From: an uncultured Candidatus Saccharibacteria bacterium
GTDB taxonomy: Bacteria > Patescibacteriota > Minisyncoccia > Minisyncoccales > GWA2-38-27
Assembly (NCBI GenBank): GCA_964506305.1
Contig: CAZDKD010000001.1
Span: 8,031-72,030, forward strand
Direction: 5' to 3'
DNA: 64,000 nt
How positions within the stretch are numbered: position 1 is the first letter of the stretch; each line of letters opens with the position of its first letter. The notes below the pieces were generated by a model. The model saw only the letters and a program-made list of their open reading frames with translations, ran no database searches and was not told the DNA's origin. Positions 1-64,000 of this stretch are shown one piece after another. The position numbers and the translations under genes are program-made.

Positions 1-347
1 TGGAACTTTTTAAAAATCAAAATTTATTTTTTTTTCCTTTAAATCCAATTTTTCTTAATTTGCTGATTGGAGCAGTATTAATACTGCTTCTTTTTTTGTT
101 TTTTAAAACTTTAAAACAAGAAAACTTTTTACTAACAACCGGTTTTTCTCTGATTATTTTAGGAGGGCTGAGTAATTTTTTTGACAGAATTTATTTTGGC
201 TATGTAATCGATTGGCTCAGAATTTTTATTCTTCCTATTTCTATCTTTAATATTGCTGATATAATGATAATAGGAGGGATTATGTGTGTTATATTATTCT
301 TCGGGCAAATTATTTCGGGAGACACGCAGTCAGCCAAAAAGATATAA
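1..347 (+). CDS. lspA: lipoprotein signal peptidase II, C-terminal part (5' end outside window; frame open to position 3)
   Basis: Motifs GGLSNFFDRIYFGYVIDW and FNIADIMIIGG typical of LspA; upstream frame has no stop back to window edge; followed by lgt. Confidence 0.6.
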   Translation, partial: ELFKNQNLFFFPLNPIFLNLLIGAVLILLLFLFFKTLKQENFLLTTGFSLIILGGLSNFFDRIYFGYVIDWLRIFILPISIFNIADIMIIGGIMCVILFFGQIISGDTQSAKKI

Positions 348-480
348 TAAGTTATTCTCCGGCTGCTGCTATTTCTCACCGAGCCGTACATCCTTAGAGG
401 AAAATACAATGCTTTTCTGGGGCTCGGTTGCGAAGTGTCTCCCTTACCAATCTGCCCTCAAATAAATAAGAAATTTTATT

Positions 481-1257
481 ATGATTCCTTATTTTTGCTT
501 TGATAAAATCCAAATAGGCCCGATTACTTTTTATGTCTGGGGAATATTTTTAGCTTTGGCTTTTATAATCGGCTACTTTTTGGTTTTAAGGCAGGTTAAA
601 AAACAAAAAATTAATCCTGATATAATCTATAATTCATTTAGTTGGATAATTTTAGGAGCAATTATTGGCGCCAGGCTGGGTTATATCTTTCAATTCCCAA
701 AATATTATTTTAGCCAGCCCTTAGAAATTTTAAAAATTTGGGAAGGGGGATTAACTTTTCACGGAGGCTTTCTTGGAGTACTGATTACTTCTATTATTTA
801 TGCTAAGTTTGCCAAAATTAGCAAAAGATTATTTTTTCAGATAGCTGATTTAATAGCTTTAGTTCTTCCTATTTCCATTGCTATTGGGAGAATCGGCTGT
901 TCTTTAATCAATGATCATCAGGGAGCTGAAACTTCTTTGCCCTGGGGAATAGTTTGGCCTGACGGTATAGTTCGCCATCCGGTAGCTGAATATTTGATAA
1001 TTAGCGCCTTAATTCTATTTTTTGTTCTAAGGTTTCTGAAACCGAGATTAAAAGAGCCCGGCCGGTTGTTTTTTGCTTTTCTGCTCTTATATTCTATTTC
1101 CCGATTCTTCTTAGATTTTACCCGTTCTACCGGTATTTTATTGTCTGACCCTCGCTATTATTGGTTATCCACAGCTCAATGGTTATCTTTAACTATAATT
1201 TTAGGTATAATTATGAAAGAGCTAATATTCTTAAAAAGCCCTGTAGAGAAAATTTGA
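481..1257 (+). CDS. lgt: prolipoprotein diacylglyceryl transferase
   Basis: Multi-TM protein with GARLGY, W.GGL.FHGG and RIGCSLIN(D) Lgt signature blocks. Confidence 0.85.
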   Translation: MIPYFCFDKIQIGPITFYVWGIFLALAFIIGYFLVLRQVKKQKINPDIIYNSFSWIILGAIIGARLGYIFQFPKYYFSQPLEILKIWEGGLTFHGGFLGVLITSIIYAKFAKISKRLFFQIADLIALVLPISIAIGRIGCSLINDHQGAETSLPWGIVWPDGIVRHPVAEYLIISALILFFVLRFLKPRLKEPGRLFFAFLLLYSISRFFLDFTRSTGILLSDPRYYWLSTAQWLSLTIILGIIMKELIFLKSPVEKI

Positions 1258-1316
1258 CTGCCTTTGGCAAATAGTGTTTTGCTCTGCAAAACACCTGTCA
1301 AAATTCTTCTACGGGG
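1243..1316 (+). ncRNA. conserved ~70-nt structured element, copy 1 (outer stem GTAGAGAAAATTTGAC/GTCAAAATTCTTCTAC, inner hairpin GTGTTTTGC-TCT-GCAAAACAC, then GGGG)
   Basis: Second copy at 49542-49615 with pairing-preserving substitutions (aa->gt giving A-U/G-U pairs); overlaps last codons of lgt. Confidence 0.35.
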
Positions 1317-1357
1317 AAAGGTCGAAAAATTTGAATAGAAGTTAATATTTTAAATTT

Positions 1358-1816
1358 ATGAAAAAAATAATTTTTGTTGCTTCGGCTTTATTGGTATTAT
1401 CTCTGATTTTAATCGGCGGAGGATGTTTCCAAAAAAGCCCGGAAAGCTTTTATAAAAAAGTTTGCAAGGCTGGCATACCGTTTACCGAAAGAGCGGATGA
1501 TGCCTTTGACACGGGTAGCTCTGGCATATTTGGCGAGGAATACGACGATGATGAAATAGATGATTGTGTTGAAGATATGGTTGAGCAGGAAGAAGATATA
1601 AGGGAAGATTGCGAAGATGATGAAGATGATGATGTATGTGATGAAGTAATTAAGAATTACCGGGTAGCATCGACAAAAATGCTTACTCGCGAAGGATGTA
1701 AAATCATGTTTAGTATGAATTGTATGGGGTATGTGGCAATGAAGGACTTCGATGAAGTTAACGATTGCATGGAAGATGTGGATGAGGTTTGCAATCCTCT
1801 TCCAAAATCGTTTTAG
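1358..1816 (+). CDS. acidic Cys-rich putative lipoprotein
   Basis: Signal peptide with lipobox-like LIGGGC; D/E-rich with 10+ Cys; directly downstream of lspA-lgt. Confidence 0.5.
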   Translation: MKKIIFVASALLVLSLILIGGGCFQKSPESFYKKVCKAGIPFTERADDAFDTGSSGIFGEEYDDDEIDDCVEDMVEQEEDIREDCEDDEDDDVCDEVIKNYRVASTKMLTREGCKIMFSMNCMGYVAMKDFDEVNDCMEDVDEVCNPLPKSF

Positions 1817-1900
1817 AAGATAAGTTATAAGCAGAGAAATTTTAATTATTATAGACTTGTTTTTGATTAGACCGATCGGGATTAAAGGCCGTTTTAATAA

Positions 1901-2464
1901 ATGCCAAATTTTTGTCCAAGTTGTGGGAATAAAATAGAGCCCGGAGAAGATAAGTTTTGCCCTTCTTGCGGAGCAGAATTACCAGCCCAGCCGGTTTCAT
2001 CGGGAGTGGAAAATCTGAAGAGAGCTTTTGAGGAAATAAGATGCGAGCTTAGCTTAGATGAAATTTTTAACATTTTAGGGTGTGCAAAATCAGTCCTAAT
2101 TAATTGGCGGGAAGCGAGATGGAGCCGGAGGAGGGAAGAGGAATCAATACTTAGAGGGCTGTTTATTCTTACCAGAGAAAACATCTTTTTCTTAATAAAA
2201 GCAATTTGGCCCGGCAAACTGACCAAAAGGGCAATAGAGTCAACCACGATGGTAATCCCTGTTTCCACTATAAGAGAAGTTAAGGCCTCAAAAACTTTAT
2301 TTAGCCGCAAGTTTAAAATAATCAGGATTAAGGGTTTAGTAAAAAAAAGAGGGGCTTTCTTCAGAAAAGAGCGTTGGACCAGAGAGACATTCTACCTTGA
2401 AAATTCAGATCAGTTAGCTAAAGAGATAAGAACCTGCCTCGTTAAACGCTCGACAGAACCTTGA
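1901..2464 (+). CDS. N-terminal double-CxxC zinc-ribbon protein with bacterial PH-like C-terminal domain
   Basis: FCPSCGNKI...KFCPSCGAEL zinc ribbon; C-terminal basic beta-rich region resembling bPH/GRAM-like fold (inference). Confidence 0.4.
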   Translation: MPNFCPSCGNKIEPGEDKFCPSCGAELPAQPVSSGVENLKRAFEEIRCELSLDEIFNILGCAKSVLINWREARWSRRREEESILRGLFILTRENIFFLIKAIWPGKLTKRAIESTTMVIPVSTIREVKASKTLFSRKFKIIRIKGLVKKRGAFFRKERWTRETFYLENSDQLAKEIRTCLVKRSTEP

Positions 2465-2504
2465 TTCGCTAAAGTGGAGATATATAATCTTGAATTAAAG
2501 TTAC
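2431..2504 (+). promoter_or_regulatory. conserved promoter/operator cassette family R3, copy a (..CGCTCGACAGAACCTTGATTCGCTAAAG..ATATAATCTTGAATTAAA)
   Basis: -35 TTGATT, ~17 nt, -10 TATAAT-like; 5 related copies in window (24165, 48381, 49411, 62317). Confidence 0.5.
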
Positions 2505-2525
2505 TAAATCTAAACATTAAATAAT

Positions 2526-3107
2526 ATGAAAAAACTAAAAATTTTTATTCCAATATTACTTTTAGCGGTTTTGATTTTGACCGGGTTCAGCTGCGGGGAG
2601 GAATCAAAGCGGAAAAAAGATGAAGATGAAGAAAAAGACGAATTGGAGGATTACACTCTTTATAAAAATGAAGAGTGGGATTTTGAGATTTACTACCCCG
2701 AGGATTGGGAAAAAGAGATAGTATTTGATGAGATTGAGGGGATACAAGCGTATTTCACTTCTCCAGAACAAGGGCCAGCAGATGATTTTCAGGAAAGCGT
2801 TTTCTTGATGGTAGGAGAGCCGGATCCTTATACTGATTTTGACGAGTATGCGACAGACACAGTAGCGATGATGGAGGCGGATGAAGCGACGGAAATGATA
2901 AAATTTTCAAAAGAAACGATTAGCGGATACCCAGCTTATAAATTAGTTTATGCTCAATCTTCAGATTGGGGCGAGTATCAGTCTTTGGAGCATTTTCTGA
3001 ATACCGGCGATACATGGGCTTTAATATCTTATACTGCTAAGAAAGACCAGTATTCTGAGTTTTTAGACGAGGTTGAAATAATGGTTGATTCTTTTGAGAT
3101 AAAGTAA
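2526..3107 (+). CDS. acidic putative lipoprotein
   Basis: Signal peptide, LTGFSCG lipobox, D/E-rich mature part. Confidence 0.5.
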   Translation: MKKLKIFIPILLLAVLILTGFSCGEESKRKKDEDEEKDELEDYTLYKNEEWDFEIYYPEDWEKEIVFDEIEGIQAYFTSPEQGPADDFQESVFLMVGEPDPYTDFDEYATDTVAMMEADEATEMIKFSKETISGYPAYKLVYAQSSDWGEYQSLEHFLNTGDTWALISYTAKKDQYSEFLDEVEIMVDSFEIK

Positions 3108-3122
3108 TAATTAAATTTAAAA

Positions 3123-4004
3123 ATGGCAAAGTTTTGTCCTAAATGCGGAAAAGAATTAAAAGTTGGAGTTAAATTTTGTCCTTCTTGTGGAACGACGCTG
3201 AAAGGACAGTTTTTGAAACCTTCTCAAGAGAAGACTAAACAAGCCGAGCAGCCCGAAAAGAGTAAAAAAACCAAACAATCTAAAAAACTCAAAGGAGCCG
3301 AACTTAAAAAAGGGGCAGAGAAATCTATCCAGCCTGTTTCTTCGGCGCCGATTTCGCATTCTGCTCAGCTAGCCCGGCCGATTGCTCCAATCCAGCCAAG
3401 AAAACCAATTACTCCGCCTCGCCCTTCCTACTCTTCTGCGCCCTCGCCGAAAAAGAGCGGCGGTTTGGGTTGCGGAGCCGGATGCGGCATAGGCTGTTTA
3501 GTGGTAGTAATAATTGTCTTGCTAATTTTGGGTACTTTAGTCGGTTTTGGTTATTATTTTCTTTTTGTCAGAGACACGGGAGAAAGCGGAGGTTACTTTG
3601 ATATTGATAAAGATAAGGTCGGAAAAACGGTTAAATGCGGCGATTCTATAGCTTGTTTAGATACAAATCTTAAGGAGTGCGCTCGGGCTAAAGGTAAAAC
3701 AGAGATAGAAGATTTTGCCGAAGTAAGCTTTGAAGTACTGGGACCGAGCGAAGATACCAAAGATTCCTGCGTGGTTTTTGCCGAAGTCGATGAATTAAAA
3801 GGCTCTTTTTCTCAGTTAGAATCTCTTCCTTCTTTTCTCTCGGACAAAATAACAGAAGATTTATCTATAGAATGCCTAATTCCAGAGAAAGTTTATACTG
3901 AGGGAATAGAAAAGACCACAGAATATATTGCTGATAATATGTTTGAAGTTTGCAGGGGAAAAGCTCTTGATTTTTTAAGCAAATATGGAGTTGAAGAATA
4001 TTAA
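3123..4004 (+). CDS. zinc-ribbon membrane protein (N-term Zn ribbon, K/P/S-rich linker, one TM, Cys-containing extracytoplasmic domain)
   Basis: FCPKCGKEL...KFCPSCGTTL; low-complexity KKTKQSKK / PxxP linker; hydrophobic helix LVVVIIVLLILGTLVGFGYYFLF. Confidence 0.5.
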   Translation: MAKFCPKCGKELKVGVKFCPSCGTTLKGQFLKPSQEKTKQAEQPEKSKKTKQSKKLKGAELKKGAEKSIQPVSSAPISHSAQLARPIAPIQPRKPITPPRPSYSSAPSPKKSGGLGCGAGCGIGCLVVVIIVLLILGTLVGFGYYFLFVRDTGESGGYFDIDKDKVGKTVKCGDSIACLDTNLKECARAKGKTEIEDFAEVSFEVLGPSEDTKDSCVVFAEVDELKGSFSQLESLPSFLSDKITEDLSIECLIPEKVYTEGIEKTTEYIADNMFEVCRGKALDFLSKYGVEEY

Positions 4005-4057
4005 AAAATACTAAAAAAGGTCGAATTTCGAGATTAATATAAGCCGTAATAATTAAG

Positions 4058-4852
4058 ATGAAAATATTTAATAGAATTGTTTTATCGGTTTTAGTTCTCG
4101 GAGGAGCATTTTTTCTTACCGGTCAGGCTTTAGCAAGTTTAGACCTTATATTTTGTATTGATCTTACCGGCAGTATGTGGGACGATATTGATGAAGTTCA
4201 AAAGGAGGCCTCGGAAATAGTTGACGAAATATCGGAGATTTCAGGTTTCCGAGTAGCTATTGTTGGATATAGAGATTTCTCGGATGATACAATGTTTGAG
4301 GACTATGAATTTTCAGATGATAAAGAAGAAATTTTAGACAACATAGATGATTTAACGGTAAGCGGAGGGGGTGATATGCCCGAAGCTGTTTATGAAGCTC
4401 TGCTCAGAGCTATTAACACGGAGGAAATTGGGAGTTGGAGAGACGGTGTTTCCAAAATGATAATTCTTATGGGAGACGCGCCTCCTCATGAGAAAGGAGA
4501 CGCTGAGGTTTATAAGTATACCTTAGAAGATGTTGCTAAAGCTGCTTATGAAGTAGATCCTGCTAATATTTATTCGATTGTGATAGGAGACGATGAGCTT
4601 ACTGCTGAGAAGTTTGAAGAGCTTTCTGACGAGACGGATGGTGACTTTTTCTTAGCCGCGGAGGCTAAAGACCTACCGGGCGAGATTAAAAAAGCTACCC
4701 AAAAAATAGTAGAGGAAGTAGAAAAAAGAGAGGAGGAAGAGATTGATTGGAAGAAGATTATATTATTTGTGGTCATAGGATTAGGAGTTGCTTTGGTGGT
4801 TTTGATAGTAATTATAGTAGTGGTTGTTATAATCTTGAAAAAGAAGAAATAG
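4058..4852 (+). CDS. von Willebrand factor type A (vWA) domain protein with C-terminal membrane anchor
   Basis: Signal peptide; MIDAS-like DLTGSM motif; C-terminal hydrophobic helix followed by KKKK. Confidence 0.65.
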   Translation: MKIFNRIVLSVLVLGGAFFLTGQALASLDLIFCIDLTGSMWDDIDEVQKEASEIVDEISEISGFRVAIVGYRDFSDDTMFEDYEFSDDKEEILDNIDDLTVSGGGDMPEAVYEALLRAINTEEIGSWRDGVSKMIILMGDAPPHEKGDAEVYKYTLEDVAKAAYEVDPANIYSIVIGDDELTAEKFEELSDETDGDFFLAAEAKDLPGEIKKATQKIVEEVEKREEEEIDWKKIILFVVIGLGVALVVLIVIIVVVVIILKKKK

Positions 4853-4942
4853 AATTTAAATTAAATTCGAAATAATCTAAAAGGTCGTATCTAGCCCGAT
4901 TCTGTGGGGCTAATTAATTAGAGTAGGCTAATCCAAAAATTT

Positions 4943-5455
4943 ATGGATGCACTTCCTTTAATTTTGAGTTTTGTATACGCTTTCTTTTTTCTGATTTTTT
5001 ATGTTTACAATGCAATTTGCTTAATGGCAATAGCTAAAAAGACCGCAGTTTCTAACGGCTGGATGGCTTGGATCCCGATTCTGAATTTATATTTAATGTG
5101 TAGGGTGGCTGGTAAATCTGGTGCTTGGATACTCTTACTTTTACTTCCTGTTATAAATATTATCGCTATTGTTGTTTTATGGATGGCTATTTCTGAGAGA
5201 TGTGGCAAGCCAGGCTGGTGGGGAATATTAATGCTGATTTCGCCGGTGAACTTTATAATAATGGGGGTTTTAGCTTTTTCTAAAAGTCCGGTTGTTCCAA
5301 TGCCGCCTCCGGCGGCAGCTGCTCCATTGCCTTCTCAACCTCAGTCTCAAATTCCCGCTTCCGGACCCGCTGGAGGCAGAAGATTTTGTTCTCAATGCGG
5401 GACGCCGATTGGGCCTGCTGACAGATTTTGCCCAAACTGCGGAGCTAGGATGTAA
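4943..5455 (+). CDS. multi-TM membrane protein with C-terminal double-CxxC zinc ribbon
   Basis: 3-4 TM helices; C-terminus RFCSQCGTPIGPADRFCPNCG. Confidence 0.5.
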   Translation: MDALPLILSFVYAFFFLIFYVYNAICLMAIAKKTAVSNGWMAWIPILNLYLMCRVAGKSGAWILLLLLPVINIIAIVVLWMAISERCGKPGWWGILMLISPVNFIIMGVLAFSKSPVVPMPPPAAAAPLPSQPQSQIPASGPAGGRRFCSQCGTPIGPADRFCPNCGARM

Positions 5456-5503
5456 GATAAACAAAAGATCGCCCTTTCGGCGATTTTTTGTTAAAATGTA
5501 TTT

Positions 5504-6187
5504 ATGACATTGTATATCATTGCTACTCCAATAGGAAATCTTAATGACTTGAGTATCCGAGCTCTTAGAATTTTAAAAGAGGTTGATTTAATCTTGTGCG
5601 AGGATACCAGGGTGACTCAGAAGTTATTAGCATATTACAGCATAAGAAGGCCAGTCTTAAGCTATCATCAGCATAGCGGCTTGCAAAAAATAAGCCATAT
5701 TTTAGACCTCTTAAAACAAGGGAAGAATTTAGCTTTAGTTTGTAATGCTGGAACTCCGGGGATTTCTGATCCTGGCAGTAAGTTGATTAGCGAAATTCTT
5801 AAAGACAGCCAGTTAGAGAATATTAGAATTATTCCTATTCCCGGACCATCGGCTGTAATTGCTGCAGCTAGCGTTTCCGGTTTTCCGATGGATAAGTTTA
5901 TTTTTATGGGATTTCCGCCGACAAAAAAGAAAAGAAAGAAATTCTTTGAAGAAGCGGTAAACTCAAAATATCCGGTAATTTTCTACGAATCTCCCCACCG
6001 GATTTTAAAAACTTTGGCTGAGTTGAAAAATGTTTCCCAGAAACTGAAAATTGTTCTCTGCCGGGAACTAACTAAAAAGTTTGAGACAATTTATCGGGGA
6101 AAAATTGAAGAAGTAACTAAAGAATTAAAAAAGGGAGAGATTAGAGGAGAGTTCGTGGTGATTATAGGCGGGGCTTTTCATTCTTGA
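5504..6187 (+). CDS. rsmI: 16S rRNA (cytidine1402-2'-O)-methyltransferase
   Basis: N-terminus MTLYIIATPIGNLNDLS, LILCEDTR; tetrapyrrole-methylase-fold RsmI pattern. Confidence 0.85.
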   Translation: MTLYIIATPIGNLNDLSIRALRILKEVDLILCEDTRVTQKLLAYYSIRRPVLSYHQHSGLQKISHILDLLKQGKNLALVCNAGTPGISDPGSKLISEILKDSQLENIRIIPIPGPSAVIAAASVSGFPMDKFIFMGFPPTKKKRKKFFEEAVNSKYPVIFYESPHRILKTLAELKNVSQKLKIVLCRELTKKFETIYRGKIEEVTKELKKGEIRGEFVVIIGGAFHS

Positions 6188-6254
6188 CAATGGAATTTTA
6201 TGCTAAAATATATAAAAAGGTTGTGGATAACTAAATAAGCAATATTTTAAAAAA

Positions 6255-6559
6255 ATGAAAAAGGTTACTTCAATAATAATTCCAATAATAGCCGTAGTTA
6301 TTTTGATTTTGATTATTAGCGGGGTAACTCTCTGGTGATTTTACTCGGCGCAACTTTTTCTGCCACTTATTCTGATATTGGAGAAACCATTTCCGGAACA
6401 GGCAATATAAATCAGAATCCTTCATTTGTCGGCGGCGGGAACTATCATCTCCAGGGCGGTTCTCCTTGTATTAACGCCGGTAATCCGGCTGTCCAGTATA
6501 ATGATACCAACGGTACAAGAAATGATATGGGAGCTTATGGAGGTCCGGGAGGCAGCTAA
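6255..6559 (+). pseudogene. frameshifted/truncated remnant: 27-aa TM peptide (6255-6338) then, in another frame, a C-terminal fragment of a parallel beta-helix type surface protein
   Basis: MKKVTSIIIPIIAVVILILIISGVTLW stop; next frame GTG-started 74 aa ending NYHLQGGSPCINAGNP...DMGAYGG, the typical C-terminal motif of beta-helix repeat proteins. Confidence 0.3.
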
Positions 6560-6596
6560 ACCCCGCACTCTAAATTATTTTTGCTGTAATTTCTTA

Positions 6597-6629
6597 AATC
6601 AGTCCCGCTTAGCAGCGGGACTGATTTTT
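6597..6629 (+). terminator. rho-independent terminator
   Basis: AATCAGTCCCGCT-tagc-AGCGGGACTGATTTTT. Confidence 0.6.
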
Positions 6630-6688
6630 ATCTGTTATAACTTGACAAATTCTTAAAAGTTGCTAAAAATACATCATAATATATTATT

Positions 6689-7843
6689 ATGAGAAACAAT
6701 ACCAAAATTTCATATTTTTTGAAAATAGGGCTTTTTATTGGAATAATCTTACTGTTCTGCCTATTTGGTTTATTTGTAGTTGCTAAAGGCGACCATCCCT
6801 GCTCTTCTAACTCGCGTTTAGAATATCCCTCTCTTAAGACAATATCTTCGTTTGATGTTTTTTGCGGCTATGTAAAGTGCAGAGGCGAAAAACCTCAATG
6901 GTATTGTCCAAGAGGGGACAATCTTTCCGAGCCTAATAACGGAGGGTCAGAACCCTCGTCAAGTTCTTGCGAGTGTTCTTCAGGGCCATGCTGCGATGGC
7001 TGTGATTATAAGCCATCTACTTCTATCTGCGATTTTAAAATTGAAACTCTATACAGTTGTCCTTGGGGATCAGGCTGCGGGGCAAATGTTGCTAAAAAAA
7101 CCAGAACCAGATTTAAATATTGTTCTGGTAAAAGCGATGAATGTACCGAAGAATGGAGTGGCTGGTCAAACTGGTCCAGCTGGAGAGTTGCTGATAGTTG
7201 TGGGTCCAACGAAGTTTGCCGGACCGGTAATTCCCAATGTCAATATAGCTCAAGTTGTGTGACTTGTACCCCGAAGCCCGAACCTGAATCCTGTTTGGAA
7301 TGCGAAAGCTTTAATGCTCTTATGGTTTCTCTTTCGGCAAAAAAAGAGGAAAATTCCGGAGAGTGGGAAGAAGAGATAAAAGCAAGATCAGGAGAAAAGA
7401 TTACTTTTCTTTTAGTTATAGCTAATAGCAGCCAAGAAGATTTTGATAACATCTCCTTGAAAGTGGAACTTCCTTCAGAAATAATTTACAAGGATGATTT
7501 AAAAATTGGGGAAGAATCTTCCGAAGAAAACATAACCGAAAGTTTTTATATAGATTCTTTATCTGGAGGCGCGATGACGACGGTTGTTTTCAAAGGAGAA
7601 GTGTCTTTAGAGATTGAGGAAGGAGAAAAAAGTGTTACAGCAAGCGCTAATAAAGAAGATTTATCTGTTTCTGATTCAGTTAAAGTTGTTTTTGAAAAAT
7701 CTCCGGAGCCGTCACCGGCCGCTGCCGCTGTTTCTGCTGCCGGTTTTTCACTGGGAGGACTTCTGAAAAAATGGTATTTCTGGGTTTTATTAATCCTTGG
7801 AATAATCGTCGTATTTTATTTTATAATATCCAAAAACAAATAG
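6689..7843 (+). CDS. Cys-rich cell-surface protein with N-terminal signal/TM and C-terminal TM anchor
   Basis: 30+ Cys in first 200 aa, C-terminal Pro/Ala-rich region and hydrophobic helix FWVLLILGIIVVFYFII. Confidence 0.5.
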   Translation: MRNNTKISYFLKIGLFIGIILLFCLFGLFVVAKGDHPCSSNSRLEYPSLKTISSFDVFCGYVKCRGEKPQWYCPRGDNLSEPNNGGSEPSSSSCECSSGPCCDGCDYKPSTSICDFKIETLYSCPWGSGCGANVAKKTRTRFKYCSGKSDECTEEWSGWSNWSSWRVADSCGSNEVCRTGNSQCQYSSSCVTCTPKPEPESCLECESFNALMVSLSAKKEENSGEWEEEIKARSGEKITFLLVIANSSQEDFDNISLKVELPSEIIYKDDLKIGEESSEENITESFYIDSLSGGAMTTVVFKGEVSLEIEEGEKSVTASANKEDLSVSDSVKVVFEKSPEPSPAAAAVSAAGFSLGGLLKKWYFWVLLILGIIVVFYFIISKNK

Positions 7844-7898
7844 TTTTTTCTAAGGAGCAGAAAAACTTAACCCTTCACCTTTGGTTAAAAGTAAAGGG

Positions 7899-7926
7899 TT
7901 GACAGAATTATCTGTTTTGTTAAAAT
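7899..7926 (+). promoter_or_regulatory. sigma70-like promoter (TTGACA-16-TAAAAT) driving the downstream structured RNA
   Basis: ttgacagaattatctgttttgttaaaat. Confidence 0.5.
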
Positions 7927-7932
7927 TAGAAT

Positions 7933-8168
7933 ATCCTTGAAAATTACTAAAACCGATGAATCGGGTAGATGGGCCCGATGAGGTGGCTTCTGCGTTAGTG
8001 GAAGCCCGGCTTCCTCCGTAATCAGAGGATAACTGTTAAACCCCGCTTAGCGGGGCGAGTCAGTGAAAGATGCCCCCGCCATGGCGGGGGAATCAGGGTG
8101 GTACCGCGGGAAAACTTCTCGTCCCTGTTGCATAGTTTATCTATGCCTTAGAGACGAGGAGTTTTTTT
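7933..8168 (+). ncRNA. unclassified ~240-nt structured RNA (or riboswitch-like leader of the 8224 gene) with several GC-rich hairpins, ending in an intrinsic terminator
   Basis: Hairpins CCCCGC-tta-GCGGGG, CCCCCGCC-at-GGCGGGGG, GGAAGCC-cgg-CTTCC, GCATAG-tttat-CTATGC; terminator ..GAGACGAGGAGTTTTTTT; sits between promoter and strong RBS of next gene; no coding potential. Confidence 0.3.
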
Positions 8169-8223
8169 AATACTCAAAAATAGTTCTTTAACAAAAATTA
8201 AAATTCAGTTAGGAGGTGTATAA

Positions 8224-8466
8224 ATGTGGAGCGTAGCCCTTTGTCCTAAATGCGGTTTATCTGGAGAATGTTATTGCCGTTGCCTTGGCAGCAGTATTTT
8301 GGATCGTTCTTATGAGTATGTTTTTATCTGTAAAAATTGCGGACATACTAAAACAATTAAAGAAAGCGGAGGATGTTGGAGTGGTCCGTCTACTAAGTGT
8401 CCATTTTGCGGAAAGAATTGTAATGTTCACCAAGAACCGCCGAAAGAATTCAAAGTTTCAAAGTAA
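8224..8466 (+). CDS. small Cys-rich zinc-finger protein
   Basis: Strong RBS AGGAGGTG; CPKCG..CYCRC..CKNCG..CPFCGKNC metal-binding pattern. Confidence 0.5.
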   Translation: MWSVALCPKCGLSGECYCRCLGSSILDRSYEYVFICKNCGHTKTIKESGGCWSGPSTKCPFCGKNCNVHQEPPKEFKVSK

Positions 8467-8475
8467 ACTAAAATA

Positions 8476-8509
8476 AAAAAGCCCGTGGTTAATACTTACG
8501 GGCTTTTAC
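8476..8509. terminator. bidirectional intrinsic terminator between convergent genes
   Basis: AAAAAAGCCCGT-ggttaatactt-ACGGGCTTTT. Confidence 0.6.
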
Positions 8510-8513
8510 TTAA

Positions 8514-8849
8514 TTAAGATAATTTTGACTCATCTTTTTTCCTTGACTCTAATTGATCAATCTGCACTCGGCAGGATTCAGAGAGAATGTAGTAGAAAAC
8601 TGCTTGGGCAAACATGTGGTTTAGGCCTTTTTCATCAGCCCATTCTTTTATCTGGCTTAGTCGTTTTTCTTCAATTTCAGGTCTTAGGATTGGTTGTTGA
8701 CCCTGAAGATTTTTACACTCTTCTACTTTTTTAGCTAGATCCATCCTTTCGGCCAAAAGATCAATTATTTGCTTGTCCACTTTTTTGATTCGAATTCCCA
8801 AATCCTCTAAACTTAATCCTTCATCCCTGTTCTCTGTTTTCTTATTCAT
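8514..8849 (-). CDS. chorismate mutase (AroQ class)
   Basis: LEDLGIRIKKVDKQIIDLLAERMDLAKKV...RPEIEEKRL helix pattern of AroQ chorismate mutases. Confidence 0.7.
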   Translation of the reverse strand: MNKKTENRDEGLSLEDLGIRIKKVDKQIIDLLAERMDLAKKVEECKNLQGQQPILRPEIEEKRLSQIKEWADEKGLNHMFAQAVFYYILSESCRVQIDQLESRKKDESKLS

Positions 8850-9033
8850 AATTCACCTCATTTCTTTTTAACTTATTAAAGATCTAATTAATTTCCTTAT
8901 CGAGCTTATATTATTTTGTCTTTTTTGTCAATTATTAAAGTTGACAAATTTTGTTATTATGTTAAAGTTCAGCAGTAAATTGTTTTTTGAAAATTGAATA
9001 ATTAAAAACTAAGTTTAAGAAAAGGAGAACGAA

Positions 9034-10104
9034 ATGAGTATTTCTGACAGGGTAAAATTGACTGATATGACGAGAAGCAGAGGAAGAGGAGTAATTGAAA
9101 AACTGTATCGAATGTTTTATTTGCAGGGACCAGGCGCTGGAACGTTTCTAGGGCTTCCTTTTGACCAGTTGGTTGAACACGGGCCCGGCCACGAATTTAA
9201 ATGGGAACATTGCGCTAAACCACGGTCAGTAATAGAATTAGCCAATCGGGGCAGAGAATATTTTTCAGCTCTAGTGTTATCCATAGGCCAGGCTCAGAAG
9301 TATCAGCACGATATTGACCATGCTATTCCCTTGATAGTAAAATTGGACGGTCATTTCTATACCGGCAAAGCTAACCAAGTTAATTATCCCCGGCACACTA
9401 TGTTTGGTTCGGTAGAAGATGCTTTGAAAATGGGAGCTTGTGCTGTAGGATTGAGTTTTTATCTGGGTTCAGAGCAAACCGGAGAAGACGTAGAAAGAAT
9501 AGCTTTTATAAGAGAGGAAGCTCACAATAACGGTTTGCCTCTGGTTTTATGGAGTTATCCTCGAGGACCTTTATTCGATACTATTCAGGCAAATAGTTTA
9601 TTGTCTTGCCATTACGCTGTTTCGGCTGCCGAGTCGTTAGGAGCTGATGTGGTAAAAACAAAATTTCCTAGCGTGGTCGCGCCAAAGTGCAGGGATGCCT
9701 ATGAGAAATTTATCAAAGAAGAATATTCTAAAAAGATCCCCGAGGCAACTAGGTATCTGGAGTTTGAGCCCGGAAAGAAAAAATTAGCAGCTTACGAAAA
9801 AAGAATGGAAGAAAAAGATAAAAATCCGAATTTTGATTCTCTTCTTGACAGGGCCCGGCATATTGAAAGAGCAAGAATAGTTGTCAGAGCCGCAACCAGA
9901 ACATTTGTAATATTTTCCGGAGGGCCCAGAACAACAGGTAGTGCAAAATCTGATTTAACCAAAAGTACTGAGATAATTATGGAAGCAGACGGCGAGGGAA
10001 GAATTATTGGCAGAAACCTCTGGGGAATCCCGGTTGAAGAAGGTCTTAAATTAGCGAAAGCTGTAACTGAGGTTATGCAAAAGGACGGATTTAAGAGATG
10101 GTGA
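9034..10104 (+). CDS. fbaB: class I fructose-bisphosphate aldolase, DhnA/FbaB type
   Basis: Blocks LPFDQLVEHGPG, IPLIVKLDGH, VEDALKMGACAVGLSFYLGSE, LVLWSYPRG, LGADVVKTK align with E. coli FbaB (350 aa). Confidence 0.8.
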   Translation: MSISDRVKLTDMTRSRGRGVIEKLYRMFYLQGPGAGTFLGLPFDQLVEHGPGHEFKWEHCAKPRSVIELANRGREYFSALVLSIGQAQKYQHDIDHAIPLIVKLDGHFYTGKANQVNYPRHTMFGSVEDALKMGACAVGLSFYLGSEQTGEDVERIAFIREEAHNNGLPLVLWSYPRGPLFDTIQANSLLSCHYAVSAAESLGADVVKTKFPSVVAPKCRDAYEKFIKEEYSKKIPEATRYLEFEPGKKKLAAYEKRMEEKDKNPNFDSLLDRARHIERARIVVRAATRTFVIFSGGPRTTGSAKSDLTKSTEIIMEADGEGRIIGRNLWGIPVEEGLKLAKAVTEVMQKDGFKRW

Positions 10105-10120
10105 ATTTTTTAAAAACAAA

Positions 10121-10148
10121 AAGCGCCCCGTCAAGACGGAGCGCTTTT
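10121..10148 (+). terminator. intrinsic terminator
   Basis: AAGCGCCCCGTC-aa-GACGGAGCGCTTTT; near-identical copy at 16384-16413. Confidence 0.65.
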
Positions 10149-10152
10149 ATTC

Positions 10153-10180
10153 TTGACAAGACTTCATCGCTTGCTAAAAT
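10153..10180 (+). promoter_or_regulatory. U1 promoter TTGACA-16-TAAAAT
   Basis: ttgacaagacttcatcgcttgctaaaat. Confidence 0.5.
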
Positions 10181-10381
10181 AAAAGTAGTTCTTTGTTTTG
10201 TAAAAGAGAAGAGAGCCTTTTCAAAAACTTATTAAGATCAGGTTTAAGAGGGATTTACTCCCTATTATTTGTGGTGAATTTGAAAAATTGTTGATTCACA
10301 GCTCCCTCTATTTTGAGGTAAAATGAGCTCAAAAGTTTAAAAATTCTATTTACAGGCTCTCTTCTCTCTATTTGCTCTTTT

Positions 10382-10406
10382 AAAGAGGCTTAATTTAAGC
10401 CTCTTT
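10382..10406 (+). terminator. U1 terminator
   Basis: AAAGAGGCTTAA-t-TTAAGCCTCTTT. Confidence 0.5.
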
Positions 10407-10410
10407 GTTC

Positions 10411-10439
10411 TTGACAGATTCTTTTGATTGTCTTAGAAT
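10411..10439 (+). promoter_or_regulatory. U2 promoter TTGACA-17-TAGAAT
   Basis: ttgacagattcttttgattgtcttagaat. Confidence 0.5.
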
Positions 10440-10580
10440 AAAGGAAGTTTTGTGATAGAAAAGAGAGTCCCTGAAGAAAATTTTTGTGAAAAGAGTAAGG
10501 ATACTCATATCTCCTTTCTTTTTTAACCGGGAACTCGTTGTTTCCATCTTCATACTCTCTTCTCTTTCTTTTGTTCTTTC

Positions 10581-10609
10581 AAAGACCCCGCCTTGGCAGG
10601 GTCTTTTTT
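10581..10609 (+). terminator. U2 terminator
   Basis: AAAGACCCCGCC-ttgg-CAGGGTCTTTTTT. Confidence 0.55.
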
Positions 10610-10644
10610 AAATCAACTAGCAGGGGGACCGGGTTTTTTAAACC

Positions 10645-10672
10645 TTGACAAGATTTTTTAATTATGTAATAT
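10645..10672 (+). promoter_or_regulatory. U3 promoter TTGACA-16-TAATAT (near-identical to U5 promoter)
   Basis: ttgacaagattttttaattatgtaatat vs ttgacaagattttttaattatgctaaggt at 11289. Confidence 0.5.
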
Positions 10673-10848
10673 AAAAATTAGTTGTTTTAAAATATAAATA
10701 TTCCGGAAAGTTGGGGCTAGTCCTCCAATAGCAGGGCAGCGGTTTCGTCGGAAGACCGTGGTAAGAAGCTGGCGCGCTTATATTTGTGCCAGTCAACCCG
10801 CTAACAACTAGTTGGCAAACAATTTTTCAAGAAAGAAAGGTGGCTATT

Positions 10849-11043
10849 ATGAATAGTCCGATGAGTCCAAGAGGCCCGATGGGTCCGATGACAGCGAATA
10901 ATCTCTCGAATTGCCTTCAAGCTACGAAGGGTCCAATAATTCGTAAGAACTCTGCTGTCTACCAAGATGTAATTGGAAGAAGCCAGAAGATTCGTTTGAT
11001 GCCGGGTGAGGCCCAAGTGCTAAGGATGAAGTACGGTAAGTAG
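10849..11043 (+). CDS. 65-aa ORF with good RBS whose C-terminus resembles sigma-70 region 4.1 but lacks the 4.2 HTH
   Basis: RBS GAAAGGTGG 7 nt before ATG; ...IRLMPGEAQVLRMKYGK stop, compare RpoD LTAREAKVLRMRFG; may be fragment or decoy; weak. Confidence 0.2.
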   Translation: MNSPMSPRGPMGPMTANNLSNCLQATKGPIIRKNSAVYQDVIGRSQKIRLMPGEAQVLRMKYGK

Positions 11044-11065
11044 GCATGAAAATGCCAATAAGCAA

Positions 11066-11096
11066 AACGGAAGAGAAAATTCTCTTCCGTTTTTTA
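11066..11096 (+). terminator. U3 terminator
   Basis: AACGGAAGAGA-aaat-TCTCTTCCGTTTTTT. Confidence 0.55.
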
Positions 11097-11112
11097 TTAT
11101 TGAAGTTGAAGT

Positions 11113-11140
11113 TGACAATTTTTTTGGTTGTATTAAGATA
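11113..11140 (+). promoter_or_regulatory. U4 promoter TTGACA-16-TAAGAT
   Basis: ttgacaatttttttggttgtattaagat. Confidence 0.45.
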
Positions 11141-11288
11141 AATTCGTTTAAATATTATTGAGGGAGGGGAGTCCATTTCTAAGGGGGCGCTATCGCTACG
11201 GCTGCCTAATCTCCCTTTCCTCTATATTGTTCTTTTAAAGTTGAAAGGAGAGAGAAAATAAACCTTCAGCTAAAAAGTGCAATAGGGG

Positions 11289-11317
11289 TTGACAAGATTT
11301 TTTAATTATGCTAAGGT
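11289..11317 (+). promoter_or_regulatory. U5 promoter TTGACA-17-TAAGGT
   Basis: ttgacaagattttttaattatgctaaggt. Confidence 0.4.
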
Positions 11318-11545
11318 GTATTTATTGGATTTCATTATATATACAGTAAGAGGAAAGAGAACCTCTGGGATGTGAGACCTGATGGCAACCCGAAAGAAGT
11401 CCAAACAGGGCAATTCTATATTCTCTTTCCTCTACTTGTTAGTTCTTTATACCAATGCTTTTCATGGATGATGAGAGAGTTGCTTAATGGATTAAGTAAT
11501 TGGACTCGCTTTTTTAAAAAAAAGCGAGCCGACCAATTTACATTT

Positions 11546-11563
11546 TGCGAATGCGCGCATTCG
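11546..11563. repeat. perfect 18-bp palindrome GCGAATGCGCGCATTCGC
   Basis: Self-complementary; GC-rich island in AT-rich spacer; candidate operator or hairpin. Confidence 0.5.
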
Positions 11564-11599
11564 CCACTGCTATGCTCTCTTTCACATCCTTTATTCTTT

Positions 11600-11630
11600 A
11601 AAGACCCAAAACAATTTGGGTCTTTTCTTT
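11600..11630 (+). terminator. U5 terminator
   Basis: AAAGACCCAAA-acaa-TTTGGGTCTTTTCTTTTTT. Confidence 0.55.
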
Positions 11631-11817
11631 TTTCAAGAAATATATTAAGATAAATAAGACACGGGAAAAGAGAGTTTTGAAGACAAAATTAAAAGTTAAT
11701 ATCGGCTCTTCGTCTACAACGTTCTCAATGGTGAAACTTGTACATTTTTAAGCATGGAAACTCGTTGTTTCCAACTTCATACTCTCTTTTCCATTTATAG
11801 TTCTTTTGAGCCTAATT

Positions 11818-11836
11818 TTATTAGGCTCTTTTTTTT
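11818..11836 (+). terminator. U6 terminator
   Basis: GAGCCTAAT-ttt-ATTAGGCTCTTTTTTTT, runs directly into U7 -35. Confidence 0.5.
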
Positions 11837-11863
11837 GACAAATTTTCTGGTTTGATTTAAGAT
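11835..11863 (+). promoter_or_regulatory. U7 promoter TTGACA-17-TAAGAT for S8 peptidase gene
   Basis: ttgacaaattttctggtttgatttaagat. Confidence 0.5.
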
Positions 11864-11971
11864 GGGCCTACCTAAACACCGTCAAGGAAAGAAAGTTCCT
11901 ACCTTCGTCGCTGCGGCTGGTATACTCTCTTTCCTCATTTATTGTTCTTTAAAAATTGAAAGGGGATAGGA

Positions 11972-13093
11972 ATGTTTATCAAACAGAAATTTTTTCAAAA
12001 GGGTATGCTTGTTTTTGCTTTTTTATTGGAGGCTATTAATTTGTGCGGATGTACTAGAAATAAGAAGCCCAAAAGAAAAGTAGTTGTATTTGTGCTGGAT
12101 AGCTTTATAGAAGAAGAGAGCCACGGCGAGCTCGTGGCGGATATAATTGAAGAGAAATCTCTTTCTAAGTGTGAGATAAAAATTATAGATGTTTTCTTTT
12201 CAATAGGAGCAAAAAAGAACAAATATTTAAAGGCCTTAGCAGATGTTTCGGATTATGCAGATAAGCATCCGAATGAAGCAATTGTGGTGAATATAAGTTT
12301 GTGCAGCAAGAATTATAATCTATTAGAGCATTTAATGATTTCAGAGCTTTATGAAAAAGGAGTGATAGTTGTAGCTGCGGCGGGTAATGACGCTACTTCT
12401 AATAGGCGATATCCGGCAGCTTATAGAGAGACAATAGCGGTTGCTGCTTTACATTGGAAAAGGAAAGCTGATTATTCTAACTATGGCAGTCATATTGATT
12501 TAGCTACGTCTGGTTTTGGAAGCGAAAAGTTATTGAAAAAAGAAACATCTGGAGGAGGCCTTTTTATAGAGGAAACGAAGTATTACAGCGTAAGAGGCGG
12601 AACATCGTTTGCAACGCCAAGAGTTGCTGGCTTAATCGCTTATTTATTAAGGCAGAGGCCAGAGCTAAGCCCTAGAGAGATAGTTCATCTTGTAAAAGAA
12701 AATGCTACTCCTGTAAAGGACAAATTTGGGCGTTGTGGACTATTAGGCGCGAGAATCAATCCTTACGGCACTATCTTTGCTGTTGATCCTGTTTACCAAC
12801 GAGCCCTCGTTTTTCAAATTGCTTCCATTGTTGCAGTGTTAATTTTTTGGATTTTTTGCGATAGATTCTTTGATGCCAATGGCGGATTATTTTTTACAGG
12901 TTTGTTGCTATTCGGATTATTGCTAATAGCAGCAAATATTATTCTTATTCAGGCCTGGAATATCATATACGGCACTATTGCAGGCAGCACATTAATTTTA
13001 TTGGCTGGTCTTTGCCTTCCCATGATGTACTCTTTTAATAAAAAGAAAAAAGAAAAGGAAAAAATGGAAAGGCTTGGCGAATTTGAAACTTAA
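11972..13093 (+). CDS. subtilisin-like serine peptidase (S8) with C-terminal membrane anchor
   Basis: Asp block VVFVLDS, His block SHGELVADII, Ser block GGTSFATPRVAG; C-terminal TM helices. Confidence 0.8.
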   Translation: MFIKQKFFQKGMLVFAFLLEAINLCGCTRNKKPKRKVVVFVLDSFIEEESHGELVADIIEEKSLSKCEIKIIDVFFSIGAKKNKYLKALADVSDYADKHPNEAIVVNISLCSKNYNLLEHLMISELYEKGVIVVAAAGNDATSNRRYPAAYRETIAVAALHWKRKADYSNYGSHIDLATSGFGSEKLLKKETSGGGLFIEETKYYSVRGGTSFATPRVAGLIAYLLRQRPELSPREIVHLVKENATPVKDKFGRCGLLGARINPYGTIFAVDPVYQRALVFQIASIVAVLIFWIFCDRFFDANGGLFFTGLLLFGLLLIAANIILIQAWNIIYGTIAGSTLILLAGLCLPMMYSFNKKKKEKEKMERLGEFET

Positions 13094-13121
13094 AGCGGAG
13101 AATAATTCTCCGCTTTTTTTT
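13094..13121 (+). terminator. intrinsic terminator
   Basis: AGCGGAGAAT-a-ATTCTCCGCTTTTTTTT. Confidence 0.65.
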
Positions 13122-13203
13122 ATTTTAGCTTGAAAATAACCCAAAAAAGAGTTAGATTAAAAGTGGAAAAATTTCTTAAAAACTCAAATAATAAAATAAA
13201 AAC

Positions 13204-13716
13204 ATGAACATAACTTTAATTGGTATGGCAGGTGTAGGTAAAAGTTCTGTAGGAAAAAAGTTGGCAAAAAAATTAAACTATAAGTTTCTGGATATAGATA
13301 AAATAATTGAAAAGAGGACCAAGTTAAGGTTGCAACAAATAATAGATAATTTTGGAGAGGACAGGCTTTTAAAGATTGAAGAAGAAATGATTTTAGGATT
13401 AGGCGAACTTAATAATTGTATAATCTCTCCAGGAGGCAGTGCGATATATTCAACAAAAGCAATGGAAGCTCTTAAGAAAAAATCTGTTATTGTTTTTTTG
13501 AATACCCCATTTAAAAACATAGAAAGAGTGATTACAGAACGAGAGAAAAAAACGAGAGGGATTGTTGGATTAAAAAAGAAAAGCTTAAAAGCTCTTTTTA
13601 ACGAAAGGTTGGTCCTTTATCGGAAATATGCAGATGTAGTGGTAGAAATATCAGAAAGGTTTAACGCTAAGTTTATTATAAAAGACATAATTCAAAAGAT
13701 AACTCATATAAGTTAA
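13204..13716 (+). CDS. aroK: shikimate kinase
   Basis: Walker A GMAGVGKSSVGKKLA, DID..IEKR, ISPGGS pattern of shikimate kinases. Confidence 0.7.
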   Translation: MNITLIGMAGVGKSSVGKKLAKKLNYKFLDIDKIIEKRTKLRLQQIIDNFGEDRLLKIEEEMILGLGELNNCIISPGGSAIYSTKAMEALKKKSVIVFLNTPFKNIERVITEREKKTRGIVGLKKKSLKALFNERLVLYRKYADVVVEISERFNAKFIIKDIIQKITHIS

Positions 13717-13734
13717 ACCCGAGATAGAAAAATC

Positions 13735-13763
13735 AAAGACCCCGCCAAGGCGGGGCCTTTTTT
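13735..13763 (+). terminator. intrinsic terminator (GC hairpin family)
   Basis: AAAGACCCCGCC-aa-GGCGGGGCCTTTTTT. Confidence 0.65.
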
Positions 13764-13765
13764 AA

Positions 13766-13841
13766 TTGACAAACTCCTAATTCTGTGATATTTTTCATTA
13801 GTGATTAAATGTTCATTTAAAATTTAGAAAGGAGATAGAAA
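13766..13841 (+). promoter_or_regulatory. conserved promoter+5'UTR cassette R5 copy A (TTGACAAACTCCTAATTCTGTGATATTTTTCATTAGT.ATTAAAT.GTTC.TTTAAAA...GGAGAT)
   Basis: -35 TTGACA, extended -10 TGTGATATT, AT-rich UTR, SD GGAGAT; four near-identical copies (13766, 14875, 16419, 17100). Confidence 0.55.
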
Positions 13842-14831
13842 ATGAAAAAGATGATAGAGGTAGGTATTGTAGGATTTGGCAATGTTGGGCGAGGTGTTTT
13901 TAAGGCAGTTGAAAAGAATTCGGACATGGAAGTAGGTGCAATTTTTACACGAAGGCCGGATGTGGTCCGCAAAGAATTAAAAGGGGTTTTTGTTTTTGAC
14001 ACAGAACAAGCTTTTTATACTCCCGGTGCTAGGATTGATGTGATGATTCTTTGTGGGGGATCAAAAGAAGATTTACCGGTTCAGGGGCCAAAGTTTGCCC
14101 AAAAATTTAATACTGTTGACAGTTTTGATACCCATGATGACATTCCTGATTATTTTGAGGCAATGAAACTTTGTTCCGAAGAGGGAAACAACGTATCTGT
14201 TATTTCTGCCGGCTGGGATCCGGGAATTTTTTCTTTAGAGAGAGTTTTTGGAGACGCTTTTCTTCCTCTGGATAATAAAACGTATACTTTTTGGGGAAAG
14301 GGCGTTAGCCAAGGGCATTCGGACGCAGCAAGAAAAGTGAACGGCGTAGCGGACGCCAGGCAATATACGATTCCCTTAGAGAATAGCTTGGAGAAAGTAA
14401 GAAAAGGGGAGAGCCCCACTTTTACCAAGAGGCAAATGCATAAGCGCCTTGTTTACGTTGTTCCTGAAGAAGATGCAGACTTGGAAAGCATTGAAAAGAG
14501 TATAGTATTAATGCCTAATTATTTTAACGAGTATGATACAGAGGTAGTTTTCATTAGTAAAGAAGAAATGAAGAAGAGTCATAGCGATTATACCCATGGA
14601 GGTTTTGTTTTAACATCAGGGGAAACAGGGGAAGGAAATAATCAAATACTGGAATACAAGTGCCATTTGGAAAACAACCCCGAGTTTACAGGAAGTGTTT
14701 TAGCGGCTTGTGCAAGAGCTGCCTCTAAATTAAACAGAGTGGGGAGGAGAGGAGCTTTTACTATGTTAGATATTCCTCCTTGCTATTTAAGCCCCCATTC
14801 TTCATCTTTTTTAAGAAAGAAATTTATGTGA
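13842..14831 (+). CDS. ddh: meso-diaminopimelate D-dehydrogenase
   Basis: Near-colinear match to Corynebacterium Ddh: GIVGFGNVGRGV, DVMILCGGS, GWDPGIFS, TFWGKGVSQGHSDA, RQMHKRLVYVV, NPEFTG, GAFTMLDIPPCYLSP. Confidence 0.85.
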   Translation: MKKMIEVGIVGFGNVGRGVFKAVEKNSDMEVGAIFTRRPDVVRKELKGVFVFDTEQAFYTPGARIDVMILCGGSKEDLPVQGPKFAQKFNTVDSFDTHDDIPDYFEAMKLCSEEGNNVSVISAGWDPGIFSLERVFGDAFLPLDNKTYTFWGKGVSQGHSDAARKVNGVADARQYTIPLENSLEKVRKGESPTFTKRQMHKRLVYVVPEEDADLESIEKSIVLMPNYFNEYDTEVVFISKEEMKKSHSDYTHGGFVLTSGETGEGNNQILEYKCHLENNPEFTGSVLAACARAASKLNRVGRRGAFTMLDIPPCYLSPHSSSFLRKKFM

Positions 14832-14844
14832 TTTAACAATCTTT

Positions 14845-14873
14845 AAGCCCGAGAAAATTCCCGGGCTTTTTTT
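14845..14873 (+). terminator. intrinsic terminator
   Basis: AAGCCCGAG-aaaatt-CCCGGGCTTTTTTT. Confidence 0.6.
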
Positions 14874-14874
14874 A

Positions 14875-14944
14875 TTGACAAACTCCTAATTCTGTGATAT
14901 TTTTCATTAGTAATTAAATAGTTCTTTAAAAAAGGAGATTGATT
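14875..14944 (+). promoter_or_regulatory. promoter+5'UTR cassette R5 copy B
   Basis: ttgacaaactcctaattctgtgatatttttcattagtaattaaatagttctttaaaaaaggagatt, 96% identical to copy A. Confidence 0.55.
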
Positions 14945-15208
14945 ATGAATGACAAACAGATATATCTAGTTATTGGGCTTATTATTTCAACTCTTATATT
15001 TGGTATGGGAGTAAACGCTATAGACAGCACAGTTTCTTCCATGGCAACAAAAAGCCCTGAATCATTAGAAGGTGTAGCAGAAACCTTATTTTTTAAGACA
15101 AGCTTTTCTTTTCAATATCACCTTGGTATGGTTCTGGTTTTCGTTAGCTTTATTTTAACTATCGGAATAATGTTGTGGTATTTTCAGAAAAAACCTACTA
15201 AAGAATAA
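14945..15208 (+). CDS. small membrane protein (start moved to ATG 7 nt after GGAG; track used upstream TTG)
   Basis: Two hydrophobic helices; MNDKQIYLVIGLIIS... Confidence 0.4.
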   Translation: MNDKQIYLVIGLIISTLIFGMGVNAIDSTVSSMATKSPESLEGVAETLFFKTSFSFQYHLGMVLVFVSFILTIGIMLWYFQKKPTKE

Positions 15209-15226
15209 AAATAGAAAGGAGAAGTC

Positions 15227-15847
15227 ATGTTTAAGAAAATTGATTTAGCTGTATTGTGTTTATTGTTAATGATTGCTGGGTGTGCTCAGTATGATGCAAC
15301 AAGTAATGTTAACGCTTATAGCAAGCTGCGTATATCTGAAGTCCGTTTTCCTCCTCCCGTAGGGTCTGTTTCTAATATTTCCTTAGGGCCTATTTCTTTA
15401 GGCTTTGGAGATTCTTCAGTAGAGGGCTATACAAGAGGGTGGTTTGTGATGTCCCAAGGCGGATATGGAGGTAGTTATATCACAACATCCCCCTTAGAAG
15501 GCATTCATTTAGCGTGTACATACAACGGTTTAAGCTTTATCAAAATAGGATGGGGTTGGAAGGGATCGACAGACAGAGGAATAAAGCTGGGTTCAACGAA
15601 AAAAAAGGTTAAAAAGGCTTATCCGGAAACAACCTCTGATTTCCTTGGTAATTTAGTATGGAAAATAGACAAAATAGATAACTCTGTGCCAGATAGTCCG
15701 GCCAAGTGGTGCGTAAGAGACCAAATAACCTTTGAGTTTATATTTGATAGGCTTTCTGGTATAAGAATAAACAGAAAAAAAGGCTATATTTATAAGGGAA
15801 AATTTACAATGGATTTTCAAAAAGTAGCTTCTGGGACGGATTGGTAA
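15227..15847 (+). CDS. putative lipoprotein
   Basis: Signal peptide with LMIAGCAQ lipobox; RBS AGGAGAAG. Confidence 0.5.
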   Translation: MFKKIDLAVLCLLLMIAGCAQYDATSNVNAYSKLRISEVRFPPPVGSVSNISLGPISLGFGDSSVEGYTRGWFVMSQGGYGGSYITTSPLEGIHLACTYNGLSFIKIGWGWKGSTDRGIKLGSTKKKVKKAYPETTSDFLGNLVWKIDKIDNSVPDSPAKWCVRDQITFEFIFDRLSGIRINRKKGYIYKGKFTMDFQKVASGTDW

Positions 15848-15856
15848 TAGCTTTAT

Positions 15857-15885
15857 AAGGCCCAACTTATGTTGGGTCTTTTTTA
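15857..15885 (+). terminator. intrinsic terminator
   Basis: AAGGCCCAAC-ttat-GTTGGGTCTTTTTT. Confidence 0.55.
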
Positions 15886-15896
15886 TTGCCTCCTAC

Positions 15897-15960
15897 TCCG
15901 TCCCGCTGAAAGCGGGACGGGGTTTATTATGCGACAGAGGTTTCGGGGAAATTTTGGATT
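15897..15960 (+). repeat. GC hairpin (GTCCCGC-tgaaa-GCGGGAC) + TTATTATGCGACAGAGGTTTCGGGGAAA element; second copy at 17016-17085
   Basis: 17016: CCCCTGCCCCCGCGGGGGCAGGGG then GTTATTATGCGACAGGGATTTTAGGGAAA. Confidence 0.45.
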
Positions 15961-16014
15961 GATTTTTGCTTAGAAAAGAGTTAGGGTGGAAAATAGAAAT
16001 AAAAAACAAAAACT

Positions 16015-16332
16015 ATGAATGAATTAAATGATCAAAATTTTGAAGAAGAAGTTATAAAAAGCGAAAAACCGGTTTTAGTGGATTTTTGGAGTCCAACCTG
16101 TCCTCCTTGTGTAATATTAGGGCCAATTATTGAGGAGATTGCTAAAGATTTTGAAGGGAAGGCAAAGGTTGGAAAATTAAATGTGATGGAAAACCCAGAA
16201 ACTGCTGGAAAATATAAAATTGTTGGCATTCCAACTATTATCATTTTCAAAAATGGAGAACCAATAGAAAGAGCAACCGGACTGCGCCCCAAAGAGGCAA
16301 TCGCAGATAAACTTAATTCTATAATATCCTAA
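16015..16332 (+). CDS. trxA: thioredoxin
   Basis: VLVDFWSPTCPPC active-site region (CxxC), KYKIVGIPTIIIFKNGEP. Confidence 0.75.
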   Translation: MNELNDQNFEEEVIKSEKPVLVDFWSPTCPPCVILGPIIEEIAKDFEGKAKVGKLNVMENPETAGKYKIVGIPTIIIFKNGEPIERATGLRPKEAIADKLNSIIS

Positions 16333-16383
16333 GCCACGGAAGGATGTTTAAAACTCCGTAAAAATTAAACCAATAATATCAAA

Positions 16384-16413
16384 AAACGCTCCGCCAAGAC
16401 GGAGCGCTTTTTG
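16384..16413 (+). terminator. intrinsic terminator (copy of 10121 terminator)
   Basis: AACGCTCCGCC-aa-GACGGAGCGCTTTTT. Confidence 0.65.
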
Positions 16414-16418
16414 TTTTA

Positions 16419-16497
16419 TTGACAAATTCATAATTTCGTGATATTTTTCACTAGCGTATTAAACAAACAGTTCTTTGAAAATTGAAAGGAGATTGAA
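16419..16497 (+). promoter_or_regulatory. promoter+5'UTR cassette R5 copy C (more diverged)
   Basis: ttgacaaattcataatttcgtgatatttttcactagcgtattaaacaaacagttctttgaaaattgaaaggagattgaa. Confidence 0.5.
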
Positions 16498-16965
16498 ATG
16501 CTTATAGATTGTGCAATTACTCTTGGGTCTGTTCAATCCGTCCTAGACAGAGGTGTGGATGGAATCACAATAATCTTACTCCTACTTTGTTTCATCGTTT
16601 TATTTGGCCTAATGTTTCTAAGCTTCTTTACAGGGTTGATTTCTGATCTAAAATCTCGCTGGCTAGATGATGAACATTTGGCGGGCATAGTAATTGGATC
16701 TTCTCTTCAAGCACTTGCCTCGCTTATTTTATTTGTATATTTTACAGAAATGGGCAGAGAGTTTTTTCAATCGATTGAAGTTTTTGGTATACTTACATTG
16801 TTTGGATTCCTCGTTTTAGGGAGTTTACTTCTTACACCAATTGCGGTCATAAATGTATTACTTTACCTTATAGGAAGGTTTTTGCGATATACTGTTTATT
16901 TTTCCGGAAAATTTCTTAGCCGGGGAAAGAAAAATAAAAGATGGGCCAGATGTCAAGTAAGATAA
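16498..16965 (+). CDS. integral membrane protein, unknown function
   Basis: 4 predicted TM helices. Confidence 0.4.
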   Translation: MLIDCAITLGSVQSVLDRGVDGITIILLLLCFIVLFGLMFLSFFTGLISDLKSRWLDDEHLAGIVIGSSLQALASLILFVYFTEMGREFFQSIEVFGILTLFGFLVLGSLLLTPIAVINVLLYLIGRFLRYTVYFSGKFLSRGKKNKRWARCQVR

Positions 16966-16979
16966 GTGAGCATTTATCA

Positions 16980-17008
16980 AAAGACCCAAAATAATTTGGG
17001 TCTTTTTT
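16980..17008 (+). terminator. intrinsic terminator
   Basis: AAAGACCCAAA-ataa-TTTGGGTCTTTTTT. Confidence 0.6.
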
Positions 17009-17099
17009 ATTCCCCTGCCCCCGCGGGGGCAGGGGAAGGATGTTATTATGCGACAGGGATTTTAGGGAAACCCTGGGTTGAATTTCGCTCAAAAAAGAA

Positions 17100-17170
17100 T
17101 TGACAAACTCATTTTTTTGTGATATTTTTCAGTAGGTATTAAATAGTTCTTTAAAAAAAGGAGATAGGAA
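17100..17170 (+). promoter_or_regulatory. promoter+5'UTR cassette R5 copy D
   Basis: ttgacaaactcatttttttgtgatatttttcagtaggtattaaatagttctttaaaaaaaggagatagga. Confidence 0.55.
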
Positions 17171-17812
17171 ATGTTAAAAAAAAGAGTAATTAGCGGCGCA
17201 GTGCTTATATTGTTGTTAATTGGCATGTTTTTTATAGGAAAACCCTGGTTTTACCTGTTATTGACGGTTATTACTGCTTGGGGGATAAGAGAAATTTGGC
17301 TGGTTAATAAGAATAAGCATGAGACAAAGGTTTCTTTTTACCTTTTCTTTATTCTGCCGGCTCTTTACCTTTTCTTCTCGCTTTTTTGGGTAGTTGGCGA
17401 GTTGCGGTGGGGAAGTAACATCTGGTGGCTTATTTCAGCGCTTATTGGAACTTCAGCTTATGACACCCTGGCTTATTTTATCGGTAAAAGCATAGGAAGG
17501 AATAAGATTACGCCAAAGACGAGCCCAAACAAAACATGGGAAGGAACAATGGGTGGCTTTTTAGGCCCGGTTTTAACTGTTGCGATAATAGGAAGATATT
17601 TTCTCTTTCTGAATTGGTTTGAAATAGCAGTTTTTTCTTTAATGATAGGAGTTTTAGCTTTTTTAGGGGATCTTATGGTCTCTTGGTATAAAAGAAGATT
17701 AGGAGTAAAAGACATAGGACATATTATTCCTGGTCATGGAGGTTTGCTTGATAGAATAGATAGTCATCTCCTTGTTTTTTTAGGAGTTTTTTGCTTTCAG
17801 GCGATGATTTAA
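17171..17812 (+). CDS. cdsA: phosphatidate cytidylyltransferase
   Basis: C-terminal signature SWYKRRLGVKDIGHIIPGHGGLLDRIDS. Confidence 0.75.
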   Translation: MLKKRVISGAVLILLLIGMFFIGKPWFYLLLTVITAWGIREIWLVNKNKHETKVSFYLFFILPALYLFFSLFWVVGELRWGSNIWWLISALIGTSAYDTLAYFIGKSIGRNKITPKTSPNKTWEGTMGGFLGPVLTVAIIGRYFLFLNWFEIAVFSLMIGVLAFLGDLMVSWYKRRLGVKDIGHIIPGHGGLLDRIDSHLLVFLGVFCFQAMI

Positions 17813-17918
17813 AAATCAAAGACTCAGCATAAGTTGGGTCTTTTTTATTATAAATTAGCTTGAGTTTTGCTTAAAAAAGAGTTAGTGTGAAAAATAAGAA
17901 AATTTATTTTATAAATCT

Positions 17919-19313
17919 ATGAAAAATCTTTGGATACTTTCAGAAGAACGGCCGAAGAAAGAAGTTATTGGTCAGATTGTAAGAAAGTTTGCTTCAGATA
18001 ATGATCTAAAAATTAAAATCAAGGATATTATAATATTACCCGTTTTTTCTGATAAAAAATTTGTATTTAGATATATTATTAAAGGCATAAATTGTAAAAA
18101 GATAAAAGATATATTTGTTAAATTGGTTAGTGGTAAATCAAGTTTCATCGATTTTTTATTATTCTATCAAGAGAAAGAACCCGATAAAGATTCTAATCCT
18201 TTGTATGCAATAGAAGAAACAAAAACGGATGATTCAGAATCGAGAAACACAGGTGTATACCAAAGATGTAGTAAATTTGTTTTTATTGATTTTTATTATC
18301 CAAAAATAAAAAAGCTAATGCTTTACAATTTACAAATACCTCAAAAAATAAAGGCGACAGAAACAAATATTTTTGGCACCAGGATGCTTTTAACTATTGG
18401 TGTAGAAATTTTAGGCAAGAAACTTGACGATTCTGTTATGAAACCCTTTAGAAGTATTGATGAACTTATCAAGTTTAAAGATTCGATGCGCATGCCTCCA
18501 AAAGGAAATGTGCCGATTAAAATCAAGAAAGAAAAAAATAAATTTTTCATCTCTGGTAAATTATATAAAGCAGGTGGCCTAAGCCATGATCCTAATATTG
18601 GAGCATTAACAATAATTGCGCTTTGCATTAGAAAATGGGAAAAGAAAAAGGATATTGTTATTACTAATCATGGCTTAAAACAAAATCACATTGGAAGAAA
18701 AAATAAATTTATTATTATCGCGAACAAACTTAACATAAAACTGCAAGGATTAAAATTGCCAAAAGCAAAAATAGAACAGCCCTATTGGCACTATGAAGTT
18801 AATGGTGAGAAAGTGGCCTCTATTTTTGTGCATTTAGCAGTCGAGGCATTTACTAATGGACAAATTATTTATGAAAATCATGCTGGCTGTGAAAGAGGTT
18901 ATTTTATTGATAAAAAATTAGGACCAATTGCGATAAAAAAATATAAAAAAGGAAAAAGATCCAAGTATAAGGCAGGCAATAAAAATGCGATTATTTATTT
19001 ACCAGATCTTATCATTTGTGATCCAAAAAGAAATGAGATTGTTAATATCGAAGGCAAAACTTATAGTAAACGCAAACAAGGTATTAGTGAATTAAAAAAT
19101 TACACCTATATCGAGAAAGAATATATAAAGCCGTCTTATCGATCATCAAGGATAAAAAGAGTTGTTGTAGTTTTTGGAGGGGGAAAGAATAAAATTAAAG
19201 AAAATAAAATAGCCTTTATGCTGAACGATAAAGGCGAGATTATCTTAGGTAAAAATCCTCCTGAAATAATAAAAGAAGCAGTAAAAAAACTATTTTCGTT
19301 GCAGAATAAATAG
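17919..19313 (+). CDS. Lys-rich PD-(D/E)XK-motif protein, candidate restriction endonuclease convergent on two adenine methyltransferases
   Basis: Textbook motif IIYLPDLIICDPKRNEIVNIEGK (PD-x14-E-G-K); no other recognisable domain. Confidence 0.35.
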   Translation: MKNLWILSEERPKKEVIGQIVRKFASDNDLKIKIKDIIILPVFSDKKFVFRYIIKGINCKKIKDIFVKLVSGKSSFIDFLLFYQEKEPDKDSNPLYAIEETKTDDSESRNTGVYQRCSKFVFIDFYYPKIKKLMLYNLQIPQKIKATETNIFGTRMLLTIGVEILGKKLDDSVMKPFRSIDELIKFKDSMRMPPKGNVPIKIKKEKNKFFISGKLYKAGGLSHDPNIGALTIIALCIRKWEKKKDIVITNHGLKQNHIGRKNKFIIIANKLNIKLQGLKLPKAKIEQPYWHYEVNGEKVASIFVHLAVEAFTNGQIIYENHAGCERGYFIDKKLGPIAIKKYKKGKRSKYKAGNKNAIIYLPDLIICDPKRNEIVNIEGKTYSKRKQGISELKNYTYIEKEYIKPSYRSSRIKRVVVVFGGGKNKIKENKIAFMLNDKGEIILGKNPPEIIKEAVKKLFSLQNK

Positions 19314-20354
19314 TTGTTCTTTTACCGCTTTTTTATGTTTTGAATCACCGTTATTGTTACTTTTAAATCTTGGATAATCTATTTCGATCACTTTTAGATT
19401 TCCGTATTTATTTAATACGGAAACTATTTTTTTCTGAGGCATGATGCCTTCTGAATTGTAGCTTAGAATTAGGAATTTATACCTTGCGCTTCTTGCAATC
19501 CTGTTGAGGGCAGAAAGTGCAGACTCTGGATTGCAGAATTCTGATTTTTGCTTATTATAATTCCTCATTCCTGTTTTGCCCTTGATTTTTGGATTATCAT
19601 ATTTTGCGATCGTTTCCAGCAGATGATAATTACTAGCATATTGCCTGTTATTGTAGGGAGGGTCTATATATAGAATATCAACATCCAAATTATCTATAAG
19701 CTCCATGCTATCTTTATTAAAGACAGAGTGTTTTTTGTTGCTTTTATATATTCTTATGGGTCTTATTTTGAATTTTTTTAAGGCTCTTGGGTCATAATTT
19801 TTTAGAAAAGCAGCATAAACACCGGATATATTTGCATAAAAGGGGACGCTTCCTATTAAGGATGCAAGCAATATAAAATATTCATTTTTATCAATCAGTT
19901 TTGTTTTTTTCCATTCTTTTATTTGTGTTCTTATCGCGTCAATTTTCATTCCATTCTTAGCAGTAAAATATTTTCTTTGAAATTTGTCATTCTTTGTTCC
20001 TTCTTCTGTATAGTTTTTATAAATAAAGCCCTTAGTTTCCTTTAGGTTATTCAAATAATCTTGAACTAATTCTAATGACGAAACAAAAAAGCTATTTTTT
20101 GGTAGTGGGACAATCTTATCTAATAATCTTTGGAAGCTTGGCTCTTTATTGTTTTGGATATATGCCTTTTGTAAAATATAAGAGAAATACAAAACATCAG
20201 AGGAAATGATCCTGAATCCTTTTTGCTTAAAAAATCTGCCGACACTACTTGTTCCTGAAAAAAAATCGCAGAATATTCCTTCTGTTGTGCCGGTTGATAT
20301 TACTGCTTGATATATATAATCAAGCAGTTTTTCTTTACTGCCTATAAACCTCAT
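19290..20354 (-). CDS. D12-class N6-adenine DNA methyltransferase (second MTase of the pair)
   Basis: N-terminus MRFIGSKEKLLDYI, SAM-binding region FCDFFSGTSSVG, catalytic ILYIDPPYNN. Confidence 0.75.
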   Translation of the reverse strand: MRFIGSKEKLLDYIYQAVISTGTTEGIFCDFFSGTSSVGRFFKQKGFRIISSDVLYFSYILQKAYIQNNKEPSFQRLLDKIVPLPKNSFFVSSLELVQDYLNNLKETKGFIYKNYTEEGTKNDKFQRKYFTAKNGMKIDAIRTQIKEWKKTKLIDKNEYFILLASLIGSVPFYANISGVYAAFLKNYDPRALKKFKIRPIRIYKSNKKHSVFNKDSMELIDNLDVDILYIDPPYNNRQYASNYHLLETIAKYDNPKIKGKTGMRNYNKQKSEFCNPESALSALNRIARSARYKFLILSYNSEGIMPQKKIVSVLNKYGNLKVIEIDYPRFKSNNNGDSKHKKAVKEQLFILQRK

Positions 20355-20355
20355 T

Positions 20356-21924
20356 TTAATAATTTGTGATAAGTAGTTCTGAAACTTTTCCTCGTTTGTC
20401 TTTTTTACAATTTAGAGACCTATTTGATAACATTTCATGTATTTTATAGTTGTGATATAAATTATTTATAAATTTGCAATCTGAATTAGATAGCATTATC
20501 TTAACTTTCTTTTTAGTAAGTTTATCTATAGCTTTTTTTAGTCTTTCTTGGTCTTCTTTATAGAATTTTTCTTTTGTATATCTATTAAAGTCTGAGTATT
20601 TTGAAACAGGGAAATAGGGGGGATCTAGATAGATAAAATCATCTTTATTAGCTTCTTCTAGAATTTTTTCGAAGTCTGCGCATTTTATACTTGTATTTTC
20701 TAAAACTTGGCTTACTTTTTGGATATTGTCCTTATCACAAATTAATCTATTGAGAGAACTCCCAATAGGCACATTAAATTGTCCTTGTTTATTAACCCTA
20801 TATAAAGCATTGAATCCTGTTTGGTTCAAATAAATCATTCTTGCTGCTATCTCGGCGTTATTTAATTTATCAAAGATATTTATTTCTCTATCTAGGTTAC
20901 GAACTTTTATATGGAGATCTTTTGAATGTCTTATTTTTAGTCCTCTTAATAGTTTAGCCACCCGTTCCGGATTATCTCTAACGCCCTGATAAGTTTTAAT
21001 CAATTCAGCGTTATTATCTCTCAAAACTGCTTTAGATGGTTTTAGATAAAAAAACATCGCCCCTCCTCCAAGAAAGGGCTCGTAATAAGTTTTGAACTTT
21101 TTAGGTAGGAATTTTTTATATTGAGAAATCATTTCTCTTTTTCCTCCTACCCATTGAAGAAATGGTTTCGCTTCCCTGTTTGCAGATGAACCGTTTAAGC
21201 GCTTTGCGTTTTTAGTAAATGGAGAGGCATTAATTATTTTAGTAAGCGGACTATTTTCTTTTAACTGTGATTCAAGGCTTCTTATAATTTCTACAACAAT
21301 TCCTTTTACTTCTACTTCCTTTCTGAAAATGGGGAACAGTGTTGGATTCGCCGGTTGTAATCTTATCCTGTTTTTTTCGTGATATATTTTTTTAAGAGTT
21401 GCCTCGTTGTCATCAATAATAGCTACTATTGTTTGTCCATCTTCAGCTGTTTGTTGTTCTTGGATTATAACTATATCTCCGTCAAAGATACCTTCTCCAA
21501 TCATGCTATCGCCTTCTACTCTTAAGGCGTAATGTTTAGTATGATTGTTAATTTGTTTTCTGGGAACGGTAATTACTTCATCTGGAATTTCAAAAGTCTC
21601 AAATGGTTTACCGGCTGCTATTATTCCAAGTAGGGGAATTTCTACTAGACCTGCAGGTTTTTTATTATCTGATATTTCTATTGATCGGGCGTGATAGTTG
21701 GTTTTATTTAGATATCCTTTGGATTTTAGTGATTCAATATGCTGGTGGACAGTGGATACAGAAGACAATTTAAAATGCTCCTTTATTTCCTCTAGGGAAG
21801 GAGCATAATCATTTTTTTTAATGAATTTTGTAATATAATCTAGTATTTGTTTTTGCCTTTTTGTTAACATAATTTGGGTTAAGAGTTTTCCACAACCTTG
21901 ACGGGTTGACCTAGTTTTCCCCAT
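20356..21924 (-). CDS. LexA repressor (wHTH + S24 peptidase) fused in-frame to a Dam-family N6-adenine DNA methyltransferase
   Basis: LexA: DBD LTKRQKQILDYI...SSVSTVHQHIESLKSKGYL, cleavage site GIIAAGKPF, Ser EGDSMIG, Lys EATLKKIY; Dam: LQWVGGK, EPFLGGGAMFF, LNQTGFNALYRVNKQGQFNVPIG, FIYLDPPYFP, IMLSNSD; single 522-aa ORF, stop overlaps start of next MTase. Confidence 0.75.
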   Translation of the reverse strand: MGKTRSTRQGCGKLLTQIMLTKRQKQILDYITKFIKKNDYAPSLEEIKEHFKLSSVSTVHQHIESLKSKGYLNKTNYHARSIEISDNKKPAGLVEIPLLGIIAAGKPFETFEIPDEVITVPRKQINNHTKHYALRVEGDSMIGEGIFDGDIVIIQEQQTAEDGQTIVAIIDDNEATLKKIYHEKNRIRLQPANPTLFPIFRKEVEVKGIVVEIIRSLESQLKENSPLTKIINASPFTKNAKRLNGSSANREAKPFLQWVGGKREMISQYKKFLPKKFKTYYEPFLGGGAMFFYLKPSKAVLRDNNAELIKTYQGVRDNPERVAKLLRGLKIRHSKDLHIKVRNLDREINIFDKLNNAEIAARMIYLNQTGFNALYRVNKQGQFNVPIGSSLNRLICDKDNIQKVSQVLENTSIKCADFEKILEEANKDDFIYLDPPYFPVSKYSDFNRYTKEKFYKEDQERLKKAIDKLTKKKVKIMLSNSDCKFINNLYHNYKIHEMLSNRSLNCKKDKRGKVSELLITNY

Positions 21925-22006
21925 ATTATAAAATTATAACATACCGAAAGAAAAGCGAAAGTGGAAAACTTTTAAAGGTCGTAAAATAATCAAAATAAAA
22001 AATACT

Positions 22007-22303
22007 ATGGTAAAATTTAATCGAACACAAAAATTTACGAAAGCTAATATTGAAAAAGCGCCTAGGGATAAATCCATTGTTTATAAGTTGAAGAATACGA
22101 CCGGGAAAAATTTATATACGGGCATAGCAGGTCGTGGGAGGACACAAGATAGACTGCTAGAACATAAAGAATTGAAGCGAGAAAAAATCCCTGGCGCAAC
22201 TCAATTTCAGTTTGCTCAAGTAAAAAATAAAGATAGAGCAGAACAGGTTGAAAAGCAAATAATTCGAAAAGAGCAGCCAAAGTTTAATGAGCAAAATAAA
22301 TAA
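22007..22303 (+). CDS. GIY-YIG nuclease-like small protein
   Basis: VYKLKNTTGKNLYTGIAGRG...RLLEH resembles GIY-(10)-YIG with downstream R and E. Confidence 0.4.
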   Translation: MVKFNRTQKFTKANIEKAPRDKSIVYKLKNTTGKNLYTGIAGRGRTQDRLLEHKELKREKIPGATQFQFAQVKNKDRAEQVEKQIIRKEQPKFNEQNK

Positions 22304-22501
22304 TCACGGGATCTTGATTTTTGTTAAAAAATATTTTATAATGTCAATATAAAAATCAAAAGAGGGGCGATAAGCCCCGACTAGAACGGTTACTTAGTAA
22401 TTAGTCCAAGCCGGGGTTTCCCGGCTTGTTTTTATAAAAGTCAAAAAATTAATTGTCCCGTCACTACCAAAATTTGGTGTGAGGGCAAAAAATAAAATTT
22501 T

Positions 22502-22945
22502 ATGAGTCAAGTAATAAATTCATTAATAGCTGCAGTAATTGGTGGTGGAGTGGTGGCATTTGTTAATAATTTATTAAGAAAAAGAGAAAAGCGGTATTTT
22601 GAGGAAATTAAATATAGACGTAAGTCTTATACTGATTTACTTAATAATGTACGAGGATTTTTGAGTGATCCGAATGTGCTAGATGCAGAGAAACGCATAA
22701 TGCGACAAAATTTTCTTAAAAAATATTATAATGAAATTTGGCTTTATGCATCGCCATCAGTGATTAAAAAAATGAACAAATTTTTTCAAAATGTTACTAT
22801 ATCTAAAGCAAATCCTGACGAAAAGACCAAAGCTTTAGGAGAAACAATGTTGGCTATAAGAAAATCTTTGGGGAGTAAAAATGCCAATTTTTTATTTTTT
22901 AATAAATTAAAATCTGAAGATTACGAAATCTATTCATCAAAATAG
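22502..22945 (+). CDS. hypothetical protein (N-terminal TM)
   Basis: ORF with good coding periodicity; no recognisable motif. Confidence 0.35.
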   Translation: MSQVINSLIAAVIGGGVVAFVNNLLRKREKRYFEEIKYRRKSYTDLLNNVRGFLSDPNVLDAEKRIMRQNFLKKYYNEIWLYASPSVIKKMNKFFQNVTISKANPDEKTKALGETMLAIRKSLGSKNANFLFFNKLKSEDYEIYSSK

Positions 22946-22963
22946 AAGTTATAAATAAAATTT

Positions 22964-23590
22964 ATGGATGAAAAACAAAAAGAACAACTAGAAAAATTCA
23001 GAAAACTTACAAGATGGATGTATGCTGATTCAAAAGAGGCAATGTTTTGCGCGAGAGCAAATTTTTTAGTTGCAATGGGATTATTTGACTACACCGAAAC
23101 ATTAGGTACATTTCTGATTGGATATTTTCAGAAGAATGAGAGTGGTCAAGTTTTAAAAGGCCCAAAAGGGAAAAAGATAAAAACACAGTCAAAAAATAGG
23201 TTTAACGCATTTTTCTCTTATTTAGGTCAAGATTACAAAAATCTATTAGATAGACACCCCGAAGTTTACGATGAGTTAAGATGTGGTTTAACCCATGAAT
23301 ATTTGCCCCGAAAGCGTAAATTTTGTGTCTATGGAATATCGAAAAGATTAACAGAGGAACAAATGGATAATTTAGTAAATGATATCGATGGCTCTAGAGT
23401 AAACTGTGGGATAATATTTTTATCTCAGGGTCAAAATGACATATGGCAAATATTTACCCCTAAATTTTTAATAGATTTTGAAAGAGGTGTCAAAAGATTA
23501 ATAAAAGAAATCGAGGACGAGAAAGATAAAAAATTAATGCTAAAATTTTTTGAGGCCGCCGATCAAATTAATTTAGAAAACTTTAGGTAA
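22964..23590 (+). CDS. hypothetical protein with possible HEPN-type Rx4H motif
   Basis: RCGLTHEY (R-x4-H) in helical context; weak. Confidence 0.3.
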   Translation: MDEKQKEQLEKFRKLTRWMYADSKEAMFCARANFLVAMGLFDYTETLGTFLIGYFQKNESGQVLKGPKGKKIKTQSKNRFNAFFSYLGQDYKNLLDRHPEVYDELRCGLTHEYLPRKRKFCVYGISKRLTEEQMDNLVNDIDGSRVNCGIIFLSQGQNDIWQIFTPKFLIDFERGVKRLIKEIEDEKDKKLMLKFFEAADQINLENFR

Positions 23591-23616
23591 ATTATAGAAT
23601 TTAAAAAATAAAATCC

Positions 23617-24012
23617 ATGAAAAAGAATATAGAAAAAATTAAAAAAATTGCGAAGGATGTGTATAAAACTTTAGGATCGGGACATCCTGAAGTTGTTTAT
23701 GATAAAGCTATGCGAATAGGTTTGCGGCTCACCGGCATTAAGTATGAGAGCCAGAAAGTAGTAGAGTTAAAGTACAAGGGACATTATGTCGGAGAAGGTT
23801 ATCCTGATATTGTGCTTCATTTCGGTAAAAAGAAATTAATTATTGAACTAAAAGCAGTTGGCGGCGAGATGGGCGCTCCCGAGGAACAACAGTTGCTGAA
23901 TTACATGAAGATTTTAGGTATTAAATATGGCCTTTTAATTAATTTCCAACAGCCAGGCAGAGTAAAAGATAAAAAAATACAGAAACCCGAAATTAAAGAA
24001 ATTTCTTTTTAG
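23617..24012 (+). CDS. GxxExxY-family PD-(D/E)XK nuclease-like protein
   Basis: GSGHPEVVYDKAM...GYPDIVL...IIELKAV matches GxxExxY family pattern. Confidence 0.6.
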   Translation: MKKNIEKIKKIAKDVYKTLGSGHPEVVYDKAMRIGLRLTGIKYESQKVVELKYKGHYVGEGYPDIVLHFGKKKLIIELKAVGGEMGAPEEQQLLNYMKILGIKYGLLINFQQPGRVKDKKIQKPEIKEISF

Positions 24013-24065
24013 TATTGTGTTTCGCCAATAAATAATCTTATGAAAAAGCTAATAAAAAGTTGACT

Positions 24066-24152
24066 AACGCAAAACTAAACGCAAAACTAAACTCGGTTTA
24101 GTTTTAAGAGTGAGAAGTCGTTGACGACAGTCGTCAACGAAAATCAAAAAAT
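24066..24152. repeat. composite palindromic repeat R1 copy a: (ACGCAAAACTAA)x2-ACTCGGTTTAGTTTTAAGAGTGAGAAG-TCGTTGACGACAGTCGTCAACGA-AAATCAAAAAATT
   Basis: Two perfect hairpins (AAACTAAAC-tcg-GTTTAGTTT; TCGTTGACGAC-a-GTCGTCAACGA); copies at 25385, 28465(partial), 29465, 31378(partial). Confidence 0.6.
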
Positions 24153-24164
24153 TGATTGAGAAAT

Positions 24165-24230
24165 AAGAACCCCCCGCTTAGCGGGGGAACCTTAATTCGT
24201 TAATGTATAAATATATAATCTTGAATTAAA
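24165..24230 (+). promoter_or_regulatory. promoter cassette R3 copy b, interrupted by an inserted GC hairpin CCCCCGCTTAGCGGGGG
   Basis: aagaac|cccccgcttagcggggg|aaccttaattcgttaatgtataaatatataatcttgaattaaa. Confidence 0.45.
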
Positions 24231-24234
24231 ATTT

Positions 24235-24441
24235 ATGTTTAAAAAGTTAGTAATTTTATTAAACATTATTGTTTTCGGTTTATTTGTTGTACAATTCTTT
24301 ACTACCTCAGGTATTGTTTTCTTTTTAACTGCAAACAGAGCGGGCTTAATAGGAAAAATCTCAGATTTGTTCTATATGGCTTTACTTTTTTTTACTCCAC
24401 TATTAAGTATTATTTTGCTTTTGAAATATAAATCTAAATAA
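24235..24441 (+). CDS. small membrane protein
   Basis: Two TM helices, C-terminal KYKSK. Confidence 0.35.
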   Translation: MFKKLVILLNIIVFGLFVVQFFTTSGIVFFLTANRAGLIGKISDLFYMALLFFTPLLSIILLLKYKSK

Positions 24442-24543
24442 GAAAATAGGACCAATTCTATTTTTTAAAAAACCCACCCCGCCAGGGCGGGGCAAGCAAG
24501 CAATTTTAGCCTCGCGTCAAACGCGGGTAGTCAAAGTATTTTA

Positions 24544-24999
24544 ATGATTATCAATTTTAATGAATTAAAAGTTTTTATAACCGAGGCAAGGAAAAATACT
24601 TATGCTGGAGATGGAAAACGAACGGAAAATCCTTTTTTAGCAAGTTCGGTACAGCTTGAATATAAGAAAGGAGAGTATTTTTACCGGGATATCTATTTTG
24701 GAGGGGAGAAGAATTTTGTTGGCCAAGAAGTTGTTTATCAAAGCGATAAACCAGTTTGGAGTATGGTTTACTGCGGCTCTGCGGAGCCACCAGAAGTCAC
24801 TGGTTTTCTTAAGAAATCACTATTGAATTTATCTGAAAAATGCCGATTTGGTGGGAAGTGCGAATTTGAAGAAAATGATTTAAAATATAAAGACGAGGGG
24901 GAAGGAACAATAGAACGATTTGATGGAGAAGAAAAGATTTTTATAAAAGAGAAAAATGTTTATAAATTAAAATATCAAGGAGGTTTAATTTTAAAATAA
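24544..24999 (+). CDS. hypothetical protein
   Basis: Preceded by GC hairpin elements; no recognisable motif. Confidence 0.4.
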   Translation: MIINFNELKVFITEARKNTYAGDGKRTENPFLASSVQLEYKKGEYFYRDIYFGGEKNFVGQEVVYQSDKPVWSMVYCGSAEPPEVTGFLKKSLLNLSEKCRFGGKCEFEENDLKYKDEGEGTIERFDGEEKIFIKEKNVYKLKYQGGLILK

Positions 25000-25043
25000 A
25001 CTCCCCGCCGAGGCGGGGCGGGCAAAGATAATTAAAATTTTTT

Positions 25044-25379
25044 ATGGAAAATATTAAACTTCTACCAAAAACTAAATTAGGCAAATGGTCGGTTGGATTG
25101 ATAATCGCTATGTTCTCATTATTTTTTCTTGGCATGTCATTTTTTCTAAAAGTATATACATCTGTTTCAGCAGGAGAAACTATTTTAAAAGATATTGTTG
25201 CAAGGCCGTGTTTAGCGTTATCGATGCTTTCTGGCTTTGCTTCCGGTATCATTGCTTTTATCACGGGGCTTACTGCGATTATAAAAAATAAAGAAAGGTC
25301 TATTTTGGTGTTTATCGCAACAATTATTGGTGCCTTGCTTATTTTATTCCTTACGGCAGAAATAACATCCCCGCATTAA
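25044..25379 (+). CDS. membrane protein, paralog 1 (96% nt identity to 29119-29457)
   Basis: 3 TM helices; MENIKLLPKTKLGKWSVGLIIAMFSLFFLGMSFF... Confidence 0.5.
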   Translation: MENIKLLPKTKLGKWSVGLIIAMFSLFFLGMSFFLKVYTSVSAGETILKDIVARPCLALSMLSGFASGIIAFITGLTAIIKNKERSILVFIATIIGALLILFLTAEITSPH

Positions 25380-25384
25380 ACAAT

Positions 25385-25458
25385 CACAAAACTAAACTCG
25401 GTTTAGTTTTAAGAGTGAGAAGTCGTTGACGACAGTCGTCAACGAAAATCAAAAAATT
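25385..25458. repeat. composite palindromic repeat R1 copy b
   Basis: aaaactaaactcggtttagttttaagagtgagaagtcgttgacgacagtcgtcaacgaaaatcaaaaaatt identical to copy a core. Confidence 0.6.
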
Positions 25459-25662
25459 AATAAAGATTATAGAATGTAAAAAAGAAGAAAATATAAAAGA
25501 TTGCCCATGTACTTATGATTGCGACAAAAAGGGAATGTGTTGCGAATGTGTAAAATATCATTTAGAAAGAAGAGAGCTGCCGGCTTGCTTTTTTTCTAAG
25601 GAAGCGGAAAAGACCTTTGACCGTTCAATTGAAAAATTCATAGAAGATCAAAAAAGTTTATG
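25430..25662 (+). CDS. cysteine-rich small domain protein (CPCxYxC...CCxCVxYH...PAC), no canonical in-frame start codon; stop overlaps mscS start (ATGA)
   Basis: Frame open from 25430; ...KDCPCTYDCDKKGMCCECVKYHLERRELPACFF...; only in-frame ATG is internal (MCCECV...); R1 repeat sits exactly where the start should be. Confidence 0.35.
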
Positions 25663-26703
25663 AATACAGTAAAAGTTTTAATTTCAAATGAATATTTTCA
25701 GGCCTTGTTGATTGTGATTGGGGCAGTGATTTTGGCTAAGGTTTTGCATTTCATATTAAAAGGATATATTCAAAAGTTAACCGAAAGAACAAAGAGCGAT
25801 ATTGATAACGCCATATTGAAAATTATCACAAAGCCCCTCTATATTTTTGTTATTGTCTTAGGTATTTGGATTGGGCTGAGACTTTTATCTTGTATTAAAC
25901 CTTATCTTTTTTGGATAGACGGACTCTTTTTTGTGCTTTCTGTTTTTATAGCTTCTCTTGTTATCTCCAGAATTCTTGCTCTTTTTATCACTCGTTGGCT
26001 AAAAGTTCAGAGACGATTTGAAAAGACGCCTCAATTGATTGCTAAGATTGTCAGCGTGATTGTTTATCTTGTTGCAATTTTGATAATTTTAGACCGCCTT
26101 AACGTTGAGATAACTCCTTTAATTGCCAGCTTGGGTCTTGGGGGAGTGGCTATTGCTTTGGCTCTTCAGAGCACTCTCTCAAATCTTTTTGCCGGGCTTC
26201 ATATTATATCTGACCGGCCTATAAACATTGGCGATTATATTGAGATTGAAGGAGGACTTTCCGGCTATGTGGAAGATATTGGCTGGAGGTCAACAAGAAT
26301 AAGAACCAGAGTTAATAATTTTGTTATTGTTCCTAATTCAAAATTGGCTGAAAGTATAATCGTTAATCTTTCAACTCCCCAGAAAGAAACAACAATAGTG
26401 GTTGAATGCGGGGTTAGTTATGAGTCAGACCTTGAAAAAGCAGAGAGAGTAACAATAGAGGCAGCAAGAGAGATTCAAGAGAATATCAAGGGAGCAGTAA
26501 AGGGCTTTGAACCACTTTTTCGATATCACACATTCGGGGATTCAAATATTAGTTTTTCGATATATCTTAGGGTTGAAAAACCAATTGATAAATTTTTAGT
26601 GACGCACAAATTTATAAAAGCTCTCAAGAAAAGATACGACCAAGAAGGCATTGAAATTTCCTGGCCAGTTCTAAAGATTTATTATCCGAAGCAAAGCGAC
26701 TAA
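25660..26703 (+). CDS. mscS: small-conductance mechanosensitive channel
   Basis: 3 TM + GLGGVAIALALQSTLSNLFAGLHIISDRPINIGDYIEIEG...VIVPNSKL MscS beta-domain pattern. Confidence 0.8.
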   Translation: MNTVKVLISNEYFQALLIVIGAVILAKVLHFILKGYIQKLTERTKSDIDNAILKIITKPLYIFVIVLGIWIGLRLLSCIKPYLFWIDGLFFVLSVFIASLVISRILALFITRWLKVQRRFEKTPQLIAKIVSVIVYLVAILIILDRLNVEITPLIASLGLGGVAIALALQSTLSNLFAGLHIISDRPINIGDYIEIEGGLSGYVEDIGWRSTRIRTRVNNFVIVPNSKLAESIIVNLSTPQKETTIVVECGVSYESDLEKAERVTIEAAREIQENIKGAVKGFEPLFRYHTFGDSNISFSIYLRVEKPIDKFLVTHKFIKALKKRYDQEGIEISWPVLKIYYPKQSD

Positions 26704-26766
26704 ATCCTACCAAAAAATCACCCCTTGGGCAATTTTTTGATAGAATAGAAAAAACTAAAGAAAATT

Positions 26767-28464
26767 ATGACTCAACAAGAAGCATTAGATATATTAAAAC
26801 TAGGGCATAATATCTATTTAACGGGTCCGCCGGGAAGCGGGAAAACTTTTTTGTTAAATAAATATATTGATTATTTGAAAAAAAATCACAGAGGGGTGGC
26901 AATAACTGCCTCTACTGGAATTGCTGCCACCCATATGCAGGGAGTTACTATTCATTCTTGGTCAGGTATGGGCATTAAAGAAAAACTTACCGAGAGAGAT
27001 CTCGGAAAACTTCTGAAGAAATCTTATCTTAGGAAAAGATTTAGAAATACCGGGGTGCTTATTATTGATGAGATATCAATGCTTCATGCTTTTCAGTTTG
27101 ATTTAATAAATTTTATCTGTCAGGCATTTAAAAATAGCGCAAAGCCTTTTGGCGGAATGCAGGTGGTATGTTCGGGTGATTTTTTCCAGCTTCCTCCTGT
27201 GCAGAAAGGAGAAAAGCCGAAATTTGTCACCGAATCAAAGGCATGGGAAAATGTGAATATGAAAATATGTTATCTTGAAGAACAGTATCGTCAAGAGGAA
27301 AATGGCGCATTACTCACCTTGTTAAATCATATTCGAAATAATGAGATTAATGAGGCAAAGGAGTTATTAGCCGACATAGACAGCGAAGAAAAAGTATGTT
27401 CAACCAAGCTTTATACTCATAATGTGGATGTTGCAGCTATTAATAATTCTGAATTAGTCAAAATAGACGGGGAGGAGTTTGGGTATGATATGCGCTCCGA
27501 GGGCAATAAAGATATTGTGGTTATGCTCAAGAAGGGTTGTTTGGCGCCCGAAAAGTTGATTCTTAAAAAAAAGGCCAAAGTAATGTTTGTAAAAAATAAT
27601 TTCGATAAGGGCTATGTAAATGGCACTCTTGGCGAGGTAATTGGTTTTGATGTTGATGGGTTGCCTGTTATAAAAATTACTGGGGGCGAACATATTGTTG
27701 CCAGACCTGCAAGCTGGACTATTGAGGAAGATGATGTTGTTAAAGCTGAAATTAGTCAAATTCCTCTTCGTCTGGCCTGGGCCATAACGGTGCATAAAAG
27801 CCAGGGCATGAATCTTGATGCTGCTGAAATTAATCTTTCTAAATCATTTGTTGAAGGAATGGGGTACGTGGCCCTTTCCAGGCTGCGTTCGCTTGCAGGG
27901 TTGAAACTTATGGGAATAAATGAGTTAGCTCTTACGGTCAATCAAGAGGTTTCGGAGTTAGATAGGGTATTAAAACAGATGTCGCAGGAAGTGACTGAAT
28001 ATTTTAAAAAAATGAAAATATGGGAGAAAAATAAGAAACAAAGACAATTTTTAGATTTTCTCCCCAGAGTTGAACCCGGCAAAAGAGATAAAAAAGAAAA
28101 AAAGAGGCTTGGGCCAACTTATGAAGAGACCAAAATTCTAGTTCGTCAAAAGCTTCCGATTAAAGAAATTGCCGAACATAGATGTTTGAGCGAAGAAACT
28201 ATTATAAGCCATTTAGAGAAATTAAATGCTCGCAAAGAAGAAATTGATTTAGGATATTTACAATTACCGGAAGAACGTTTTAAGAAAATTAAGATGGTCT
28301 TTCAGCAAACCGGTGATTTTAAATTATCTCCGGTTAAACAGATACTTGGTAAAGATTTTTCTTTTCAAGAGATAAGATTAACTCGTTTATTTATAAAAAA
28401 AGATAAAGAAGTTGAAAAATTTGCTGAAAAGGAAGAAGTTTCACAATTAAAAAAATACAAATAA
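26767..28464 (+). CDS. PIF1/RecD-like ATP-dependent DNA helicase
   Basis: Walker A LTGPPGSGKTFLL, ITASTGIAAT, LIIDEISML, GDFFQLPPV, ITVHKSQG; C-terminal HTH-like tail. Confidence 0.75.
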   Translation: MTQQEALDILKLGHNIYLTGPPGSGKTFLLNKYIDYLKKNHRGVAITASTGIAATHMQGVTIHSWSGMGIKEKLTERDLGKLLKKSYLRKRFRNTGVLIIDEISMLHAFQFDLINFICQAFKNSAKPFGGMQVVCSGDFFQLPPVQKGEKPKFVTESKAWENVNMKICYLEEQYRQEENGALLTLLNHIRNNEINEAKELLADIDSEEKVCSTKLYTHNVDVAAINNSELVKIDGEEFGYDMRSEGNKDIVVMLKKGCLAPEKLILKKKAKVMFVKNNFDKGYVNGTLGEVIGFDVDGLPVIKITGGEHIVARPASWTIEEDDVVKAEISQIPLRLAWAITVHKSQGMNLDAAEINLSKSFVEGMGYVALSRLRSLAGLKLMGINELALTVNQEVSELDRVLKQMSQEVTEYFKKMKIWEKNKKQRQFLDFLPRVEPGKRDKKEKKRLGPTYEETKILVRQKLPIKEIAEHRCLSEETIISHLEKLNARKEEIDLGYLQLPEERFKKIKMVFQQTGDFKLSPVKQILGKDFSFQEIRLTRLFIKKDKEVEKFAEKEEVSQLKKYK

Positions 28465-28494
28465 CGCAAAACTAAACTCGGTTTAGTTTTAAAA
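28465..28494. repeat. R1 partial copy c (first palindrome only)
   Basis: acgcaaaactaaactcggtttagttttaaaa. Confidence 0.5.
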
Positions 28495-28497
28495 TAT

Positions 28498-28833
28498 ATG
28501 AACTTTAAAACACTTTTTCTTGCTCATACTCCTGATGCAGAACCAGAAAAGCACAGGTGTGAGATTGAAACATCTAAATACAAGCTCTTTGTGGTATTGG
28601 TTGGAAATCAATCTCAAGCTCTTGAAGTATCTAAAAAGTTTGCTGAAGAAGAAGGAATTCATTCTATTCTTCTCTGTCCTGGATTTACTCACAAAGATAT
28701 TGCAGAGATATCAGAAGCAGTTGGAGAAAATGTTGGTGTTTCTGTAGCCAGAGGAGATGGCCCGAGTAATAAAATTGCTATGAGGGCGATGAGAAGAGCA
28801 GGCTGGTTTCCGGAAAAAAAGGAGAAGGAGTAA
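28498..28833 (+). CDS. hypothetical protein
   Basis: Soluble 111-aa ORF; no recognisable motif. Confidence 0.4.
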   Translation: MNFKTLFLAHTPDAEPEKHRCEIETSKYKLFVVLVGNQSQALEVSKKFAEEEGIHSILLCPGFTHKDIAEISEAVGENVGVSVARGDGPSNKIAMRAMRRAGWFPEKKEKE

Positions 28834-28881
28834 TTTTAGCCCCGCGTCAAGCGCAGGCAGGAGTACAGTATTGATGGAGGG

Positions 28882-29094
28882 TTGATAGACAACTTGTTGA
28901 CAACTTTAAATTTGGGAGATATAACAAAGTTGTCAACTAATGATTTTAAGGGTGTTAAAACCATCGGCCAGGCTTTTGCCGATGAAGTTTTTCGTGTTTG
29001 GCAGAATCACCACCAGAATATTGAGATTATTTATAAAAATGCCGACAAGAATGTTTTATTTATGATTAAAAAAGCCTTGAGTGTAAATAAGTGA
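28882..29094 (+). CDS. hypothetical small protein
   Basis: ORF only. Confidence 0.3.
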   Translation: MIDNLLTTLNLGDITKLSTNDFKGVKTIGQAFADEVFRVWQNHHQNIEIIYKNADKNVLFMIKKALSVNK

Positions 29095-29109
29095 ATAATT
29101 TAAATTTTA

Positions 29110-29457
29110 ATGGAAAATTTCATGAAAAATATTAAACTTCTACCAAAAACTAAATTAGGCAAATGGTCGGTTGGATTGATAATCGCTATGTTCTCATTAT
29201 TTTTTCTTGGCATGTCATTTTTTCTAAAAGTATATACATCTGTTTCAGCAGGAGAAACTATTTTAAAAGATATTGTTGCAAGGCCGTGTTTAGCGTTATC
29301 GATGCTTTCTGGCTTTGCTTCCGGTATCATTGCTTTTGTCACGGGGCTTACTGCGATTATAAGAAAAAAAGAAAGGTCTATTTTGGTGTTTATTTCAACA
29401 ATTATTGGTGCGTTGCTTATTTGGTTTCTTGCGGCACAAATAATGTCCCCGTGTTAA
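29110..29457 (+). CDS. membrane protein, paralog 2 of 25044 gene
   Basis: Near-identical protein (A->V, K->R, I->S changes only). Confidence 0.5.
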   Translation: MENFMKNIKLLPKTKLGKWSVGLIIAMFSLFFLGMSFFLKVYTSVSAGETILKDIVARPCLALSMLSGFASGIIAFVTGLTAIIRKKERSILVFISTIIGALLIWFLAAQIMSPC

Positions 29458-29464
29458 ATTATTA

Positions 29465-29524
29465 ACGCAAAACTAAACTCGGTTTAGTTTTAAGATTGAG
29501 AAGTCGTTGATGACTGTCGCCAAA
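29465..29524. repeat. R1 copy d (second palindrome degenerated: GTCGTTGATGACTGTCGCC)
   Basis: acgcaaaactaaactcggtttagttttaagattgagaagtcgttgatgactgtcgcc. Confidence 0.55.
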
Positions 29525-29528
29525 ATTT

Positions 29529-29765
29529 ATGGAAAGGAAAATTTGTAAATGGTATGAGGTTTGTCCAATGAAGAGATTTTACGAGGAAGAAAAATTAGAT
29601 AAAAAATGGGTTGAGAATTATTGTTTCCGTAATGGAGAGAATTGTAAGAGATTTGAAATGGAAGAAAAGGGAATTTCTCATCCAGATAATATGCTTCCTA
29701 ATGGCGAGATTGATGATAGTTTAAAACAATATGGGAACAATAAAAATATACTGCCAGAATTGTAG
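29529..29765 (+). CDS. small Cys-rich protein, paralog of 62391 gene (CKWY..CP...KW.E.YC...C.RF.MEE.G..HPDNM.P.G)
   Basis: MERKICKWYEVCPMKRF...NCKRFEMEEKGISHPDNMLPNG vs MACKWYNLCPLREL...NCKRFQMEEEGKFHPDNMMPDG. Confidence 0.45.
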   Translation: MERKICKWYEVCPMKRFYEEEKLDKKWVENYCFRNGENCKRFEMEEKGISHPDNMLPNGEIDDSLKQYGNNKNILPEL

Positions 29766-29958
29766 AGCTCTTCTTTATAAATATCAAAAAGACAAACCGG
29801 GCCATTTGATTAAATGCTACAAGAATAAGATTTTAAAAGATTATACTGAAGAAAATTTAAAATGTCCCAAATGCGGACAGCGGTTTGCCAGAGAGGCACT
29901 GATTCACGGGAAACCGGCTAATAAAATTATTCAGGGTAAAGTTTTTGTAAAAAAATAA
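29731..29958 (+). CDS. small zinc-ribbon protein
   Basis: YCQNC...CPKCG four-Cys pattern; overlaps previous gene by 35 nt in another frame. Confidence 0.35.
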   Translation: MGTIKIYCQNCRALLYKYQKDKPGHLIKCYKNKILKDYTEENLKCPKCGQRFAREALIHGKPANKIIQGKVFVKK

Positions 29959-29960
29959 AA

Positions 29961-30347
29961 ATGGCGCAAAATAATAATCGGAGAAAGAAAAATATTTTTT
30001 TGAGTTTTCAGAATGCCCAGAGGGGGTTATGGAAAGTTCTTGTTCGAGAGCCGGCATTTAAATATATGGCAGCAGCGGCCCTGCTGGTTGTTGGAGCAAT
30101 GCTTTATTTCCCGACGAGCAGAACGGAAAAAGCCGTACTCTTAGTAACGATTTTTTCCGTGCTTGGATTAGAAATGATTAATTCCATTATGGAGCGTTTT
30201 CTGGACTTTTTGCAGCCAAGTTATGACCCGCGTGTTAAAATAATAAAAGACTTGCTTTCAGGTTTTGTATTCTTGGTTGTTTTAGGCACAGTGATTATTG
30301 GCATTCTTATTTTTTGGCCCTATCTAAAAACAGTTATCAATTTTTAA
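29961..30347 (+). CDS. dgkA: diacylglycerol/undecaprenol kinase
   Basis: LGLEMINSIMERFLDFLQPSYDPRVKIIKDLLSGFVFLVV matches DgkA core (E..NSAIE...D...H...KD..S.AV). Confidence 0.7.
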   Translation: MAQNNNRRKKNIFLSFQNAQRGLWKVLVREPAFKYMAAAALLVVGAMLYFPTSRTEKAVLLVTIFSVLGLEMINSIMERFLDFLQPSYDPRVKIIKDLLSGFVFLVVLGTVIIGILIFWPYLKTVINF

Positions 30348-31096
30348 ACCCCGTTAGAGATTATAAAGACAAAAAGAAAGCAAAAAGAGAGCGAATCTCT
30401 AACGGGGTAAAAATAGAATGGCTAAAAACAAAGCAATTTTAGCCCACCCCGCCCTGGCGGGGGGGGCAGGCAAAGATAGAAAAATCTCCCTTCGGGCAGT
30501 TTTTTTGTTGACAAATATGAATAATTAGTATATAATATAAGTAGTAGGTTAAAAGAATAAATAACGATTTTTCAATGAAAGGAGTGAATATGAATAGTCA
30601 AGATTTTAGGAATGCTTGGGAAGATTATGTTTTCTGTCACGATCAAAAAAAGAAAGAAGCCGCTTTATAACGAGTAGTAGGGCTCGCAACCACAATCAAC
30701 CAGTGGTTACTGATTCAGGAGTCTACTAAAAATAGAGACGATATCCAAAAAAAGGCTAAAGAACAACTGAGTAAGTTATTTTCTCAAAGAAAGATATCGC
30801 CATCTCTCCTTGCGAAGTTTGCAGAACAGACCGCTAAATAAAACAAAATTAAAGTCCACAGAGATTACTCCGTGGACTTTTTTATTGACACGAGCGAGGG
30901 AAAAATGAAAGTTTACTTTCATTTTAACCGAGCGACGTGTTAATATAGTAAGGAGGGTGTAGCCCTCCTCCTACTCTATTCCTCGGCGCGTATTCTCGCG
31001 CGTTATGCTGAGATGATGAAAAATCGCCCTTTGAGCGATTTTTTGGTAGAATGAAATATAAAGGTCATTAATTAAAATTAAGAAAGGAATTAAAAT

Positions 31097-31378
31097 ATGT
31101 TATCACAAATACCTATTAATCTTGAGAAAATAAAAAAAGAGGATTTAGATAAAGAGATATTAAGAATTGGAATGATAGCTGAATTGGATGCTGTTTCTCT
31201 TTACGAACAATTAGCCGCAATGACCGAGAACGAAACTTTTAAAAAAGTTCTTTTGGATATAGCCAAAGAAGAAAAAACTCACATGGGGGAATTCCAATCC
31301 TTATTACTTCAAATAGATTCGGAGCAAGCAAGCGAGTTGGAAGAAGGCAAAAAAGAAGTTGAAGAATTAACAAATTAA
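31097..31378 (+). CDS. ferritin-like/rubrerythrin-like half-domain protein
   Basis: ELDAVSLYEQLA ... AKEEKTHMGEF : E-x-x-H di-iron-type ligand spacing in helical protein. Confidence 0.4.
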   Translation: MLSQIPINLEKIKKEDLDKEILRIGMIAELDAVSLYEQLAAMTENETFKKVLLDIAKEEKTHMGEFQSLLLQIDSEQASELEEGKKEVEELTN

Positions 31379-31406
31379 CGTAAGACTAAACTCGGTTTAG
31401 TTAAAC
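31378..31406. repeat. R1 partial copy e
   Basis: acgtaagactaaactcggtttagttaaac. Confidence 0.45.
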
Positions 31407-31442
31407 TATGCCCTGCCGCCCTGGCGGCAGGGCAGGGTAAAG

Positions 31443-31871
31443 ATGAAATTTATGGAATGTCCATTTTGTAATATTAATAAAAAGAGAAATACAATTATTA
31501 AATATTATAAGAATGTTTTTGTTATGTTTAGCAATCCGAGATTGATGGAAGGGCATTTATTAGTTATTCCTAAAAGACATGTTGAGAAATTATCAGAATT
31601 AAACGAAGAGGAAAGAAAAGAGTTATTAGATGTTGTTGTAGAGTATGAGGAAAAGATATTAAAAAATATATCTCCCGGATGCGATATCGGGCAGCATTAT
31701 AGGCCCTTTTTAGAACAAAGCGAATTAAAAATTGACCATTTGCATATTCATTTACAACCTAGAAGACTTGAAGATGACTTGCATCGCAAATTACAGTTTT
31801 TTGGTAAAAATGTTTTTAAAAAATTAACAAAAGAGGAAATCGATAAAATTCTTTCAAAATTAGCTAAATAA
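31443..31871 (+). CDS. HIT-family hydrolase
   Basis: HLLVIPKRHV and histidine triad HLHIHLQP. Confidence 0.75.
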   Translation: MKFMECPFCNINKKRNTIIKYYKNVFVMFSNPRLMEGHLLVIPKRHVEKLSELNEEERKELLDVVVEYEEKILKNISPGCDIGQHYRPFLEQSELKIDHLHIHLQPRRLEDDLHRKLQFFGKNVFKKLTKEEIDKILSKLAK

Positions 31872-31982
31872 AAGAACTAGACAACCTTAGCTGAAAACAA
31901 AAGGTCGGACCCCAATGGTACCCCGCCAAGGCGGGGACTACGGGCCAAGGAAAATAATAATCAATTAAATTAATTTAAGAAT

Positions 31983-32783
31983 ATGACAACTACAATCTCA
32001 ATAATTTTAGGAATAATTATCTTTATTGTTTTGATTTCTATCAAGCAGATTAATCAGTATCAAAAAGGGGTAAAGTTTATGCTGGGCAAGTATATCGGTT
32101 TAATGAATCCCGGATGGAGGTTGGTTTTTCCCATTATTCAGTCCTATATGAAGGTGGATTTAAGAGTAAAAGCAGTAGATGTGCCAAGTCAGGAAGCAAT
32201 AACTGGGGATAATATTTCAGTGAGCGTTAATGCCGTTATTTACTATAAAGTGCGAAACGCTGATAAGGCAGTTTTAGAAGTAGAAAAGTTTAATTACGCT
32301 ATTTCTCAGTTGGCTCAGACAACAATGCGAAATGCTGTAGGCCAGGTAGATTTAGATGAACTTCTTTCCGCGAGAGATAGGGTCTCAGAAAACATAAGAA
32401 TTATTGTAGACAAAGCCACTGACCCTTGGGGAATTGAAGTTATCAATGTTGAGTTGAAAGATATAACCCTGCCCGAAGAAATGAAGAGAGTAATCGGCAA
32501 GCAAGCCGAAGCAGAAAGAGAAAAAAGAGCAATAATTATTAAAGCTCAGGGAGAGGTGATTGCTGCTGATAATATGGCCAAAGCCGCTAAAACTTTATCA
32601 GGATCAAGCGGAGCCCTGCATTTAAGGACTCTTCAGTCAGTTAACGATATAAGCTCTGACCAGTCAAATACCATTGTTTTTGCGATACCCCTGGAAGTTT
32701 TAAGGGCTTTTGAAGGATTTGGTAAGAAATTCCTGAAAGAAGACAAAAATGAGGAAGAGAATAAAGCTCAGCCTCAGCTCTGA
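31983..32783 (+). CDS. SPFH/band-7 (stomatin/prohibitin-like) membrane protein
   Basis: N-terminal TM, then band-7 core ...VDLRVKAVDVPSQEAITGDNISVSVNAVIYYKV...; coiled-coil tail. Confidence 0.8.
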   Translation: MTTTISIILGIIIFIVLISIKQINQYQKGVKFMLGKYIGLMNPGWRLVFPIIQSYMKVDLRVKAVDVPSQEAITGDNISVSVNAVIYYKVRNADKAVLEVEKFNYAISQLAQTTMRNAVGQVDLDELLSARDRVSENIRIIVDKATDPWGIEVINVELKDITLPEEMKRVIGKQAEAEREKRAIIIKAQGEVIAADNMAKAAKTLSGSSGALHLRTLQSVNDISSDQSNTIVFAIPLEVLRAFEGFGKKFLKEDKNEEENKAQPQL

Positions 32784-32818
32784 TTTTTAAAACCAAAGAA
32801 TTTTAGCTATTAAAATTT

Positions 32819-33340
32819 ATGGAAGTAGAATTAGAGAGAACTTTTTTATTAAAGAAAATACCAGAGGGGCTAGAGGATTGTAAATCTATTGAGATTTTTG
32901 ATATTTACATTCCTCGGTCAGTTCATCATCCCATTTTAAGAATTCGGAAAAGGGGAGAGGTTTTTGAGATGACTAAGAAAGCGCCAATAGAAAATGATTC
33001 TTCGGAGCAGGAAGAGCAAACCATTTCTTTATCAAAAGAAGAGTTTTCTGAGTTATCAACTCTTAGTGGTAAGAAATTAAGGAAAATCCGCTACTTTTAT
33101 CCTATAAACAACAGGACAGCGGAAATAGATATTCATTTAGATAATTTAGAGGGGCTTGCTACTGCAGATTTTGAGTTTAGTTCTTCTGAAGAAAAGTCAA
33201 ATTTCACAATGCCGGATTTCTGTTTAGCGGAAGTTACTCAGGAAGAGTTTGCGGCAGCTGGCTATTTGTCAGGAAAGAAATATGAGGATATTCAATCTTT
33301 TTTAGAAAAATATAATTACAAAAAGGTTAAATTAGAATAA
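32819..33340 (+). CDS. CYTH-like domain protein (triphosphate tunnel family)
   Basis: MEVELERTFLLKKIP...ILRIRKRGEVFEMTKK pattern of CYTH N-terminus (ExExK). Confidence 0.4.
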   Translation: MEVELERTFLLKKIPEGLEDCKSIEIFDIYIPRSVHHPILRIRKRGEVFEMTKKAPIENDSSEQEEQTISLSKEEFSELSTLSGKKLRKIRYFYPINNRTAEIDIHLDNLEGLATADFEFSSSEEKSNFTMPDFCLAEVTQEEFAAAGYLSGKKYEDIQSFLEKYNYKKVKLE

Positions 33341-33368
33341 ATAAAAATTAACTTAAGTTCATAGTACT

Positions 33369-34271
33369 ATGCACAACAAAGGCGCTTCTACTTTTTTAGT
33401 AATAACGATAGTGGTAATGACAGTCGTATTATTAGCTGTTCTTATTACTGGAGGAGTTATATATTATAAATATTATTATCAAGAAGCAGAGGAAAAAGAA
33501 GAAAAGGAAGAAGAGGAAGAAGAACTTTTTGAAATAATAGAAACAGGAGATATTCCTTATGAAGAAAAATATACTTTTAGCATAGAAACAGCTGAATTTA
33601 TAGTTTATCCCCCGAACTTTGACAGCTTTGAATTTGGCTATTTTGAGGCATATAATAAAGGCGAAAAGATTTATGCTTCAGAGCCGATATATATGATTAT
33701 GGATTTGTTTTCCTTCCGGTATAAAGAAAACAAATATATTGTTGTGAGTGATTATTCTGGCGGAGCCCATTGTTGTTCCGAAGCGTATGTTTTCTTATTA
33801 GACAAAGACAATGATCTAAAGCTTATAGAAACTTTGCCTTTAGGTAATACTAGTATTTCAGAGGATAGTTTGATTATGGAAGATGATGATTTGTACCTAG
33901 CGGTATTTGATGATAGATTCGCTTATTTCTATACATTTTATGCCAACTCCTATTTCTTTGTCCGTTACTTAAAAGTAGAAGACGACAAACTTATCTCCAG
34001 CAATGATGCATTTCAAGAAAGCTATCTTGAGGAAGCAGTAAGATGCGAGGGCGAGCTGGAAGAGCAATTGAAAACAGGAGAAGATGATTTTGAATTCTAT
34101 TCTCCTTTCTTAGTCTGTATCACGGTTAATTATATGCTTGCCGGACAGGAAGCTAAGGCCTGGCAGAAGTTTAATGAGTATTCCTCAGAAGTGCCGCTAA
34201 CATACTATGGGGGGGCAATAGATTTGGAAGAGTTTAAAAAAGGATTAGAAGATATGATGAGAAGCCTGTGA
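33369..34271 (+). CDS. membrane-anchored hypothetical protein with acidic region
   Basis: N-terminal TM, EEKEEKEEEEEE stretch. Confidence 0.4.
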   Translation: MHNKGASTFLVITIVVMTVVLLAVLITGGVIYYKYYYQEAEEKEEKEEEEEELFEIIETGDIPYEEKYTFSIETAEFIVYPPNFDSFEFGYFEAYNKGEKIYASEPIYMIMDLFSFRYKENKYIVVSDYSGGAHCCSEAYVFLLDKDNDLKLIETLPLGNTSISEDSLIMEDDDLYLAVFDDRFAYFYTFYANSYFFVRYLKVEDDKLISSNDAFQESYLEEAVRCEGELEEQLKTGEDDFEFYSPFLVCITVNYMLAGQEAKAWQKFNEYSSEVPLTYYGGAIDLEEFKKGLEDMMRSL

Positions 34272-34283
34272 ACAGAGGCATAA

Positions 34284-34598
34284 GTGCTTAGTTTTGAGTT
34301 AGGAATTATGGAAAAATCTAAAAAATATTGGTCTGATAAGGTGACGAAATACAGCAACGCGCTTGATTTAGAACAAGGAGTTTTCACTTTTAAAAATCCG
34401 AAAAAGATTGCTTTGTCTTTAAAAAAATCTGCAGAAGAAAGTAATAGGCGAAAAGCAAAGCCGTTTCAATCTGCAATGTCTATGTTAAATTTTTACATTA
34501 ATCGCGCCGGCAAAAATTTACCTGAAAGCCAAAAGAAAATTTTAGAGCAGGCAAAAACAGAGCTTCGTAAAGTTTTTAATAAACCCACTCCGCCCTAG
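34284..34598 (+). CDS. DUF3175-like protein
   Basis: ALDLEQGVFTF...KKIALSLKKSAEESNRRKAKPFQSAMSMLNFYINRAGKNLP resembles DUF3175 core (recollection). Confidence 0.4.
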   Translation: MLSFELGIMEKSKKYWSDKVTKYSNALDLEQGVFTFKNPKKIALSLKKSAEESNRRKAKPFQSAMSMLNFYINRAGKNLPESQKKILEQAKTELRKVFNKPTPP

Positions 34599-34720
34599 CG
34601 GGGTGGGCAAGCAATTTCCGTCCGTTAAATCATTGACAGAACAAATAAAATATGTTATACTGAGATAGATAAAGGATAGTTCTTTAAAGCCAAAATTATT
34701 AGAAAGGAAGGGATAAAAGC

Positions 34721-35227
34721 ATGGATAAAAAAGATAAGATAATCAGTATAACAGCAACAACAATAGAGGATGATATAATCAGTGTTATAGAATCCGACTA
34801 CATTTACACTCTTAAAAGTTTCTATGAAGAATGGAGCGAAATGGCTGAAAAAGAAGGAGAAAGCCTATTCGCAGCGTTGTGTCCAGAGAAAGATGTAGAG
34901 AATATAGTTATTGCAGGAGGAATGGTTAAGGAAGTTTTCGAAAGAGTTGAAAGTAGAATGATTAAACGATTTAGAGTATTCTTTGATAGTTTTTTCAAGA
35001 AACTTATGGCTGAAGAAAAAGAGTCTTTCTGGGATGTTAGCAGAAGGTTTATAAGGTACTACCAAGAAGTTATCGAAAGGCTGGATTCCGGAGAAATTAA
35101 ATTAGGCACTCCTTATGGATTAGAGTACTTTATCCCAGATCCAGAGATGTGGGTATTTACTTCTTTCTATTTAGCTGCTTTAAAAGATGTATTCAAGCGA
35201 CTCGAGTTTGAGTACGAAGTAACTTAA
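34721..35227 (+). CDS. hypothetical protein
   Basis: RBS GAAAGGAAGGG; no recognisable motif. Confidence 0.4.
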   Translation: MDKKDKIISITATTIEDDIISVIESDYIYTLKSFYEEWSEMAEKEGESLFAALCPEKDVENIVIAGGMVKEVFERVESRMIKRFRVFFDSFFKKLMAEEKESFWDVSRRFIRYYQEVIERLDSGEIKLGTPYGLEYFIPDPEMWVFTSFYLAALKDVFKRLEFEYEVT

Positions 35228-35278
35228 CTTCAAAAAATACGACTAAACAAATAAAGCCCTGAAATAATTCAGGGCTTT

Positions 35279-36283
35279 TTATATTGAAAATTTCTTTAGT
35301 TTGATCAAGGCAATAATCGCAAAAGAGTGAGCCCATGCTAAGGGAGTGTTTTTGTTAGGGGTTCCGTTGCAAAACAGTTCAGTTATACAGTCATGCCTTA
35401 TTTGGTCAAGTCCTTTAGATAGCCACTTTTCTGCTTCTTTAATATTACCTCTTTGAAATTCTACTATGGAAAGCCAGAAAAACCCCAATGGCCATTCTCC
35501 AGAAATACCATTTTCCGATCTATAGTAGCTGTCATCTAAATATCTGTTTAATCCATGTTCTTGCACCAATTTTTCTGTTATTCTTGTGATAACAATATCA
35601 GATGTTTTTCTTGAAATAATGTTATATGGCCATATAAGAGATAATTGAGACATATTTACTTCTTGATCAGGTGATTCATTAGGAAGAATATTATTTAATG
35701 TTTTTCTCCCTGATTTTATCATCGATTTTGGCACAGTTAGATGTTTTTTTATATGGTAAAGACCAGCTAGAACTGCTCCAACAGACGATGAATGAAGATT
35801 TAGCTTTTCTTCCCACATTCCGTTGTCTGGTTTTTCCCAATACTTGACTGAAAGCAGGTAAAAAACCAAAATCTGGATCAGCTTTATATCTTTCTTCCTT
35901 ATGATTTTTATTCCTTGAAATTCGAAGAAGGCAGAGAGATAAAGAAGCAAGCCAATTACATCTAATTGATGATGTCCCCAATTTTTAGTTACCTCATTAA
36001 AAGTGTTGGCATTGACTTTTGCATGTATATATTGATCAGATTCGGTCGGCGCGATAGATACTGCTTTATCAATTTTCCAAAGGTATCTATGCAATATATC
36101 AAATGCTACATAAAAACCTTTTTTTAATTTAGGAATATCTCCTAAATAATAGTAACAAAGTGTACAGTAAAGATGATCTCTTAACCAGCAATCTCCATAT
36201 TCGTTGCTTGGAGCAGCAATAAAAGCATTGGATGGCATGCAGAGTTTTTCTAATTCATATAAGAGTTTTCTTATTAAGTTCAT
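35279..36283 (-). CDS. glycoside hydrolase family 15-like (glucoamylase/trehalase-related)
   Basis: CWLRDH, WGHHQLDVIGLLLY, GMWEE, WPLGFFWLS, LAWAHSFAIIAL alpha/alpha-toroid GH15 pattern. Confidence 0.6.
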   Translation of the reverse strand: MNLIRKLLYELEKLCMPSNAFIAAPSNEYGDCWLRDHLYCTLCYYYLGDIPKLKKGFYVAFDILHRYLWKIDKAVSIAPTESDQYIHAKVNANTFNEVTKNWGHHQLDVIGLLLYLSAFFEFQGIKIIRKKDIKLIQILVFYLLSVKYWEKPDNGMWEEKLNLHSSSVGAVLAGLYHIKKHLTVPKSMIKSGRKTLNNILPNESPDQEVNMSQLSLIWPYNIISRKTSDIVITRITEKLVQEHGLNRYLDDSYYRSENGISGEWPLGFFWLSIVEFQRGNIKEAEKWLSKGLDQIRHDCITELFCNGTPNKNTPLAWAHSFAIIALIKLKKFSI

Positions 36284-36386
36284 TGTTTGATCCTTTCAAT
36301 TTTAAAAGAGCTTTTTTTTATATTATCCAGGGTTGTTATAAAAGTCAATTATTGAAAACTTGTAGCAGTAAGGGTAGAATGTAAAT

Positions 36387-37121
36387 ATGAAAGAAAATAA
36401 AAAGTTTGTTATTGCATTAGGAGGCTCGGTTATTTGCCCTAAAGAAATTGACAAAGATTACCTTAAGCGCTTTTTTCAGTTTATAAAAAAGGAAGTAAAG
36501 AAAGGGCGTAAATTTATTATTGTAACTGGGGGAGGATATACTGCCAGGAATTATCAGGCGGTTTCTACCGGAATTAGTCGTGTTTCAAAAAAAGACAGGG
36601 ATTGGCTGGGAGTTTACGCTACTAGGCTCAATGCTCGCCTATTAAAAGCGATTTTCAAGAAAGAAGCCCACCCGTTTATTTTTGATAAACGTTTCAAGAT
36701 TAAAACTTTTGGCAAGCACTCTGTGATTATTGGTTCTGGCTGGCAGCCGGGAAATTCGACAGACTATGTGGCCGTTCGGATTGCCGGTGATTTTAAAATC
36801 AAAAGAGTAATTATTTTAGGCAAACCGGATCATGTCTATACTGGTGATTTTGAAAAGGACAAAAAAGCTAGGCCAATTAAAAAAATAACCTGGAAAGATT
36901 ATTTGAAACTTGTTCCTTCTTCTTGGCTGCCCGGCCTTTCCGCGCCAATTGACCCTATTGCGGCCAGATTGGCAAAAAAAGAAAACATGGAAGTGATAGT
37001 AGCTAACGGCAAAGATTTAAATAATCTAAAAATGATTTTAGAAGAGAAGAAATTTAAAGGAACTATTGTAAAACCAAAACATTATGAAAGTTATATTCTT
37101 AGGAGTGGGAGAAGCCTTTGA
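36387..37121 (+). CDS. pyrH: amino-acid-kinase fold protein, archaeal-type UMP kinase
   Basis: FVIALGGSVI, IIVTGGGYTARNY, GVYATRLNARLL, IGSGWQPGNSTDYVA, IDPIAARLA blocks parallel archaeal PyrH. Confidence 0.55.
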   Translation: MKENKKFVIALGGSVICPKEIDKDYLKRFFQFIKKEVKKGRKFIIVTGGGYTARNYQAVSTGISRVSKKDRDWLGVYATRLNARLLKAIFKKEAHPFIFDKRFKIKTFGKHSVIIGSGWQPGNSTDYVAVRIAGDFKIKRVIILGKPDHVYTGDFEKDKKARPIKKITWKDYLKLVPSSWLPGLSAPIDPIAARLAKKENMEVIVANGKDLNNLKMILEEKKFKGTIVKPKHYESYILRSGRSL

Positions 37122-37836
37122 TGAGAATAATCCAAATAATTCTCATTTAGTTTTAAGCGGTAAAACAAGCTTGTTGTTAGATTGCGGTTTTGTAGCTCCT
37201 TATCAGCTTTGGAAATATAATAATAATCAATCATTTTTAGACGGAGTGTATATTACTCATCCTCATGCCGATCATTATTTTGGATTACCCGCTTTATTAG
37301 TGAGAATGTGGGAGGAGAAAAGAAAAAGGCAGTTTACTATTATTTGCCAGAAGGGTTTTAAAAAGGTTGTTAAGGAAGTATTAGATTATGCCTATAAAGG
37401 GTGTCTTTCTAATTTTAAGTTCAAATTAAACTTTATAGAAATTGAACCGGGCCAGAATATTAAGTTTAAGAATTTAAAACTGTCTTTTGCCTTGGGGCAG
37501 CATTTTGTAAAAAACGTAGCCATTAAAATAAGCGATGGAGAAAAGATTCTTTGCTATAGCGGCGACGGGATAGTTACCAAGCAAACAAAAGAGCTGTATA
37601 ATAGTTCTGATTTGCTTATTCATGAAGCATATTTGTATAATAAACCATATATATATGATAAGAAGAACCACGCAGCTATTGTTGATTTGATAAAAATGGC
37701 TGAAAAGAATAATATTAAATGTTTAGCTTTGACTCATATTAACCGGCGCGTAAGGAAAGGATTGACTAAGAAAAAGATTTTTAGTAAAAAAGTTAAAGTA
37801 ATTGTTCCCAATCCCTTGGAAGAGTATAAATTATAA
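37084..37836 (+). CDS. metallo-beta-lactamase fold hydrolase (RNase Z-like)
   Basis: YITHPHADHYFGLP (HxHxDH), later HEAY and LTHI; overlaps pyrH end in another frame. Confidence 0.6.
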   Translation: MKVIFLGVGEAFDENNPNNSHLVLSGKTSLLLDCGFVAPYQLWKYNNNQSFLDGVYITHPHADHYFGLPALLVRMWEEKRKRQFTIICQKGFKKVVKEVLDYAYKGCLSNFKFKLNFIEIEPGQNIKFKNLKLSFALGQHFVKNVAIKISDGEKILCYSGDGIVTKQTKELYNSSDLLIHEAYLYNKPYIYDKKNHAAIVDLIKMAEKNNIKCLALTHINRRVRKGLTKKKIFSKKVKVIVPNPLEEYKL

Positions 37837-37849
37837 TTTTTAGAGATTT

Positions 37850-38461
37850 ATGAAAAAATATTGTATCATAATAATAATATTAATAATTTTAATTTTGGGG
37901 GGTTATTTTCTCTTTGTCCGAGACGGGGGAGAAAAGGAGCCGGCGGACAATAGCGGTGTAACTCAACCCGCTGATAATATGATTGCGACAATACAAACTA
38001 ACTTTGGCGAGATTAAAATAGAACTTTTCTCGTCTGACGCGCCGAAGACAGTAGAGAACTTTATAAAACTTGCTGAAGGCGGTTTTTATGACGGCACAAA
38101 GTTTCACAGAGTAATAAAGGGGTTTATGATTCAGGGAGGAGATCCTCTTACCAAAGACGATTCTCTCAAAGATAGATGGGGGACAGGCGGGCCAGGCTAT
38201 AGTTTTGCCGACGAGATTCATTCAAACAACCATAATGTTGCTGGCACAATTGCTATGGCTAACGCCGGGCCAAACACTAACGGCAGCCAGTTTTTTATAA
38301 ACACTAATGATAATGATTTTCTTGATACAAAACATACTGTTTTTGGCAAGATAATAGAGGGAATGAATGTTGTTGGAAGCATTGAAAATGTTGCTACAGA
38401 AGGTCCGGATCGCCCGGTTGAGGATATGGTCATTGAGAATATTAAGATGTCAGGCGATTAA
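37850..38461 (+). CDS. peptidyl-prolyl cis-trans isomerase, cyclophilin type, membrane-anchored
   Basis: FHRVIKGFMIQGGDP, NGSQFFI, HTVFGKIIEGMNVV. Confidence 0.85.
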   Translation: MKKYCIIIIILIILILGGYFLFVRDGGEKEPADNSGVTQPADNMIATIQTNFGEIKIELFSSDAPKTVENFIKLAEGGFYDGTKFHRVIKGFMIQGGDPLTKDDSLKDRWGTGGPGYSFADEIHSNNHNVAGTIAMANAGPNTNGSQFFINTNDNDFLDTKHTVFGKIIEGMNVVGSIENVATEGPDRPVEDMVIENIKMSGD

Positions 38462-38617
38462 AATTAATATGTTAAAGAATAAAAAAAATCAGAGAAAGAT
38501 AAAAACAAGATATTTTATGTCTTTTCCCTCGCGGCTTAAGGGAAAAGCAGCGAGGGTTCAGTTTAAGCCCGTTCGCAAAAAATCCAAAAAAAAGTAGTTA
38601 AGTTTAAAAAGTTAAAA

Positions 38618-38839
38618 ATGCTAATTAAGATTAAGGTTTTTCCATATTCAAAAAAGGAAGAGATAACAAAAAAAGCTGAAGATAGCTTTGAAATTAAGGT
38701 GAAGGAAAAACCAATTAGGGGAGAGGCGAACAGAAGGGTGGTTGAAGTTTTATCTTTATATTTTAAAATTCCCGGAGCAAAAATAAGATTAATTAAAGGA
38801 TTTAAGGAGAGAAATAAAATTTTCGAAATTAAAAATTAA
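38618..38839 (+). CDS. DUF167 (YggU-like) protein
   Basis: VKEKPIRGEANRRVVEVLSLYFKIPGAKIRLIKGFKERNKIFEI matches YggU pattern. Confidence 0.55.
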   Translation: MLIKIKVFPYSKKEEITKKAEDSFEIKVKEKPIRGEANRRVVEVLSLYFKIPGAKIRLIKGFKERNKIFEIKN

Positions 38840-38843
38840 ATCT

Positions 38844-39173
38844 ATGAATTTTGAAGAATATCAAAAACTTTCAAGAAAAACCGCTATTTATCCTGACAAG
38901 GATAATAATTTTGTTTATCCGACATTGGGATTAGTTGGCGAGGCGGGCGAAGTGGCTGAAAAAATTAAAAAAGTTTTTAGGGATAATAAGGGAATTCTTG
39001 ACGAAGCGAGAAAAGAGGAATTAAAGAAAGAACTCGGCGATGTTTTGTGGTATCTCGCTCAGCTTTCTAGTGAGTTAGGATTGTCCTTTGACGAGGTTGC
39101 TTGTTTAAATATTGAGAAATTAGCTTCAAGAAAAGAAAGAGGCACTCTTTCGGGAGACGGAGATAATAGGTAA
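38844..39173 (+). CDS. MazG-like nucleotide pyrophosphohydrolase
   Basis: LGLVGEAGEVAEKIKK...LGDVLWYLAQLSSELGLSFDEV. Confidence 0.7.
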   Translation: MNFEEYQKLSRKTAIYPDKDNNFVYPTLGLVGEAGEVAEKIKKVFRDNKGILDEARKEELKKELGDVLWYLAQLSSELGLSFDEVACLNIEKLASRKERGTLSGDGDNR

Positions 39174-39343
39174 GCCCAACAAGGGGTTGACTAGTTTTTA
39201 TTTACATGCTAAACTTATTTTAAGTTTCTGATGAAAAGGTGGTCGAGTTTCTTTAAGAGCTAGGATTTTAAGGTTAAGACCTACTATGCAGTAGGTCTAA
39301 AATTTTAAAATCATTTATTAATTTTATTTTTTAATTTGTAACC

Positions 39344-39541
39344 ATGGAAGGAACTATTAAAAAGCTTACAGACAAAGGATTTGGATTTATTGCCGTTGAA
39401 GGTGAAGAGAAAGATTTATTCTTTCACCAAAATGAACTTCAAGGCGTAAGTTATGAAGAGCTTAAGGAAGGTGATAAAGTATCTTTCGAAAAAGCTGATT
39501 CTCCAAAAGGACCTAATGCGGTAAATGTAACACGCATTTAA
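39344..39541 (+). CDS. cspA: cold-shock protein
   Basis: GTIKKLTDKGFGFIAVEG...DLFFH RNP motifs; long AT-rich 5'UTR. Confidence 0.85.
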   Translation: MEGTIKKLTDKGFGFIAVEGEEKDLFFHQNELQGVSYEELKEGDKVSFEKADSPKGPNAVNVTRI

Positions 39542-39609
39542 TTGTCTAAAGTAAAAATTTTGATTTTTCACCCGGTGTAAATCTTACATCGGGTTTTTTC
39601 TTGAGCTAT

Positions 39610-39646
39610 GAAAAAACTGCCAAGTTAATTGGCAGTTTTTGTTTTT
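39610..39646. terminator. bidirectional intrinsic terminator
   Basis: AAAAAACTGCCAA-gttaa-TTGGCAGTTTTTGTTTTTT. Confidence 0.6.
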
Positions 39647-39963
39647 TGTTTTTTTGCTCTTTGTATTTTCTTCCATTTTTTACTGAAGAGGAAAGTCTTA
39701 TCGCGTATTTTTCCGTGATGTCCCTGCTTGCCCCAAATTTTGAAGTGCAGATTAAAGCTCTCCTTGCTTTCTATTGAGGACATTGCAAATTGATAAGAGC
39801 ATGTCCATAAGTTATGCTTTCTTCCGTCGGCGCAGGCTATTTCACTATTGAAATCACTTGCTGGCAGTTGCTGGGCAATTACTTCATTGGTATCGCTGTT
39901 CAACGGTTCTACAAACCAAATGTATTCTCTTTCTGTCATTTTTTCTCCTTTTTTAAAGAACAA
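39625..39963 (-). CDS. hypothetical protein
   Basis: ORF on minus strand between two terminators; likely true start at internal MTEREY. Confidence 0.35.
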   Translation of the reverse strand: MFFKKGEKMTEREYIWFVEPLNSDTNEVIAQQLPASDFNSEIACADGRKHNLWTCSYQFAMSSIESKESFNLHFKIWGKQGHHGKIRDKTFLFSKKWKKIQRAKKQKTKTAN

Positions 39964-40072
39964 TTAATATAAATATATTAACAATTTTATTTGAATATGT
40001 CAAGGTTGGCTGACGAATTGAGGATTTTCTGGTAGAATAAAGTATTATAAAATAATTTAAGGAAACGAAATT

Positions 40073-40837
40073 ATGTCACTTTTTTATAACCCCAAGCGAA
40101 CTCGCAATTTATTTGATCCCGCCTCAAAAGAGCCGTTTAATTTGAGCCGTTCAAAGCTGGAACTTTTTTTGGAGTGCCCGAGATGTTTTTATTTGGATCG
40201 GCGGCTCGGCATAGGCCGGCCCTCGGGCCCGTCTTTTAGCTTGAACTCAGCAGTTGACTCGCTGCTGAAAAAAGAATTTGACGCTCACCGGGCTGAAGGC
40301 AGAGAACATCCATTAATGAAGGCTTATGGTGTCAAAGCAGTGCCCTTTCAGCATGAAAAATTGGACGATTGGCGCCATGTTTTTAATGGAATTCGGGTTT
40401 TACATCCTCAGACAAACTTCTTGCTTTTTGGCGCAATCGACGATATTTGGTTCAGCAATGAAAACAAAGAACTTTTAATTGTTGATTACAAGGCGACAAG
40501 CACCGAAAAAGAGATTACTCTTGATGACAAGTGGAAAGGAGTTTATAAAAGGCAGATGGAAATTTATCAATGGCTTGCCAGGCACAATATGGATTTAAAA
40601 GAATACAAAATTTCTGATACTGGCTATTTCGTTTATTGCAACGGTAAAAAAGACAGAAAGGCCTTTGATGGAAAGTTGGAGTTTGATATTGTTTTGATAC
40701 CCTATAAGGGGAGCGATGATTGGGTGGAGGAAAAAGTTATGGAAGCCCATGAATGTCTTATGGGGGATACTATTCCCGAGATGGCAGAGGATTGCGATTT
40801 CTGCCGTTACAGGAAGGAGATTACAAAAGTGGAATAA
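40073..40837 (+). CDS. PD-(D/E)XK nuclease family protein with C-terminal Cys cluster (Cas4/RecB-like)
   Basis: N-terminal CPRCFYL, IDDIW...LLIVDYKAT (D...D/E-x-K), QMEIYQWL, C-terminal CxxC. Confidence 0.55.
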   Translation: MSLFYNPKRTRNLFDPASKEPFNLSRSKLELFLECPRCFYLDRRLGIGRPSGPSFSLNSAVDSLLKKEFDAHRAEGREHPLMKAYGVKAVPFQHEKLDDWRHVFNGIRVLHPQTNFLLFGAIDDIWFSNENKELLIVDYKATSTEKEITLDDKWKGVYKRQMEIYQWLARHNMDLKEYKISDTGYFVYCNGKKDRKAFDGKLEFDIVLIPYKGSDDWVEEKVMEAHECLMGDTIPEMAEDCDFCRYRKEITKVE

Positions 40838-40993
40838 GTATGAAGAAATTAGGCCTAAAAGTAAGGTTGCTGATATTGATAATAACGGGATTTTTGGTTT
40901 TACTCGGTTGGTTTTTGTATTATTATGTTCTTCTCCGTATATAAAAAGCGTCTGGATAAAGAACGAGTCTCTGTGATTTTAAAAAAGAATTAA

Positions 40994-41032
40994 AAAGAAG
41001 CCCGAGTTAATTTATTTTCTCGGGCTTTTTAA
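40994..41032. terminator. bidirectional intrinsic terminator
   Basis: AAGAAGCCCGAG-ttaatttattttct-CGGGCTTTTT. Confidence 0.55.
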
Positions 41033-41817
41033 ATTTTTAATTTTAATTTTTTTTCTTTCAGTTTGAGCGTTTCGTGCCTTCTTATTCTTTCCAGAGCGTC
41101 TCTGACAATCTGCCGGATTCTTTCCCGGCTGCAGTCCATTTTCTGGCCGATTTCTTCTAAGGTGTAAGGCATGCCATTTTCTAAACCAAACCTCATTTTA
41201 ATAATTTTTTCCTCTCTTGTTGTTAATACTACTTCTAAATCATTTTTTATTTCTTCTACTAAGATATTATTAGAAGCCGTTGTTACTGGAGAAGGAATTT
41301 TTTTATCTTCAATAAATTCTCTAAAAGCAGTATCTTCATTTTCTCCCATCATTATATTTAAGGGAATAATGTTTGGAAAAAATTGGAAAACTTTTTTTAT
41401 TCGCTGGACTCTAATAATTTCAACTTTCATTTCTCTTGCTATTTCTTTTTCTGTGGGTTCTCGGTTTAATTTTCTCTTGAGTTTTTTCTCGCTTTTGGTG
41501 TATTTATTTAAGTGCCCAATCATGTGAGCGGGGAGACGGATTGTTCTTCCTTTATTAATTAAAGCTCTAGTTACGGCTTGTCTTATCCACCAAGTGGCGT
41601 AAGTTGAAAACCTATATTCTTTTTGATGGTCAAATCTTTCTGCTGCGGCAAATAAGCCGAGGATGCCTTCTTGAATTAGGTCTTCAAGAGTTAAGTCCGG
41701 AGATCTGCCAATGTATTTTTTAGCGATAAAAACCACTAATCCTATATGCTCTCGGTAGAATTTTTCCTTTTCAGAAATTGATAAGTTTCGAGTTTTAAGT
41801 ATTTTTTTTCTTCCCAT
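41029..41817 (-). CDS. RNA polymerase sigma-70 family factor (regions 2, 3, 4)
   Basis: Region 2 LIQEGILGLFAAAERFDHQKEYRFSTYATWWIRQAV, region 4 LEEIGQKMDCSRERIRQIVRDALERIR. Confidence 0.8.
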   Translation of the reverse strand: MGRKKILKTRNLSISEKEKFYREHIGLVVFIAKKYIGRSPDLTLEDLIQEGILGLFAAAERFDHQKEYRFSTYATWWIRQAVTRALINKGRTIRLPAHMIGHLNKYTKSEKKLKRKLNREPTEKEIAREMKVEIIRVQRIKKVFQFFPNIIPLNIMMGENEDTAFREFIEDKKIPSPVTTASNNILVEEIKNDLEVVLTTREEKIIKMRFGLENGMPYTLEEIGQKMDCSRERIRQIVRDALERIRRHETLKLKEKKLKLKI

Positions 41818-41960
41818 TTTCTGTACCCTTTCTAAAAGATATTTTGTAAAAGAACTTAGCGTATCATATAAATTAAATTACAAACTGTCAATTTTTTAAA
41901 AGATGGTTGAAATTTTTATTATTGCTCTTGCCAATAGATTTATAGCGGGGTAAAATAAAA

Positions 41961-42323
41961 ATGAGGAAAAGGTCGGGTAAGCCCGATAAAGGGCAAAGAA
42001 TAAAAGATCGGAATTACAATCTTATGAAGAGCATATTAATGTTTATAACAGTTATTGTAATAGGGCTTGGCGTTATTGCTACTGTTTGTTATATTCTTTT
42101 ATCAGAGGAACCTTTAACATTTCAGCCTCCCGTTGGAATAAAAAGTGGGACAGTCCCGCTACCGGCAACCGGCAATATAGATGATGCGGTAGATACTCTG
42201 CTGAGAGAATTAGTTGATGAAGAATCGTTATATGAAGAAGAAGGATATGATGTAGAAATACTAATAAGCGATATAGAAGAGATTAGTGATTTTGGTCAAT
42301 CTATAGATGAAAGTGAATTGTAA
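41961..42323 (+). CDS. membrane-anchored acidic hypothetical protein
   Basis: One TM then D/E-rich tail. Confidence 0.35.
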   Translation: MRKRSGKPDKGQRIKDRNYNLMKSILMFITVIVIGLGVIATVCYILLSEEPLTFQPPVGIKSGTVPLPATGNIDDAVDTLLRELVDEESLYEEEGYDVEILISDIEEISDFGQSIDESEL

Positions 42324-43158
42324 AAAAACACTTACAATTGGGGTTTTGATGATTGCTATAGCTGCTATTTTAGTGCCTGTTTTGATTTTGGCTCAGCCCA
42401 AGGGTAATGGTAGCGGTAATGGCGATGGCAAAGGTGATGGTAAGCCCGAAGACACTGGTAAGCCTGAGGATGCTGGTAATGGAGGAAAGGGTTTTTGTGA
42501 TAGGATTTCAACAATTTATTCTAATATCGAAAATAGATATGGCAATCGTAATGGCAAGCTTGAAGAGAAAAGAAATCAAATAGAAAATAGGATTAGCGAA
42601 CGCCGAAGCGAGCGCGATGCCAAACTTGTTGAAAAGCGAGCAAAATGGAATGAAAATCGTACCCAGCATTTCGAAAAATTAGAAGAAAAAGCTGGAACCG
42701 ATGAACAAAAGCAGGCAGTATTGGCATTTGTCCAAGCAGTTGAAGAGGCTATCGTAGCTCGTCGAGTGGCAATTGATGAAGCAACCCAGGAGTTTCGAGA
42801 AGGCGTTGATGAGCTAAAAGCTTCACGCAAATCATCTGCTAATGCTTTGCTTACAACTTATAGGAATACCATTAGATTGGCCACTGAAAAAGCTGAGTCT
42901 GATTGCGCGGACGGCATGGATCCGAATACTGTTCGTGAGAATTTGCGCTCTCAATTTAGAGCAGCCCAGGGAGATTTTGAGAGTGGCACAGAGAAAATTG
43001 AAGGGTTAAAAGATCAGATGGAATTGCTTATTATTGCTAAAAAGGAAGCAATAGAACAAGCAACTGATAGTTTCAAGACGGCATTAGAAGAAGCGCGAGA
43101 TGAGTTCAAAGCTACTATAAGAGAGCCAGGCGAAGAGGAAGAAGAGGAGGAAGGATAA
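42307..43158 (+). CDS. secreted coiled-coil protein
   Basis: Signal peptide, GNGSGNGDGKGDGK repeats, long helical K/E/R region, C-terminal EEEEEEG. Confidence 0.4.
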   Translation: MKVNCKKTLTIGVLMIAIAAILVPVLILAQPKGNGSGNGDGKGDGKPEDTGKPEDAGNGGKGFCDRISTIYSNIENRYGNRNGKLEEKRNQIENRISERRSERDAKLVEKRAKWNENRTQHFEKLEEKAGTDEQKQAVLAFVQAVEEAIVARRVAIDEATQEFREGVDELKASRKSSANALLTTYRNTIRLATEKAESDCADGMDPNTVRENLRSQFRAAQGDFESGTEKIEGLKDQMELLIIAKKEAIEQATDSFKTALEEARDEFKATIREPGEEEEEEEG

Positions 43159-43252
43159 ACTGCGTTTTTAAACTTGACAGAGATTTTTTAATATGTTATA
43201 TAGAAATATACGAAAGTTTTAATTAATAATAAATAAACTTAAATAAAAATCT

Positions 43253-43624
43253 ATGGATAAAGAAGTTTTAAAATCAATAGTTTCTTTAGTAATAATTGGC
43301 GCAGTTTTTCTTATTTCTGCCGGTTTTATTTTTCAGCAACAGTATGAATTGGATAAACAGATAGCGGCTATAGTTTCTTTTCCAGAACCTGAAGAAGACG
43401 GGGGAGCAAGCGGCCAACTAACAGGTAGGCTTGCGGGCCAGGCAAAAAAGATATTTTTATCAAATTGTCTCAATAATGCTTTTGATAATTTTGAAAATCT
43501 TTGGAACCAGGAATGTGAAAAACAAGGATTAGAAGAGAAGTGCAGTTTACCTGACGAAGTTGCTAAGAAGTTGATAGATGATTATCAACAGGTTAAAGAT
43601 GACTGCTATAAAAAGTATAACTAA
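43253..43624 (+). CDS. membrane-anchored hypothetical protein
   Basis: N-terminal TM; 4 Cys. Confidence 0.35.
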   Translation: MDKEVLKSIVSLVIIGAVFLISAGFIFQQQYELDKQIAAIVSFPEPEEDGGASGQLTGRLAGQAKKIFLSNCLNNAFDNFENLWNQECEKQGLEEKCSLPDEVAKKLIDDYQQVKDDCYKKYN

Positions 43625-43872
43625 TTAGTTAAGCCGAGCAAATAAAATTTCTCAGAAATTTTTACCCTCATGCTATTGAGGGTTTTTTGTTGCGTGGTAA
43701 TTATGTTACAATAAAATAGTTGGGTATAATATAAACAAGCTTATGGAGGAAAAAAGTAGAAAAGGTGTTAAAGTAATGGCTTTGATGACCGGGCTGTTGG
43801 TTGGCTTGGCTTTTCTTCAGGTAATAATAGCGCTCTTTCAAATGGTGTTAATATTATTTAAATTATAAAAAC

Positions 43873-44865
43873 ATGAAAATTTCTTTAAGGGTTAAGTTAA
43901 TAACGCTAGCTGTAATCTGCACTATTATCTCGTTAGAAATAGTCGCGGTGCTTTTCTATTATCGGGATAAGCTAGTTCCGGATTTTGATACGATTTCCCA
44001 GATATTTGAAAAAGACGAAGAAGGAAAAAGTTTCACCCTTAAAGAGAAAGAATCTGTTACGGACGAAGAAACCCGAAAAAGAATTGAGGATCTGGAAGAT
44101 AAAATTAAGGAACTGGAAGATGAGCAAAGAGTTCCTTTTCCTGATGACGGTTCGGCTCCTCCGCTGACTAAGGATCAAATTAGCACTATAGTTCAGCTTT
44201 GGTGTCCCGATGATGATTATAATTCCAGTGGATTTATCAGCATTGGATCCGGCACCATTGTTGATCTCGAAGGGGTTATTATTACTAATAGGCATGTTGT
44301 TTCAAATTACGACTGGAGCGTTATTAGATCCTCGCCGACTTGTTATGTTGCTGTTACCGAAAATATTGCCTATCCTCCTGAAATAAAATATATGGCAGAT
44401 TTGGTGGCTTACGCTCCTCCGCCGGCAGGTTATCCTAATGTTGAGAATTTTGATTATGATGTGGCAGTTTTATATATTTTTGATGTCTGTCATGAATGTG
44501 AGGGAGCGCCTAAAGCTCTTCCTCCAAATTTTTCTTATTTGAAATTAGGTTATTCTGATATTCTCAAGCCCGGAGATTATGTAGCGATTGCCGGTTATCC
44601 TCAAATAGGAGCGGGAACTTTTAATTTTACCGAGGGGATAATTAGCGGAAGGGTGGGAGAGTTTGTTTTAAAAACTGATGCTAAAATAGATTCTGGGAAT
44701 TCCGGAGGATCTGTTTTAGATAATAAAAATCGGCTTGTTGGCATTCCCACTTGGACAATAAGCGGGCCAGCCGAGAGTATGGGTTATGTTATTGGGATTG
44801 ATCAAATTTTAGAATGGTGGGAGGAAAAAGTTTTACCTTCCGAATCATTAGATGTGCCTTACTAA
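43873..44865 (+). CDS. trypsin-like serine protease (S1 family), membrane-anchored
   Basis: His block GVIITNRHVV, Asp block YDVAVLYI, Ser block DSGNSGGSVL. Confidence 0.7.
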   Translation: MKISLRVKLITLAVICTIISLEIVAVLFYYRDKLVPDFDTISQIFEKDEEGKSFTLKEKESVTDEETRKRIEDLEDKIKELEDEQRVPFPDDGSAPPLTKDQISTIVQLWCPDDDYNSSGFISIGSGTIVDLEGVIITNRHVVSNYDWSVIRSSPTCYVAVTENIAYPPEIKYMADLVAYAPPPAGYPNVENFDYDVAVLYIFDVCHECEGAPKALPPNFSYLKLGYSDILKPGDYVAIAGYPQIGAGTFNFTEGIISGRVGEFVLKTDAKIDSGNSGGSVLDNKNRLVGIPTWTISGPAESMGYVIGIDQILEWWEEKVLPSESLDVPY

Positions 44866-44893
44866 CAAGGCAAATAATTTTAGAATATAAGAT

Positions 44894-45115
44894 ATGAAAA
44901 AAATATCAAAAGTTTTAGCAATATATACTATTTTGATTTCTCTTTTTATTATAGGAGCTAATTTTGTTTTAATAGACCAAGAGATGTCTGTCAATTCTCG
45001 AATGGCTTGGATATCCTTAATAGTTATGGCTCCGGTTATTATATTTTCCGCCTTGGTAATTTTTTACTCAAGAGGAAAAAAAGAAGAAAAACCAGAAGAG
45101 CCAATGGAAGAATAG
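44894..45115 (+). CDS. small membrane protein
   Basis: Two TM helices. Confidence 0.35.
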   Translation: MKKISKVLAIYTILISLFIIGANFVLIDQEMSVNSRMAWISLIVMAPVIIFSALVIFYSRGKKEEKPEEPMEE

Positions 45116-45121
45116 AAAAAC

Positions 45122-45958
45122 ATGGTTTCTTTGTATGTTACAAAATTTAACGGAGGAAGAGAGCTTTTTTCTGTTAAGAAAGTATTCTGGTCAGCCAGGC
45201 GAGTTGGCGCTTCCAAAAAACTAGCTGAGGAAATTGCTGAAACTATTAAAAAAGAGGCATACCCCGAAATTAAAACTTCTGAGATTTTTAAGAGAATAAA
45301 AAAAATACTTCAGAAGAAGGTTCCCCGGGCTGCTATAAAATTCAATCTTAAAAAAGGAATAAGGAAGCTTGGGCCTACCGGATTTCCTTTTGAAAAATAC
45401 ATCGGAGCAGTTTTTTCTAAACAGGGTTATAAGGTGGAATTGAACCGGCATATTCCCGGTTTTTGCTGTCGGGAATACGAAATAGATTTTTTAGCTAGAA
45501 AAAACAGCTTGCTTTATATCGGCGAATGCAAATACCGTAATTTACCTAAGCATAAAATTCATTCAGATACTGCTTTAGCAAACTATGCTCGCTTCTTAGA
45601 CATTAAAAAAGGTTGTGGTTTGGGAAAAGATGTTAAAGTTAAAAGTTTACTAATTACTAATACTAAGTTTACAACTAAGGCTGTTAGGTATTCTGAATGC
45701 GTGGGAGTTGAGATTTTAGGCTGGAATTATCCCAAAGGCAAGGGATTAGAGTATGTGATAGATAGCCAGAAATTATACCCGATTACGGTTCTCCCTTCTT
45801 TAAATCGGTATTTGGCTAAGATTTTTGCTTTAAAGAAAATTATGCTGGTTCAGGATATTCTAAAGATTAATGTCGGAAGTTTTGCTAAAACAACAAAGAT
45901 ACCTAAAAAACGCCTTCAATCTTTAATAAAAGAAGCAGAGGTTTTATTAAAATTATGA
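45122..45958 (+). CDS. ATP-cone domain fused to Mrr-like restriction-endonuclease (PD-(D/E)XK) domain
   Basis: ATP-cone: VTKFNGGRELFSVKKV...IAETIKK; nuclease: FEKYIGAVFSKQGY...EIDFLA...LLYIGECKYRN. Confidence 0.5.
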   Translation: MVSLYVTKFNGGRELFSVKKVFWSARRVGASKKLAEEIAETIKKEAYPEIKTSEIFKRIKKILQKKVPRAAIKFNLKKGIRKLGPTGFPFEKYIGAVFSKQGYKVELNRHIPGFCCREYEIDFLARKNSLLYIGECKYRNLPKHKIHSDTALANYARFLDIKKGCGLGKDVKVKSLLITNTKFTTKAVRYSECVGVEILGWNYPKGKGLEYVIDSQKLYPITVLPSLNRYLAKIFALKKIMLVQDILKINVGSFAKTTKIPKKRLQSLIKEAEVLLKL

Positions 45959-46284
45959 AATATACAGATTTTAAGGAAATTTTAGAAGTGATTGCTGGTT
46001 CTGCCAGAAAAAAGGAAACGGTAGAAATTTATTATCCTAAAACGGAAAATAATCCCGAGGGTTGGCGGGAAGTTGAACCTTATAGTTTGGCTACTGACCT
46101 TGCTCCGGAGGGAGAACACTTAATTTATGGGAAAGATCGCTTGAGTCCCGGTCATATTTTCAACGGGTATACAGTAGGAAGTTATGATAAGCATTGCGAT
46201 TCTTTTATTATTGGCAAAATTAAAGCGGCTAGAGTTGGCGGAAAGAAATTTAGTCCCAGAAATAATTGGCAGGTGGAGTTTTAG
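45955..46284 (+). CDS. hypothetical protein
   Basis: ORF, start overlaps previous stop (ATGA). Confidence 0.4.
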   Translation: MKYTDFKEILEVIAGSARKKETVEIYYPKTENNPEGWREVEPYSLATDLAPEGEHLIYGKDRLSPGHIFNGYTVGSYDKHCDSFIIGKIKAARVGGKKFSPRNNWQVEF

Positions 46285-46362
46285 CTTGTTTTCTAATCTC
46301 TAATAGAGTAAAATGTTAAAAAAGGTCGATTTTGTTTTATCGGCTAAAACCTTTTTTTTAAA

Positions 46363-46596
46363 ATGGTGAAAAAAATAAAATTTTTCTTAATATTTGTAAT
46401 TGGGCTTCTTTTTGGTTTACTTGTGCACGGACTTATTGAGATAGTGTCTATCTGGGTCTTATTAAACTGGTTAGAAGATTTTTTCTATGCAGTTTCCTGG
46501 GGCACTTGGGTGTGGGTTCATTTGATTTCTATGATAGCGCTCGAAATTGTAGGGTTGATTATTGCTGTTTGGATTTTTATAAGGTATGAAAAATAG
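46363..46596 (+). CDS. small membrane protein
   Basis: Two TM helices, Trp-rich. Confidence 0.35.
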   Translation: MVKKIKFFLIFVIGLLFGLLVHGLIEIVSIWVLLNWLEDFFYAVSWGTWVWVHLISMIALEIVGLIIAVWIFIRYEK

Positions 46597-46680
46597 GGAA
46601 GATTTCCCGGAGAATTTTGTGATTATTTACCAGAAAATCGCCCAAAAGGCGATTTTCTGGACTAATGAGATTTGTAATTT

Positions 46681-47592
46681 ATGATTAAATATCTTAAACG
46701 AACAATTAAAGATAGGTCCATAAAAACTATTTCTGGTTTGGAAATAGGCTGTTGGGTTGATGTAATAAGTCCCTCCCCGGAGGAGATAGAATATTTGGTT
46801 AAAAAATTTCGGCTTGATGAAAGAAACTTAGAATCAGGAATGGACCAAAACGAGATTCCTCATATTGATTTTGTTAATGGCGATATTTACTTTTTTGCCA
46901 AAAATGTTCCGGCTCGCCAGAAGAAAGAAATAGAAACATATTTGATAGTAATCAGTAAAAGGTTTATTCTTACGCTTTCTAAAACCGAACCCGATTTTGT
47001 AAAAGAAATTTCAGAGGGAAAAACCAATCTTGTTACCACTCAAAAATTGAAATGTCTTATTAGGCTTTTTTCTTTAATGAACGAAAGTTTTGAAAGATTA
47101 ACTGTGGAAGTAGTGAAAACGGTCCAAACCGGAAGGAAGTCATTTACCGAACTGGAAGAAAAACAGATCAATGCTTTATTAGAGCAAGAAAATACTCTTA
47201 ATAATCTCGTTTCCGCTTATTACTATATGAATTTATTGTATGAACGGGCAATTCGGAGAATAAAGTTTTTTGAGCAGGATAAAGAAATTATAGAAGACCT
47301 TACTATTGAGGCAACCCAGGGTCTTAATCTTTGCAAATCATCCTTAAAAGCAATTTCCAATGTGAGAAATTATTATGTGGTTTTTCTTTCTAATAAATTA
47401 AATAAGATTATTACTGTTCTTACTGTATTTACTATTGTTATCAGCATACCGGCTGCAATTTCCGGGCTTTACGGAATGAATGTTTTGCTTCCTTTTGCCG
47501 AAAATCCTCGGGTTTTTTACTATCTGGTAATATTAATAACAGGAACCTGGCTGGGTTTCATTTTGTACTTAAAGAGAAAGAGAATTCTTTAA
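46681..47592 (+). CDS. corA: CorA-family magnesium transporter
   Basis: C-terminal two TM with GLYGMNV motif. Confidence 0.7.
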   Translation: MIKYLKRTIKDRSIKTISGLEIGCWVDVISPSPEEIEYLVKKFRLDERNLESGMDQNEIPHIDFVNGDIYFFAKNVPARQKKEIETYLIVISKRFILTLSKTEPDFVKEISEGKTNLVTTQKLKCLIRLFSLMNESFERLTVEVVKTVQTGRKSFTELEEKQINALLEQENTLNNLVSAYYYMNLLYERAIRRIKFFEQDKEIIEDLTIEATQGLNLCKSSLKAISNVRNYYVVFLSNKLNKIITVLTVFTIVISIPAAISGLYGMNVLLPFAENPRVFYYLVILITGTWLGFILYLKRKRIL

Positions 47593-47646
47593 AACAAAAT
47601 AGAATTAAAAGCCCTGTTTTGACGGGGGTTTTTTATTTTTTTAGAT

Positions 47647-48348
47647 ATGGTAAAATACAAGTACTGTGCTGATATTAAAATGATTACTTTAACTCAAGTA
47701 AAAAAGAATCCTCGAATTTCGGAATTCATTAGCCGGACCGAAGTCGTTTTGGCTAAACTTTCTTATACTGATCACGGGTTTAGGCATGCTAATTTGGTGT
47801 CCACTAGGGCAAGGAAAATTGCTCAAGAGCTTGGTTTACCTAAGAAAGAAGAGGAAATGGCTGCAGTCGCTGCTTATTGCCACGACATGGCAAACTTTAT
47901 GAGCCGGAGCCATCATAATTATTTTGGCGCTTTGCTTTTTCATCAAGTTTTTCAGAATGAATCTGATCCGAAAGAATTGGTAACTATTATGCAAGCTATT
48001 ACTAATCATGATAAGAAGGCTGAAGACATGAGTTTTGAAAGTCCGGTTTCAGCCATTGTTCTTTTAGCAGATAAATCTGATGTTCACCGCTCGAGAGTTA
48101 CTGTTAAAATCATGAAAGAGATAAAAGCCGATATTCACGACCGGGTTAATTATGCTACGAAAATGAGTCGCGTGGAAGTTGATAAAAAGAAAAAAAGAAT
48201 TACCTTGAGGCTGAAAATTGACACTAATTTTGTTCCAATACTGGAATATTTTGAGATTTTTGTCCAAAGAATGGGTTTTTGCCGAAAAGCAGCAAAATTC
48301 CTGGATTATGATTTCGGTTTAATAATTAATAAATTTAGGTTATTATAA
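47647..48348 (+). CDS. HD-domain phosphohydrolase
   Basis: HGFRHANLV ... AAYCHDMANF (H...HD). Confidence 0.65.
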   Translation: MVKYKYCADIKMITLTQVKKNPRISEFISRTEVVLAKLSYTDHGFRHANLVSTRARKIAQELGLPKKEEEMAAVAAYCHDMANFMSRSHHNYFGALLFHQVFQNESDPKELVTIMQAITNHDKKAEDMSFESPVSAIVLLADKSDVHRSRVTVKIMKEIKADIHDRVNYATKMSRVEVDKKKKRITLRLKIDTNFVPILEYFEIFVQRMGFCRKAAKFLDYDFGLIINKFRLL

Positions 48349-48380
48349 TATACCGAGAACCTGATATGGAACAATATTTA

Positions 48381-48450
48381 TAAGAACCTGCTCGCTCTGC
48401 TCGCAGAACCTTGATTCGCTAAGGTATGGAACATATGATCTTAAATTTAG
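48381..48450 (+). promoter_or_regulatory. promoter cassette R3 copy c
   Basis: taagaacctgctcgctctgctcgcagaaccttgattcgctaaggtatggaacatatgatcttaaattta. Confidence 0.5.
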
Positions 48451-48632
48451 AAAATTCATGGATTTTTTTGTTAATAGCTCTCTGGACATTGCCTTGGAAG
48501 GGGGTGGCCTTATGGAAATCTGCTAAAAATAAACAAGTAGGATGGTTTGTTGCCATGCTGATTTTAAATACTCTTGCTATATTGGAAATCATTTATATTT
48601 TTTATTTCAGTAAAAAGAAAAAAATAGTATGA
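48426..48632 (+). CDS. small membrane protein (WKG.ALWKSAKN..W.W pattern)
   Basis: Two TM; driven by R3c; stop overlaps next start. Confidence 0.4.
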   Translation: MEHMILNLENSWIFLLIALWTLPWKGVALWKSAKNKQVGWFVAMLILNTLAILEIIYIFYFSKKKKIV

Positions 48633-49144
48633 ATATTTATGAAGCAATTGAAAAAAGAAGAAGCGTTCGATCTTTTAGAGATGAAGATATTTCAGAAAAA
48701 AAATTAAAAAGAGTGCTGGAAGCGGGAATATTAGCTCCCTCAGCCCATAATTCTCAGGAGTATAAATTTGTAGTAGTGAAAGATGCTGAGAAAAGGAAAG
48801 CTTTAGGGGAGGCAGCTTCGGGCCAAAGATTTGTAGGAGAAGCTCCAATAGTTATCGCAGCCGTGTCTTTAAATCCGGGAAATTTAATGAGTTCGGAAGT
48901 TCCCGCTTACGCTCTTGACTTAGCCATTGCTTTAGACTATATGACTTTGGCTGCGGTAGAAGAGGAATTGGGTACTTGCTGGGTGGGCGCTTTTTCCCAG
49001 GAGAAAGTGAAAAAGGTTTTAAATGTTCCCGCTCCTTATAAAGTAGCTGCCCTTTTACCTCTTGGCATTCCTGATGATCGGTCAGCTCCTAAATCCAGAA
49101 AAAAATTGGACGAATTAGTCTGCTCTGAAGAATTTTTTGAATAA
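48629..49144 (+). CDS. nitroreductase family protein
   Basis: EAIEKRRSVRSF, LAPSAHNSQ, characteristic nitroreductase N-terminus. Confidence 0.75.
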   Translation: MNIYEAIEKRRSVRSFRDEDISEKKLKRVLEAGILAPSAHNSQEYKFVVVKDAEKRKALGEAASGQRFVGEAPIVIAAVSLNPGNLMSSEVPAYALDLAIALDYMTLAAVEEELGTCWVGAFSQEKVKKVLNVPAPYKVAALLPLGIPDDRSAPKSRKKLDELVCSEEFFE

Positions 49145-49169
49145 TTAAAGCCAAGCCCGGCAAACAAAT

Positions 49170-49415
49170 ATGTTTGATAAATTAAAACAAATTGGAAAAT
49201 TAAGAGAGGTTCAAAAATCTTTGGAAGACGAAAAAGTTGAGATAGAAAAAAATGGAACTCGGGTTGTGATAAACGGCAATCTTAAGGTTTTGAGCGTTAG
49301 TTTAAATTCGGGGTTGGAGAAAGAAGAGCAGGAAAAAGTTTTGAGCGAATGCTTTAATGAGGGCATGGAAAAGGTCAAACTTGCCATGGCTCAGAAATTT
49401 CAGGGGATGATATAA
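49170..49415 (+). CDS. ybaB: YbaB/EbfC nucleoid-associated protein
   Basis: MFDKLKQIGKLREVQ...VVINGNLKVLSVSLN pattern. Confidence 0.7.
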   Translation: MFDKLKQIGKLREVQKSLEDEKVEIEKNGTRVVINGNLKVLSVSLNSGLEKEEQEKVLSECFNEGMEKVKLAMAQKFQGMI

Positions 49416-49485
49416 GAACCATGACTCGTTTCACTCGTCAGAATCTTGATTCGCTGATGTAAAACATATAGTCTTGAATTAGAAA
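49411..49485 (+). promoter_or_regulatory. promoter cassette R3 copy d
   Basis: tataagaaccatgactcgtttcactcgtcagaatcttgattcgctgatgtaaaacatatagtcttgaattagaaa. Confidence 0.45.
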
Positions 49486-49541
49486 TTTTTTTAAAAAACA
49501 ACGAGCGGATTAGTAAAACTAATCCGCTTTTTTCTTGCCTC

Positions 49542-49615
49542 GTAGAGAAAATTTGACTGCCTTTAACAGGAAGTATTTTGCTAAGCAAAACATCTGTCAA
49601 GTTTCTTCTACGGGG
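49542..49615 (+). ncRNA. conserved ~70-nt structured element, copy 2
   Basis: gtagagaaaatttgactgcctttaacaggaagtattttgctaagcaaaacatctgtcaagtttcttctacgggg; preceded by terminator 49499-49535. Confidence 0.35.
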
Positions 49616-49725
49616 TTGACAGGAGATAGTTATGGGTATATATTTAAAATAGATATACACTATAAATAGGTATACACTAAAGGTCGATATTATGTTAAAA
49701 TAAATTAATTAAATCGCAAACTAAC

Positions 49726-50106
49726 ATGCCATTTGGAAATCAAACAGGCCCAATGGGCCAAGGTCCGATGACCGGAAGAGGAGCAGGCTACTGCGCAGGA
49801 TATGATAGACCAGGTTATGCTAATTCAGTTCCCGAAAGAGGAGTTGGTTTTGGACGAGGCTTAGGCAGAGGAAGAGGATATAGAAATTGGTATAGAGCTA
49901 CCGGTCTTCCGGGCTGGCAAAGAACCCAGATGGGTTATCCTGCCTGGGGAGGCAGGGGATATTATCCTCCAGCTCAACCAACAGTTAAAGAAGAGAAGGA
50001 GATGATTAAAGAGGAAAAGGAAATGGTTCAAGGAGAAATGAGCGCTTTAAAAGATCAAATGAAAGCTCTTGAAGACCGTTTTAAGGAATTAATTAAGAAA
50101 AAATAA
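49726..50106 (+). CDS. DUF5320-like Gly/Arg-rich protein with C-terminal coiled coil
   Basis: [26 protein letters not shown]...; paralogous N-terminus in next gene. Confidence 0.5.
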
Positions 50107-50117
50107 GAAAAAATATT

Positions 50118-50345
50118 ATGTCACCATTAGGAAATGGAACAGGTCCTGCTGGCCAGGGGCCAGGAACAGGCCAAGGTTTGGGTAAAGGAGGCGGCCGGGG
50201 CCGCCAGCCCGGCGGTTTTGGTTTAGGAGCTGGCGGTGAGTGTGTTTGCCCCAAATGCGGTACGAATGCTCCTCATCAACAGGGGGTGCCTTGTTATGAA
50301 CAAAAATGTCCTAAATGCGGTAGTCCGCTGACTAGAAAAAGATAA
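50118..50345 (+). CDS. DUF5320-like Gly-rich protein with C-terminal zinc ribbon
   Basis: [20 protein letters not shown]...CVCPKCG...CPKCGSP. Confidence 0.5.
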
Positions 50346-50352
50346 AAAATTT

Positions 50353-50847
50353 ATGAAAATTTGTATTACCAGCAATGGTCCTAATTTAAATTCTTTAGTT
50401 GACCCGCGTTTTGGCAGGTGCCTTTATTTTATATTTATTGACGATGAAAAACCGGATAAGTTTGAGGCTGTTCAGAATGCTGGTATAAACGCTATAAGGG
50501 GAGCGGGGGTTCAAGCAGCTCAAAGTGTAGTTGACCAGGGAGCAGAAATAGCTATCACTGGAAATGTCGGGCCCAATTCTTTTGGAGCCTTAAACGCTTC
50601 CGGGGTAAGAATTTTTCAGGCGATGCCAGGAACAAAAATAAAAGATGCCTTAGCTGCTTTTAAACAAAATCAGCTGCTGGAAATAACTCGTCCCGTTGGA
50701 GCCGGATTTGGGGCTCCGGGCGGCGGAGGAGGTTTTAGTCCGGGAGGACCTGCTGGTGGAGGAAGAGGTCCTGGAGGAGGAGCTGGATCTTCTGGTTCTG
50801 CCAGAAGGAGTGGCGGTTTCGGCGCTGGCAGAGGGAGAGGCAGATAA
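50353..50847 (+). CDS. NifX/NifB-like (dinitrogenase FeMo-cofactor-binding fold) protein with Gly-rich tail
   Basis: MKICITSNG...VDPRFGRC..F..ID......FEAVQN..........AAQSVVDQGAEIAITGNVGPN. Confidence 0.6.
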   Translation: MKICITSNGPNLNSLVDPRFGRCLYFIFIDDEKPDKFEAVQNAGINAIRGAGVQAAQSVVDQGAEIAITGNVGPNSFGALNASGVRIFQAMPGTKIKDALAAFKQNQLLEITRPVGAGFGAPGGGGGFSPGGPAGGGRGPGGGAGSSGSARRSGGFGAGRGRGR

Positions 50848-50912
50848 TAATAAGGCCTAACCTCGGAAGTTAAAGTTAGATAAAAAGAGAGTTTTTGTAA
50901 TTTTTAAAAAAC

Positions 50913-52151
50913 ATGGCAGATATTTTTAAACAAGGACAAAAAACTACAATGGTAGCAACTTTAGCTACCATTACTTTTGCTTTGGCGAAAGCAATAGTTG
51001 GGCTTATTTCGGGTAGCGTAGTGTTATTAGGTGATGCTGTGCATAGTTTTGCTGATTCTTTTTCTAGTTTTGCTGCTTGGTTTGGCTTGAAAATCGCTAA
51101 AAAAGAACCCACCCAGAAATTTCCTTACGGTTTTTATAAAGCAGAAAGTGTAGCCGCTTTTTTAATTTCTCTTTTAATTTTATTTGCCGGTTACACCATT
51201 GTAAAAGAAAGCATAAGTAAGCTTTTTGTAGAACACCAGCTTTCTATCCCAGTAGTAGCAATAACTGTAGCTTTTTTAGATGCTATAGTAATGTTTTTAA
51301 TTGGATCTTATGAAATAAAAACTGGTAAGAAAATTAATTCTCAAAGCTTGATTGCAGATGGTAAGGAATCAAGAATGCACTTATTATCTTCTTCAATTGT
51401 TTTAGTGGGTATTATTTCTGTTTTATTTGGTATTCCTTATCTTGAGGGGGGAGCAGGAGTTTTGATATCTCTTTTTATTTTTTACGCGGGATTTGAATCG
51501 GCTAAAAATTCTATTTTTTCTTTAATGGATGTTTCTCCAGATCCTGAGGTTGAAAAGAAGATTAAGAAGATTTTAAATCAAATATCTGGATTAAGAGATT
51601 TTGAAAATTTGAAATTAAGAAAGTCAGGCCCTTTTGTGTTTGGAGAGGTTGAGGTGAAGATAGGAAAGGCAGTAAGCATGGATAAGGCAAACGAAATCTC
51701 AAGAAATATTGAAAGAGAAATTAAAAAGAAAATAAAAACAGTGGACTCTTTTACAGTTTCTTTCAGACCCTTTGAAACAAAAAAACAAAAGATTTGCATT
51801 CCAGTTGAGGTAGACAAAGGTTTGGAATCTGAAATCTCATTACATTTTGGCAGAGCTCCTTTGTTTATGTTTTTAGAAATAGAAGAGGGAGAAGTAAAAC
51901 GTTCTTATATTAAAAAAAACCTTTATCAGAAAGAAGAGGTGAGGGCAGGGCTTGCAGCATGTGAGTTTGTTATTCAAGAAAAAATTGATTCTATAATTAC
52001 TAAAGAAATGGGACCTATTTCCCTTCATACTTTAAGAGATAATATTGTCGATGTCTATAGGGGGATTGATAAAACAGTTAAACAAGCTATCCAAAATTAT
52101 TCTCAGGGAAAATTAAATTTTCTCAAAGAACCAACCAGAGAAAAAACCTAG
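50913..52151 (+). CDS. cation diffusion facilitator transporter fused to C-terminal NifX-like domain
   Basis: CDF TM core HSFADSFSSFAAWFG...YGFYKAESVAAF; C-term KICIPVEVDKGLESEISLHFGRAPLFMFLEI. Confidence 0.65.
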   Translation: MADIFKQGQKTTMVATLATITFALAKAIVGLISGSVVLLGDAVHSFADSFSSFAAWFGLKIAKKEPTQKFPYGFYKAESVAAFLISLLILFAGYTIVKESISKLFVEHQLSIPVVAITVAFLDAIVMFLIGSYEIKTGKKINSQSLIADGKESRMHLLSSSIVLVGIISVLFGIPYLEGGAGVLISLFIFYAGFESAKNSIFSLMDVSPDPEVEKKIKKILNQISGLRDFENLKLRKSGPFVFGEVEVKIGKAVSMDKANEISRNIEREIKKKIKTVDSFTVSFRPFETKKQKICIPVEVDKGLESEISLHFGRAPLFMFLEIEEGEVKRSYIKKNLYQKEEVRAGLAACEFVIQEKIDSIITKEMGPISLHTLRDNIVDVYRGIDKTVKQAIQNYSQGKLNFLKEPTREKT

Positions 52152-52210
52152 CTAAAACGGAGAGCGGGTCTCCTTTAACCTTTAATTTTTAAAGATATTA
52201 AAACTTAGTT

Positions 52211-53050
52211 ATGAGAAAAATAGCAATAACCGGTGGCAAAGGTGGAACTGGAAAAAGCACTGTTGCCGTTTTGACGGCAAATAAATTAATTAAAGAAGGC
52301 AAGAGAGTTGTTTTGGTGGACTGCGATGTGGAATGTCCTAATGATTATTTGCTTTTAGGTAAAAAATTAAAAAAATCGATCAAAAAGGTTTTTACTGATT
52401 TTCCGGTTTTAGATAAGAAAAAATGCCAGAAGTGCGGCCTTTGCGTGAGAACTTGTAGAGAAAATGCTATATTTCAACCACGGGATAAAAATGGAAAGCC
52501 GGATTACCCAATTTTTATTAAAGATTTATGTTCTGCTTGCGGGGCTTGTTGGATTGTTTGTCCCAATAAGGCCATTAAAACAAAGAAAGAAGAGATTGGA
52601 AAAGTATATCTGAACAAAGAACAAAATTTTTGGCTGGTTACCGGAGTAGCTAAAGCGGGATTAGAGGAAACAGGGCCGGTAGTTACAGAAACTAAAAAGA
52701 TTGCCCTAAGCCTTGCTAAGAAAATAAAAGCGGATTATATCTTATTTGATACGGCGGCTGGAACTCATTGTCCGGTAATCTCTGCTTTGATGGGTTGTGA
52801 CTTAGCTTACTGTGTTACCGAGCCGACTCCGATGGGTAAGTATGACTTAAGTTTGATTTTAGACCTTTGCAAAAAACTTAAGATTCCTGCTAAAATAGTA
52901 TTAAATCAGGCAGATTTGGGCAATAAAAAAGGAATTCAGGAGATTGCTAAAAAATATAAAATAAAAATTAGAAGAGAAATTCCTTATTCCAAGAAACTTG
53001 TTGAAGCTTATTCTAAAGGGAAGTTGTTAAATTTTCAATTTAATTACTAA
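52211..53050 (+). CDS. Mrp/MinD-family P-loop ATPase with inserted 2x[4Fe-4S] ferredoxin domain
   Basis: Walker A GGKGGTGKST; CQKCGLCVRTCRENA and CSACGACWIVCPNKA. Confidence 0.7.
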   Translation: MRKIAITGGKGGTGKSTVAVLTANKLIKEGKRVVLVDCDVECPNDYLLLGKKLKKSIKKVFTDFPVLDKKKCQKCGLCVRTCRENAIFQPRDKNGKPDYPIFIKDLCSACGACWIVCPNKAIKTKKEEIGKVYLNKEQNFWLVTGVAKAGLEETGPVVTETKKIALSLAKKIKADYILFDTAAGTHCPVISALMGCDLAYCVTEPTPMGKYDLSLILDLCKKLKIPAKIVLNQADLGNKKGIQEIAKKYKIKIRREIPYSKKLVEAYSKGKLLNFQFNY

Positions 53051-53053
53051 GAA

Positions 53054-54712
53054 ATGAAAAAAGATTTTTCAATTTTAATAGGAGGCGCGGCCGGACAAGG
53101 ATCCCGGAAAGCCGGTCTTATAATCGCCAAGTTATTTTCTGAACTTGGTTATAAGATTTTTATTTATGATGATTATCAATCTTTAATCAGGGGCGGTCAC
53201 AGCTTTTCCCATATTAGGGCTTCGAACGAAAAAGTTTTATCTCATCGAGAGAAAGTTGATTTTCTTTTGGCTTTAAATAAAGAGGTTATTGAAAAACACA
53301 AAAAGAAGCTGGATAAAAAGGGAATTGTTATTTATAACAGTGATGAAATTTCTTTTTCGGGGAAAGATTCTGAAGGAATAGCTATGAAAACAATTGTCAA
53401 AGAAGCCGGTGGGATTCCGATAATGGGGAATACTGCCCTTATTGCCGGTTTTGCAAAAATTATTGGGATTGACTGGAAAATTTTAGAAAAGGTTTTAAAA
53501 AAAGAATTTAAAAAATTCCGAGAGCTTAATTTAAAAATAGCTAAAAGAGCTTTTAGCGAAGCAGAAAGCCTGGTTAAAATTAAGAAATTAAATCAAAAAG
53601 GATTTCCTCTTTTAACTGGTAACGAAGCTCTTTCTTTGGGAGCGGTTAAGGCCGGACTCGATCTTTATATTGCTTATCCAATGACTCCGGCAACAGGAGT
53701 TTTGCATTATTTAGCTAAACATAAAGAAGATTTTAATATAGCTGTTGCTCAATTAGAAAACGAGGTAGGAATTGTAAATGCAGCTGTCGGCGCGGCTTAT
53801 GCTGGGGCTAGAACTATGGTAGGAACTTCCGGAGGCGGTTTTGCTTTAATGACAGAGGGGCTTAGCTTAGCTGCTCAGAGTGAAAATCCTTTAGTAATAG
53901 TAGAAAGCCAGAGGATGTCTCCCGGGACTGGAGTAGCGACTTATAACGGCCAGGGCGATTTATTATTTGCTTTAACCGCCGGACATGGAGATATAGTAAG
54001 ATTTGTTATTGCTCCCGGCGATGCTGACGAGGCCTGTTTTTGGAGCGGGAAAATATTAAATCTTTCCTGGAAATACCAAACTCCCTCAATCTTATTAATA
54101 GATAAGGAGATTTCTGAAAGTACATTTAGTTTTGATGAAAGTATTTTAGATGAAATTAAGCGCGAGGAACCATTGCTTTGGAATAAAAAAGGAAAATATT
54201 TGAGGTATAAAAATACAAAAAACGGAATTTCTCCCCTTGCACTTCCCGGAGAGAAAAATGTAATTTCTAAATCAAATAGTTATGAGCATGATGAATTTGG
54301 TATTACCGTGGAGGATGGAAAAAGTACGGAAGAAATGCAGAATAAAAGATTAAGAAAATTTGAAGAAATGAAAAAAGAAGTGGATAAATTAAAGGCAGTT
54401 AAGGTTTGCGGGAAAAAAGGATCTAAAAAAGCGATTATTATTTGGGGTTCAACAAAGGGGCCGGCGAAGGAAGCAGCCGAAAAATTAGGCATTAAAATGA
54501 TTCAGCCGATTATCCTTGAGCCGTTTCCTGAGAAACAAATGAAGCGCGCCCTAAAAGGAGTTAAAAAAATTGCTTTAGTTGAAACAAATGGCTTAGGGCA
54601 AATGGAAAAGGTCTTAAATTGTTACGGGATAAAGGTGGACAAGAAAGTTCTAAAATATGATGCCAGGCCTTTTTTGCCGGAGGAGATAGAAAGAAAGTTA
54701 AGAAAATTTTAA
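53054..54712 (+). CDS. 2-oxoacid:ferredoxin oxidoreductase, fused gamma-alpha subunit
   Basis: Gamma-like N-term ILIGGAAGQGS...; alpha: LTGNEALSLGAVKAGLDLYIAYPMTPATGVL, GTSGGGFALMTEGL. Confidence 0.75.
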   Translation: MKKDFSILIGGAAGQGSRKAGLIIAKLFSELGYKIFIYDDYQSLIRGGHSFSHIRASNEKVLSHREKVDFLLALNKEVIEKHKKKLDKKGIVIYNSDEISFSGKDSEGIAMKTIVKEAGGIPIMGNTALIAGFAKIIGIDWKILEKVLKKEFKKFRELNLKIAKRAFSEAESLVKIKKLNQKGFPLLTGNEALSLGAVKAGLDLYIAYPMTPATGVLHYLAKHKEDFNIAVAQLENEVGIVNAAVGAAYAGARTMVGTSGGGFALMTEGLSLAAQSENPLVIVESQRMSPGTGVATYNGQGDLLFALTAGHGDIVRFVIAPGDADEACFWSGKILNLSWKYQTPSILLIDKEISESTFSFDESILDEIKREEPLLWNKKGKYLRYKNTKNGISPLALPGEKNVISKSNSYEHDEFGITVEDGKSTEEMQNKRLRKFEEMKKEVDKLKAVKVCGKKGSKKAIIIWGSTKGPAKEAAEKLGIKMIQPIILEPFPEKQMKRALKGVKKIALVETNGLGQMEKVLNCYGIKVDKKVLKYDARPFLPEEIERKLRKF

Positions 54713-54726
54713 ATTGATTTAAAATT

Positions 54727-55551
54727 ATGAAATTAGAAACTTATGCTAAAAATACTTGGTGTCCGGGATGCAGCAACTTCGGAATTTTAGCTGCTCTAAA
54801 AGGGGCAATTTCTGCAATAATAACAAGCGGGACGCCGAAAGAGAATATAGTGGTGGTAAGCGGAATCGGCTGCAGTTCAAAAATTATTGATTATTTGGAT
54901 TTGAATACTTTTTCTTCTTTACATGGCCGGCCGGTTATTTCTGCCGAAGGAATTAAATTAGGAAATCCAAAACTTAAGGTCATAGTAGCTGCCGGAGACG
55001 GAGGCAATTATAACGAAGGAATTTCTCATTTAATTCATGCTGCCAAAAGAAACATTGATATTACGGTTTTAGTTCACGATAATAGAAATTTTGCTTTAAC
55101 TACTAGCCAGTTTACAGCCACTTCGCCTAAAGGATTTAAAGGAAGATCAACCCCAAGAGGAAGTGTTGAAGAGCCGTTTGATCCCTTGGAATTAATGCTT
55201 GCCTCAAAAGCAAGTTTTATAGCCAGAGGATATTCTATGAAATTAAATCATCTTAAGGGATTAATAGAAGAGGGGATTAAATACAAAGGATTTTCTTTTA
55301 TTGAAATTCTTCAGCCCTGTATTACATTTTTTGATACCACTGATTCTTATAACAAGAGAGTTTATGAAATGAAAGAGAGTAATTTAACTTCTAAGAAAGA
55401 AGCAATGAAAAAAATTGAAGAGTGGGATTATAACAAGGATAATTCTAAAATTCCCCTTGGTATTTTCTATAAAATTCAAAAACCTGTCTATGAAAAGGAG
55501 CTATTAAAAGAATCAAATCCTTCAAAAAGAAGCAAAAGGGTTGATTTATAA
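54727..55551 (+). CDS. 2-oxoacid:ferredoxin oxidoreductase beta (TPP-binding) subunit
   Basis: WCPGCSNFGIL, SGIGCSSKI, AAGDGGNYNEG. Confidence 0.8.
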   Translation: MKLETYAKNTWCPGCSNFGILAALKGAISAIITSGTPKENIVVVSGIGCSSKIIDYLDLNTFSSLHGRPVISAEGIKLGNPKLKVIVAAGDGGNYNEGISHLIHAAKRNIDITVLVHDNRNFALTTSQFTATSPKGFKGRSTPRGSVEEPFDPLELMLASKASFIARGYSMKLNHLKGLIEEGIKYKGFSFIEILQPCITFFDTTDSYNKRVYEMKESNLTSKKEAMKKIEEWDYNKDNSKIPLGIFYKIQKPVYEKELLKESNPSKRSKRVDL

Positions 55552-55557
55552 AGTCTT

Positions 55558-55749
55558 ATGTCTTATAAAGTTAATAAAGAAAAATGCATAGGTTGCGGAA
55601 GTTGCGTCCAAGCTTGCGAGGGAGCAATAGAGTTAGGAGATGACGGAAAAGCAAAAGTTATAAACCAGGAAAAACTTGAACAGTGCGGGGGAGAAAGCGT
55701 TTGTCCTTTTGGAGCGATAGAAAAGATAGAAGAAGAGAAAAAGTGTTAA
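55558..55749 (+). CDS. 4Fe-4S ferredoxin (oxidoreductase delta-like)
   Basis: CIGCGSCVQACEG ... CGGESVCPFGAIE. Confidence 0.75.
   Translation: MSYKVNKEKCIGCGSCVQACEGAIELGDDGKAKVINQEKLEQCGGESVCPFGAIEKIEEEKKC
55693..55748 (+). repeat. direct repeat copy A (3' end of ferredoxin gene) flanking a 2-gene insertion; copy B at 56809-56862
   Basis: gaaagcgtttgtccttttggagcgatagaaaagatagaagaagagaaaaagtgttaa vs taaagcgtttgtctttttggggcgatagaaaagacagaagaagagaaaaaataa (~90% id). Confidence 0.6.
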
Positions 55750-55882
55750 AAGAAGTTTCTAAGAGAATAAGTCAATCTTTTGACAAGGTTTGGGAATTTG
55801 AAGAAGAGAAAGGTATTTCCTCGGGAGAGGCAGTTTTTTTTATTTAGTCTTAATAAAATAGTAAAAGATATTAAATAAAAAA

Positions 55883-56209
55883 TTGAGAATGAAAAAAGAA
55901 ATTGATAATACAATAGATACATCTAATGTTGTATTAAAATGGAGTCCTGACCCAAAAGGATATTTTACAATAAAACCTTTTCCTTCTAAAAAGAAAATTT
56001 TTGTAAGGTATTATAATTCAAAGAATATTTTAAAGCATACTTTTGCCGGAACAATTACATTACAGATAATGCAAGCGATTATTAAGAGAAAATTAATTTC
56101 AAAATTAGACCATGCTGCTTATCTTGGAAAAGAGATTGAAAAGGCCATAATTGCGTTAAAAAACAATCTTAATTACGTTCAGGATAAAGAGTTAAAATTA
56201 AAAAAATAA
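55883..56209 (+). CDS. hypothetical protein (DUF4346-like; ...DHAAYLGKEIEKA)
   Basis: Motif recollection only. Confidence 0.3.
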   Translation: MRMKKEIDNTIDTSNVVLKWSPDPKGYFTIKPFPSKKKIFVRYYNSKNILKHTFAGTITLQIMQAIIKRKLISKLDHAAYLGKEIEKAIIALKNNLNYVQDKELKLKK

Positions 56210-56271
56210 AAATAGTTGAGAAATGTAATAAAGAAGAGAGAGGTGGTATAATTTTAAATTAATTTAAATTA

Positions 56272-56811
56272 ATGAATCTTGTAGCAAGAGTGCTTAATAA
56301 AGAAGCGAAGCGGGGCAAGCCGAAATTAATTTTGGAAAAATTAGGATTGAAACCATTTCAGAAGGTAGCTGATATTGGAGCAGGTGGAGGGTATTTCGCT
56401 TTCCAGTTTGCCAAAGAAGTTGAAAAAGTTTATACTTTAGACGTAAGACAAAGTTTTTTAGATTATATTAATGAAAAAATTAAGAAAGAAGGTATAGATA
56501 ATATTGAAACTATTCTAATTAAAGATAAGGTTTTATTACCTGAAAAAGTTGATTTGATTTTTTTAAGGAACGTCTATCATCATTTAAAAGTAGAAAATAG
56601 AATTGAGTATCTTAGAAAATTAAAAGAGTATTTAAAGAAAGAAGGCAAATTGGTAATTGTAGAATACGAGAAAGCTAAAATATTAATCCATGGGACTCAA
56701 AAACGAACTATTTTAGATGAATTAGAAAAGGCGGGATATAGAATTGTAAAAGAATGTAATATTTTACCAAAACAGAATTTTTTGATATTTGAAAGCGAAG
56801 AAGAGATATAA
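56272..56811 (+). CDS. class I SAM-dependent methyltransferase
   Basis: Motif I VADIGAGGGYFAFQFA, post-I VYTLDV. Confidence 0.7.
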   Translation: MNLVARVLNKEAKRGKPKLILEKLGLKPFQKVADIGAGGGYFAFQFAKEVEKVYTLDVRQSFLDYINEKIKKEGIDNIETILIKDKVLLPEKVDLIFLRNVYHHLKVENRIEYLRKLKEYLKKEGKLVIVEYEKAKILIHGTQKRTILDELEKAGYRIVKECNILPKQNFLIFESEEEI

Positions 56812-56868
56812 AGCGTTTGTCTTTTTGGGGCGATAGAAAAGACAGAAGAAGAGAAAAAATAAGTTACT

Positions 56869-57708
56869 ATGTTTAAATCAAAAATTATACTTTTTAGTCT
56901 TTTAGCTATAATATTAGCGAGTGTTTGTTTTGGAGATTTTTCAGAAGCTTCAGAAACTAGGGAAAATTGTATTTGCCTTGTTTATATTACCGGGGTTGGC
57001 TGTCCTAATTGCGCGGTTACCGATCCGGTTGTTCTTTCAGAATGGACTTTGAAGTATCCGAATTTGGTAGCAATAGAGTACGAAATTTACGAAAATAACG
57101 AAGAAAATTATCCCACAGCCGATGAATATTTTGAAAACTATATTTCTTCGGGTGTCCGTCCCGGCATCCCCTTTTTGATATTAGATAAAGACAATGTTTC
57201 TCTCGGACGTTTTGAAGTTTTAGAAGCTGAGAAAAGAATTGAAAATTTATGCGAAAATAAGCTTCCATTACCAGATAATTCTTGTCAGAAGTTTGAAGAT
57301 TTAGATATAAATAATTTGCCGGGAAAACCTAATATTTGGGTGAATGGGAGAGTTTTAACGCCCGTAGGAGAAAAAAAGGCGGATGATGAGTTATTGAAGA
57401 AGCTTTTATTTGAAGATGATATTCTATCTGTATTGGAGGGATTAGATTATACGATAATAGTTCCCGAGCTTGTTTCTTTCTCAAATGGGGAGGTAAATTT
57501 TGATAATGCTTTACTGATAGACGGCTGGAGGTTCCAGTGGAACGGGGAAGGTTTAGATAATTCTCTTCCGATTAACGCTACTGCTTTAGCAGGTTTGAGC
57601 AATAAAATAAATTGGTCAAAGATTTTTTATCCGGCATTAATAATAATCTTCGTTTTAATTTTTATAACCTCAGTTTATAAAAAAAAGAAAAGTGAGCCAG
57701 CTACATAA
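56869..57708 (+). CDS. exported CxxC (thioredoxin-like) protein with C-terminal TM anchor
   Basis: Signal peptide; VYITGVGCPNCAV. Confidence 0.4.
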   Translation: MFKSKIILFSLLAIILASVCFGDFSEASETRENCICLVYITGVGCPNCAVTDPVVLSEWTLKYPNLVAIEYEIYENNEENYPTADEYFENYISSGVRPGIPFLILDKDNVSLGRFEVLEAEKRIENLCENKLPLPDNSCQKFEDLDINNLPGKPNIWVNGRVLTPVGEKKADDELLKKLLFEDDILSVLEGLDYTIIVPELVSFSNGEVNFDNALLIDGWRFQWNGEGLDNSLPINATALAGLSNKINWSKIFYPALIIIFVLIFITSVYKKKKSEPAT

Positions 57709-58555
57709 AAAAATTATTACCGCAATTTTTGCAATTGCGTTTTTAGTTACCCTCTTTTTTTTGACAAAGAACGCCGATCCCGAGTATTTTAAAAACTTAG
57801 GCCTGACTCTTTCTTTGCCCTTGTTTACTTTTTTAATTGCCATAATTGACGGTTTTAATCCTTGCACGATGTGGCTTTTAACTTTTTTGCTTGTTTTGCT
57901 TATTTCTGTTTCCGAAAGTAGAAAAAGAATATTTATAGTAGGATTTAGTTTTGTTTCAGTAGTTTTTATAATTTATTTTTTATTTACAGCTGCTTGGCTA
58001 AACATATTTCGTTATATAGGCTTTATTGATCCTTTAAGAATAACTATTGGAATTATTGCCCTGGTTGCCGGTTTTTATAATTTAAAGTCTTATTTTTTTT
58101 CAAAAACGAGTGTTTGTGTTGGCGGTGTTTGCGAGGCTCAGGACGAATCAAAAGAGAGTTTTTTAAAGAAAGCTATATTCGGGAAAATTAGAAAAATTAC
58201 CGAAATTATAAAAAAAGGATCGATACCTGCCCTAATAATAGCTTCTATTACCATGGCTGTTTTTTCTTCCTTGGTTGAACTGCCTTGTACTGCGGGTTGG
58301 CCTATAATTTATACCGGTGTTCTTTCTTCAAAGTTTTTTGTTCAAACTTTCAATTATTATGCTTACTTGTTTCTTTATAATATCTTTTATGTAGTTCCGC
58401 TTTCAATAATAATATTATTGTTTGGTTGGCTTTTTAAAGGAAAAGGAATTTCCAAGAACCAAATGCAAATGATAAAACTTGGCGGGGGTTTGATTATGAT
58501 TTTTTTAGGAATAATTCTTTTGTTTAATCCAGAATTGCTTATGTTGGTTGAATGA
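57692..58555 (+). CDS. polytopic membrane protein with two conserved Cys (NPC / LPCTAGW), possible thiol-disulfide partner of upstream CxxC protein
   Basis: 7-8 TM; DGFNPCTMW and ELPCTAGWP. Confidence 0.35.
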   Translation: MSQLHKKIITAIFAIAFLVTLFFLTKNADPEYFKNLGLTLSLPLFTFLIAIIDGFNPCTMWLLTFLLVLLISVSESRKRIFIVGFSFVSVVFIIYFLFTAAWLNIFRYIGFIDPLRITIGIIALVAGFYNLKSYFFSKTSVCVGGVCEAQDESKESFLKKAIFGKIRKITEIIKKGSIPALIIASITMAVFSSLVELPCTAGWPIIYTGVLSSKFFVQTFNYYAYLFLYNIFYVVPLSIIILLFGWLFKGKGISKNQMQMIKLGGGLIMIFLGIILLFNPELLMLVE

Positions 58556-58633
58556 AAAGAGTGCGAGGAAAGTCTACGAAGCTGATTCAAAAAGTCGTTT
58601 GTTAAAATTAACTCTTAATTTTTTTTAAATTCT

Positions 58634-59146
58634 ATGGCTATTATAAAATCGTTAGAGAAAAATGAAGTTGAGGAAACAGCTAAAGAGGTTTATGAAAAAT
58701 TTGAAAAAGATTCCGGAAAAGTTCCAGAATGGGTAAAAGTAATGGCTCATAACCCGAAAGTGGTAAAGGAGTTTACCGAATTATTTAAAGTAATAATGAA
58801 AGAAGGGTATATAGAGCCTTCTTTAAGATGGAAAATAGCTTATATTGTTTCCAACACTTTAAAGTGTCCTTTTTGTGTGGATGTAACCGGTAAGATGCTT
58901 GAAACTATGGGTGCCTCAAGCGAGGTTTTGGAGCAAATAAAAGAAGGCAAAGATCTTCCGGAAGAAGAAAAGCAAGTGTTAGAACTCGTAAAAGAAGTAA
59001 CTGCTAAAGCTACTTGTAATACGGAGCTTCTGGAAAAACTAAAGGCGAAGTTTTCAGAAGCAGAGCTGGTAGAAATTGTTTCAATTATCGGCTTGTTTAA
59101 TTATATCAACCGTTTCAACAATACTTTTTGCATTCTTCCTGAATAA
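58634..59146 (+). CDS. carboxymuconolactone decarboxylase/AhpD-like protein
   Basis: IAYIVSNTLKCPFCVDVTG (CxxC in AhpD-like helix). Confidence 0.6.
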   Translation: MAIIKSLEKNEVEETAKEVYEKFEKDSGKVPEWVKVMAHNPKVVKEFTELFKVIMKEGYIEPSLRWKIAYIVSNTLKCPFCVDVTGKMLETMGASSEVLEQIKEGKDLPEEEKQVLELVKEVTAKATCNTELLEKLKAKFSEAELVEIVSIIGLFNYINRFNNTFCILPE

Positions 59147-59148
59147 TA

Positions 59149-59787
59149 ATGAAAGTCACCATTATCTATGACAATACTGCTTTCAAAAAAGACCTTCAAT
59201 CTAATTGGGGCTTTTCTGTATTAGTTGAGGTAAAAAATACTCCAAGAATTTTGTTTGATACTGGCGGAGATGGAAAAATTTTGCTCGGTAATATGAAAAA
59301 GTTAGGAATAAATCCAACTTCAATTGATGAGGTTTTTATTTCTCATGCTCATTTTGACCATACCGGAGGACTTTCTGAATTTCTGAATGTAAATAAAAAA
59401 GCTAAAATTTACATCCCGTCCTCATTTCATGGACTAAAAAATAGAGAAGTTGTTGTTATAGAAAAGCCGACAAAAATTCACGAAAATGTTTTCTCTACCG
59501 GAGAGCTGGAGGGAATTGAACAGAGTATGGCAGTTTCAACCGACAAAGGAATAGTTTTGATTGTAGGTTGCTCCCATCCTTATATGGGTCATATTTTAGA
59601 TGCAGCTAGAAAATTTGGGCAAATCTATGCGGTTATTGGAGGAATGCATGGATTTTCTGAATTTGAATTATTTAAAGATTTAGAATTAATTTGTCCTACT
59701 CATTGTACTCAACACAAAGCCGAGCTCAAAAAGTTATATCCCCAAAAATATATTGAAGGCGGAGCAGGCCAAATAATTGATATTTAA
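59149..59787 (+). CDS. metallo-beta-lactamase fold hydrolase
   Basis: ISHAHFDHTGGL. Confidence 0.65.
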   Translation: MKVTIIYDNTAFKKDLQSNWGFSVLVEVKNTPRILFDTGGDGKILLGNMKKLGINPTSIDEVFISHAHFDHTGGLSEFLNVNKKAKIYIPSSFHGLKNREVVVIEKPTKIHENVFSTGELEGIEQSMAVSTDKGIVLIVGCSHPYMGHILDAARKFGQIYAVIGGMHGFSEFELFKDLELICPTHCTQHKAELKKLYPQKYIEGGAGQIIDI

Positions 59788-59789
59788 TT

Positions 59790-60371
59790 ATGGAAAATGA
59801 TATTTTAAGAATAGTAAAAGAAGATCTTTTAGAAGAATTGAAAAGAAAAAATGATAAGCTTTCGTCCTTACTGATAGAGCCTGAGATTAAAGTTTCCCGT
59901 TTTTTTATATCTAAAGCGATTGGAGAATTAAAGAAGGAAGATTTGATACAAACTAAAGGAGAGTTGATTTTTTTAACCGAACAAGGAAACAAAAAAGCGG
60001 AAAGCATTGTTAGAAAACATTCTATTATTGAGAATTATTTTAAAAAGACAAGAAGTAAAGAAGAAGCCTGGAAAGCTGCTAGTATTCTTGAACATTATGT
60101 TTCTATGAAAGTTATTGATAATATAAAAAAGTTATCTACGTTCAGAAAAGAGGGTGCTCCTTTAACAGAATTTAAACAAAAGGAAGGATTAATTACCGAT
60201 ATTATTTTTAATGTTGGATTATTTGAGAGAGTAGTTAGTATGGGAATATGTCCCGGAGAGAAAATAAAGATAACCAATAAACTTCCAGATAGTATTATTG
60301 TTGAAATAGAAAATAAAAAGTTTGCCTTAGATTTATCTATAGCAAAAAAAATTAAAGTATTAAAAAGGTGA
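59790..60371 (+). CDS. DtxR-family metal-dependent regulator with C-terminal FeoA domain
   Basis: N-terminal wHTH, FeoA-like ITDIIFNVGLFERVVSMGICPGEKIKI; immediately upstream of feoB with 4-nt overlap. Confidence 0.55.
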   Translation: MENDILRIVKEDLLEELKRKNDKLSSLLIEPEIKVSRFFISKAIGELKKEDLIQTKGELIFLTEQGNKKAESIVRKHSIIENYFKKTRSKEEAWKAASILEHYVSMKVIDNIKKLSTFRKEGAPLTEFKQKEGLITDIIFNVGLFERVVSMGICPGEKIKITNKLPDSIIVEIENKKFALDLSIAKKIKVLKR

Positions 60372-62251
60372 AAAAACTCAAAATACTTTTAGTTGGTCAA
60401 CCAAACGTAGGGAAATCAGTACTACTCAACGCTTTAGTTGGCCCAAGGGGTTTGGTTTCCAATTATCCTGGCACCACGGTTGAAATAACTCAGGCAGAGA
60501 AAATTTTTGGCGATACAAGAATAAGTTTTGTTGATACTCCTGGAGTATATTCTATATCTGACAGGTCAGAGGAAGAAAAAGTCACCGAAAAGGCTTTATT
60601 TGAACAAAAAATAGATGGAGCAATAGTAATCGCTGATGCTACTTCTCTTGAAAGAAGTCTTTATGTGTTACTGCAAATATTAGAGGCTCGAATTCCTGTT
60701 GTTTTGGCTCTTAATTTTGTAGAAGACGGTGAAAAGAGGGGAATAAAGATTAATTGTGAAAAGCTAAAGAAACTTCTCGGGATTTCAGTTGTTCCTATCA
60801 ATCCTTTAACCAGAAGAGGAATAGCTGAATTGGTAAAGAAAATATTGATTATTCAACAGGTGGCAAGACCTAGATTTAGAACAAATTATGACGATGATAT
60901 CGAAAGAGCAATAAATATAGTTTCTGAACAGGTTAAAGATACTCTACCTCAAAGATTTATTGCCCTAAGAGTTTTGGAAGAGGATGAAGATTTTTATAGT
61001 TATTTAAAAAATAAAGAAGTAATTGGAGAAATTAAACGAAGTTTAAAGAATCACCCCGAAATTTCCAAAGATATATCTATAACTAGATACGGCACAGCCT
61101 CGTTTATAGCCAGAGAAGTCACTAATATAGTTTCTTTAAAAAGTAAAAAAAAGTTATTAGAGGAGAGAATCGATGATATTCTATTGCATAAAATCTGGGG
61201 TCCAATTACTACTGGAATATCTTTTTTGGCAATATTCGGGATTTTATTGTATCTAGGCAGTTGGATGCAAGGTTTATTGATGAAATGGGCAGAGAAGTTT
61301 TTATCTTCTTTTGCTCCAGCAGATTCGGTATTTTCTATAATCCTAGTTCAAGGTTTAACTGGGTTAACAGCTGGTATTGCTATTGCCTTGCCATATGTAT
61401 TATTGTTCTATTTGCTTTTGGGTTTATTGGAAGACATAGGTCTTCTTTCCAGATTTATTGTTAATACGGATAGATTTTTAAAAAAATTGAGTCTTTCTGG
61501 GAAATCATTTATTCCTTTAGCTCTGGGTTTGGGTTGTACGGTGCCGGCAATTCGAGCTACTAGAGTTTTATCTTCCAAAAAGGAACAGCATTATACTTCA
61601 ACATTATTCGCCTTTGTTCCCTGTTCTAGTAGAATAGCTATAATAATGGGGATAGTCGGTTTTTATGGAGGGATAAAGTTAGCTTTTTCTGTTTTCATTA
61701 CTTTGTTTATTGCTGGCTTGATATGGATTCTTGTGATAAAACAAATTTTCCATATAAAGAGTGAACCCCTGCTTTTAGAGTTGCCTCCGTACCGAAAGCC
61801 CTTGGTTAAAGGCACTTTGGTAAAAAGCTGGCTCAGGATGAAAGATTTTGTATATATAGTTGTGCCTTTGTTAGCAGTAGGGGGGATAGTTTATGGAATT
61901 CTTAAGATGACAGGCCTTACCGAAGTTATAGTAGGTCCTCTTTCCCCGATTACTAATTGGTTAGGTTTGCCGGCTGCTCTCGTAATTCCTTTAGCATTTG
62001 GATTTTTGCAAAAAGATTTAACCGGAGCAATGCTGATATCGGTTTTAGGCAGTGATGTTTCTTCTATTCTCAGTCCTCTCCAGATTTATACATTTGGCAT
62101 AGCTGCCACTATTGGTATTCCTTGCATAATCGCTTTGGGAATGTTAGCAAAAGAATTTGGATTAAAGAAAGCATTAATTTTAACCGTATGTTCTGTAGGT
62201 TATGGGCTTTTATTCGCCGGTTTAATGTGGAGGGTAATCTCTGTTTTCTAA
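60368..62251 (+). CDS. feoB: ferrous iron transporter B
   Basis: G-domain LVGQPNVGKSVLLNALVG, DTPGVYS, then gate/nucleoside-recognition polytopic membrane region. Confidence 0.85.
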   Translation: MKKLKILLVGQPNVGKSVLLNALVGPRGLVSNYPGTTVEITQAEKIFGDTRISFVDTPGVYSISDRSEEEKVTEKALFEQKIDGAIVIADATSLERSLYVLLQILEARIPVVLALNFVEDGEKRGIKINCEKLKKLLGISVVPINPLTRRGIAELVKKILIIQQVARPRFRTNYDDDIERAINIVSEQVKDTLPQRFIALRVLEEDEDFYSYLKNKEVIGEIKRSLKNHPEISKDISITRYGTASFIAREVTNIVSLKSKKKLLEERIDDILLHKIWGPITTGISFLAIFGILLYLGSWMQGLLMKWAEKFLSSFAPADSVFSIILVQGLTGLTAGIAIALPYVLLFYLLLGLLEDIGLLSRFIVNTDRFLKKLSLSGKSFIPLALGLGCTVPAIRATRVLSSKKEQHYTSTLFAFVPCSSRIAIIMGIVGFYGGIKLAFSVFITLFIAGLIWILVIKQIFHIKSEPLLLELPPYRKPLVKGTLVKSWLRMKDFVYIVVPLLAVGGIVYGILKMTGLTEVIVGPLSPITNWLGLPAALVIPLAFGFLQKDLTGAMLISVLGSDVSSILSPLQIYTFGIAATIGIPCIIALGMLAKEFGLKKALILTVCSVGYGLLFAGLMWRVISVF

Positions 62252-62316
62252 TTGAAACCGGTCTTAAAATACTTTAGTAAGGCACATCGAAGGAGGAGCA
62301 GGAAGAATAATAGAAT

Positions 62317-62392
62317 TATAAGAACCTACTCGCTTCGCTCGCAGAACCTTGATTCGCTAAGGAATAAATACATAATCTTGAAATAAATTATT
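62317..62392 (+). promoter_or_regulatory. promoter cassette R3 copy e
   Basis: tataagaacctactcgcttcgctcgcagaaccttgattcgctaaggaataaatacataatcttgaaataaa. Confidence 0.5.
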
Positions 62393-62597
62393 GAAATTTA
62401 AAATGGCCTGTAAATGGTACAACCTTTGTCCGTTAAGAGAATTGGAAAGAGAAGGAAAGATTAGTGACAAATGGAAAGAGGAATATTGTGAGACAAATGA
62501 TAATTGGAGGAATTGTAAAAGGTTCCAAATGGAAGAAGAAGGAAAATTTCATCCCGACAATATGATGCCGGACGGGAGTATCAAGGAGTTGGAATAA
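62391..62597 (+). CDS. small Cys-rich protein, paralog of 29529 gene
   Basis: MACKWYNLCP...CKRFQMEEEGKFHPDNMMPDG. Confidence 0.45.
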   Translation: MKFKMACKWYNLCPLRELEREGKISDKWKEEYCETNDNWRNCKRFQMEEEGKFHPDNMMPDGSIKELE

Positions 62598-62610
62598 ATA
62601 GAATTTAAAG

Positions 62611-63234
62611 ATGAATATAGAGCAAGAGCTTAAGAAAATTAAAGATGAGGTTGTAAGTTGTAAGAAATGTCCTTTGTATAAAAGTAGATATTTGCCGGTT
62701 ATTGGCGAGGGTAGTCACCAAGCTAAAATAATGTTTATAGGGGAAGCACCGGGAGCTCAAGAAGATAAAACCGGCCGGCCTTTTTGCGGGGCAGCAGGGA
62801 GGATTTTAGACGAACTTTTAGAATCAGCGGGGATTAAAAGAAAAGAAGTTTACATCTGTAATCTTTTAAAGTGCCGTCCGCCACAAAACCGCGATCCTCA
62901 GGCAGATGAAATTGAAGCATGCGTTCCTTATTTGGAAAAGCAGATTGAAATTATTGGCCCAAAAGTAATTTGTCCTTTGGGGAGGCATTCAATGGAATTT
63001 TTAATGAAGAAATTTGGATTAAAAGATGTGATTGAACCAATCAGCAAAATTCACGGGAAAGTATTTGAACCTCAGATTATTGCAGAAGATCTTCAGAATT
63101 CTCTTTTTGAACAAAAAAGAAAAGGGATTAAACAAATAAAAATCATTCCCCTTTATCATCCAGCAGTAGCAACCTATAATCCAAACATGAAAGAAGTTTT
63201 AAAAAAAGATTTTAAAGTTTTAAAAAAAATATGA
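62611..63234 (+). CDS. uracil-DNA glycosylase, family 4
   Basis: CKKCPL (Fe-S Cys), GEAPGAQEDKTGRPFCGAAGRILDELL, later HPA. Confidence 0.8.
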   Translation: MNIEQELKKIKDEVVSCKKCPLYKSRYLPVIGEGSHQAKIMFIGEAPGAQEDKTGRPFCGAAGRILDELLESAGIKRKEVYICNLLKCRPPQNRDPQADEIEACVPYLEKQIEIIGPKVICPLGRHSMEFLMKKFGLKDVIEPISKIHGKVFEPQIIAEDLQNSLFEQKRKGIKQIKIIPLYHPAVATYNPNMKEVLKKDFKVLKKI

Positions 63235-63674
63235 AAACTGCAAATAAAATAATTGAGATTAAATCAAAAGAGCAATTTGATATCATTGACTTAACTGATA
63301 GAATAACAGCTTTTGTTGAAGAGAGTAATATTAAAAACGGCTTGGTTAATATTCAAAGTCTCCATACTACTACTGCTGTTTTCGTTCAAGAAAACGAGCC
63401 CCTGCTTTTACAGGATATTAAGAAGCATTTAAATAGAATTGCTCCTCAAGATCTAAACTATAATCACGATGATTTTAGCCGTCGAACGGTAAATCTTTGT
63501 GATGACGAGTACCGTAACGGACATAGCCATTGCAAGGCTTTGAATTTACCAACCACTATCACTATAAATCTGATAAACAACGAAATTCAGCTTGGTAAAT
63601 GGCAAAAGATTTTATTTATCGAATTAGACAGAGCGAGAGAAAGAAAAGTCCAAATTCAAATTATAGGAGAATGA
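63231..63674 (+). CDS. yjbQ: YjbQ-family (secondary thiamine-phosphate synthase) protein
   Basis: HTTTAVFVQENE ... NGHSHCKALNLPTTITI pattern. Confidence 0.7.
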   Translation: MKTANKIIEIKSKEQFDIIDLTDRITAFVEESNIKNGLVNIQSLHTTTAVFVQENEPLLLQDIKKHLNRIAPQDLNYNHDDFSRRTVNLCDDEYRNGHSHCKALNLPTTITINLINNEIQLGKWQKILFIELDRARERKVQIQIIGE

Positions 63675-63758
63675 ATATTGACTCGTCAAAGGGTTGACTT
63701 TTTCAAAAAAATGTTCTAAAAAAGATAGTAATTTTAAAAATTTAAAAAAGGAGATAAA

Positions 63759-64000
63759 AATGCCTGAGATAAATAAAAAAGAATTTGAAGAACTAAAAAG
63801 GTTAAGATTAGTAGAACAATCAGTGATGGCAGGTTTAAAAGAAGCTGGATTTTCGGACAAAGCCCTCGAATTTTTTGGATACAAAAAGAATTTTTTGCTT
63901 GATGAAGATCCCTTAAAAGAAAAGGCAAATGCAACTGGTGGGTTTACCGGTGCTTGCGGAGACCATGTGGATATTTATTTGAAGATTGAAGGGAATATAA
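63759..64000 (+). CDS. IscU/NifU-like Fe-S scaffold protein, N-terminal part (3' end outside window)
   Basis: RBS AAGGAGAT; ...ATGGFTGACGDHVDIYLKIEGN resembles IscU GAPACGDVMKLQIKV block. Confidence 0.45.

What the first reader, a model, noticed from the sequence alone, without database searches (positions are those of the whole stretch)
17919..21924. LexA repressor fused to a Dam-type adenine methyltransferase, inside a two-MTase plus putative-endonuclease locus
ORF 20356..21924 (-) is one uninterrupted 522-aa frame. Its first ~215 aa carry every hallmark of LexA: a wHTH DNA-binding domain, an Ala-Gly autocleavage site (GIIAAGKPF), and the S24 peptidase Ser (EGDSMIG) and Lys (ATLKKIY). The rest is a complete Dam-family MTase (QWVGGK, EPFLGGGAMFF, FNVPIG, DPPY, MLSNSD).

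Its stop overlaps the start of a second D12-class adenine MTase (MRFIGSK...DPPYNN). A convergent 464-aa Lys-rich protein carries a textbook PD-x14-EGK nuclease motif, giving a DpnII-like gene content.

I do not know a described LexA-MTase fusion. By the established LexA mechanism (RecA*-stimulated self-cleavage separates the DNA-binding domain from the C-terminal domain), SOS induction would detach the wHTH from the methyltransferase. That suggests either SOS-gated repression of the locus or damage-dependent release of an active MTase. The locus sits in a block of defence-like genes (GIY-YIG, HEPN-like, GxxExxY) between cdsA and a repeat-rich region.
Basis: partly seen in the sequence, partly recalled or inferred. 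Interest (0 to 1): 0.85.

Follow-up and report, generated by a model that had tools for sequence, protein, structure and literature searches.

The report
LexA-fused methyltransferase controlling restriction-modification
A complete self-cleaving SOS repressor (LexA) is fused to the protective methyltransferase of a restriction-modification system, and the same design recurs in hundreds of ultra-small (Patescibacteria/CPR) bacteria across unrelated methyltransferase families, which suggests these defence systems are wired to sense DNA damage.

Summary
ORF 20356-21924(-) is one frame encoding LexA wHTH + S24 peptidase + Dam/DpnM-type MTase, each above curated cut-offs. The identical protein was assembled in at least 6 independent samples.

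The same LexA clade (54-67% identical) is fused to D12, beta-class N4/N6, C5 and gamma-class MTases. Each is followed by its own convergent restriction endonuclease (MvaI/BcnI, Bsp6I, NgoFVII, EcoRI families). Ala-Gly, Ser and Lys are invariant in 81/81.

All promoters carry a direct-repeat box, (K)TTC-N7-(K)TTC. The window's copy abuts an extended -10. The same box precedes stand-alone lexA and Y-family polymerase genes elsewhere, so it is the lineage's SOS box.

A DnaA-box-like 9-mer accompanies fused promoters (29/29) far more often than stand-alone ones (8/21).

Best reading: the M subunit represses its own gene, and RecA-stimulated self-cleavage lifts that repression. Self-cleavage and its physiological purpose are inferred. 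I found no prior description, but one key paper was unreadable.

The parts
20356..21924 (-). LexA-Dam fusion gene (M1). The longest ORF is 522 aa. The probable real start is Met19, ATG at 21870 (504 aa).
21685..21867 (-). LexA winged-HTH DNA-binding domain (aa 20-80).
   Evidence: Pfam PF01726, 3.8e-17. Helices 22-38, 44-51 and 56-68 in the model.
21610..21615 (-). Codons for Ala104-Gly105, the predicted LexA self-cleavage bond.
   Evidence: Invariant in 57/57 Dam-type fusions and in 81/81 across all MTase classes.
21292..21636 (-). S24 peptidase / LexA C-terminal domain (aa 97-211) with the Ser140/Lys178 dyad.
   Evidence: Pfam PF00717, 1e-26. Ser and Lys invariant. Foldseek hits to LexA C-terminal domains and to RecA-bound LexA.
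20362..21168 (-). Dam/DpnM-type N6-adenine DNA methyltransferase domain (aa 253-521).
   Evidence: TIGR00571, 259.7 bits. DpnM 2dpm, 4.1e-68. Foldseek TM 0.87 at 38% identity.
21946..21960 (-). LexA/SOS box core TTTC-gcttttc-TTTC, a direct repeat with an 11-bp period. The PWM window is 21940-21964.
   Evidence: PWM score 24.8 bits, the top hit in the 64-kb window; shuffles gave 0-1 hits at 12 bits or more. The same repeat is in 77/81 homologous promoters against 8.7 expected.
21933..21941 (-). Extended -10 promoter element TGTTATAAT, directly 3' of the LexA box. A second TATAAT lies at 21925-21930.
   Evidence: Read from the sequence. -10 boxes sit in the same position in homologous promoters. 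The simple -35/-10 scanner does not call it, because there is no -35.
21961..21970 (-). DnaA-box-like element (AGTTTTCCAC on the gene strand) abutting the LexA box. Further copies lie at 21913-21922 and 21884-21894 in the 5' leader.
   Evidence: Repeats found. TTTTCCACA at 21886-21894 is one mismatch from TTATCCACA. The family-wide motif is present in 44/81 promoters against 1.1 expected, and in 29/29 fused against 8/21 stand-alone.
19290..20354 (-). Second D12-class adenine MTase (M2, 354 aa). Its start follows the M1 stop by 1 nt.
   Evidence: PF02086, 1.9e-36. Conserved partner in L007, L008, L010, L011, L013, L048, L056, L070 and L092.
17919..19313 (+). Convergent 464-aa putative restriction endonuclease with a BsmI-like fold. 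It has two conserved PD-(D/E)xK-like motifs: D78...E99-E100-x-K102 and D363/D368...E378-G-K380. Its 3' end overlaps M2 by 24 nt.
19212..19235 (-). Terminator-like hairpin after M2, embedded in the 3' end of the R gene.
19399..19423 (+). Terminator-like hairpin after the R gene, embedded in the 3' end of M2.

Best explanation
The locus is a mobile Type II (probably IIS-like) restriction-modification cassette. It comprises M1 (the LexA-Dam fusion), M2 (a second D12 MTase) and a convergent BsmI-like endonuclease.

Proposed mechanism:
1. The LexA part of M1 acts as the system's built-in controller.
2. As a dimer it binds the direct-repeat SOS box TTTC-N7-TTTC, which abuts the extended -10 of its own promoter. 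This represses the M1-M2 operon.
3. DNA damage produces RecA-ssDNA filaments. The damage may include breaks made by the cassette's own endonuclease at unmethylated sites.
4. The S24 domain then cuts the Ala104-Gly105 bond. The wHTH is detached from the dimeric S24-MTase body, repression is lifted and more methyltransferase is made.
5. The result would be a damage-sensing feedback that protects the host chromosome. It would be a Type II counterpart of restriction alleviation.

A DnaA-box-like element next to the LexA box probably adds a second, replication-linked input.

What is shown: the domain architecture, conservation of the catalytic and cleavage residues, the cassette structure, operator presence and specificity, the operator's identity with the lineage's SOS box, and generality across MTase and REase families.

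What is inferred: actual binding, RecA-stimulated cleavage, the direction of the regulatory effect on R, and the physiological purpose.
For: Architecture and authenticity.

Purifying selection on the self-cleavage machinery: Ala-Gly, Ser and Lys are invariant in 57/57 and in 81/81 across all MTase classes.

The cassette is mobile and conserved in unrelated contexts.

R-M identity:
- The convergent ORFs of sister classes are MvaI/BcnI, Bsp6I, NgoFVII and EcoRI family endonucleases.
- The window's own 464-aa protein is BsmI-like and has two conserved nuclease motifs.

Controller role:
- The identical cassette exists with a Cro/C1-type HTH in place of LexA on M1 (L092).
- Unfused LexA-M-R (L068) and LexA-DpnI (L155) operons exist.
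- MTases that autorepress through an N-terminal HTH are an established mechanism (PMC3874152).

Operator:
- The direct repeat is in 77/81 promoters against 8.7 expected.
- It is the top hit in the window.
- In 830 kb of flanking DNA, 60 strong hits lie in the fusions' own promoters and 2 elsewhere.

The operator is the SOS box:
- In an operator-anchored metagenome scan, 61 of 72 downstream genes are lexA-type. Other targets include Y-family polymerases.
- Direct-repeat LexA boxes with the same 11-bp period are known (GTTC-N7-GTTC, PMC4951493). Patescibacteria LexA is cited as recognising a direct repeat (PMC7739468).
Against: - No experiment has been done. Binding, cleavage and inducibility are all inferred.
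- No LexA box precedes the R gene, here or in relatives. How, or whether, R output changes on induction is therefore unknown.
- Terminator-like hairpins just past each convergent gene argue against extensive convergent-transcription interference.
- The cleaved product keeps the S24 domain attached to the MTase. Cleavage might instead target the MTase for degradation, as with LexA fragments in E. coli, which would give the opposite physiological outcome.
- Whether this genome also has a stand-alone LexA is unknown. Only 64 kb was seen, and it holds a single LexA.
- M1 and M2 specificities are unknown. GATC depletion in the window is modest (obs/exp 0.62) and not unique among palindromes.
Confidence: 0.6

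Rival explanations
1. The fusion is the cell's main, or only, SOS master repressor. In many Patescibacteria the housekeeping LexA happens to be fused to an R-M methyltransferase. It would control the whole small SOS regulon, including lexA and Y-family polymerases, and not merely its own cassette. This is not mutually exclusive with the best explanation.
For: - The operator in its promoter is the same box found upstream of stand-alone lexA and Y-family polymerase genes.
- NCBIfam scores it as a lexA equivalog.
- Among the 80 closest genomic relatives, only 2-3 are stand-alone.
- No second LexA is present in the window or in any fetched locus.
Against: - The cassette sits in different neighbourhoods in different genomes, so it is mobile and not a conserved chromosomal locus.
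- Stand-alone ~205-aa LexAs with conserved lexA-fur-ahpC synteny and the same box exist in the lineage. These look like the housekeeping copy.
- Fused promoters carry an additional DnaA-like box (29/29) that most stand-alone ones lack (8/21, p=5.7e-7). That marks them as a distinct class.
Confidence: 0.2
2. Cleavage acts post-translationally on the enzyme and not on transcription. One version: the uncleaved dimer is operator-tethered or sterically inhibited, and SOS-induced cleavage releases an active S24-MTase. The opposite version: cleavage exposes degrons, so the MTase is destroyed and restriction is unleashed, giving abortive-infection or addiction-type killing of damaged or infected cells.
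For: - The cleavage site lies between the wHTH and the S24-MTase body, so the MTase stays attached to the dimerisation domain.
- The N-terminal fragment would end in ...I-A-A, with I102 and A104 invariant. From my own knowledge, this resembles the ClpXP-recognised end of cleaved E. coli LexA.
- The cassettes sit in defence contexts in some genomes, for example next to a patatin + CD-NTase pair in L010/L011.
Against: - The near-universal operator overlapping the promoter is most simply explained by transcriptional autoregulation.
- Sister cassettes use a plain HTH on the same MTase, which has no proteolytic switch.
- Nothing suggests that MTase activity is inhibited in the fusion.
Confidence: 0.12
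3. The LexA module is only a DNA-binding and dimerisation scaffold. Self-cleavage is vestigial, and the system is a constitutively autorepressed SsoII-type R-M system with no SOS link.
For: Non-cleaving LexA/CI-like repressors exist (own knowledge). The HTH-only variant of the cassette works without a protease domain.
Against: Ala-Gly, Ser and Lys are invariant in 81/81 sequences whose LexA halves have diverged to about 50-60% identity. That conservation is not expected for a vestigial active site. The operator is shared with bona fide SOS genes.
Confidence: 0.06
4. Assembly or frameshift artefact joining separate lexA and dam genes.
For: None found.
Against: The identical protein occurs in at least 6 independent assemblies. 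Dozens of diverged full-length homologues exist. Hundreds of analogous fusions to other MTases exist.
Confidence: 0.01

Closest known systems
MTases with an N-terminal HTH that autorepress their own gene (M.SsoII/M.Ecl18kI, M.EcoRII, M.MspI, M.ScrFIA; reviewed in PMC3874152)
   Same: A DNA-binding domain is fused to the N-terminus of the R-M methyltransferase, and the operator overlaps the M promoter. The window's cassette also exists with exactly such a Cro/C1-type HTH on M1 (L092).
   Different: Here the fused regulator is a complete LexA: a winged HTH plus a self-cleaving S24 peptidase with an intact Ala-Gly/Ser/Lys. This adds a RecA/SOS-responsive switch. The operator is the host lineage's SOS box, not a private operator.
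Canonical LexA SOS repressor (TIGR00498), especially LexAs with direct-repeat boxes (Alphaproteobacteria GTTC-N7-GTTC, PMC4951493; Patescibacteria, Sanchez-Osuna et al. 2017, not readable here)
   Same: - Full-length match to the LexA equivalog model.
- Cleavage site and catalytic dyad present.
- Autoregulatory box in its own promoter.
- The box has the same 11-bp direct-repeat geometry and is shared with Y-family polymerase genes.
   Different: - It carries a ~270-aa DNA methyltransferase at the C-terminus.
- It resides in a mobile R-M cassette.
- Its promoter has an extra DnaA-box-like element.
C (controller) proteins of Type II R-M systems
   Same: A dedicated transcription factor inside an R-M unit that binds an operator in its own promoter. 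Unfused LexA-M-R and LexA-R operons of this clade (L068, L155) have a C-protein-like layout.
   Different: C proteins are small stand-alone Cro/C1-type HTH activator-repressors that switch R on. Here there is no box at the R gene. The regulator is LexA-type, usually fused, and presumably signal-responsive.
DpnII / MboI / LlaDCHI GATC systems (DpnM + second MTase + REase)
   Same: M1's MTase domain is closest to DpnM (233 bits, TM 0.87). The layout is two MTases plus one endonuclease.
   Different: M2 is D12-class, not the beta-class DpnA type. The endonuclease is unrelated to R.DpnII and resembles BsmI. The R gene is convergent. Specificity is unknown.
BsmI-type single-chain, two-site Type IIS endonucleases
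   Different: Only 11% identity and about 200 aa shorter. There is no sequence-level homology to any solved structure or Pfam family, and the activity is untested.
Restriction alleviation of Type I systems after DNA damage (ClpXP degradation of HsdR; own knowledge)
   Same: The same functional logic as proposed here: DNA damage shifts the R/M balance towards protection of the host chromosome.
   Different: A completely different mechanism and system type. It is proteolysis of the R subunit, as opposed to a LexA self-cleavage switch on the M gene.

Membership tests
LexA (TIGR00498 / PF01726 + PF00717) | N-terminal LexA-type winged-HTH DNA-binding domain | tested here: met
   PF01726, 3.8e-17, aa 20-80. 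TIGR00498, 188.9 bits against a cut-off of 110.95. Foldseek hits to Thermotoga and E. coli LexA.
LexA (TIGR00498 / PF01726 + PF00717) | S24 peptidase domain with a Ser/Lys dyad and an Ala-Gly scissile bond | tested here: met
   PF00717, 1e-26. A104-G105, S140 and K178 invariant in 57/57 and 81/81.
LexA (TIGR00498 / PF01726 + PF00717) | Autoregulatory LexA box in its own promoter | tested here: met
   TTTC-N7-TTTC at 21946-21960 abuts the -10 box. It scores 24.8 bits, the top hit in the window, and is conserved in 77/81 promoters. This is sequence evidence only; binding was not tested.
LexA (TIGR00498 / PF01726 + PF00717) | RecA*-stimulated self-cleavage | not testable with these tools
   Needs biochemistry.
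LexA (TIGR00498 / PF01726 + PF00717) | Controls an SOS regulon (repair and translesion synthesis genes) | tested here: inconclusive
   The same box precedes Y-family polymerase genes on other contigs. No further credible site was found in this 64-kb window, and the rest of the genome was not available.
Dam / DpnM family (TIGR00571, D12 class) | D12-class fold with the motifs FxGxG (EPFLGGGA) and DPPY | tested here: met
   TIGR00571, 259.7 bits. DpnM 4.1e-68. TM 0.87. Motifs invariant.
Dam / DpnM family (TIGR00571, D12 class) | GATC specificity | tested here: inconclusive
   GATC obs/exp is 0.62 in the window, third lowest of 16 palindromic tetramers but close to several others. A methylome or an enzyme assay is needed.
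Type II restriction-modification system | MTase gene(s) tightly linked to a cognate endonuclease gene and moving as one unit | tested here: met
   M1-M2 and the convergent ~460-aa ORF are conserved in at least 9 unrelated contexts.
Type II restriction-modification system | The partner protein is a DNA endonuclease | tested here: inconclusive
DpnII-type system | R.DpnII/MboI-family endonuclease and a beta-class DpnA-type second MTase | tested here: not met
   The 464-aa protein gives no Pfam hit. M2 is PF02086 (D12), not PF01555.
SsoII-type self-regulating MTases | An N-terminal DNA-binding domain on the MTase, with the operator overlapping the M promoter | tested here: met
   The mechanism is defined in PMC3874152.
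SsoII-type self-regulating MTases | The regulator is a simple Cro/C1-type HTH without a signal-sensing domain | tested here: not met
   The regulator is a LexA wHTH plus an S24 peptidase. The HTH_26 version is a sister variant (L092).
C-protein-controlled R-M | A separate small C gene, with a C-box upstream of C/R | tested here: not met
   There is no separate regulator gene in the cassette. No operator precedes R.

The most novel reading that the evidence does not exclude
Patescibacteria and some Omnitrophota harbour a large, previously unrecognised class of damage-sensing Type II R-M systems. A self-cleaving LexA, fused to the methyltransferase (or occasionally encoded just upstream), couples R-M expression to the host's RecA/SOS signal through the lineage's own SOS box. 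It also couples it to DnaA through an adjacent, phased DnaA box. This would make the R-M unit a homeostatic circuit that senses its own autoimmunity. Because the fused LexAs share the SOS box, mobile R-M cassettes would also feed back on the host SOS regulon.
Probability: 0.45. Interest if true: 0.85.

Novelty: new variant of a known kind. Interest (0 to 1): 0.78.

Why it matters
R-M systems are the commonest bacterial defence. How they avoid killing their own host is a long-standing question. The known answers are C proteins, HTH-bearing MTases, antisense RNAs and, for Type I systems, proteolytic restriction alleviation.

A full LexA fused to the MTase would be a new solution for Type II systems: a direct sensor of DNA damage built into the antidote. 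Points that raise its importance:
- It recurs with at least four MTase superfamilies and at least five endonuclease families.
- It is found in hundreds of species-level genomes.
- That pattern points to a modular, selectable design principle and not an accident.
- It appears to be a dominant form of LexA in the CPR, organisms that cannot be cultured and whose regulation is almost unknown.

It is directly testable with purified protein (self-cleavage, EMSA) and with reporters in surrogate hosts.

It also means that database annotations of these proteins capture only half of each protein. NCBI names them 'transcriptional repressor LexA' and JGI names them 'DNA adenine methylase'. SOS-regulon reconstructions in Patescibacteria should take the R-M-borne LexAs into account.

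Tried and rejected
- Palindromic LexA box. Only long-range or weak inverted repeats turned up, and comparative analysis showed the operator is a direct repeat.
- GATC avoidance as a proxy for specificity was inconclusive.
- Generic DnaA-box enrichment in the window: there is none (16 observed against 15.9 expected). The enrichment is specific to LexA-MTase promoters.
- Phage origin: only 7 close relatives in 2.9 million viral contigs, all stand-alone LexAs on inovirus-like elements. I rejected this as the main habitat.
- An apparent 94%-identical LexA shared between the Dam and N4/N6 classes was my own misclassification of a truncated sequence, L030. I discarded it.
- PWM hits at 13821-13845 and 58185-58209 in the window are an RBS region and an intragenic site respectively. 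I treat both as spurious.
- Convergent-transcription interference as the way R would be down-regulated is weakened by the terminator-like hairpins. I keep it only as a possibility.
- I could not read Sanchez-Osuna et al. 2017. A window protein at 53054-54712 is not on record, so the right-hand end of the window was not annotated.

Full report
**1.

- 20356-21924(-), 522 aa;
- 19290-20354(-), 354 aa, starting 1 nt after the first ORF's stop;
- 17919-19313(+), 464 aa, convergent and overlapping the 354-aa gene by 24 nt.

The 522-aa protein has three domains by Pfam: LexA_DNA_bind (aa 20-80), Peptidase_S24 (aa 97-211) and MethyltransfD12 (aa 258-499). It exceeds the curated NCBIfam cut-offs for both the lexA equivalog (188.9 against 110.95 bits, model positions 4-202 of 203) and the dam family (259.7 against 114.85 bits).

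An AlphaFold model (pLDDT 76) shows a wHTH, an S24 beta-domain and an MTase. Its Foldseek hits are DpnM (E 5.5e-22, TM 0.87, 38% identity), E. coli and T4 Dam, and LexA from Thermotoga and E. coli.

The junction is not an artefact. The identical protein is on contigs from at least six independent samples. At least 56 further database clusters at 57-72% identity have the same three domains. In 57 aligned homologues, A104-G105, S140, K178 and the MTase motifs are invariant.

One correction. The first 18 residues are missing in relatives and disordered in the model. Met19 (ATG at 21870) is therefore the likelier start.

**2. It is a mobile three-gene R-M cassette**

In relatives at about 60-65% identity, the fusion is always followed by a ~352-aa D12 MTase and a convergent ~460-aa ORF. 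The flanking genes are entirely different between genomes (L007, L008, L010/L011, L048, L056, L070). The GIY-YIG, GxxExxY and DUF5680 neighbours in the window are not conserved with it.

The 464-aa protein belongs to a family of more than 2,000 'hypothetical' proteins with no Pfam domain. The family is also found in Bacteroidota, and there is no PDB sequence hit.

The family alignment has two conserved D...ExK-type motifs: D78/E99-E100-K102 and D363/D368/E378-G-K380. Two nuclease sites in one chain plus two separate MTases fit an asymmetric (Type IIS-like) site. That is inference.

The MTase domain of the fusion is closest to DpnM. M2 has no solved relative. GATC is only modestly depleted in the window (0.62), so the specificity remains open. 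The system is not DpnII-like in its R or M2 components.

**3. The fusion is one instance of a general architecture**

I scanned one genome per species (GTDB) with the LexA half and found at least 488 relatives. Of the best 80 (54-67% identical to the window's LexA half), only 2-3 are stand-alone. The rest run on into DNA methyltransferases of different superfamilies:
- D12 (several subtypes);
- beta-class N4/N6 (PF01555, including a ~621-aa permuted form, the commonest);
- C5-cytosine (PF00145);
- gamma-class N6/Eco57I-like (PF02384).

Each class has its own ORF lying tail to tail with the M gene. Where these ORFs can be identified, they are restriction endonucleases: MvaI/BcnI, Bsp6I, NgoFVII and EcoRI families.

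Ala-Gly, Ser and Lys are invariant in 81/81 sequences. LexA halves are about as similar between classes (56-60%) as within them (60-66%).

In a library of 1.8 billion cluster representatives, the ~60 best clusters (49% identity or more) are mostly 300-890-aa proteins with LexA at residues 1-197. Canonical ~200-aa LexAs take over below about 48% identity.

Hosts are overwhelmingly Patescibacteria, with some Omnitrophota.

**4. The LexA part behaves as the R-M controller**

Three lines of evidence:
- The very same cassette (M2 of 352 aa, convergent 464-aa ORF) exists with a Cro/C1-type HTH in place of LexA on M1 (L092). Such HTH-Dam proteins are the closest non-LexA relatives of the MTase half.
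- Unfused versions exist. In L068, a 196-aa LexA sits 23 nt upstream of an N4/N6 MTase and a TdeIII endonuclease. In L155, a 211-aa LexA sits 6 nt upstream of a DpnI-family enzyme.
- MTases that repress their own promoter through an N-terminal HTH are an established mode of R-M control (PMC3874152, section 'Antitoxin as a transcriptional regulator').

**5. The operator**

Upstream regions of 81 LexA(-MTase) genes share a direct repeat, NTTC-N7-NTTC. The consensus is tgACTTTCgaTTTATTTTCgaTAat. It occurs in 77/81 against 8.7 expected by shuffling. It usually abuts the -10 box. In about 15 cases it is inverted and lies between the -10 and the start codon.

In the window, the site is TTTCgcttttcTTTC at 21946-21960(-), immediately followed by TGTTATAAT at 21933-21941. 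At 24.8 bits it is the top PWM hit in 64 kb, and shuffles gave 0-1 hits at 12 bits or more.

In 830 kb of flanking DNA from relatives, 60 strong hits fall in the fusions' own promoters and 2 elsewhere. None precedes an R gene.

The geometry equals the known direct-repeat LexA box of Alphaproteobacteria, GTTC-N7-GTTC (PMC4951493). Patescibacteria LexA is cited as recognising a direct repeat (PMC7739468, citing Sanchez-Osuna et al. 2017, which I could not read).

**6. The operator is the lineage's SOS box**

I scanned metagenome contigs for KTTCGGT-N4-KTTCGGTATAAT, a query independent of any protein. It returned at least 120 sites. Of the 72 with a downstream ORF, 61 drive a LexA-type gene: 21 complete stand-alone and 29 complete fused.

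Two of the remaining targets are Y-family (IMS) polymerases, and another stand-alone lexA has one nearby. Some stand-alone lexA genes share lexA-fur-ahpC synteny (L085, L128, L134, L168) and look like the chromosomal housekeeping copy.

So the R-M fusions are plugged into a genuine SOS circuit. Cross-talk with host SOS genes is expected.

**7. A second promoter element**

A 9-mer identical to the DnaA box (TTATCCACA/TGTGGATAA) or one mismatch from it lies next to the LexA box:
- its core occurs in 44/81 promoters, against 1.1 expected;
- it occurs in either orientation;
- box-to-repeat offsets cluster at 0-2 nt and 11-16 nt, about one helical turn apart;
- in the operator-anchored sample it is present in 29/29 fused promoters but in only 8/21 stand-alone ones (Fisher p=5.7e-7).

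The window has TTTTCCAC-type copies at 21961-21970, 21913-21922 and 21884-21894. DnaA boxes are not enriched in the window at large. Binding by DnaA is an inference from sequence identity.

**8. Mechanism proposed**

Shown:
- the architecture;
- selection on the cleavage machinery;
- the operator, its placement and its SOS identity;
- the R-M context;
- interchangeability with a plain HTH.

Inferred:
- the fusion dimer represses the M1-M2 operon at the SOS box;
- RecA* triggers Ala104-Gly105 cleavage and derepression;
- the resulting rise in MTase protects the chromosome when damage, including self-restriction, occurs. This would be a Type II analogue of restriction alleviation.

Weak points:
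- there is no box at R;
- terminator-like hairpins lie after both convergent genes, so an effect on R through convergent transcription is doubtful;
- the fate of the S24-MTase fragment is unknown, and it could be degraded, which would give the opposite outcome;
- I cannot tell whether this genome also has a stand-alone LexA (one LexA in 64 kb).

**9. Rivals**

- The fusion is the cell's global LexA. This is plausible and not exclusive, but cassette mobility, the existence of syntenic stand-alone lexA genes and the distinct promoter class all argue that the fusions are a mobile-element variant.
- Cleavage acts on the enzyme, by activation or destruction. This is possible and untested.
- The protease is vestigial. 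This is unlikely given 81/81 invariance.
- Artefact. This is refuted.
- Phage origin. This is rejected, with only 7 stand-alone relatives on small Zot-encoding elements.

**10. Novelty**

Full-text searches found no description of such fusions. The terms combined LexA, S24 or LexA-like with methyltransferase, restriction-modification, Patescibacteria or CPR. The 2013 review of R-M regulation mentions LexA only for toxin-antitoxin systems.

Database names cover only one half of the protein: 'transcriptional repressor LexA' at NCBI and 'DNA adenine methylase' at JGI.

I class this as a new variant of a known kind: a self-regulating R-M methyltransferase that carries a signal-responsive LexA switch. 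It is widespread, modular and directly testable.

Noticed in passing
window 21884-21894, 21913-21922, 21961-21970; family-wide in L012-L091 and L105-L184: A DnaA-box-identical 9-mer (TGTGGATAA / TTATCCACA; TTTTCCAC-type in the window) flanks the LexA box. It is present in 29/29 fused LexA-MTase promoters against 8/21 stand-alone lexA promoters. Its spacing to the LexA box is phased, at 0-2 or 11-16 nt. Whether DnaA or another factor binds it is unknown.
   Followed up: partly
L094-L100 (IMG/VR contigs of 6-9 kb): These are small 'viral' contigs. They encode a stand-alone LexA of the same clade (194-208 aa) with the same SOS box and a TTGTCCACA box. They also encode a Zot-like ATPase, and L099 has a divergent N4/N6 MTase. 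They look like inovirus-like elements of Patescibacteria that carry their own LexA.
   Followed up: partly
L068:6001-8978 and L155 (lexA followed at +6 nt by a 256-aa ORF): Unfused operons of the same LexA clade. L068 is LexA + N4/N6 MTase + TdeIII endonuclease. L155 is LexA + a DpnI-family (methyl-directed) endonuclease.
   Followed up: partly
window 17919-19313 and P0121-P0240: The 464-aa protein defines a large unannotated family: more than 2,000 members, about 462 aa, 55-70% identical across Patescibacteria and Bacteroidota such as Capnocytophaga and Flavobacterium. It has a BsmI-like fold and no Pfam model.
   Followed up: partly
L010:3948-5790 / L011:150-1992: In one lineage the cassette lies directly beside a patatin phospholipase + CD-NTase pair (CBASS-like), that is, in a defence island.
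   Followed up: no
many loci; window 21900-21908: A short GTCAA(T) motif recurs about 8-15 nt upstream of the start codon of LexA(-MTase) genes, where a Shine-Dalgarno sequence would be expected. It may be the remnant of an inverted second operator (…TCGAAAGTCAA), or a translation signal.
   Followed up: no
window 21893-21908: A hairpin (CAACC-cgtcaa-GGTTG on the gene strand) lies in the presumed 5' leader of the fusion mRNA, between two DnaA-like boxes. The terminator scan picked it up on the opposite strand.
   Followed up: no
window 17700-22100: Terminator-like hairpins are over-represented in this stretch (12 found against 1.9 expected). Some of them lie inside coding sequence, for example 21059-21079, which encodes EPFLGGGAMFF.
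   Followed up: no
L085, L128, L134, L168: Stand-alone lexA genes have conserved lexA-fur-ahpC synteny, the SOS box and no DnaA-like box. They are candidates for the housekeeping LexA of some Patescibacteria.
   Followed up: partly
window 37084-37836 (= L093:10698-11450) and 26767-28464: A 250-aa metallo-beta-lactamase-fold protein is annotated with the Anti-Pycsar Apyc1 family (PF23023). A 565-aa PIF1-type helicase lies elsewhere in the window. Neither was examined.
   Followed up: no
L014, L017, L075, L083: The beta-class LexA-MTase cassettes also have a two-MTase layout: a LexA-N4/N6 MTase, a 248-258-aa second N4/N6 MTase, and a convergent ~431-aa ORF without a Pfam hit. This parallels the window's Dam-type cassette.
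   Followed up: no

Follow-up and report, generated by a model that had tools for sequence, protein, structure and literature searches.

Short intergenic palindromes resembling REP/BIME modules in a candidate rearrangement-prone island of a Patescibacteria/CPR bacterium

Introduction

Copies of a short palindrome and a pair of 0.4-kb direct repeats lie close together in the 64-kb stretch of DNA analysed here (the window), raising the question of whether they form a mobile element or belong to a more ordinary class of intergenic repeats. The original prediction proposed a MITE-like repeat and a composite-element-like segment. We put at about 0.55 the probability that this is a rearrangement-prone accessory island in an uncultured Patescibacteria/CPR bacterium, with lineage-specific REP/BIME-like palindromic modules in its spacers, for which we infer a role in RNA.

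Hairpin modules in the window

The first module, H1, is the hairpin AAAACTAAAC-TCG-GTTTAGTTTT, a perfect 23-nt palindrome with a 10-bp stem and a 3-nt loop, within a unit of ~32 nt (TAACGCAAAACTAAAC-TCG-GTTTAGTTTTAA). Its 19-mer AACTAAACTCGGTTTAGTT occurs exactly at 24085, 25390, 28470 and 29471 and with one mismatch at 31384, always on the + strand, against a chance expectation of 0.04; no further match was found in the 64 kb. The second module, H2 (TCGTTGACGACAGTCGTCAACGA), occurs at 24118 and 25423 only, with a chance expectation of 0 in the window. It is also a 23-nt palindrome, with a stem of 10-11 bp and a G+C content above that of H1. H3 is a separate GC-rich palindrome family, CCCGC-N-GCGGG, with 10 copies in the window against 0.03 expected. 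H1 and H2 are arranged as follows.

24066..24153, + strand: composite copy 1, with H1 (24083-24105), a purine-rich linker, H2 (24118-24140) and an A-rich tail
25383..25458, + strand: composite copy 2, with H1 (25388-25410), H2 (25423-25445) and an A-rich tail, starting 4 nt past the stop codon of R1, the first copy of a duplicated gene
28462..28493, + strand: copy 3, H1 alone, whose 3′ end is 8 nt ahead of the DUF6506 ATG
29463..29523, + strand: composite copy 4, with intact H1 (29469-29491), decayed H2 (29500-29519) and the tail deleted
31376..31406, + strand: H1 copy 5, with 1 mismatch and a shortened stem
31872..31898, + strand: H1 copy 6, decayed (AAGAACTAGACAACCTTAGCTGAAAAC), immediately 3′ of the stop codon of the HIT gene

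The structural description of a modular palindromic repeat family was thus upheld, as was a 12-nt tandem duplication (AACGCAAAACTA twice at 24066-24089, within composite copy 1). The five copies originally listed and the decay of H2 in the copy at 29465 were also found, but the sixth, decayed H1 had been missed. The orthologue of this copy in a close relative is an intact H1 that precedes the SPFH gene; the relative has at least one site on another contig (L003). Modules were observed as H1 alone, H1-linker-H2-tail, H1+H3 and H1-H2+H3. GC-rich hairpins lie 3′ of composite copy 1 (H3, 24171-24187) and of H1 copy 5 (31409-31434). Composite copy 1 is upstream of a 68-aa gene, an adjacency also seen in the relative's contig L001, and a 78-aa Cys-rich gene starts at 29529, after composite copy 4.

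All H1 and composite copies in the window are intergenic and have the same orientation. The six H1 copies are confined to a 7.8-kb cluster (24.0-31.9 kb), and the other 56 kb contain none. In five of the six, H1 begins 1-11 nt past the upstream stop codon, the exception being copy 1 (70 nt). The TAA within the H1 unit doubles as the stop codon of the Pif1 gene (copy 3) and of the rubrerythrin-like gene (copy 5), and in the relative the DUF6506 stop codon falls within H1. The one-way orientation could simply reflect local duplication inside a co-directional gene block.

Direct repeats and gene conversion

The following genes form or lie between the direct repeats.

25044..25379, + strand: R1, first copy of a 111-aa predicted membrane-protein gene without Pfam match, in block 25040-25442
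25469..25663, + strand: Cys-rich DUF6485 gene, with ATA where the ATG start is expected and a stop codon overlapping the MscS start (ATGA)
25660..26703, + strand: MscS-type mechanosensitive channel gene (Pfam)
26767..28464, + strand: Pif1-family helicase gene with a C-terminal HTH_40 domain (Pfam)
28498..28833, + strand: DUF6506 gene (Pfam)
28882..29094, + strand: remnant of a DUF4325 gene
29122..29457, + strand: R2, second copy of the 111-aa gene, in block 29118-29523, with the ORF also open from 29110

Direct repeats bracketing ~3.7 kb are thus present, and this segment does carry the Cys-rich gene, mscS and Pif1, but also DUF6506 and the DUF4325 gene, which had been overlooked. The DUF4325 remnant matches residues 72-147 of a protein of at least 148 aa in the relative and is therefore 5′-truncated; the truncation adjoins ATTTTAGCC and a GC-hairpin element. 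The Pif1 protein is identical on 11 metagenome contigs. The Cys-rich gene indeed has no ATG start. All aligned DUF6485 homologues begin MECKKEEN, and ATA stands at 25469-25471 in place of their ATG, as it does in 8/8 population contigs checked. The repeat does not overlie this codon, which is 11 nt past the last repeat base (25458), so the change is a point substitution.

The segmental duplication is real and comprises the R gene with its H1-H2 element. Its identity was 93.35% over 406 nt and 95.2% over the gene alone, lower than the 96% first given. Several metagenome assemblies made independently place both copies on one contig (e.g. the 13.8-kb L013), so the duplication is no assembly collapse or expansion. 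The divergence is very uneven: R1 and R2 are 99% identical in the 5′ 230 nt, whereas in the final 106 nt of the gene they share 86.8% and R2 is 95.3% identical to the R gene of the relative. R2 is the orthologue of the sole R gene seen on L001, and an R1-type orthologue lies 3′ of DUF5680 in L135. DUF5680-R1-H1 is kept in L135 and DUF4325-R2-H1H2 in L001. Judged from these sequences, R1 and R2 are old paralogues whose divergence predates the split from related species, because their 3′ ends differ by 13% and a separate orthologue of each exists in a related species.

The near-identical 5′ 230 nt are most simply explained by gene conversion, and two mosaic R alleles in independent assemblies support this. 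At 6 sites (25189-25232), R1 of the window has the R2 allele, whereas four complete and three partial R1 copies on other contigs have the R1 allele; R2 of contig L015 has two R1 alleles. The allele type switches within 38 nt in the former and within ~10 nt in the latter, far shorter than k = 127, so the mosaics cannot have been produced by graph mis-pairing. Hence, the R gene and H1-H2 were duplicated long ago, and the paralogues now exchange sequence by gene conversion.

Alternative junctions

Four metagenome contigs have alternative junctions. L016 is 4,205 bp long (4,078 + 127), and its two ends overlap exactly over 127 nt, as for a circle or tandem junction; L017, from a different sample, has an identical junction. 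L066 contains the reciprocal deletion, an A-R-B junction, and L068 is a 1,305-bp cycle closed via the two H1-H2 copies. These contigs reflect either genuine recombination or mis-assembly caused by the repeats. We give somewhat less than an even chance to their being real population variants made by direct-repeat recombination, with the 4,078-bp unit excising as a circle or tandemly amplified in some cells. The terminal overlap of L016, the recurrence of its junction in another sample, the reciprocal junction of L066 and the mosaic alleles, which show that R1 and R2 recombine in vivo, argue for such variants. Moreover, a conservative assembler normally halts at an unresolved repeat rather than joining across it. 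However, A-R-B plus the circle would yield the same k-mers as A-R1-U-R2-B, and the crossovers fall within a 141-228-nt stretch common to R1 and R2, longer than k = 127. In addition, the chromosomal order was assembled in five other samples, and the 4,078-bp unit includes a truncated gene and, save for the Pif1-like helicase, nothing for replication or recombination. False circular contigs arising from long direct repeats are also a recognised concern (bioRxiv 10.1101/143420).

Synteny and the transposon readings

In base-by-base alignment with the relative, synteny with L001 breaks at both H1 sites aligned. DUF6506 homology ends at ...TGGTTTCCRGAA, directly before GCGCAAAAC, and the 3′ end of the relative's DUF6506 gene instead runs into an H1 copy; SPFH-leader homology restarts directly past the H1 T-run. 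Breakpoints at the examined H1 copies indicate that the island was reshuffled next to the repeats, and the hairpin repeats themselves may have supplied the homology for recombination. The spacers are mosaic, since the presence of H3 differs between window and relative; H3 and ATTTTAGCC are each inserted or absent between the two.

Mobilisation of the composite H1-H2 in trans as a MITE-like non-autonomous transposon, inserted at several gene ends, would account for several near-identical copies, for presence or absence at orthologous spacers (for example, the spacer between DUF4325 and R is occupied in L001 but empty in the window), for the replaced DUF6506 3′ end and for the lack of the element beside more distant R homologues. 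We nevertheless consider this origin unlikely. The element ends, AACGCAAAAC... and ...AAAATCAAAAAATT, are not complementary and both palindromes are internal and independent, so terminal inverted repeats across the element are lacking. The flanks of the three composite and three H1-only copies share no direct duplication that could be a target-site duplication, and neither a transposase nor a recombinase was found among the window ORFs (~30 proteins by Pfam, the remainder by eye). Copies in one orientation within 7.8 kb, with 0 in the other 56 kb, also argue against it, and the old R duplication accounts for two of the three composite copies.

A composite transposon was likewise rejected. The recombining direct repeats, as seen in the mosaic alleles, are the part of the composite-element-like proposal that stood; the flanking repeat is no insertion sequence. 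It is a conserved CPR gene for a 111-aa membrane protein in which Pfam found no transposase domain; it has 168 homologues, and those with names come from CPR/Patescibacteria records. The R copies, 13% divergent at their 3′ ends, are older than the species split. Thus, neither a MITE nor a composite transposon is supported.

Recombination sites and operators

H1 could instead be, as a DNA hairpin or palindrome, the crossover site of a putative recombinase, with the island built of H1-terminated modules that excise as circles and reinsert, as with attC or pdif. H1 closes every module in one and the same orientation, with a stop codon overlapping the site, the relative's breakpoints coincide with H1, and the L068 cycle closes through two H1-H2 copies. 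Moreover, each arm of H1 (CTAAAC/GTTTAG) departs at one position from the attC core consensus, RYYYAAC/GTTRRRY. This reading is improbable nonetheless, as H1 is a perfect palindrome far shorter than attC and without extrahelical bases, and no integrase, tyrosine recombinase or other recombinase was recognised among the window ORFs (~30 checked by Pfam, the rest by eye). Cycles joining H1-only copies, which would have units of 3,080 bp and 1,001 bp, were not seen; those that were observed run through the longest stretches of homology (141-228 nt; 72 nt), as homologous recombination or assembly graph loops predict.

As perfect 23-bp palindromes upstream of gene starts as well as past stops, H1 and/or H2 could also be putative operators by which dimeric DNA-binding proteins co-regulate the downstream island genes. 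Tandem duplication of a half-site (24066-24089, L003 and L135) and a LexA-domain fusion protein encoded 2 kb upstream fit this role, which we regard as very improbable. Compensatory changes preserve pairing, not sequence, and the 8 nt between H1 and the DUF6506 ATG leave no room for a promoter. The genes downstream are functionally unrelated, and those downstream of H1 sites in other genomes share no common family by eye. A paper that cites Sanchez-Osuna et al. 2017 (PMC7739468) places this Patescibacteria study among LexA proteins recognising a direct-repeat motif, not a palindrome.

A possible role in RNA

Since the modules lie on the coding strand right past stop codons, they would be transcribed as 3′-UTR or intercistronic hairpins. 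The hairpins form markedly more stable folds than shuffled sequence does (z = -5 to -5.8 for the composites), and five copies from two species contain one compensatory double change per helix (TAAAC/GTTTA to TAGAC/GTCTA in H1; G-C to A-U in H2), although this covariation is thin, as two double changes in five sequences were equalled by 41/500 shuffles. G-U wobbles in the helices pair only in + strand RNA.

H1 is a weak hairpin with the A-run/stem/T-run layout of the genome's own terminators and about half their stability. Eleven unique window hairpins with this layout have -10.7 to -22.6 kcal/mol and 5-8 T, whereas H1 has -6.4 kcal/mol and a T-run of 4 nt that is part of the stem. H2 reaches -13.0 kcal/mol without a T-tail and is followed by an A-run. 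Hence, neither is a canonical terminator, and a scan with the intrinsic-terminator consensus called neither H1 nor H2. The most likely role of H1 would be a leaky terminator or a 3′-end hairpin protecting the upstream mRNA.

Comparison with known systems

MITEs and small composite repeats such as Correia, RUP, BOX and ERIC are likewise non-coding modular repeats of ~30-90 nt, and they may provide a gene with its stop codon or change its 3′ end, as in DUF6506 of the relative. Here, however, the modules are independent hairpins, and terminal inverted repeats, target-site duplication and a cognate insertion sequence are lacking. Integron attC and Xer-dependent dif modules share with H1 a hairpin-forming site in one orientation at the module 3′ end and a gene order shuffled among relatives with breakpoints at the site. 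In contrast to them, H1 has no integrase or Xer gene nearby, and its modules hold several genes and gene fragments; attC has 57-141 nt with extrahelical bases and dif is 11-6-11, whereas H1 is 23 nt and perfectly palindromic. R1 and R2 resemble paralogous direct repeats subject to gene conversion and to unequal crossing-over with RecA-dependent deletion and amplification, with two 0.4-kb repeats, a homogenised tract, mosaic alleles and contigs with the junctions expected of deletion and circle or tandem duplication, and nothing about them is unusual for such repeats. REP elements were reportedly described by Shyamala et al. in 1990 as join-points of tandem duplications.

The closest likeness is to the REP/BIME elements of Enterobacteria and Pseudomonas (REPINs). 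H1 differs from these in being A/T-rich rather than G/C-rich and a perfect palindrome, and the window contains no 5′ GTAG-type signature and no inverted REP doublets. REP families usually number >100 per genome and come with a RAYT gene (PMC2817692), whereas the 64-kb window has 6 H1 (all within 7.8 kb), 3 H2 and 10 H3, and no RAYT (Y1 transposase) gene among its ORFs (~30 by Pfam, the rest by eye). Like REP/BIME, the modules are extragenic palindromes of 20-40 nt able to form a stem-loop, lie past stop codons and between cistrons, form mosaics with other short motifs and vary in presence among close relatives. REP/BIME are known as mRNA 3′-end stabilisers, attenuators and recombination join-points (PMC2817692, PMC3116915, PMC3184786). 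The H1/H2 repeats are best read as resembling such ordinary REP-type intergenic repeats of other bacteria rather than a transposon.

Hairpin modules of the island

A scan of the 64-kb window for the 19-mer core of the hairpin module H1 (AACTAAACTCGGTTTAGTT) gave four exact copies and one with a mismatch, all on the + strand and with no further match, where shuffled sequence yields 0.04. The second module, H2 (TCGTTGACGACAGTCGTCAACGA), which in the composite stands between a linker and a tail behind H1, occurs at two sites only (0 expected), and a decayed H2 follows the fourth H1. Counted against shuffled sequence, the palindromic repeats of the original prediction were therefore borne out, as was the 12-mer tandem duplication at the first copy.

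Repeat modules in the window
24066-24089: 12-nt tandem duplication, visible in the sequence
24085, +: H1 core, exact
24118: H2
25390, +: H1 core, exact
25423: H2
28470, +: H1 core, exact
29471, +: H1 core, exact, followed by the decayed H2
31384, +: H1 core, one mismatch
31872-31898, +: sixth H1, decayed
8042, 8075, 13741, 15902, 24173, 24478, 25004, 30448, 31922: examples of H3 sites

Slipped or tandem duplications of half-hairpins, analogous to the one at 24066-24089, are seen at H1 in L135 (an ENA BAEC19-1 scaffold, 619-671) and in L003 (from the related species, ~900-960): AGACTCGGTCTACTT / AGACTCGGTTTAGTTTT and AAAACTAAAT / AAAACTAAAC. L003 and the contigs L009 and L012 each have two H1 copies that are inverted relative to each other and separated by a few nt.

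Folding of both modules is much stronger than that of shuffled sequence. When five composite copies from two species are compared, a single compensatory double change is seen in each helix and 95% of the cells pair; the shuffle control, weak at this small number of sequences, gives an equally good result in 41 of 500 shuffles. H1 begins 1-11 nt past the upstream stop codon in 5 of 6 window copies, its TAA being that stop codon in two, and the relative's DUF6506 frame terminates within H1. Because H1 ends 8 nt before the ATG of the window's DUF6506 gene, it must allow co-transcription. H1 has the A-run/stem/T-run design of the genome's unique terminator-like hairpins, which at -10.7 to -22.6 kcal/mol are about twice as stable as H1 (-6.4 kcal/mol); H2 (-13.0 kcal/mol) is directly followed by A's. 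From these features, H1 and H2 would most likely act as 3'-end or intercistronic RNA hairpins, either as leaky terminators or as mRNA stabilisers. Rfam and tRNA scans of the window gave no match, and a micro-ORF from a TTG within H2 was dropped, since it is set by the palindrome itself and its length is not conserved.

A separate GC-rich palindrome family, H3 (CCCGC-N3-6-GCGGG), numbers 10 copies (0.03 expected), none of them outside the first half of the window (6604-31935), and is present or missing at orthologous spacers when the window is compared with L001, a contig of the relative. In the scanned 23.5-32.5 kb stretch A-runs precede the copies on the coding strand, so these copies resemble terminators for the opposite strand only. 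The motif ATTTTAGCC is weakly above chance (5 window copies, 2.2 expected); it also occurs in L001 spacers and adjoins GC-rich hairpins in the island at 24503, 28833 and 30436.

Gene content and order

The window has 35% G+C and almost every gene on one strand. The locus has its closest public relative in a metagenome-assembled genome labelled Candidatus Saccharibacteria, and homologues of the small proteins carry the labels Kerfeldbacteria, Minisyncoccia and Patescibacteria; by these labels the DNA comes from a member of the CPR/Patescibacteria. R1 and R2 are two copies of a gene whose product is predicted to be a membrane protein of 111 aa, and 168 homologues of it are in the database.

Order of genes and repeats in the window (repeats in brackets)
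PD-(D/E)XK_3 – (H1H2, H3) – 68-aa membrane protein – DUF5680 – R1 – (H1H2)
then DUF6485 – MscS – Pif1+HTH_40 – (H1) – DUF6506 – truncated DUF4325 – R2
then (H1, decayed H2) – 78-aa Cys-rich protein – Zn-ribbon – DAG kinase – ... – rubrerythrin-like
then (H1, H3) – HIT – (decayed H1, H3) – SPFH

Order in the relative
DUF4325 – (variant H1'H2') – R – (H1H2) – 68-aa – GNAT – HD – (H1) – HAD
then DUF6506 – (H1) – SPFH

Only the adjacencies DUF4325-R, R-H1H2, H1H2-68aa and H1-SPFH are common to the two; all else is different. Base-by-base alignment at two H1 sites showed that homology halts or resumes at the H1 edges. The DUF4325 gene at 28882-29094 is a 5'-truncated remnant, matching residues 72-147 of a protein of at least 148 aa in the relative, and adjoins an element of ATTTTAGCC and a GC hairpin at 28833-28860. 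These homology edges, together with the truncation beside a small repeat, show that the island was reshuffled with breakpoints at the repeats. Recombination between repeat copies could have done this, and so could a site-specific process, in support of which no recombinase was found among the window ORFs checked.

A further part of the original prediction placed the repeat where the start codon of the DUF6485 gene is missing. Every aligned homologue of this Cys-rich protein starts with MECKKEEN; the window and 8 of 8 population contigs checked read ATA-GAA-TGT (ATA at 25469-25471), and the closest homologue ATG-GAG-TGT. The start is indeed absent, but the repeat is not the cause: G has changed to A at 25471, 11 nt past the repeat. 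The short leader of the gene is still recognisable, and the gene is translationally coupled to the MscS gene by an ATGA overlap; either its translation starts at ATA or it has recently become a pseudogene.

Just upstream of the island lies a cluster resembling restriction-modification genes, which may be an R-M-like module or a self-cleaving regulator-methylase module.

Genes of the upstream cluster
20356-21924, -: unusual fusion of a LexA DNA-binding domain, S24 peptidase and D12 adenine methyltransferase
19290-20354, -: second D12 methyltransferase, adjoining the fusion
17919-19313, +: 464-aa ORF without Pfam match

R1 and R2 as paralogues

R1 and R2 lie within a duplicated block, and the segmental duplication of the original prediction is real, at an identity of 93.35% over 406 nt rather than the 96% claimed. 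Assembly collapse or expansion is ruled out as its source, both copies being on single contigs in several independent assemblies (among them the 13.8-kb contig L013).

The duplicated block
25040-25442 / 29118-29523: the two copies, with one 3-nt indel
25044-25379, +: R1, not called by gene callers (exact-protein look-up)
29122-29457, +: R2

Identity of R1 and R2 by segment
first 230 nt of gene: 99%
last 106 nt of gene: 86.8%
64 alignment columns past the stop (H1, linker, start of H2): 54/61 = 88.5%

Within the last segment, the H1 and linker stretch holds a single differing position. Over the 3' portion, the single R gene of L001 is 95.3% identical to R2 and 85.8% to R1; since it is R2 that matches the relative, the split of R1 and R2 is older than that of the two species. 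Upstream neighbours are also kept (DUF4325-R2 in L001, DUF5680-R1 in L135), and H1-type hairpins stand 3' of R in both contigs, so the R-plus-hairpin unit is old as well. More distant R homologues (L070-L076, L134) have no H1 or H2 downstream. Judged by these alignments, R1 and R2 are an old paralogue pair and not an insertion sequence.

Haplotypes were tabulated for 27 R copies on 22 sequences, one contig being sampled by more than one locus in a few cases. Diagnostic SNPs lie at 25189-25232 and 25271-25289 in R1 and at the equivalent sites of R2. Canonical R1 reads GTAGGA/AAT and canonical R2 AAGTAG/GGA. The window R1 is a mosaic of R1 flank, R2 middle and R1 3' end, and a second mosaic is the R2 of contig L015, which carries GT from R1. 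The window mosaic returns to R1 alleles 38 nt past the last R2-type site, and in L015 about 10 nt separate the R1-type bases from the R2-type site that is next; across spans this short, neither mosaic can arise by mis-pairing in an assembly graph with k = 127. The near-identical 5' parts of R1 and R2 are therefore best explained by gene conversion.

Contigs with alternative junctions

Several contigs from other samples join these repeats differently. The ends of L016 (4,205 bp) overlap exactly over 127 nt, giving a 4,078-bp cycle of R – H1H2 – DUF6485 – MscS – Pif1 – H1 – DUF6506 – DUF4325; L017, from a different sample, has the same junction, running from the end of the segment between R1 and R2 through R to its start. 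On L066 the junction is the reciprocal one, DUF5680 – R(hybrid) – decayed H1H2 – 78-aa gene, and L068 is a 1,305-bp cycle closed via the two H1H2 copies. The circle junction comes from JGI metagenomes 3300031331 and 3300031379, the deletion junction from 3300031351 and the 1,305-bp cycle from 3300031651. Such junctions match exactly the products predicted for crossing-over between direct repeats, which are either a deletion with its circle or a tandem duplication. The same junctions are also exactly an alternative decomposition of the assembly graph with identical k-mer content. The repeats have 141-228 nt in common in R and 72 nt in H1H2, and five other samples assemble the chromosomal order, 3300031355 and 3300031643 having this order. 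In the two samples with circles, the downstream contigs begin within R. That direct repeats may give rise to false circles is an acknowledged concern (bioRxiv 10.1101/143420). We regard the circle or tandem, deletion and 1,305-bp-cycle junctions as possibly real in cells, at slightly less than even odds. An IMG/VR contig (L093) of exactly 4,078 bp is unrelated, so its length match is coincidental.

The repeats also leave their mark on assemblies. In one set of Logan contigs (L019-L022, L061, L062), four stop at 28491, one base past the third H1 copy, and two others begin at 29466, the left edge of the fourth H1 unit; H1 units share 31 identical nt and thus break k = 31 assemblies. JGI contigs terminate in R or close into cycles. 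Since the repeats break or mis-join metagenome assemblies, "circular" 4-kb contigs from regions like this need read-level support before they are called plasmid or virus.

H1 outside the lineage

H1 19-mer loci number 12 in the genome_contigs collection, 32 in metagenome_contigs and 3 in viral_contigs. Exact matches in other CPR contigs are frequently the tip of a longer terminator-like palindrome, and several matches are coding coincidences (transketolase TKPSLVIAHT; genes outside CPR). A free-loop scan of the viral collection gave 22 matches with essentially random loops, and a 17-mer linker scan 36, about the number that chance gives; the collection yielded neither H2 copies nor a gene related to Pif1. 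These coincidences and chance-like numbers led us to reject H1 as a cross-phylum conserved motif. By eye, no common downstream gene family is visible at the matches. Several H1 copies together occur only in the window species, the relative (L001/L003/L046/L050), L135 and perhaps two metagenome-assembled genomes (L006+L012, L009). As millions of A/T-rich terminator hairpins exist, most single matches are near chance, and we treat H1 matches outside the lineage as mostly convergent or chance hairpins.

In several unrelated CPR contigs (L008, L009, L012, L030, L048, L051) DnaA-box-like nonamers (TTATCCACA / TGTGGATAA) flank or overlap the H1 19-mer, with TTATCCACA-like flanks in L008, L009, L012, L030 and L051; the window copies have no such nonamers. 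H1 as a LexA operator was rejected because the genes downstream are not SOS genes and because a citing paper (PMC7739468) places the Patescibacteria study among those on LexA proteins with direct-repeat motifs. TIGR arrays are tandem arrays and do not apply to these repeats.

Discussion

CPR/Patescibacteria genomes are small and usually regarded as repeat-poor, and to our knowledge there are hardly any descriptions of short palindromic repeat families from them. The locus is best read as a plastic accessory island with a lineage-specific family of REP/BIME-like hairpins and an old paralogue pair under apparent gene conversion. The original prediction had read the repeats as MITE-like and the segment between R1 and R2 as composite-element-like. 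Neither reading is supported: ~30 proteins searched against Pfam and the remaining window ORFs checked by eye include no transposase, integrase or recombinase of another kind, and the bracketing repeats are old membrane-protein paralogues.

More far-reaching would be that H1 is the crossover site of a novel hairpin-recognising CPR recombination system that shuffles multi-gene accessory modules, with the 4,078-bp and 1,305-bp cycles as genuine excised circles. We consider this quite improbable; if true, the larger circle would carry the Pif1-like helicase and the MscS channel.

Current views of bacterial genome function are unchanged by the locus. It shows that CPR/Patescibacteria carry REP-like mosaic spacers and that synteny breakpoints of an accessory island lie at these repeats, and it also shows a 0.4-kb paralogous repeat pair exchanging sequence in a natural population. 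The hairpins are a lineage-specific mosaic spacer family, and the window repeats give the same overall picture as the REP/BIME-type mosaic spacers of other bacteria (PMC2817692, PMC3116915, PMC3184786).
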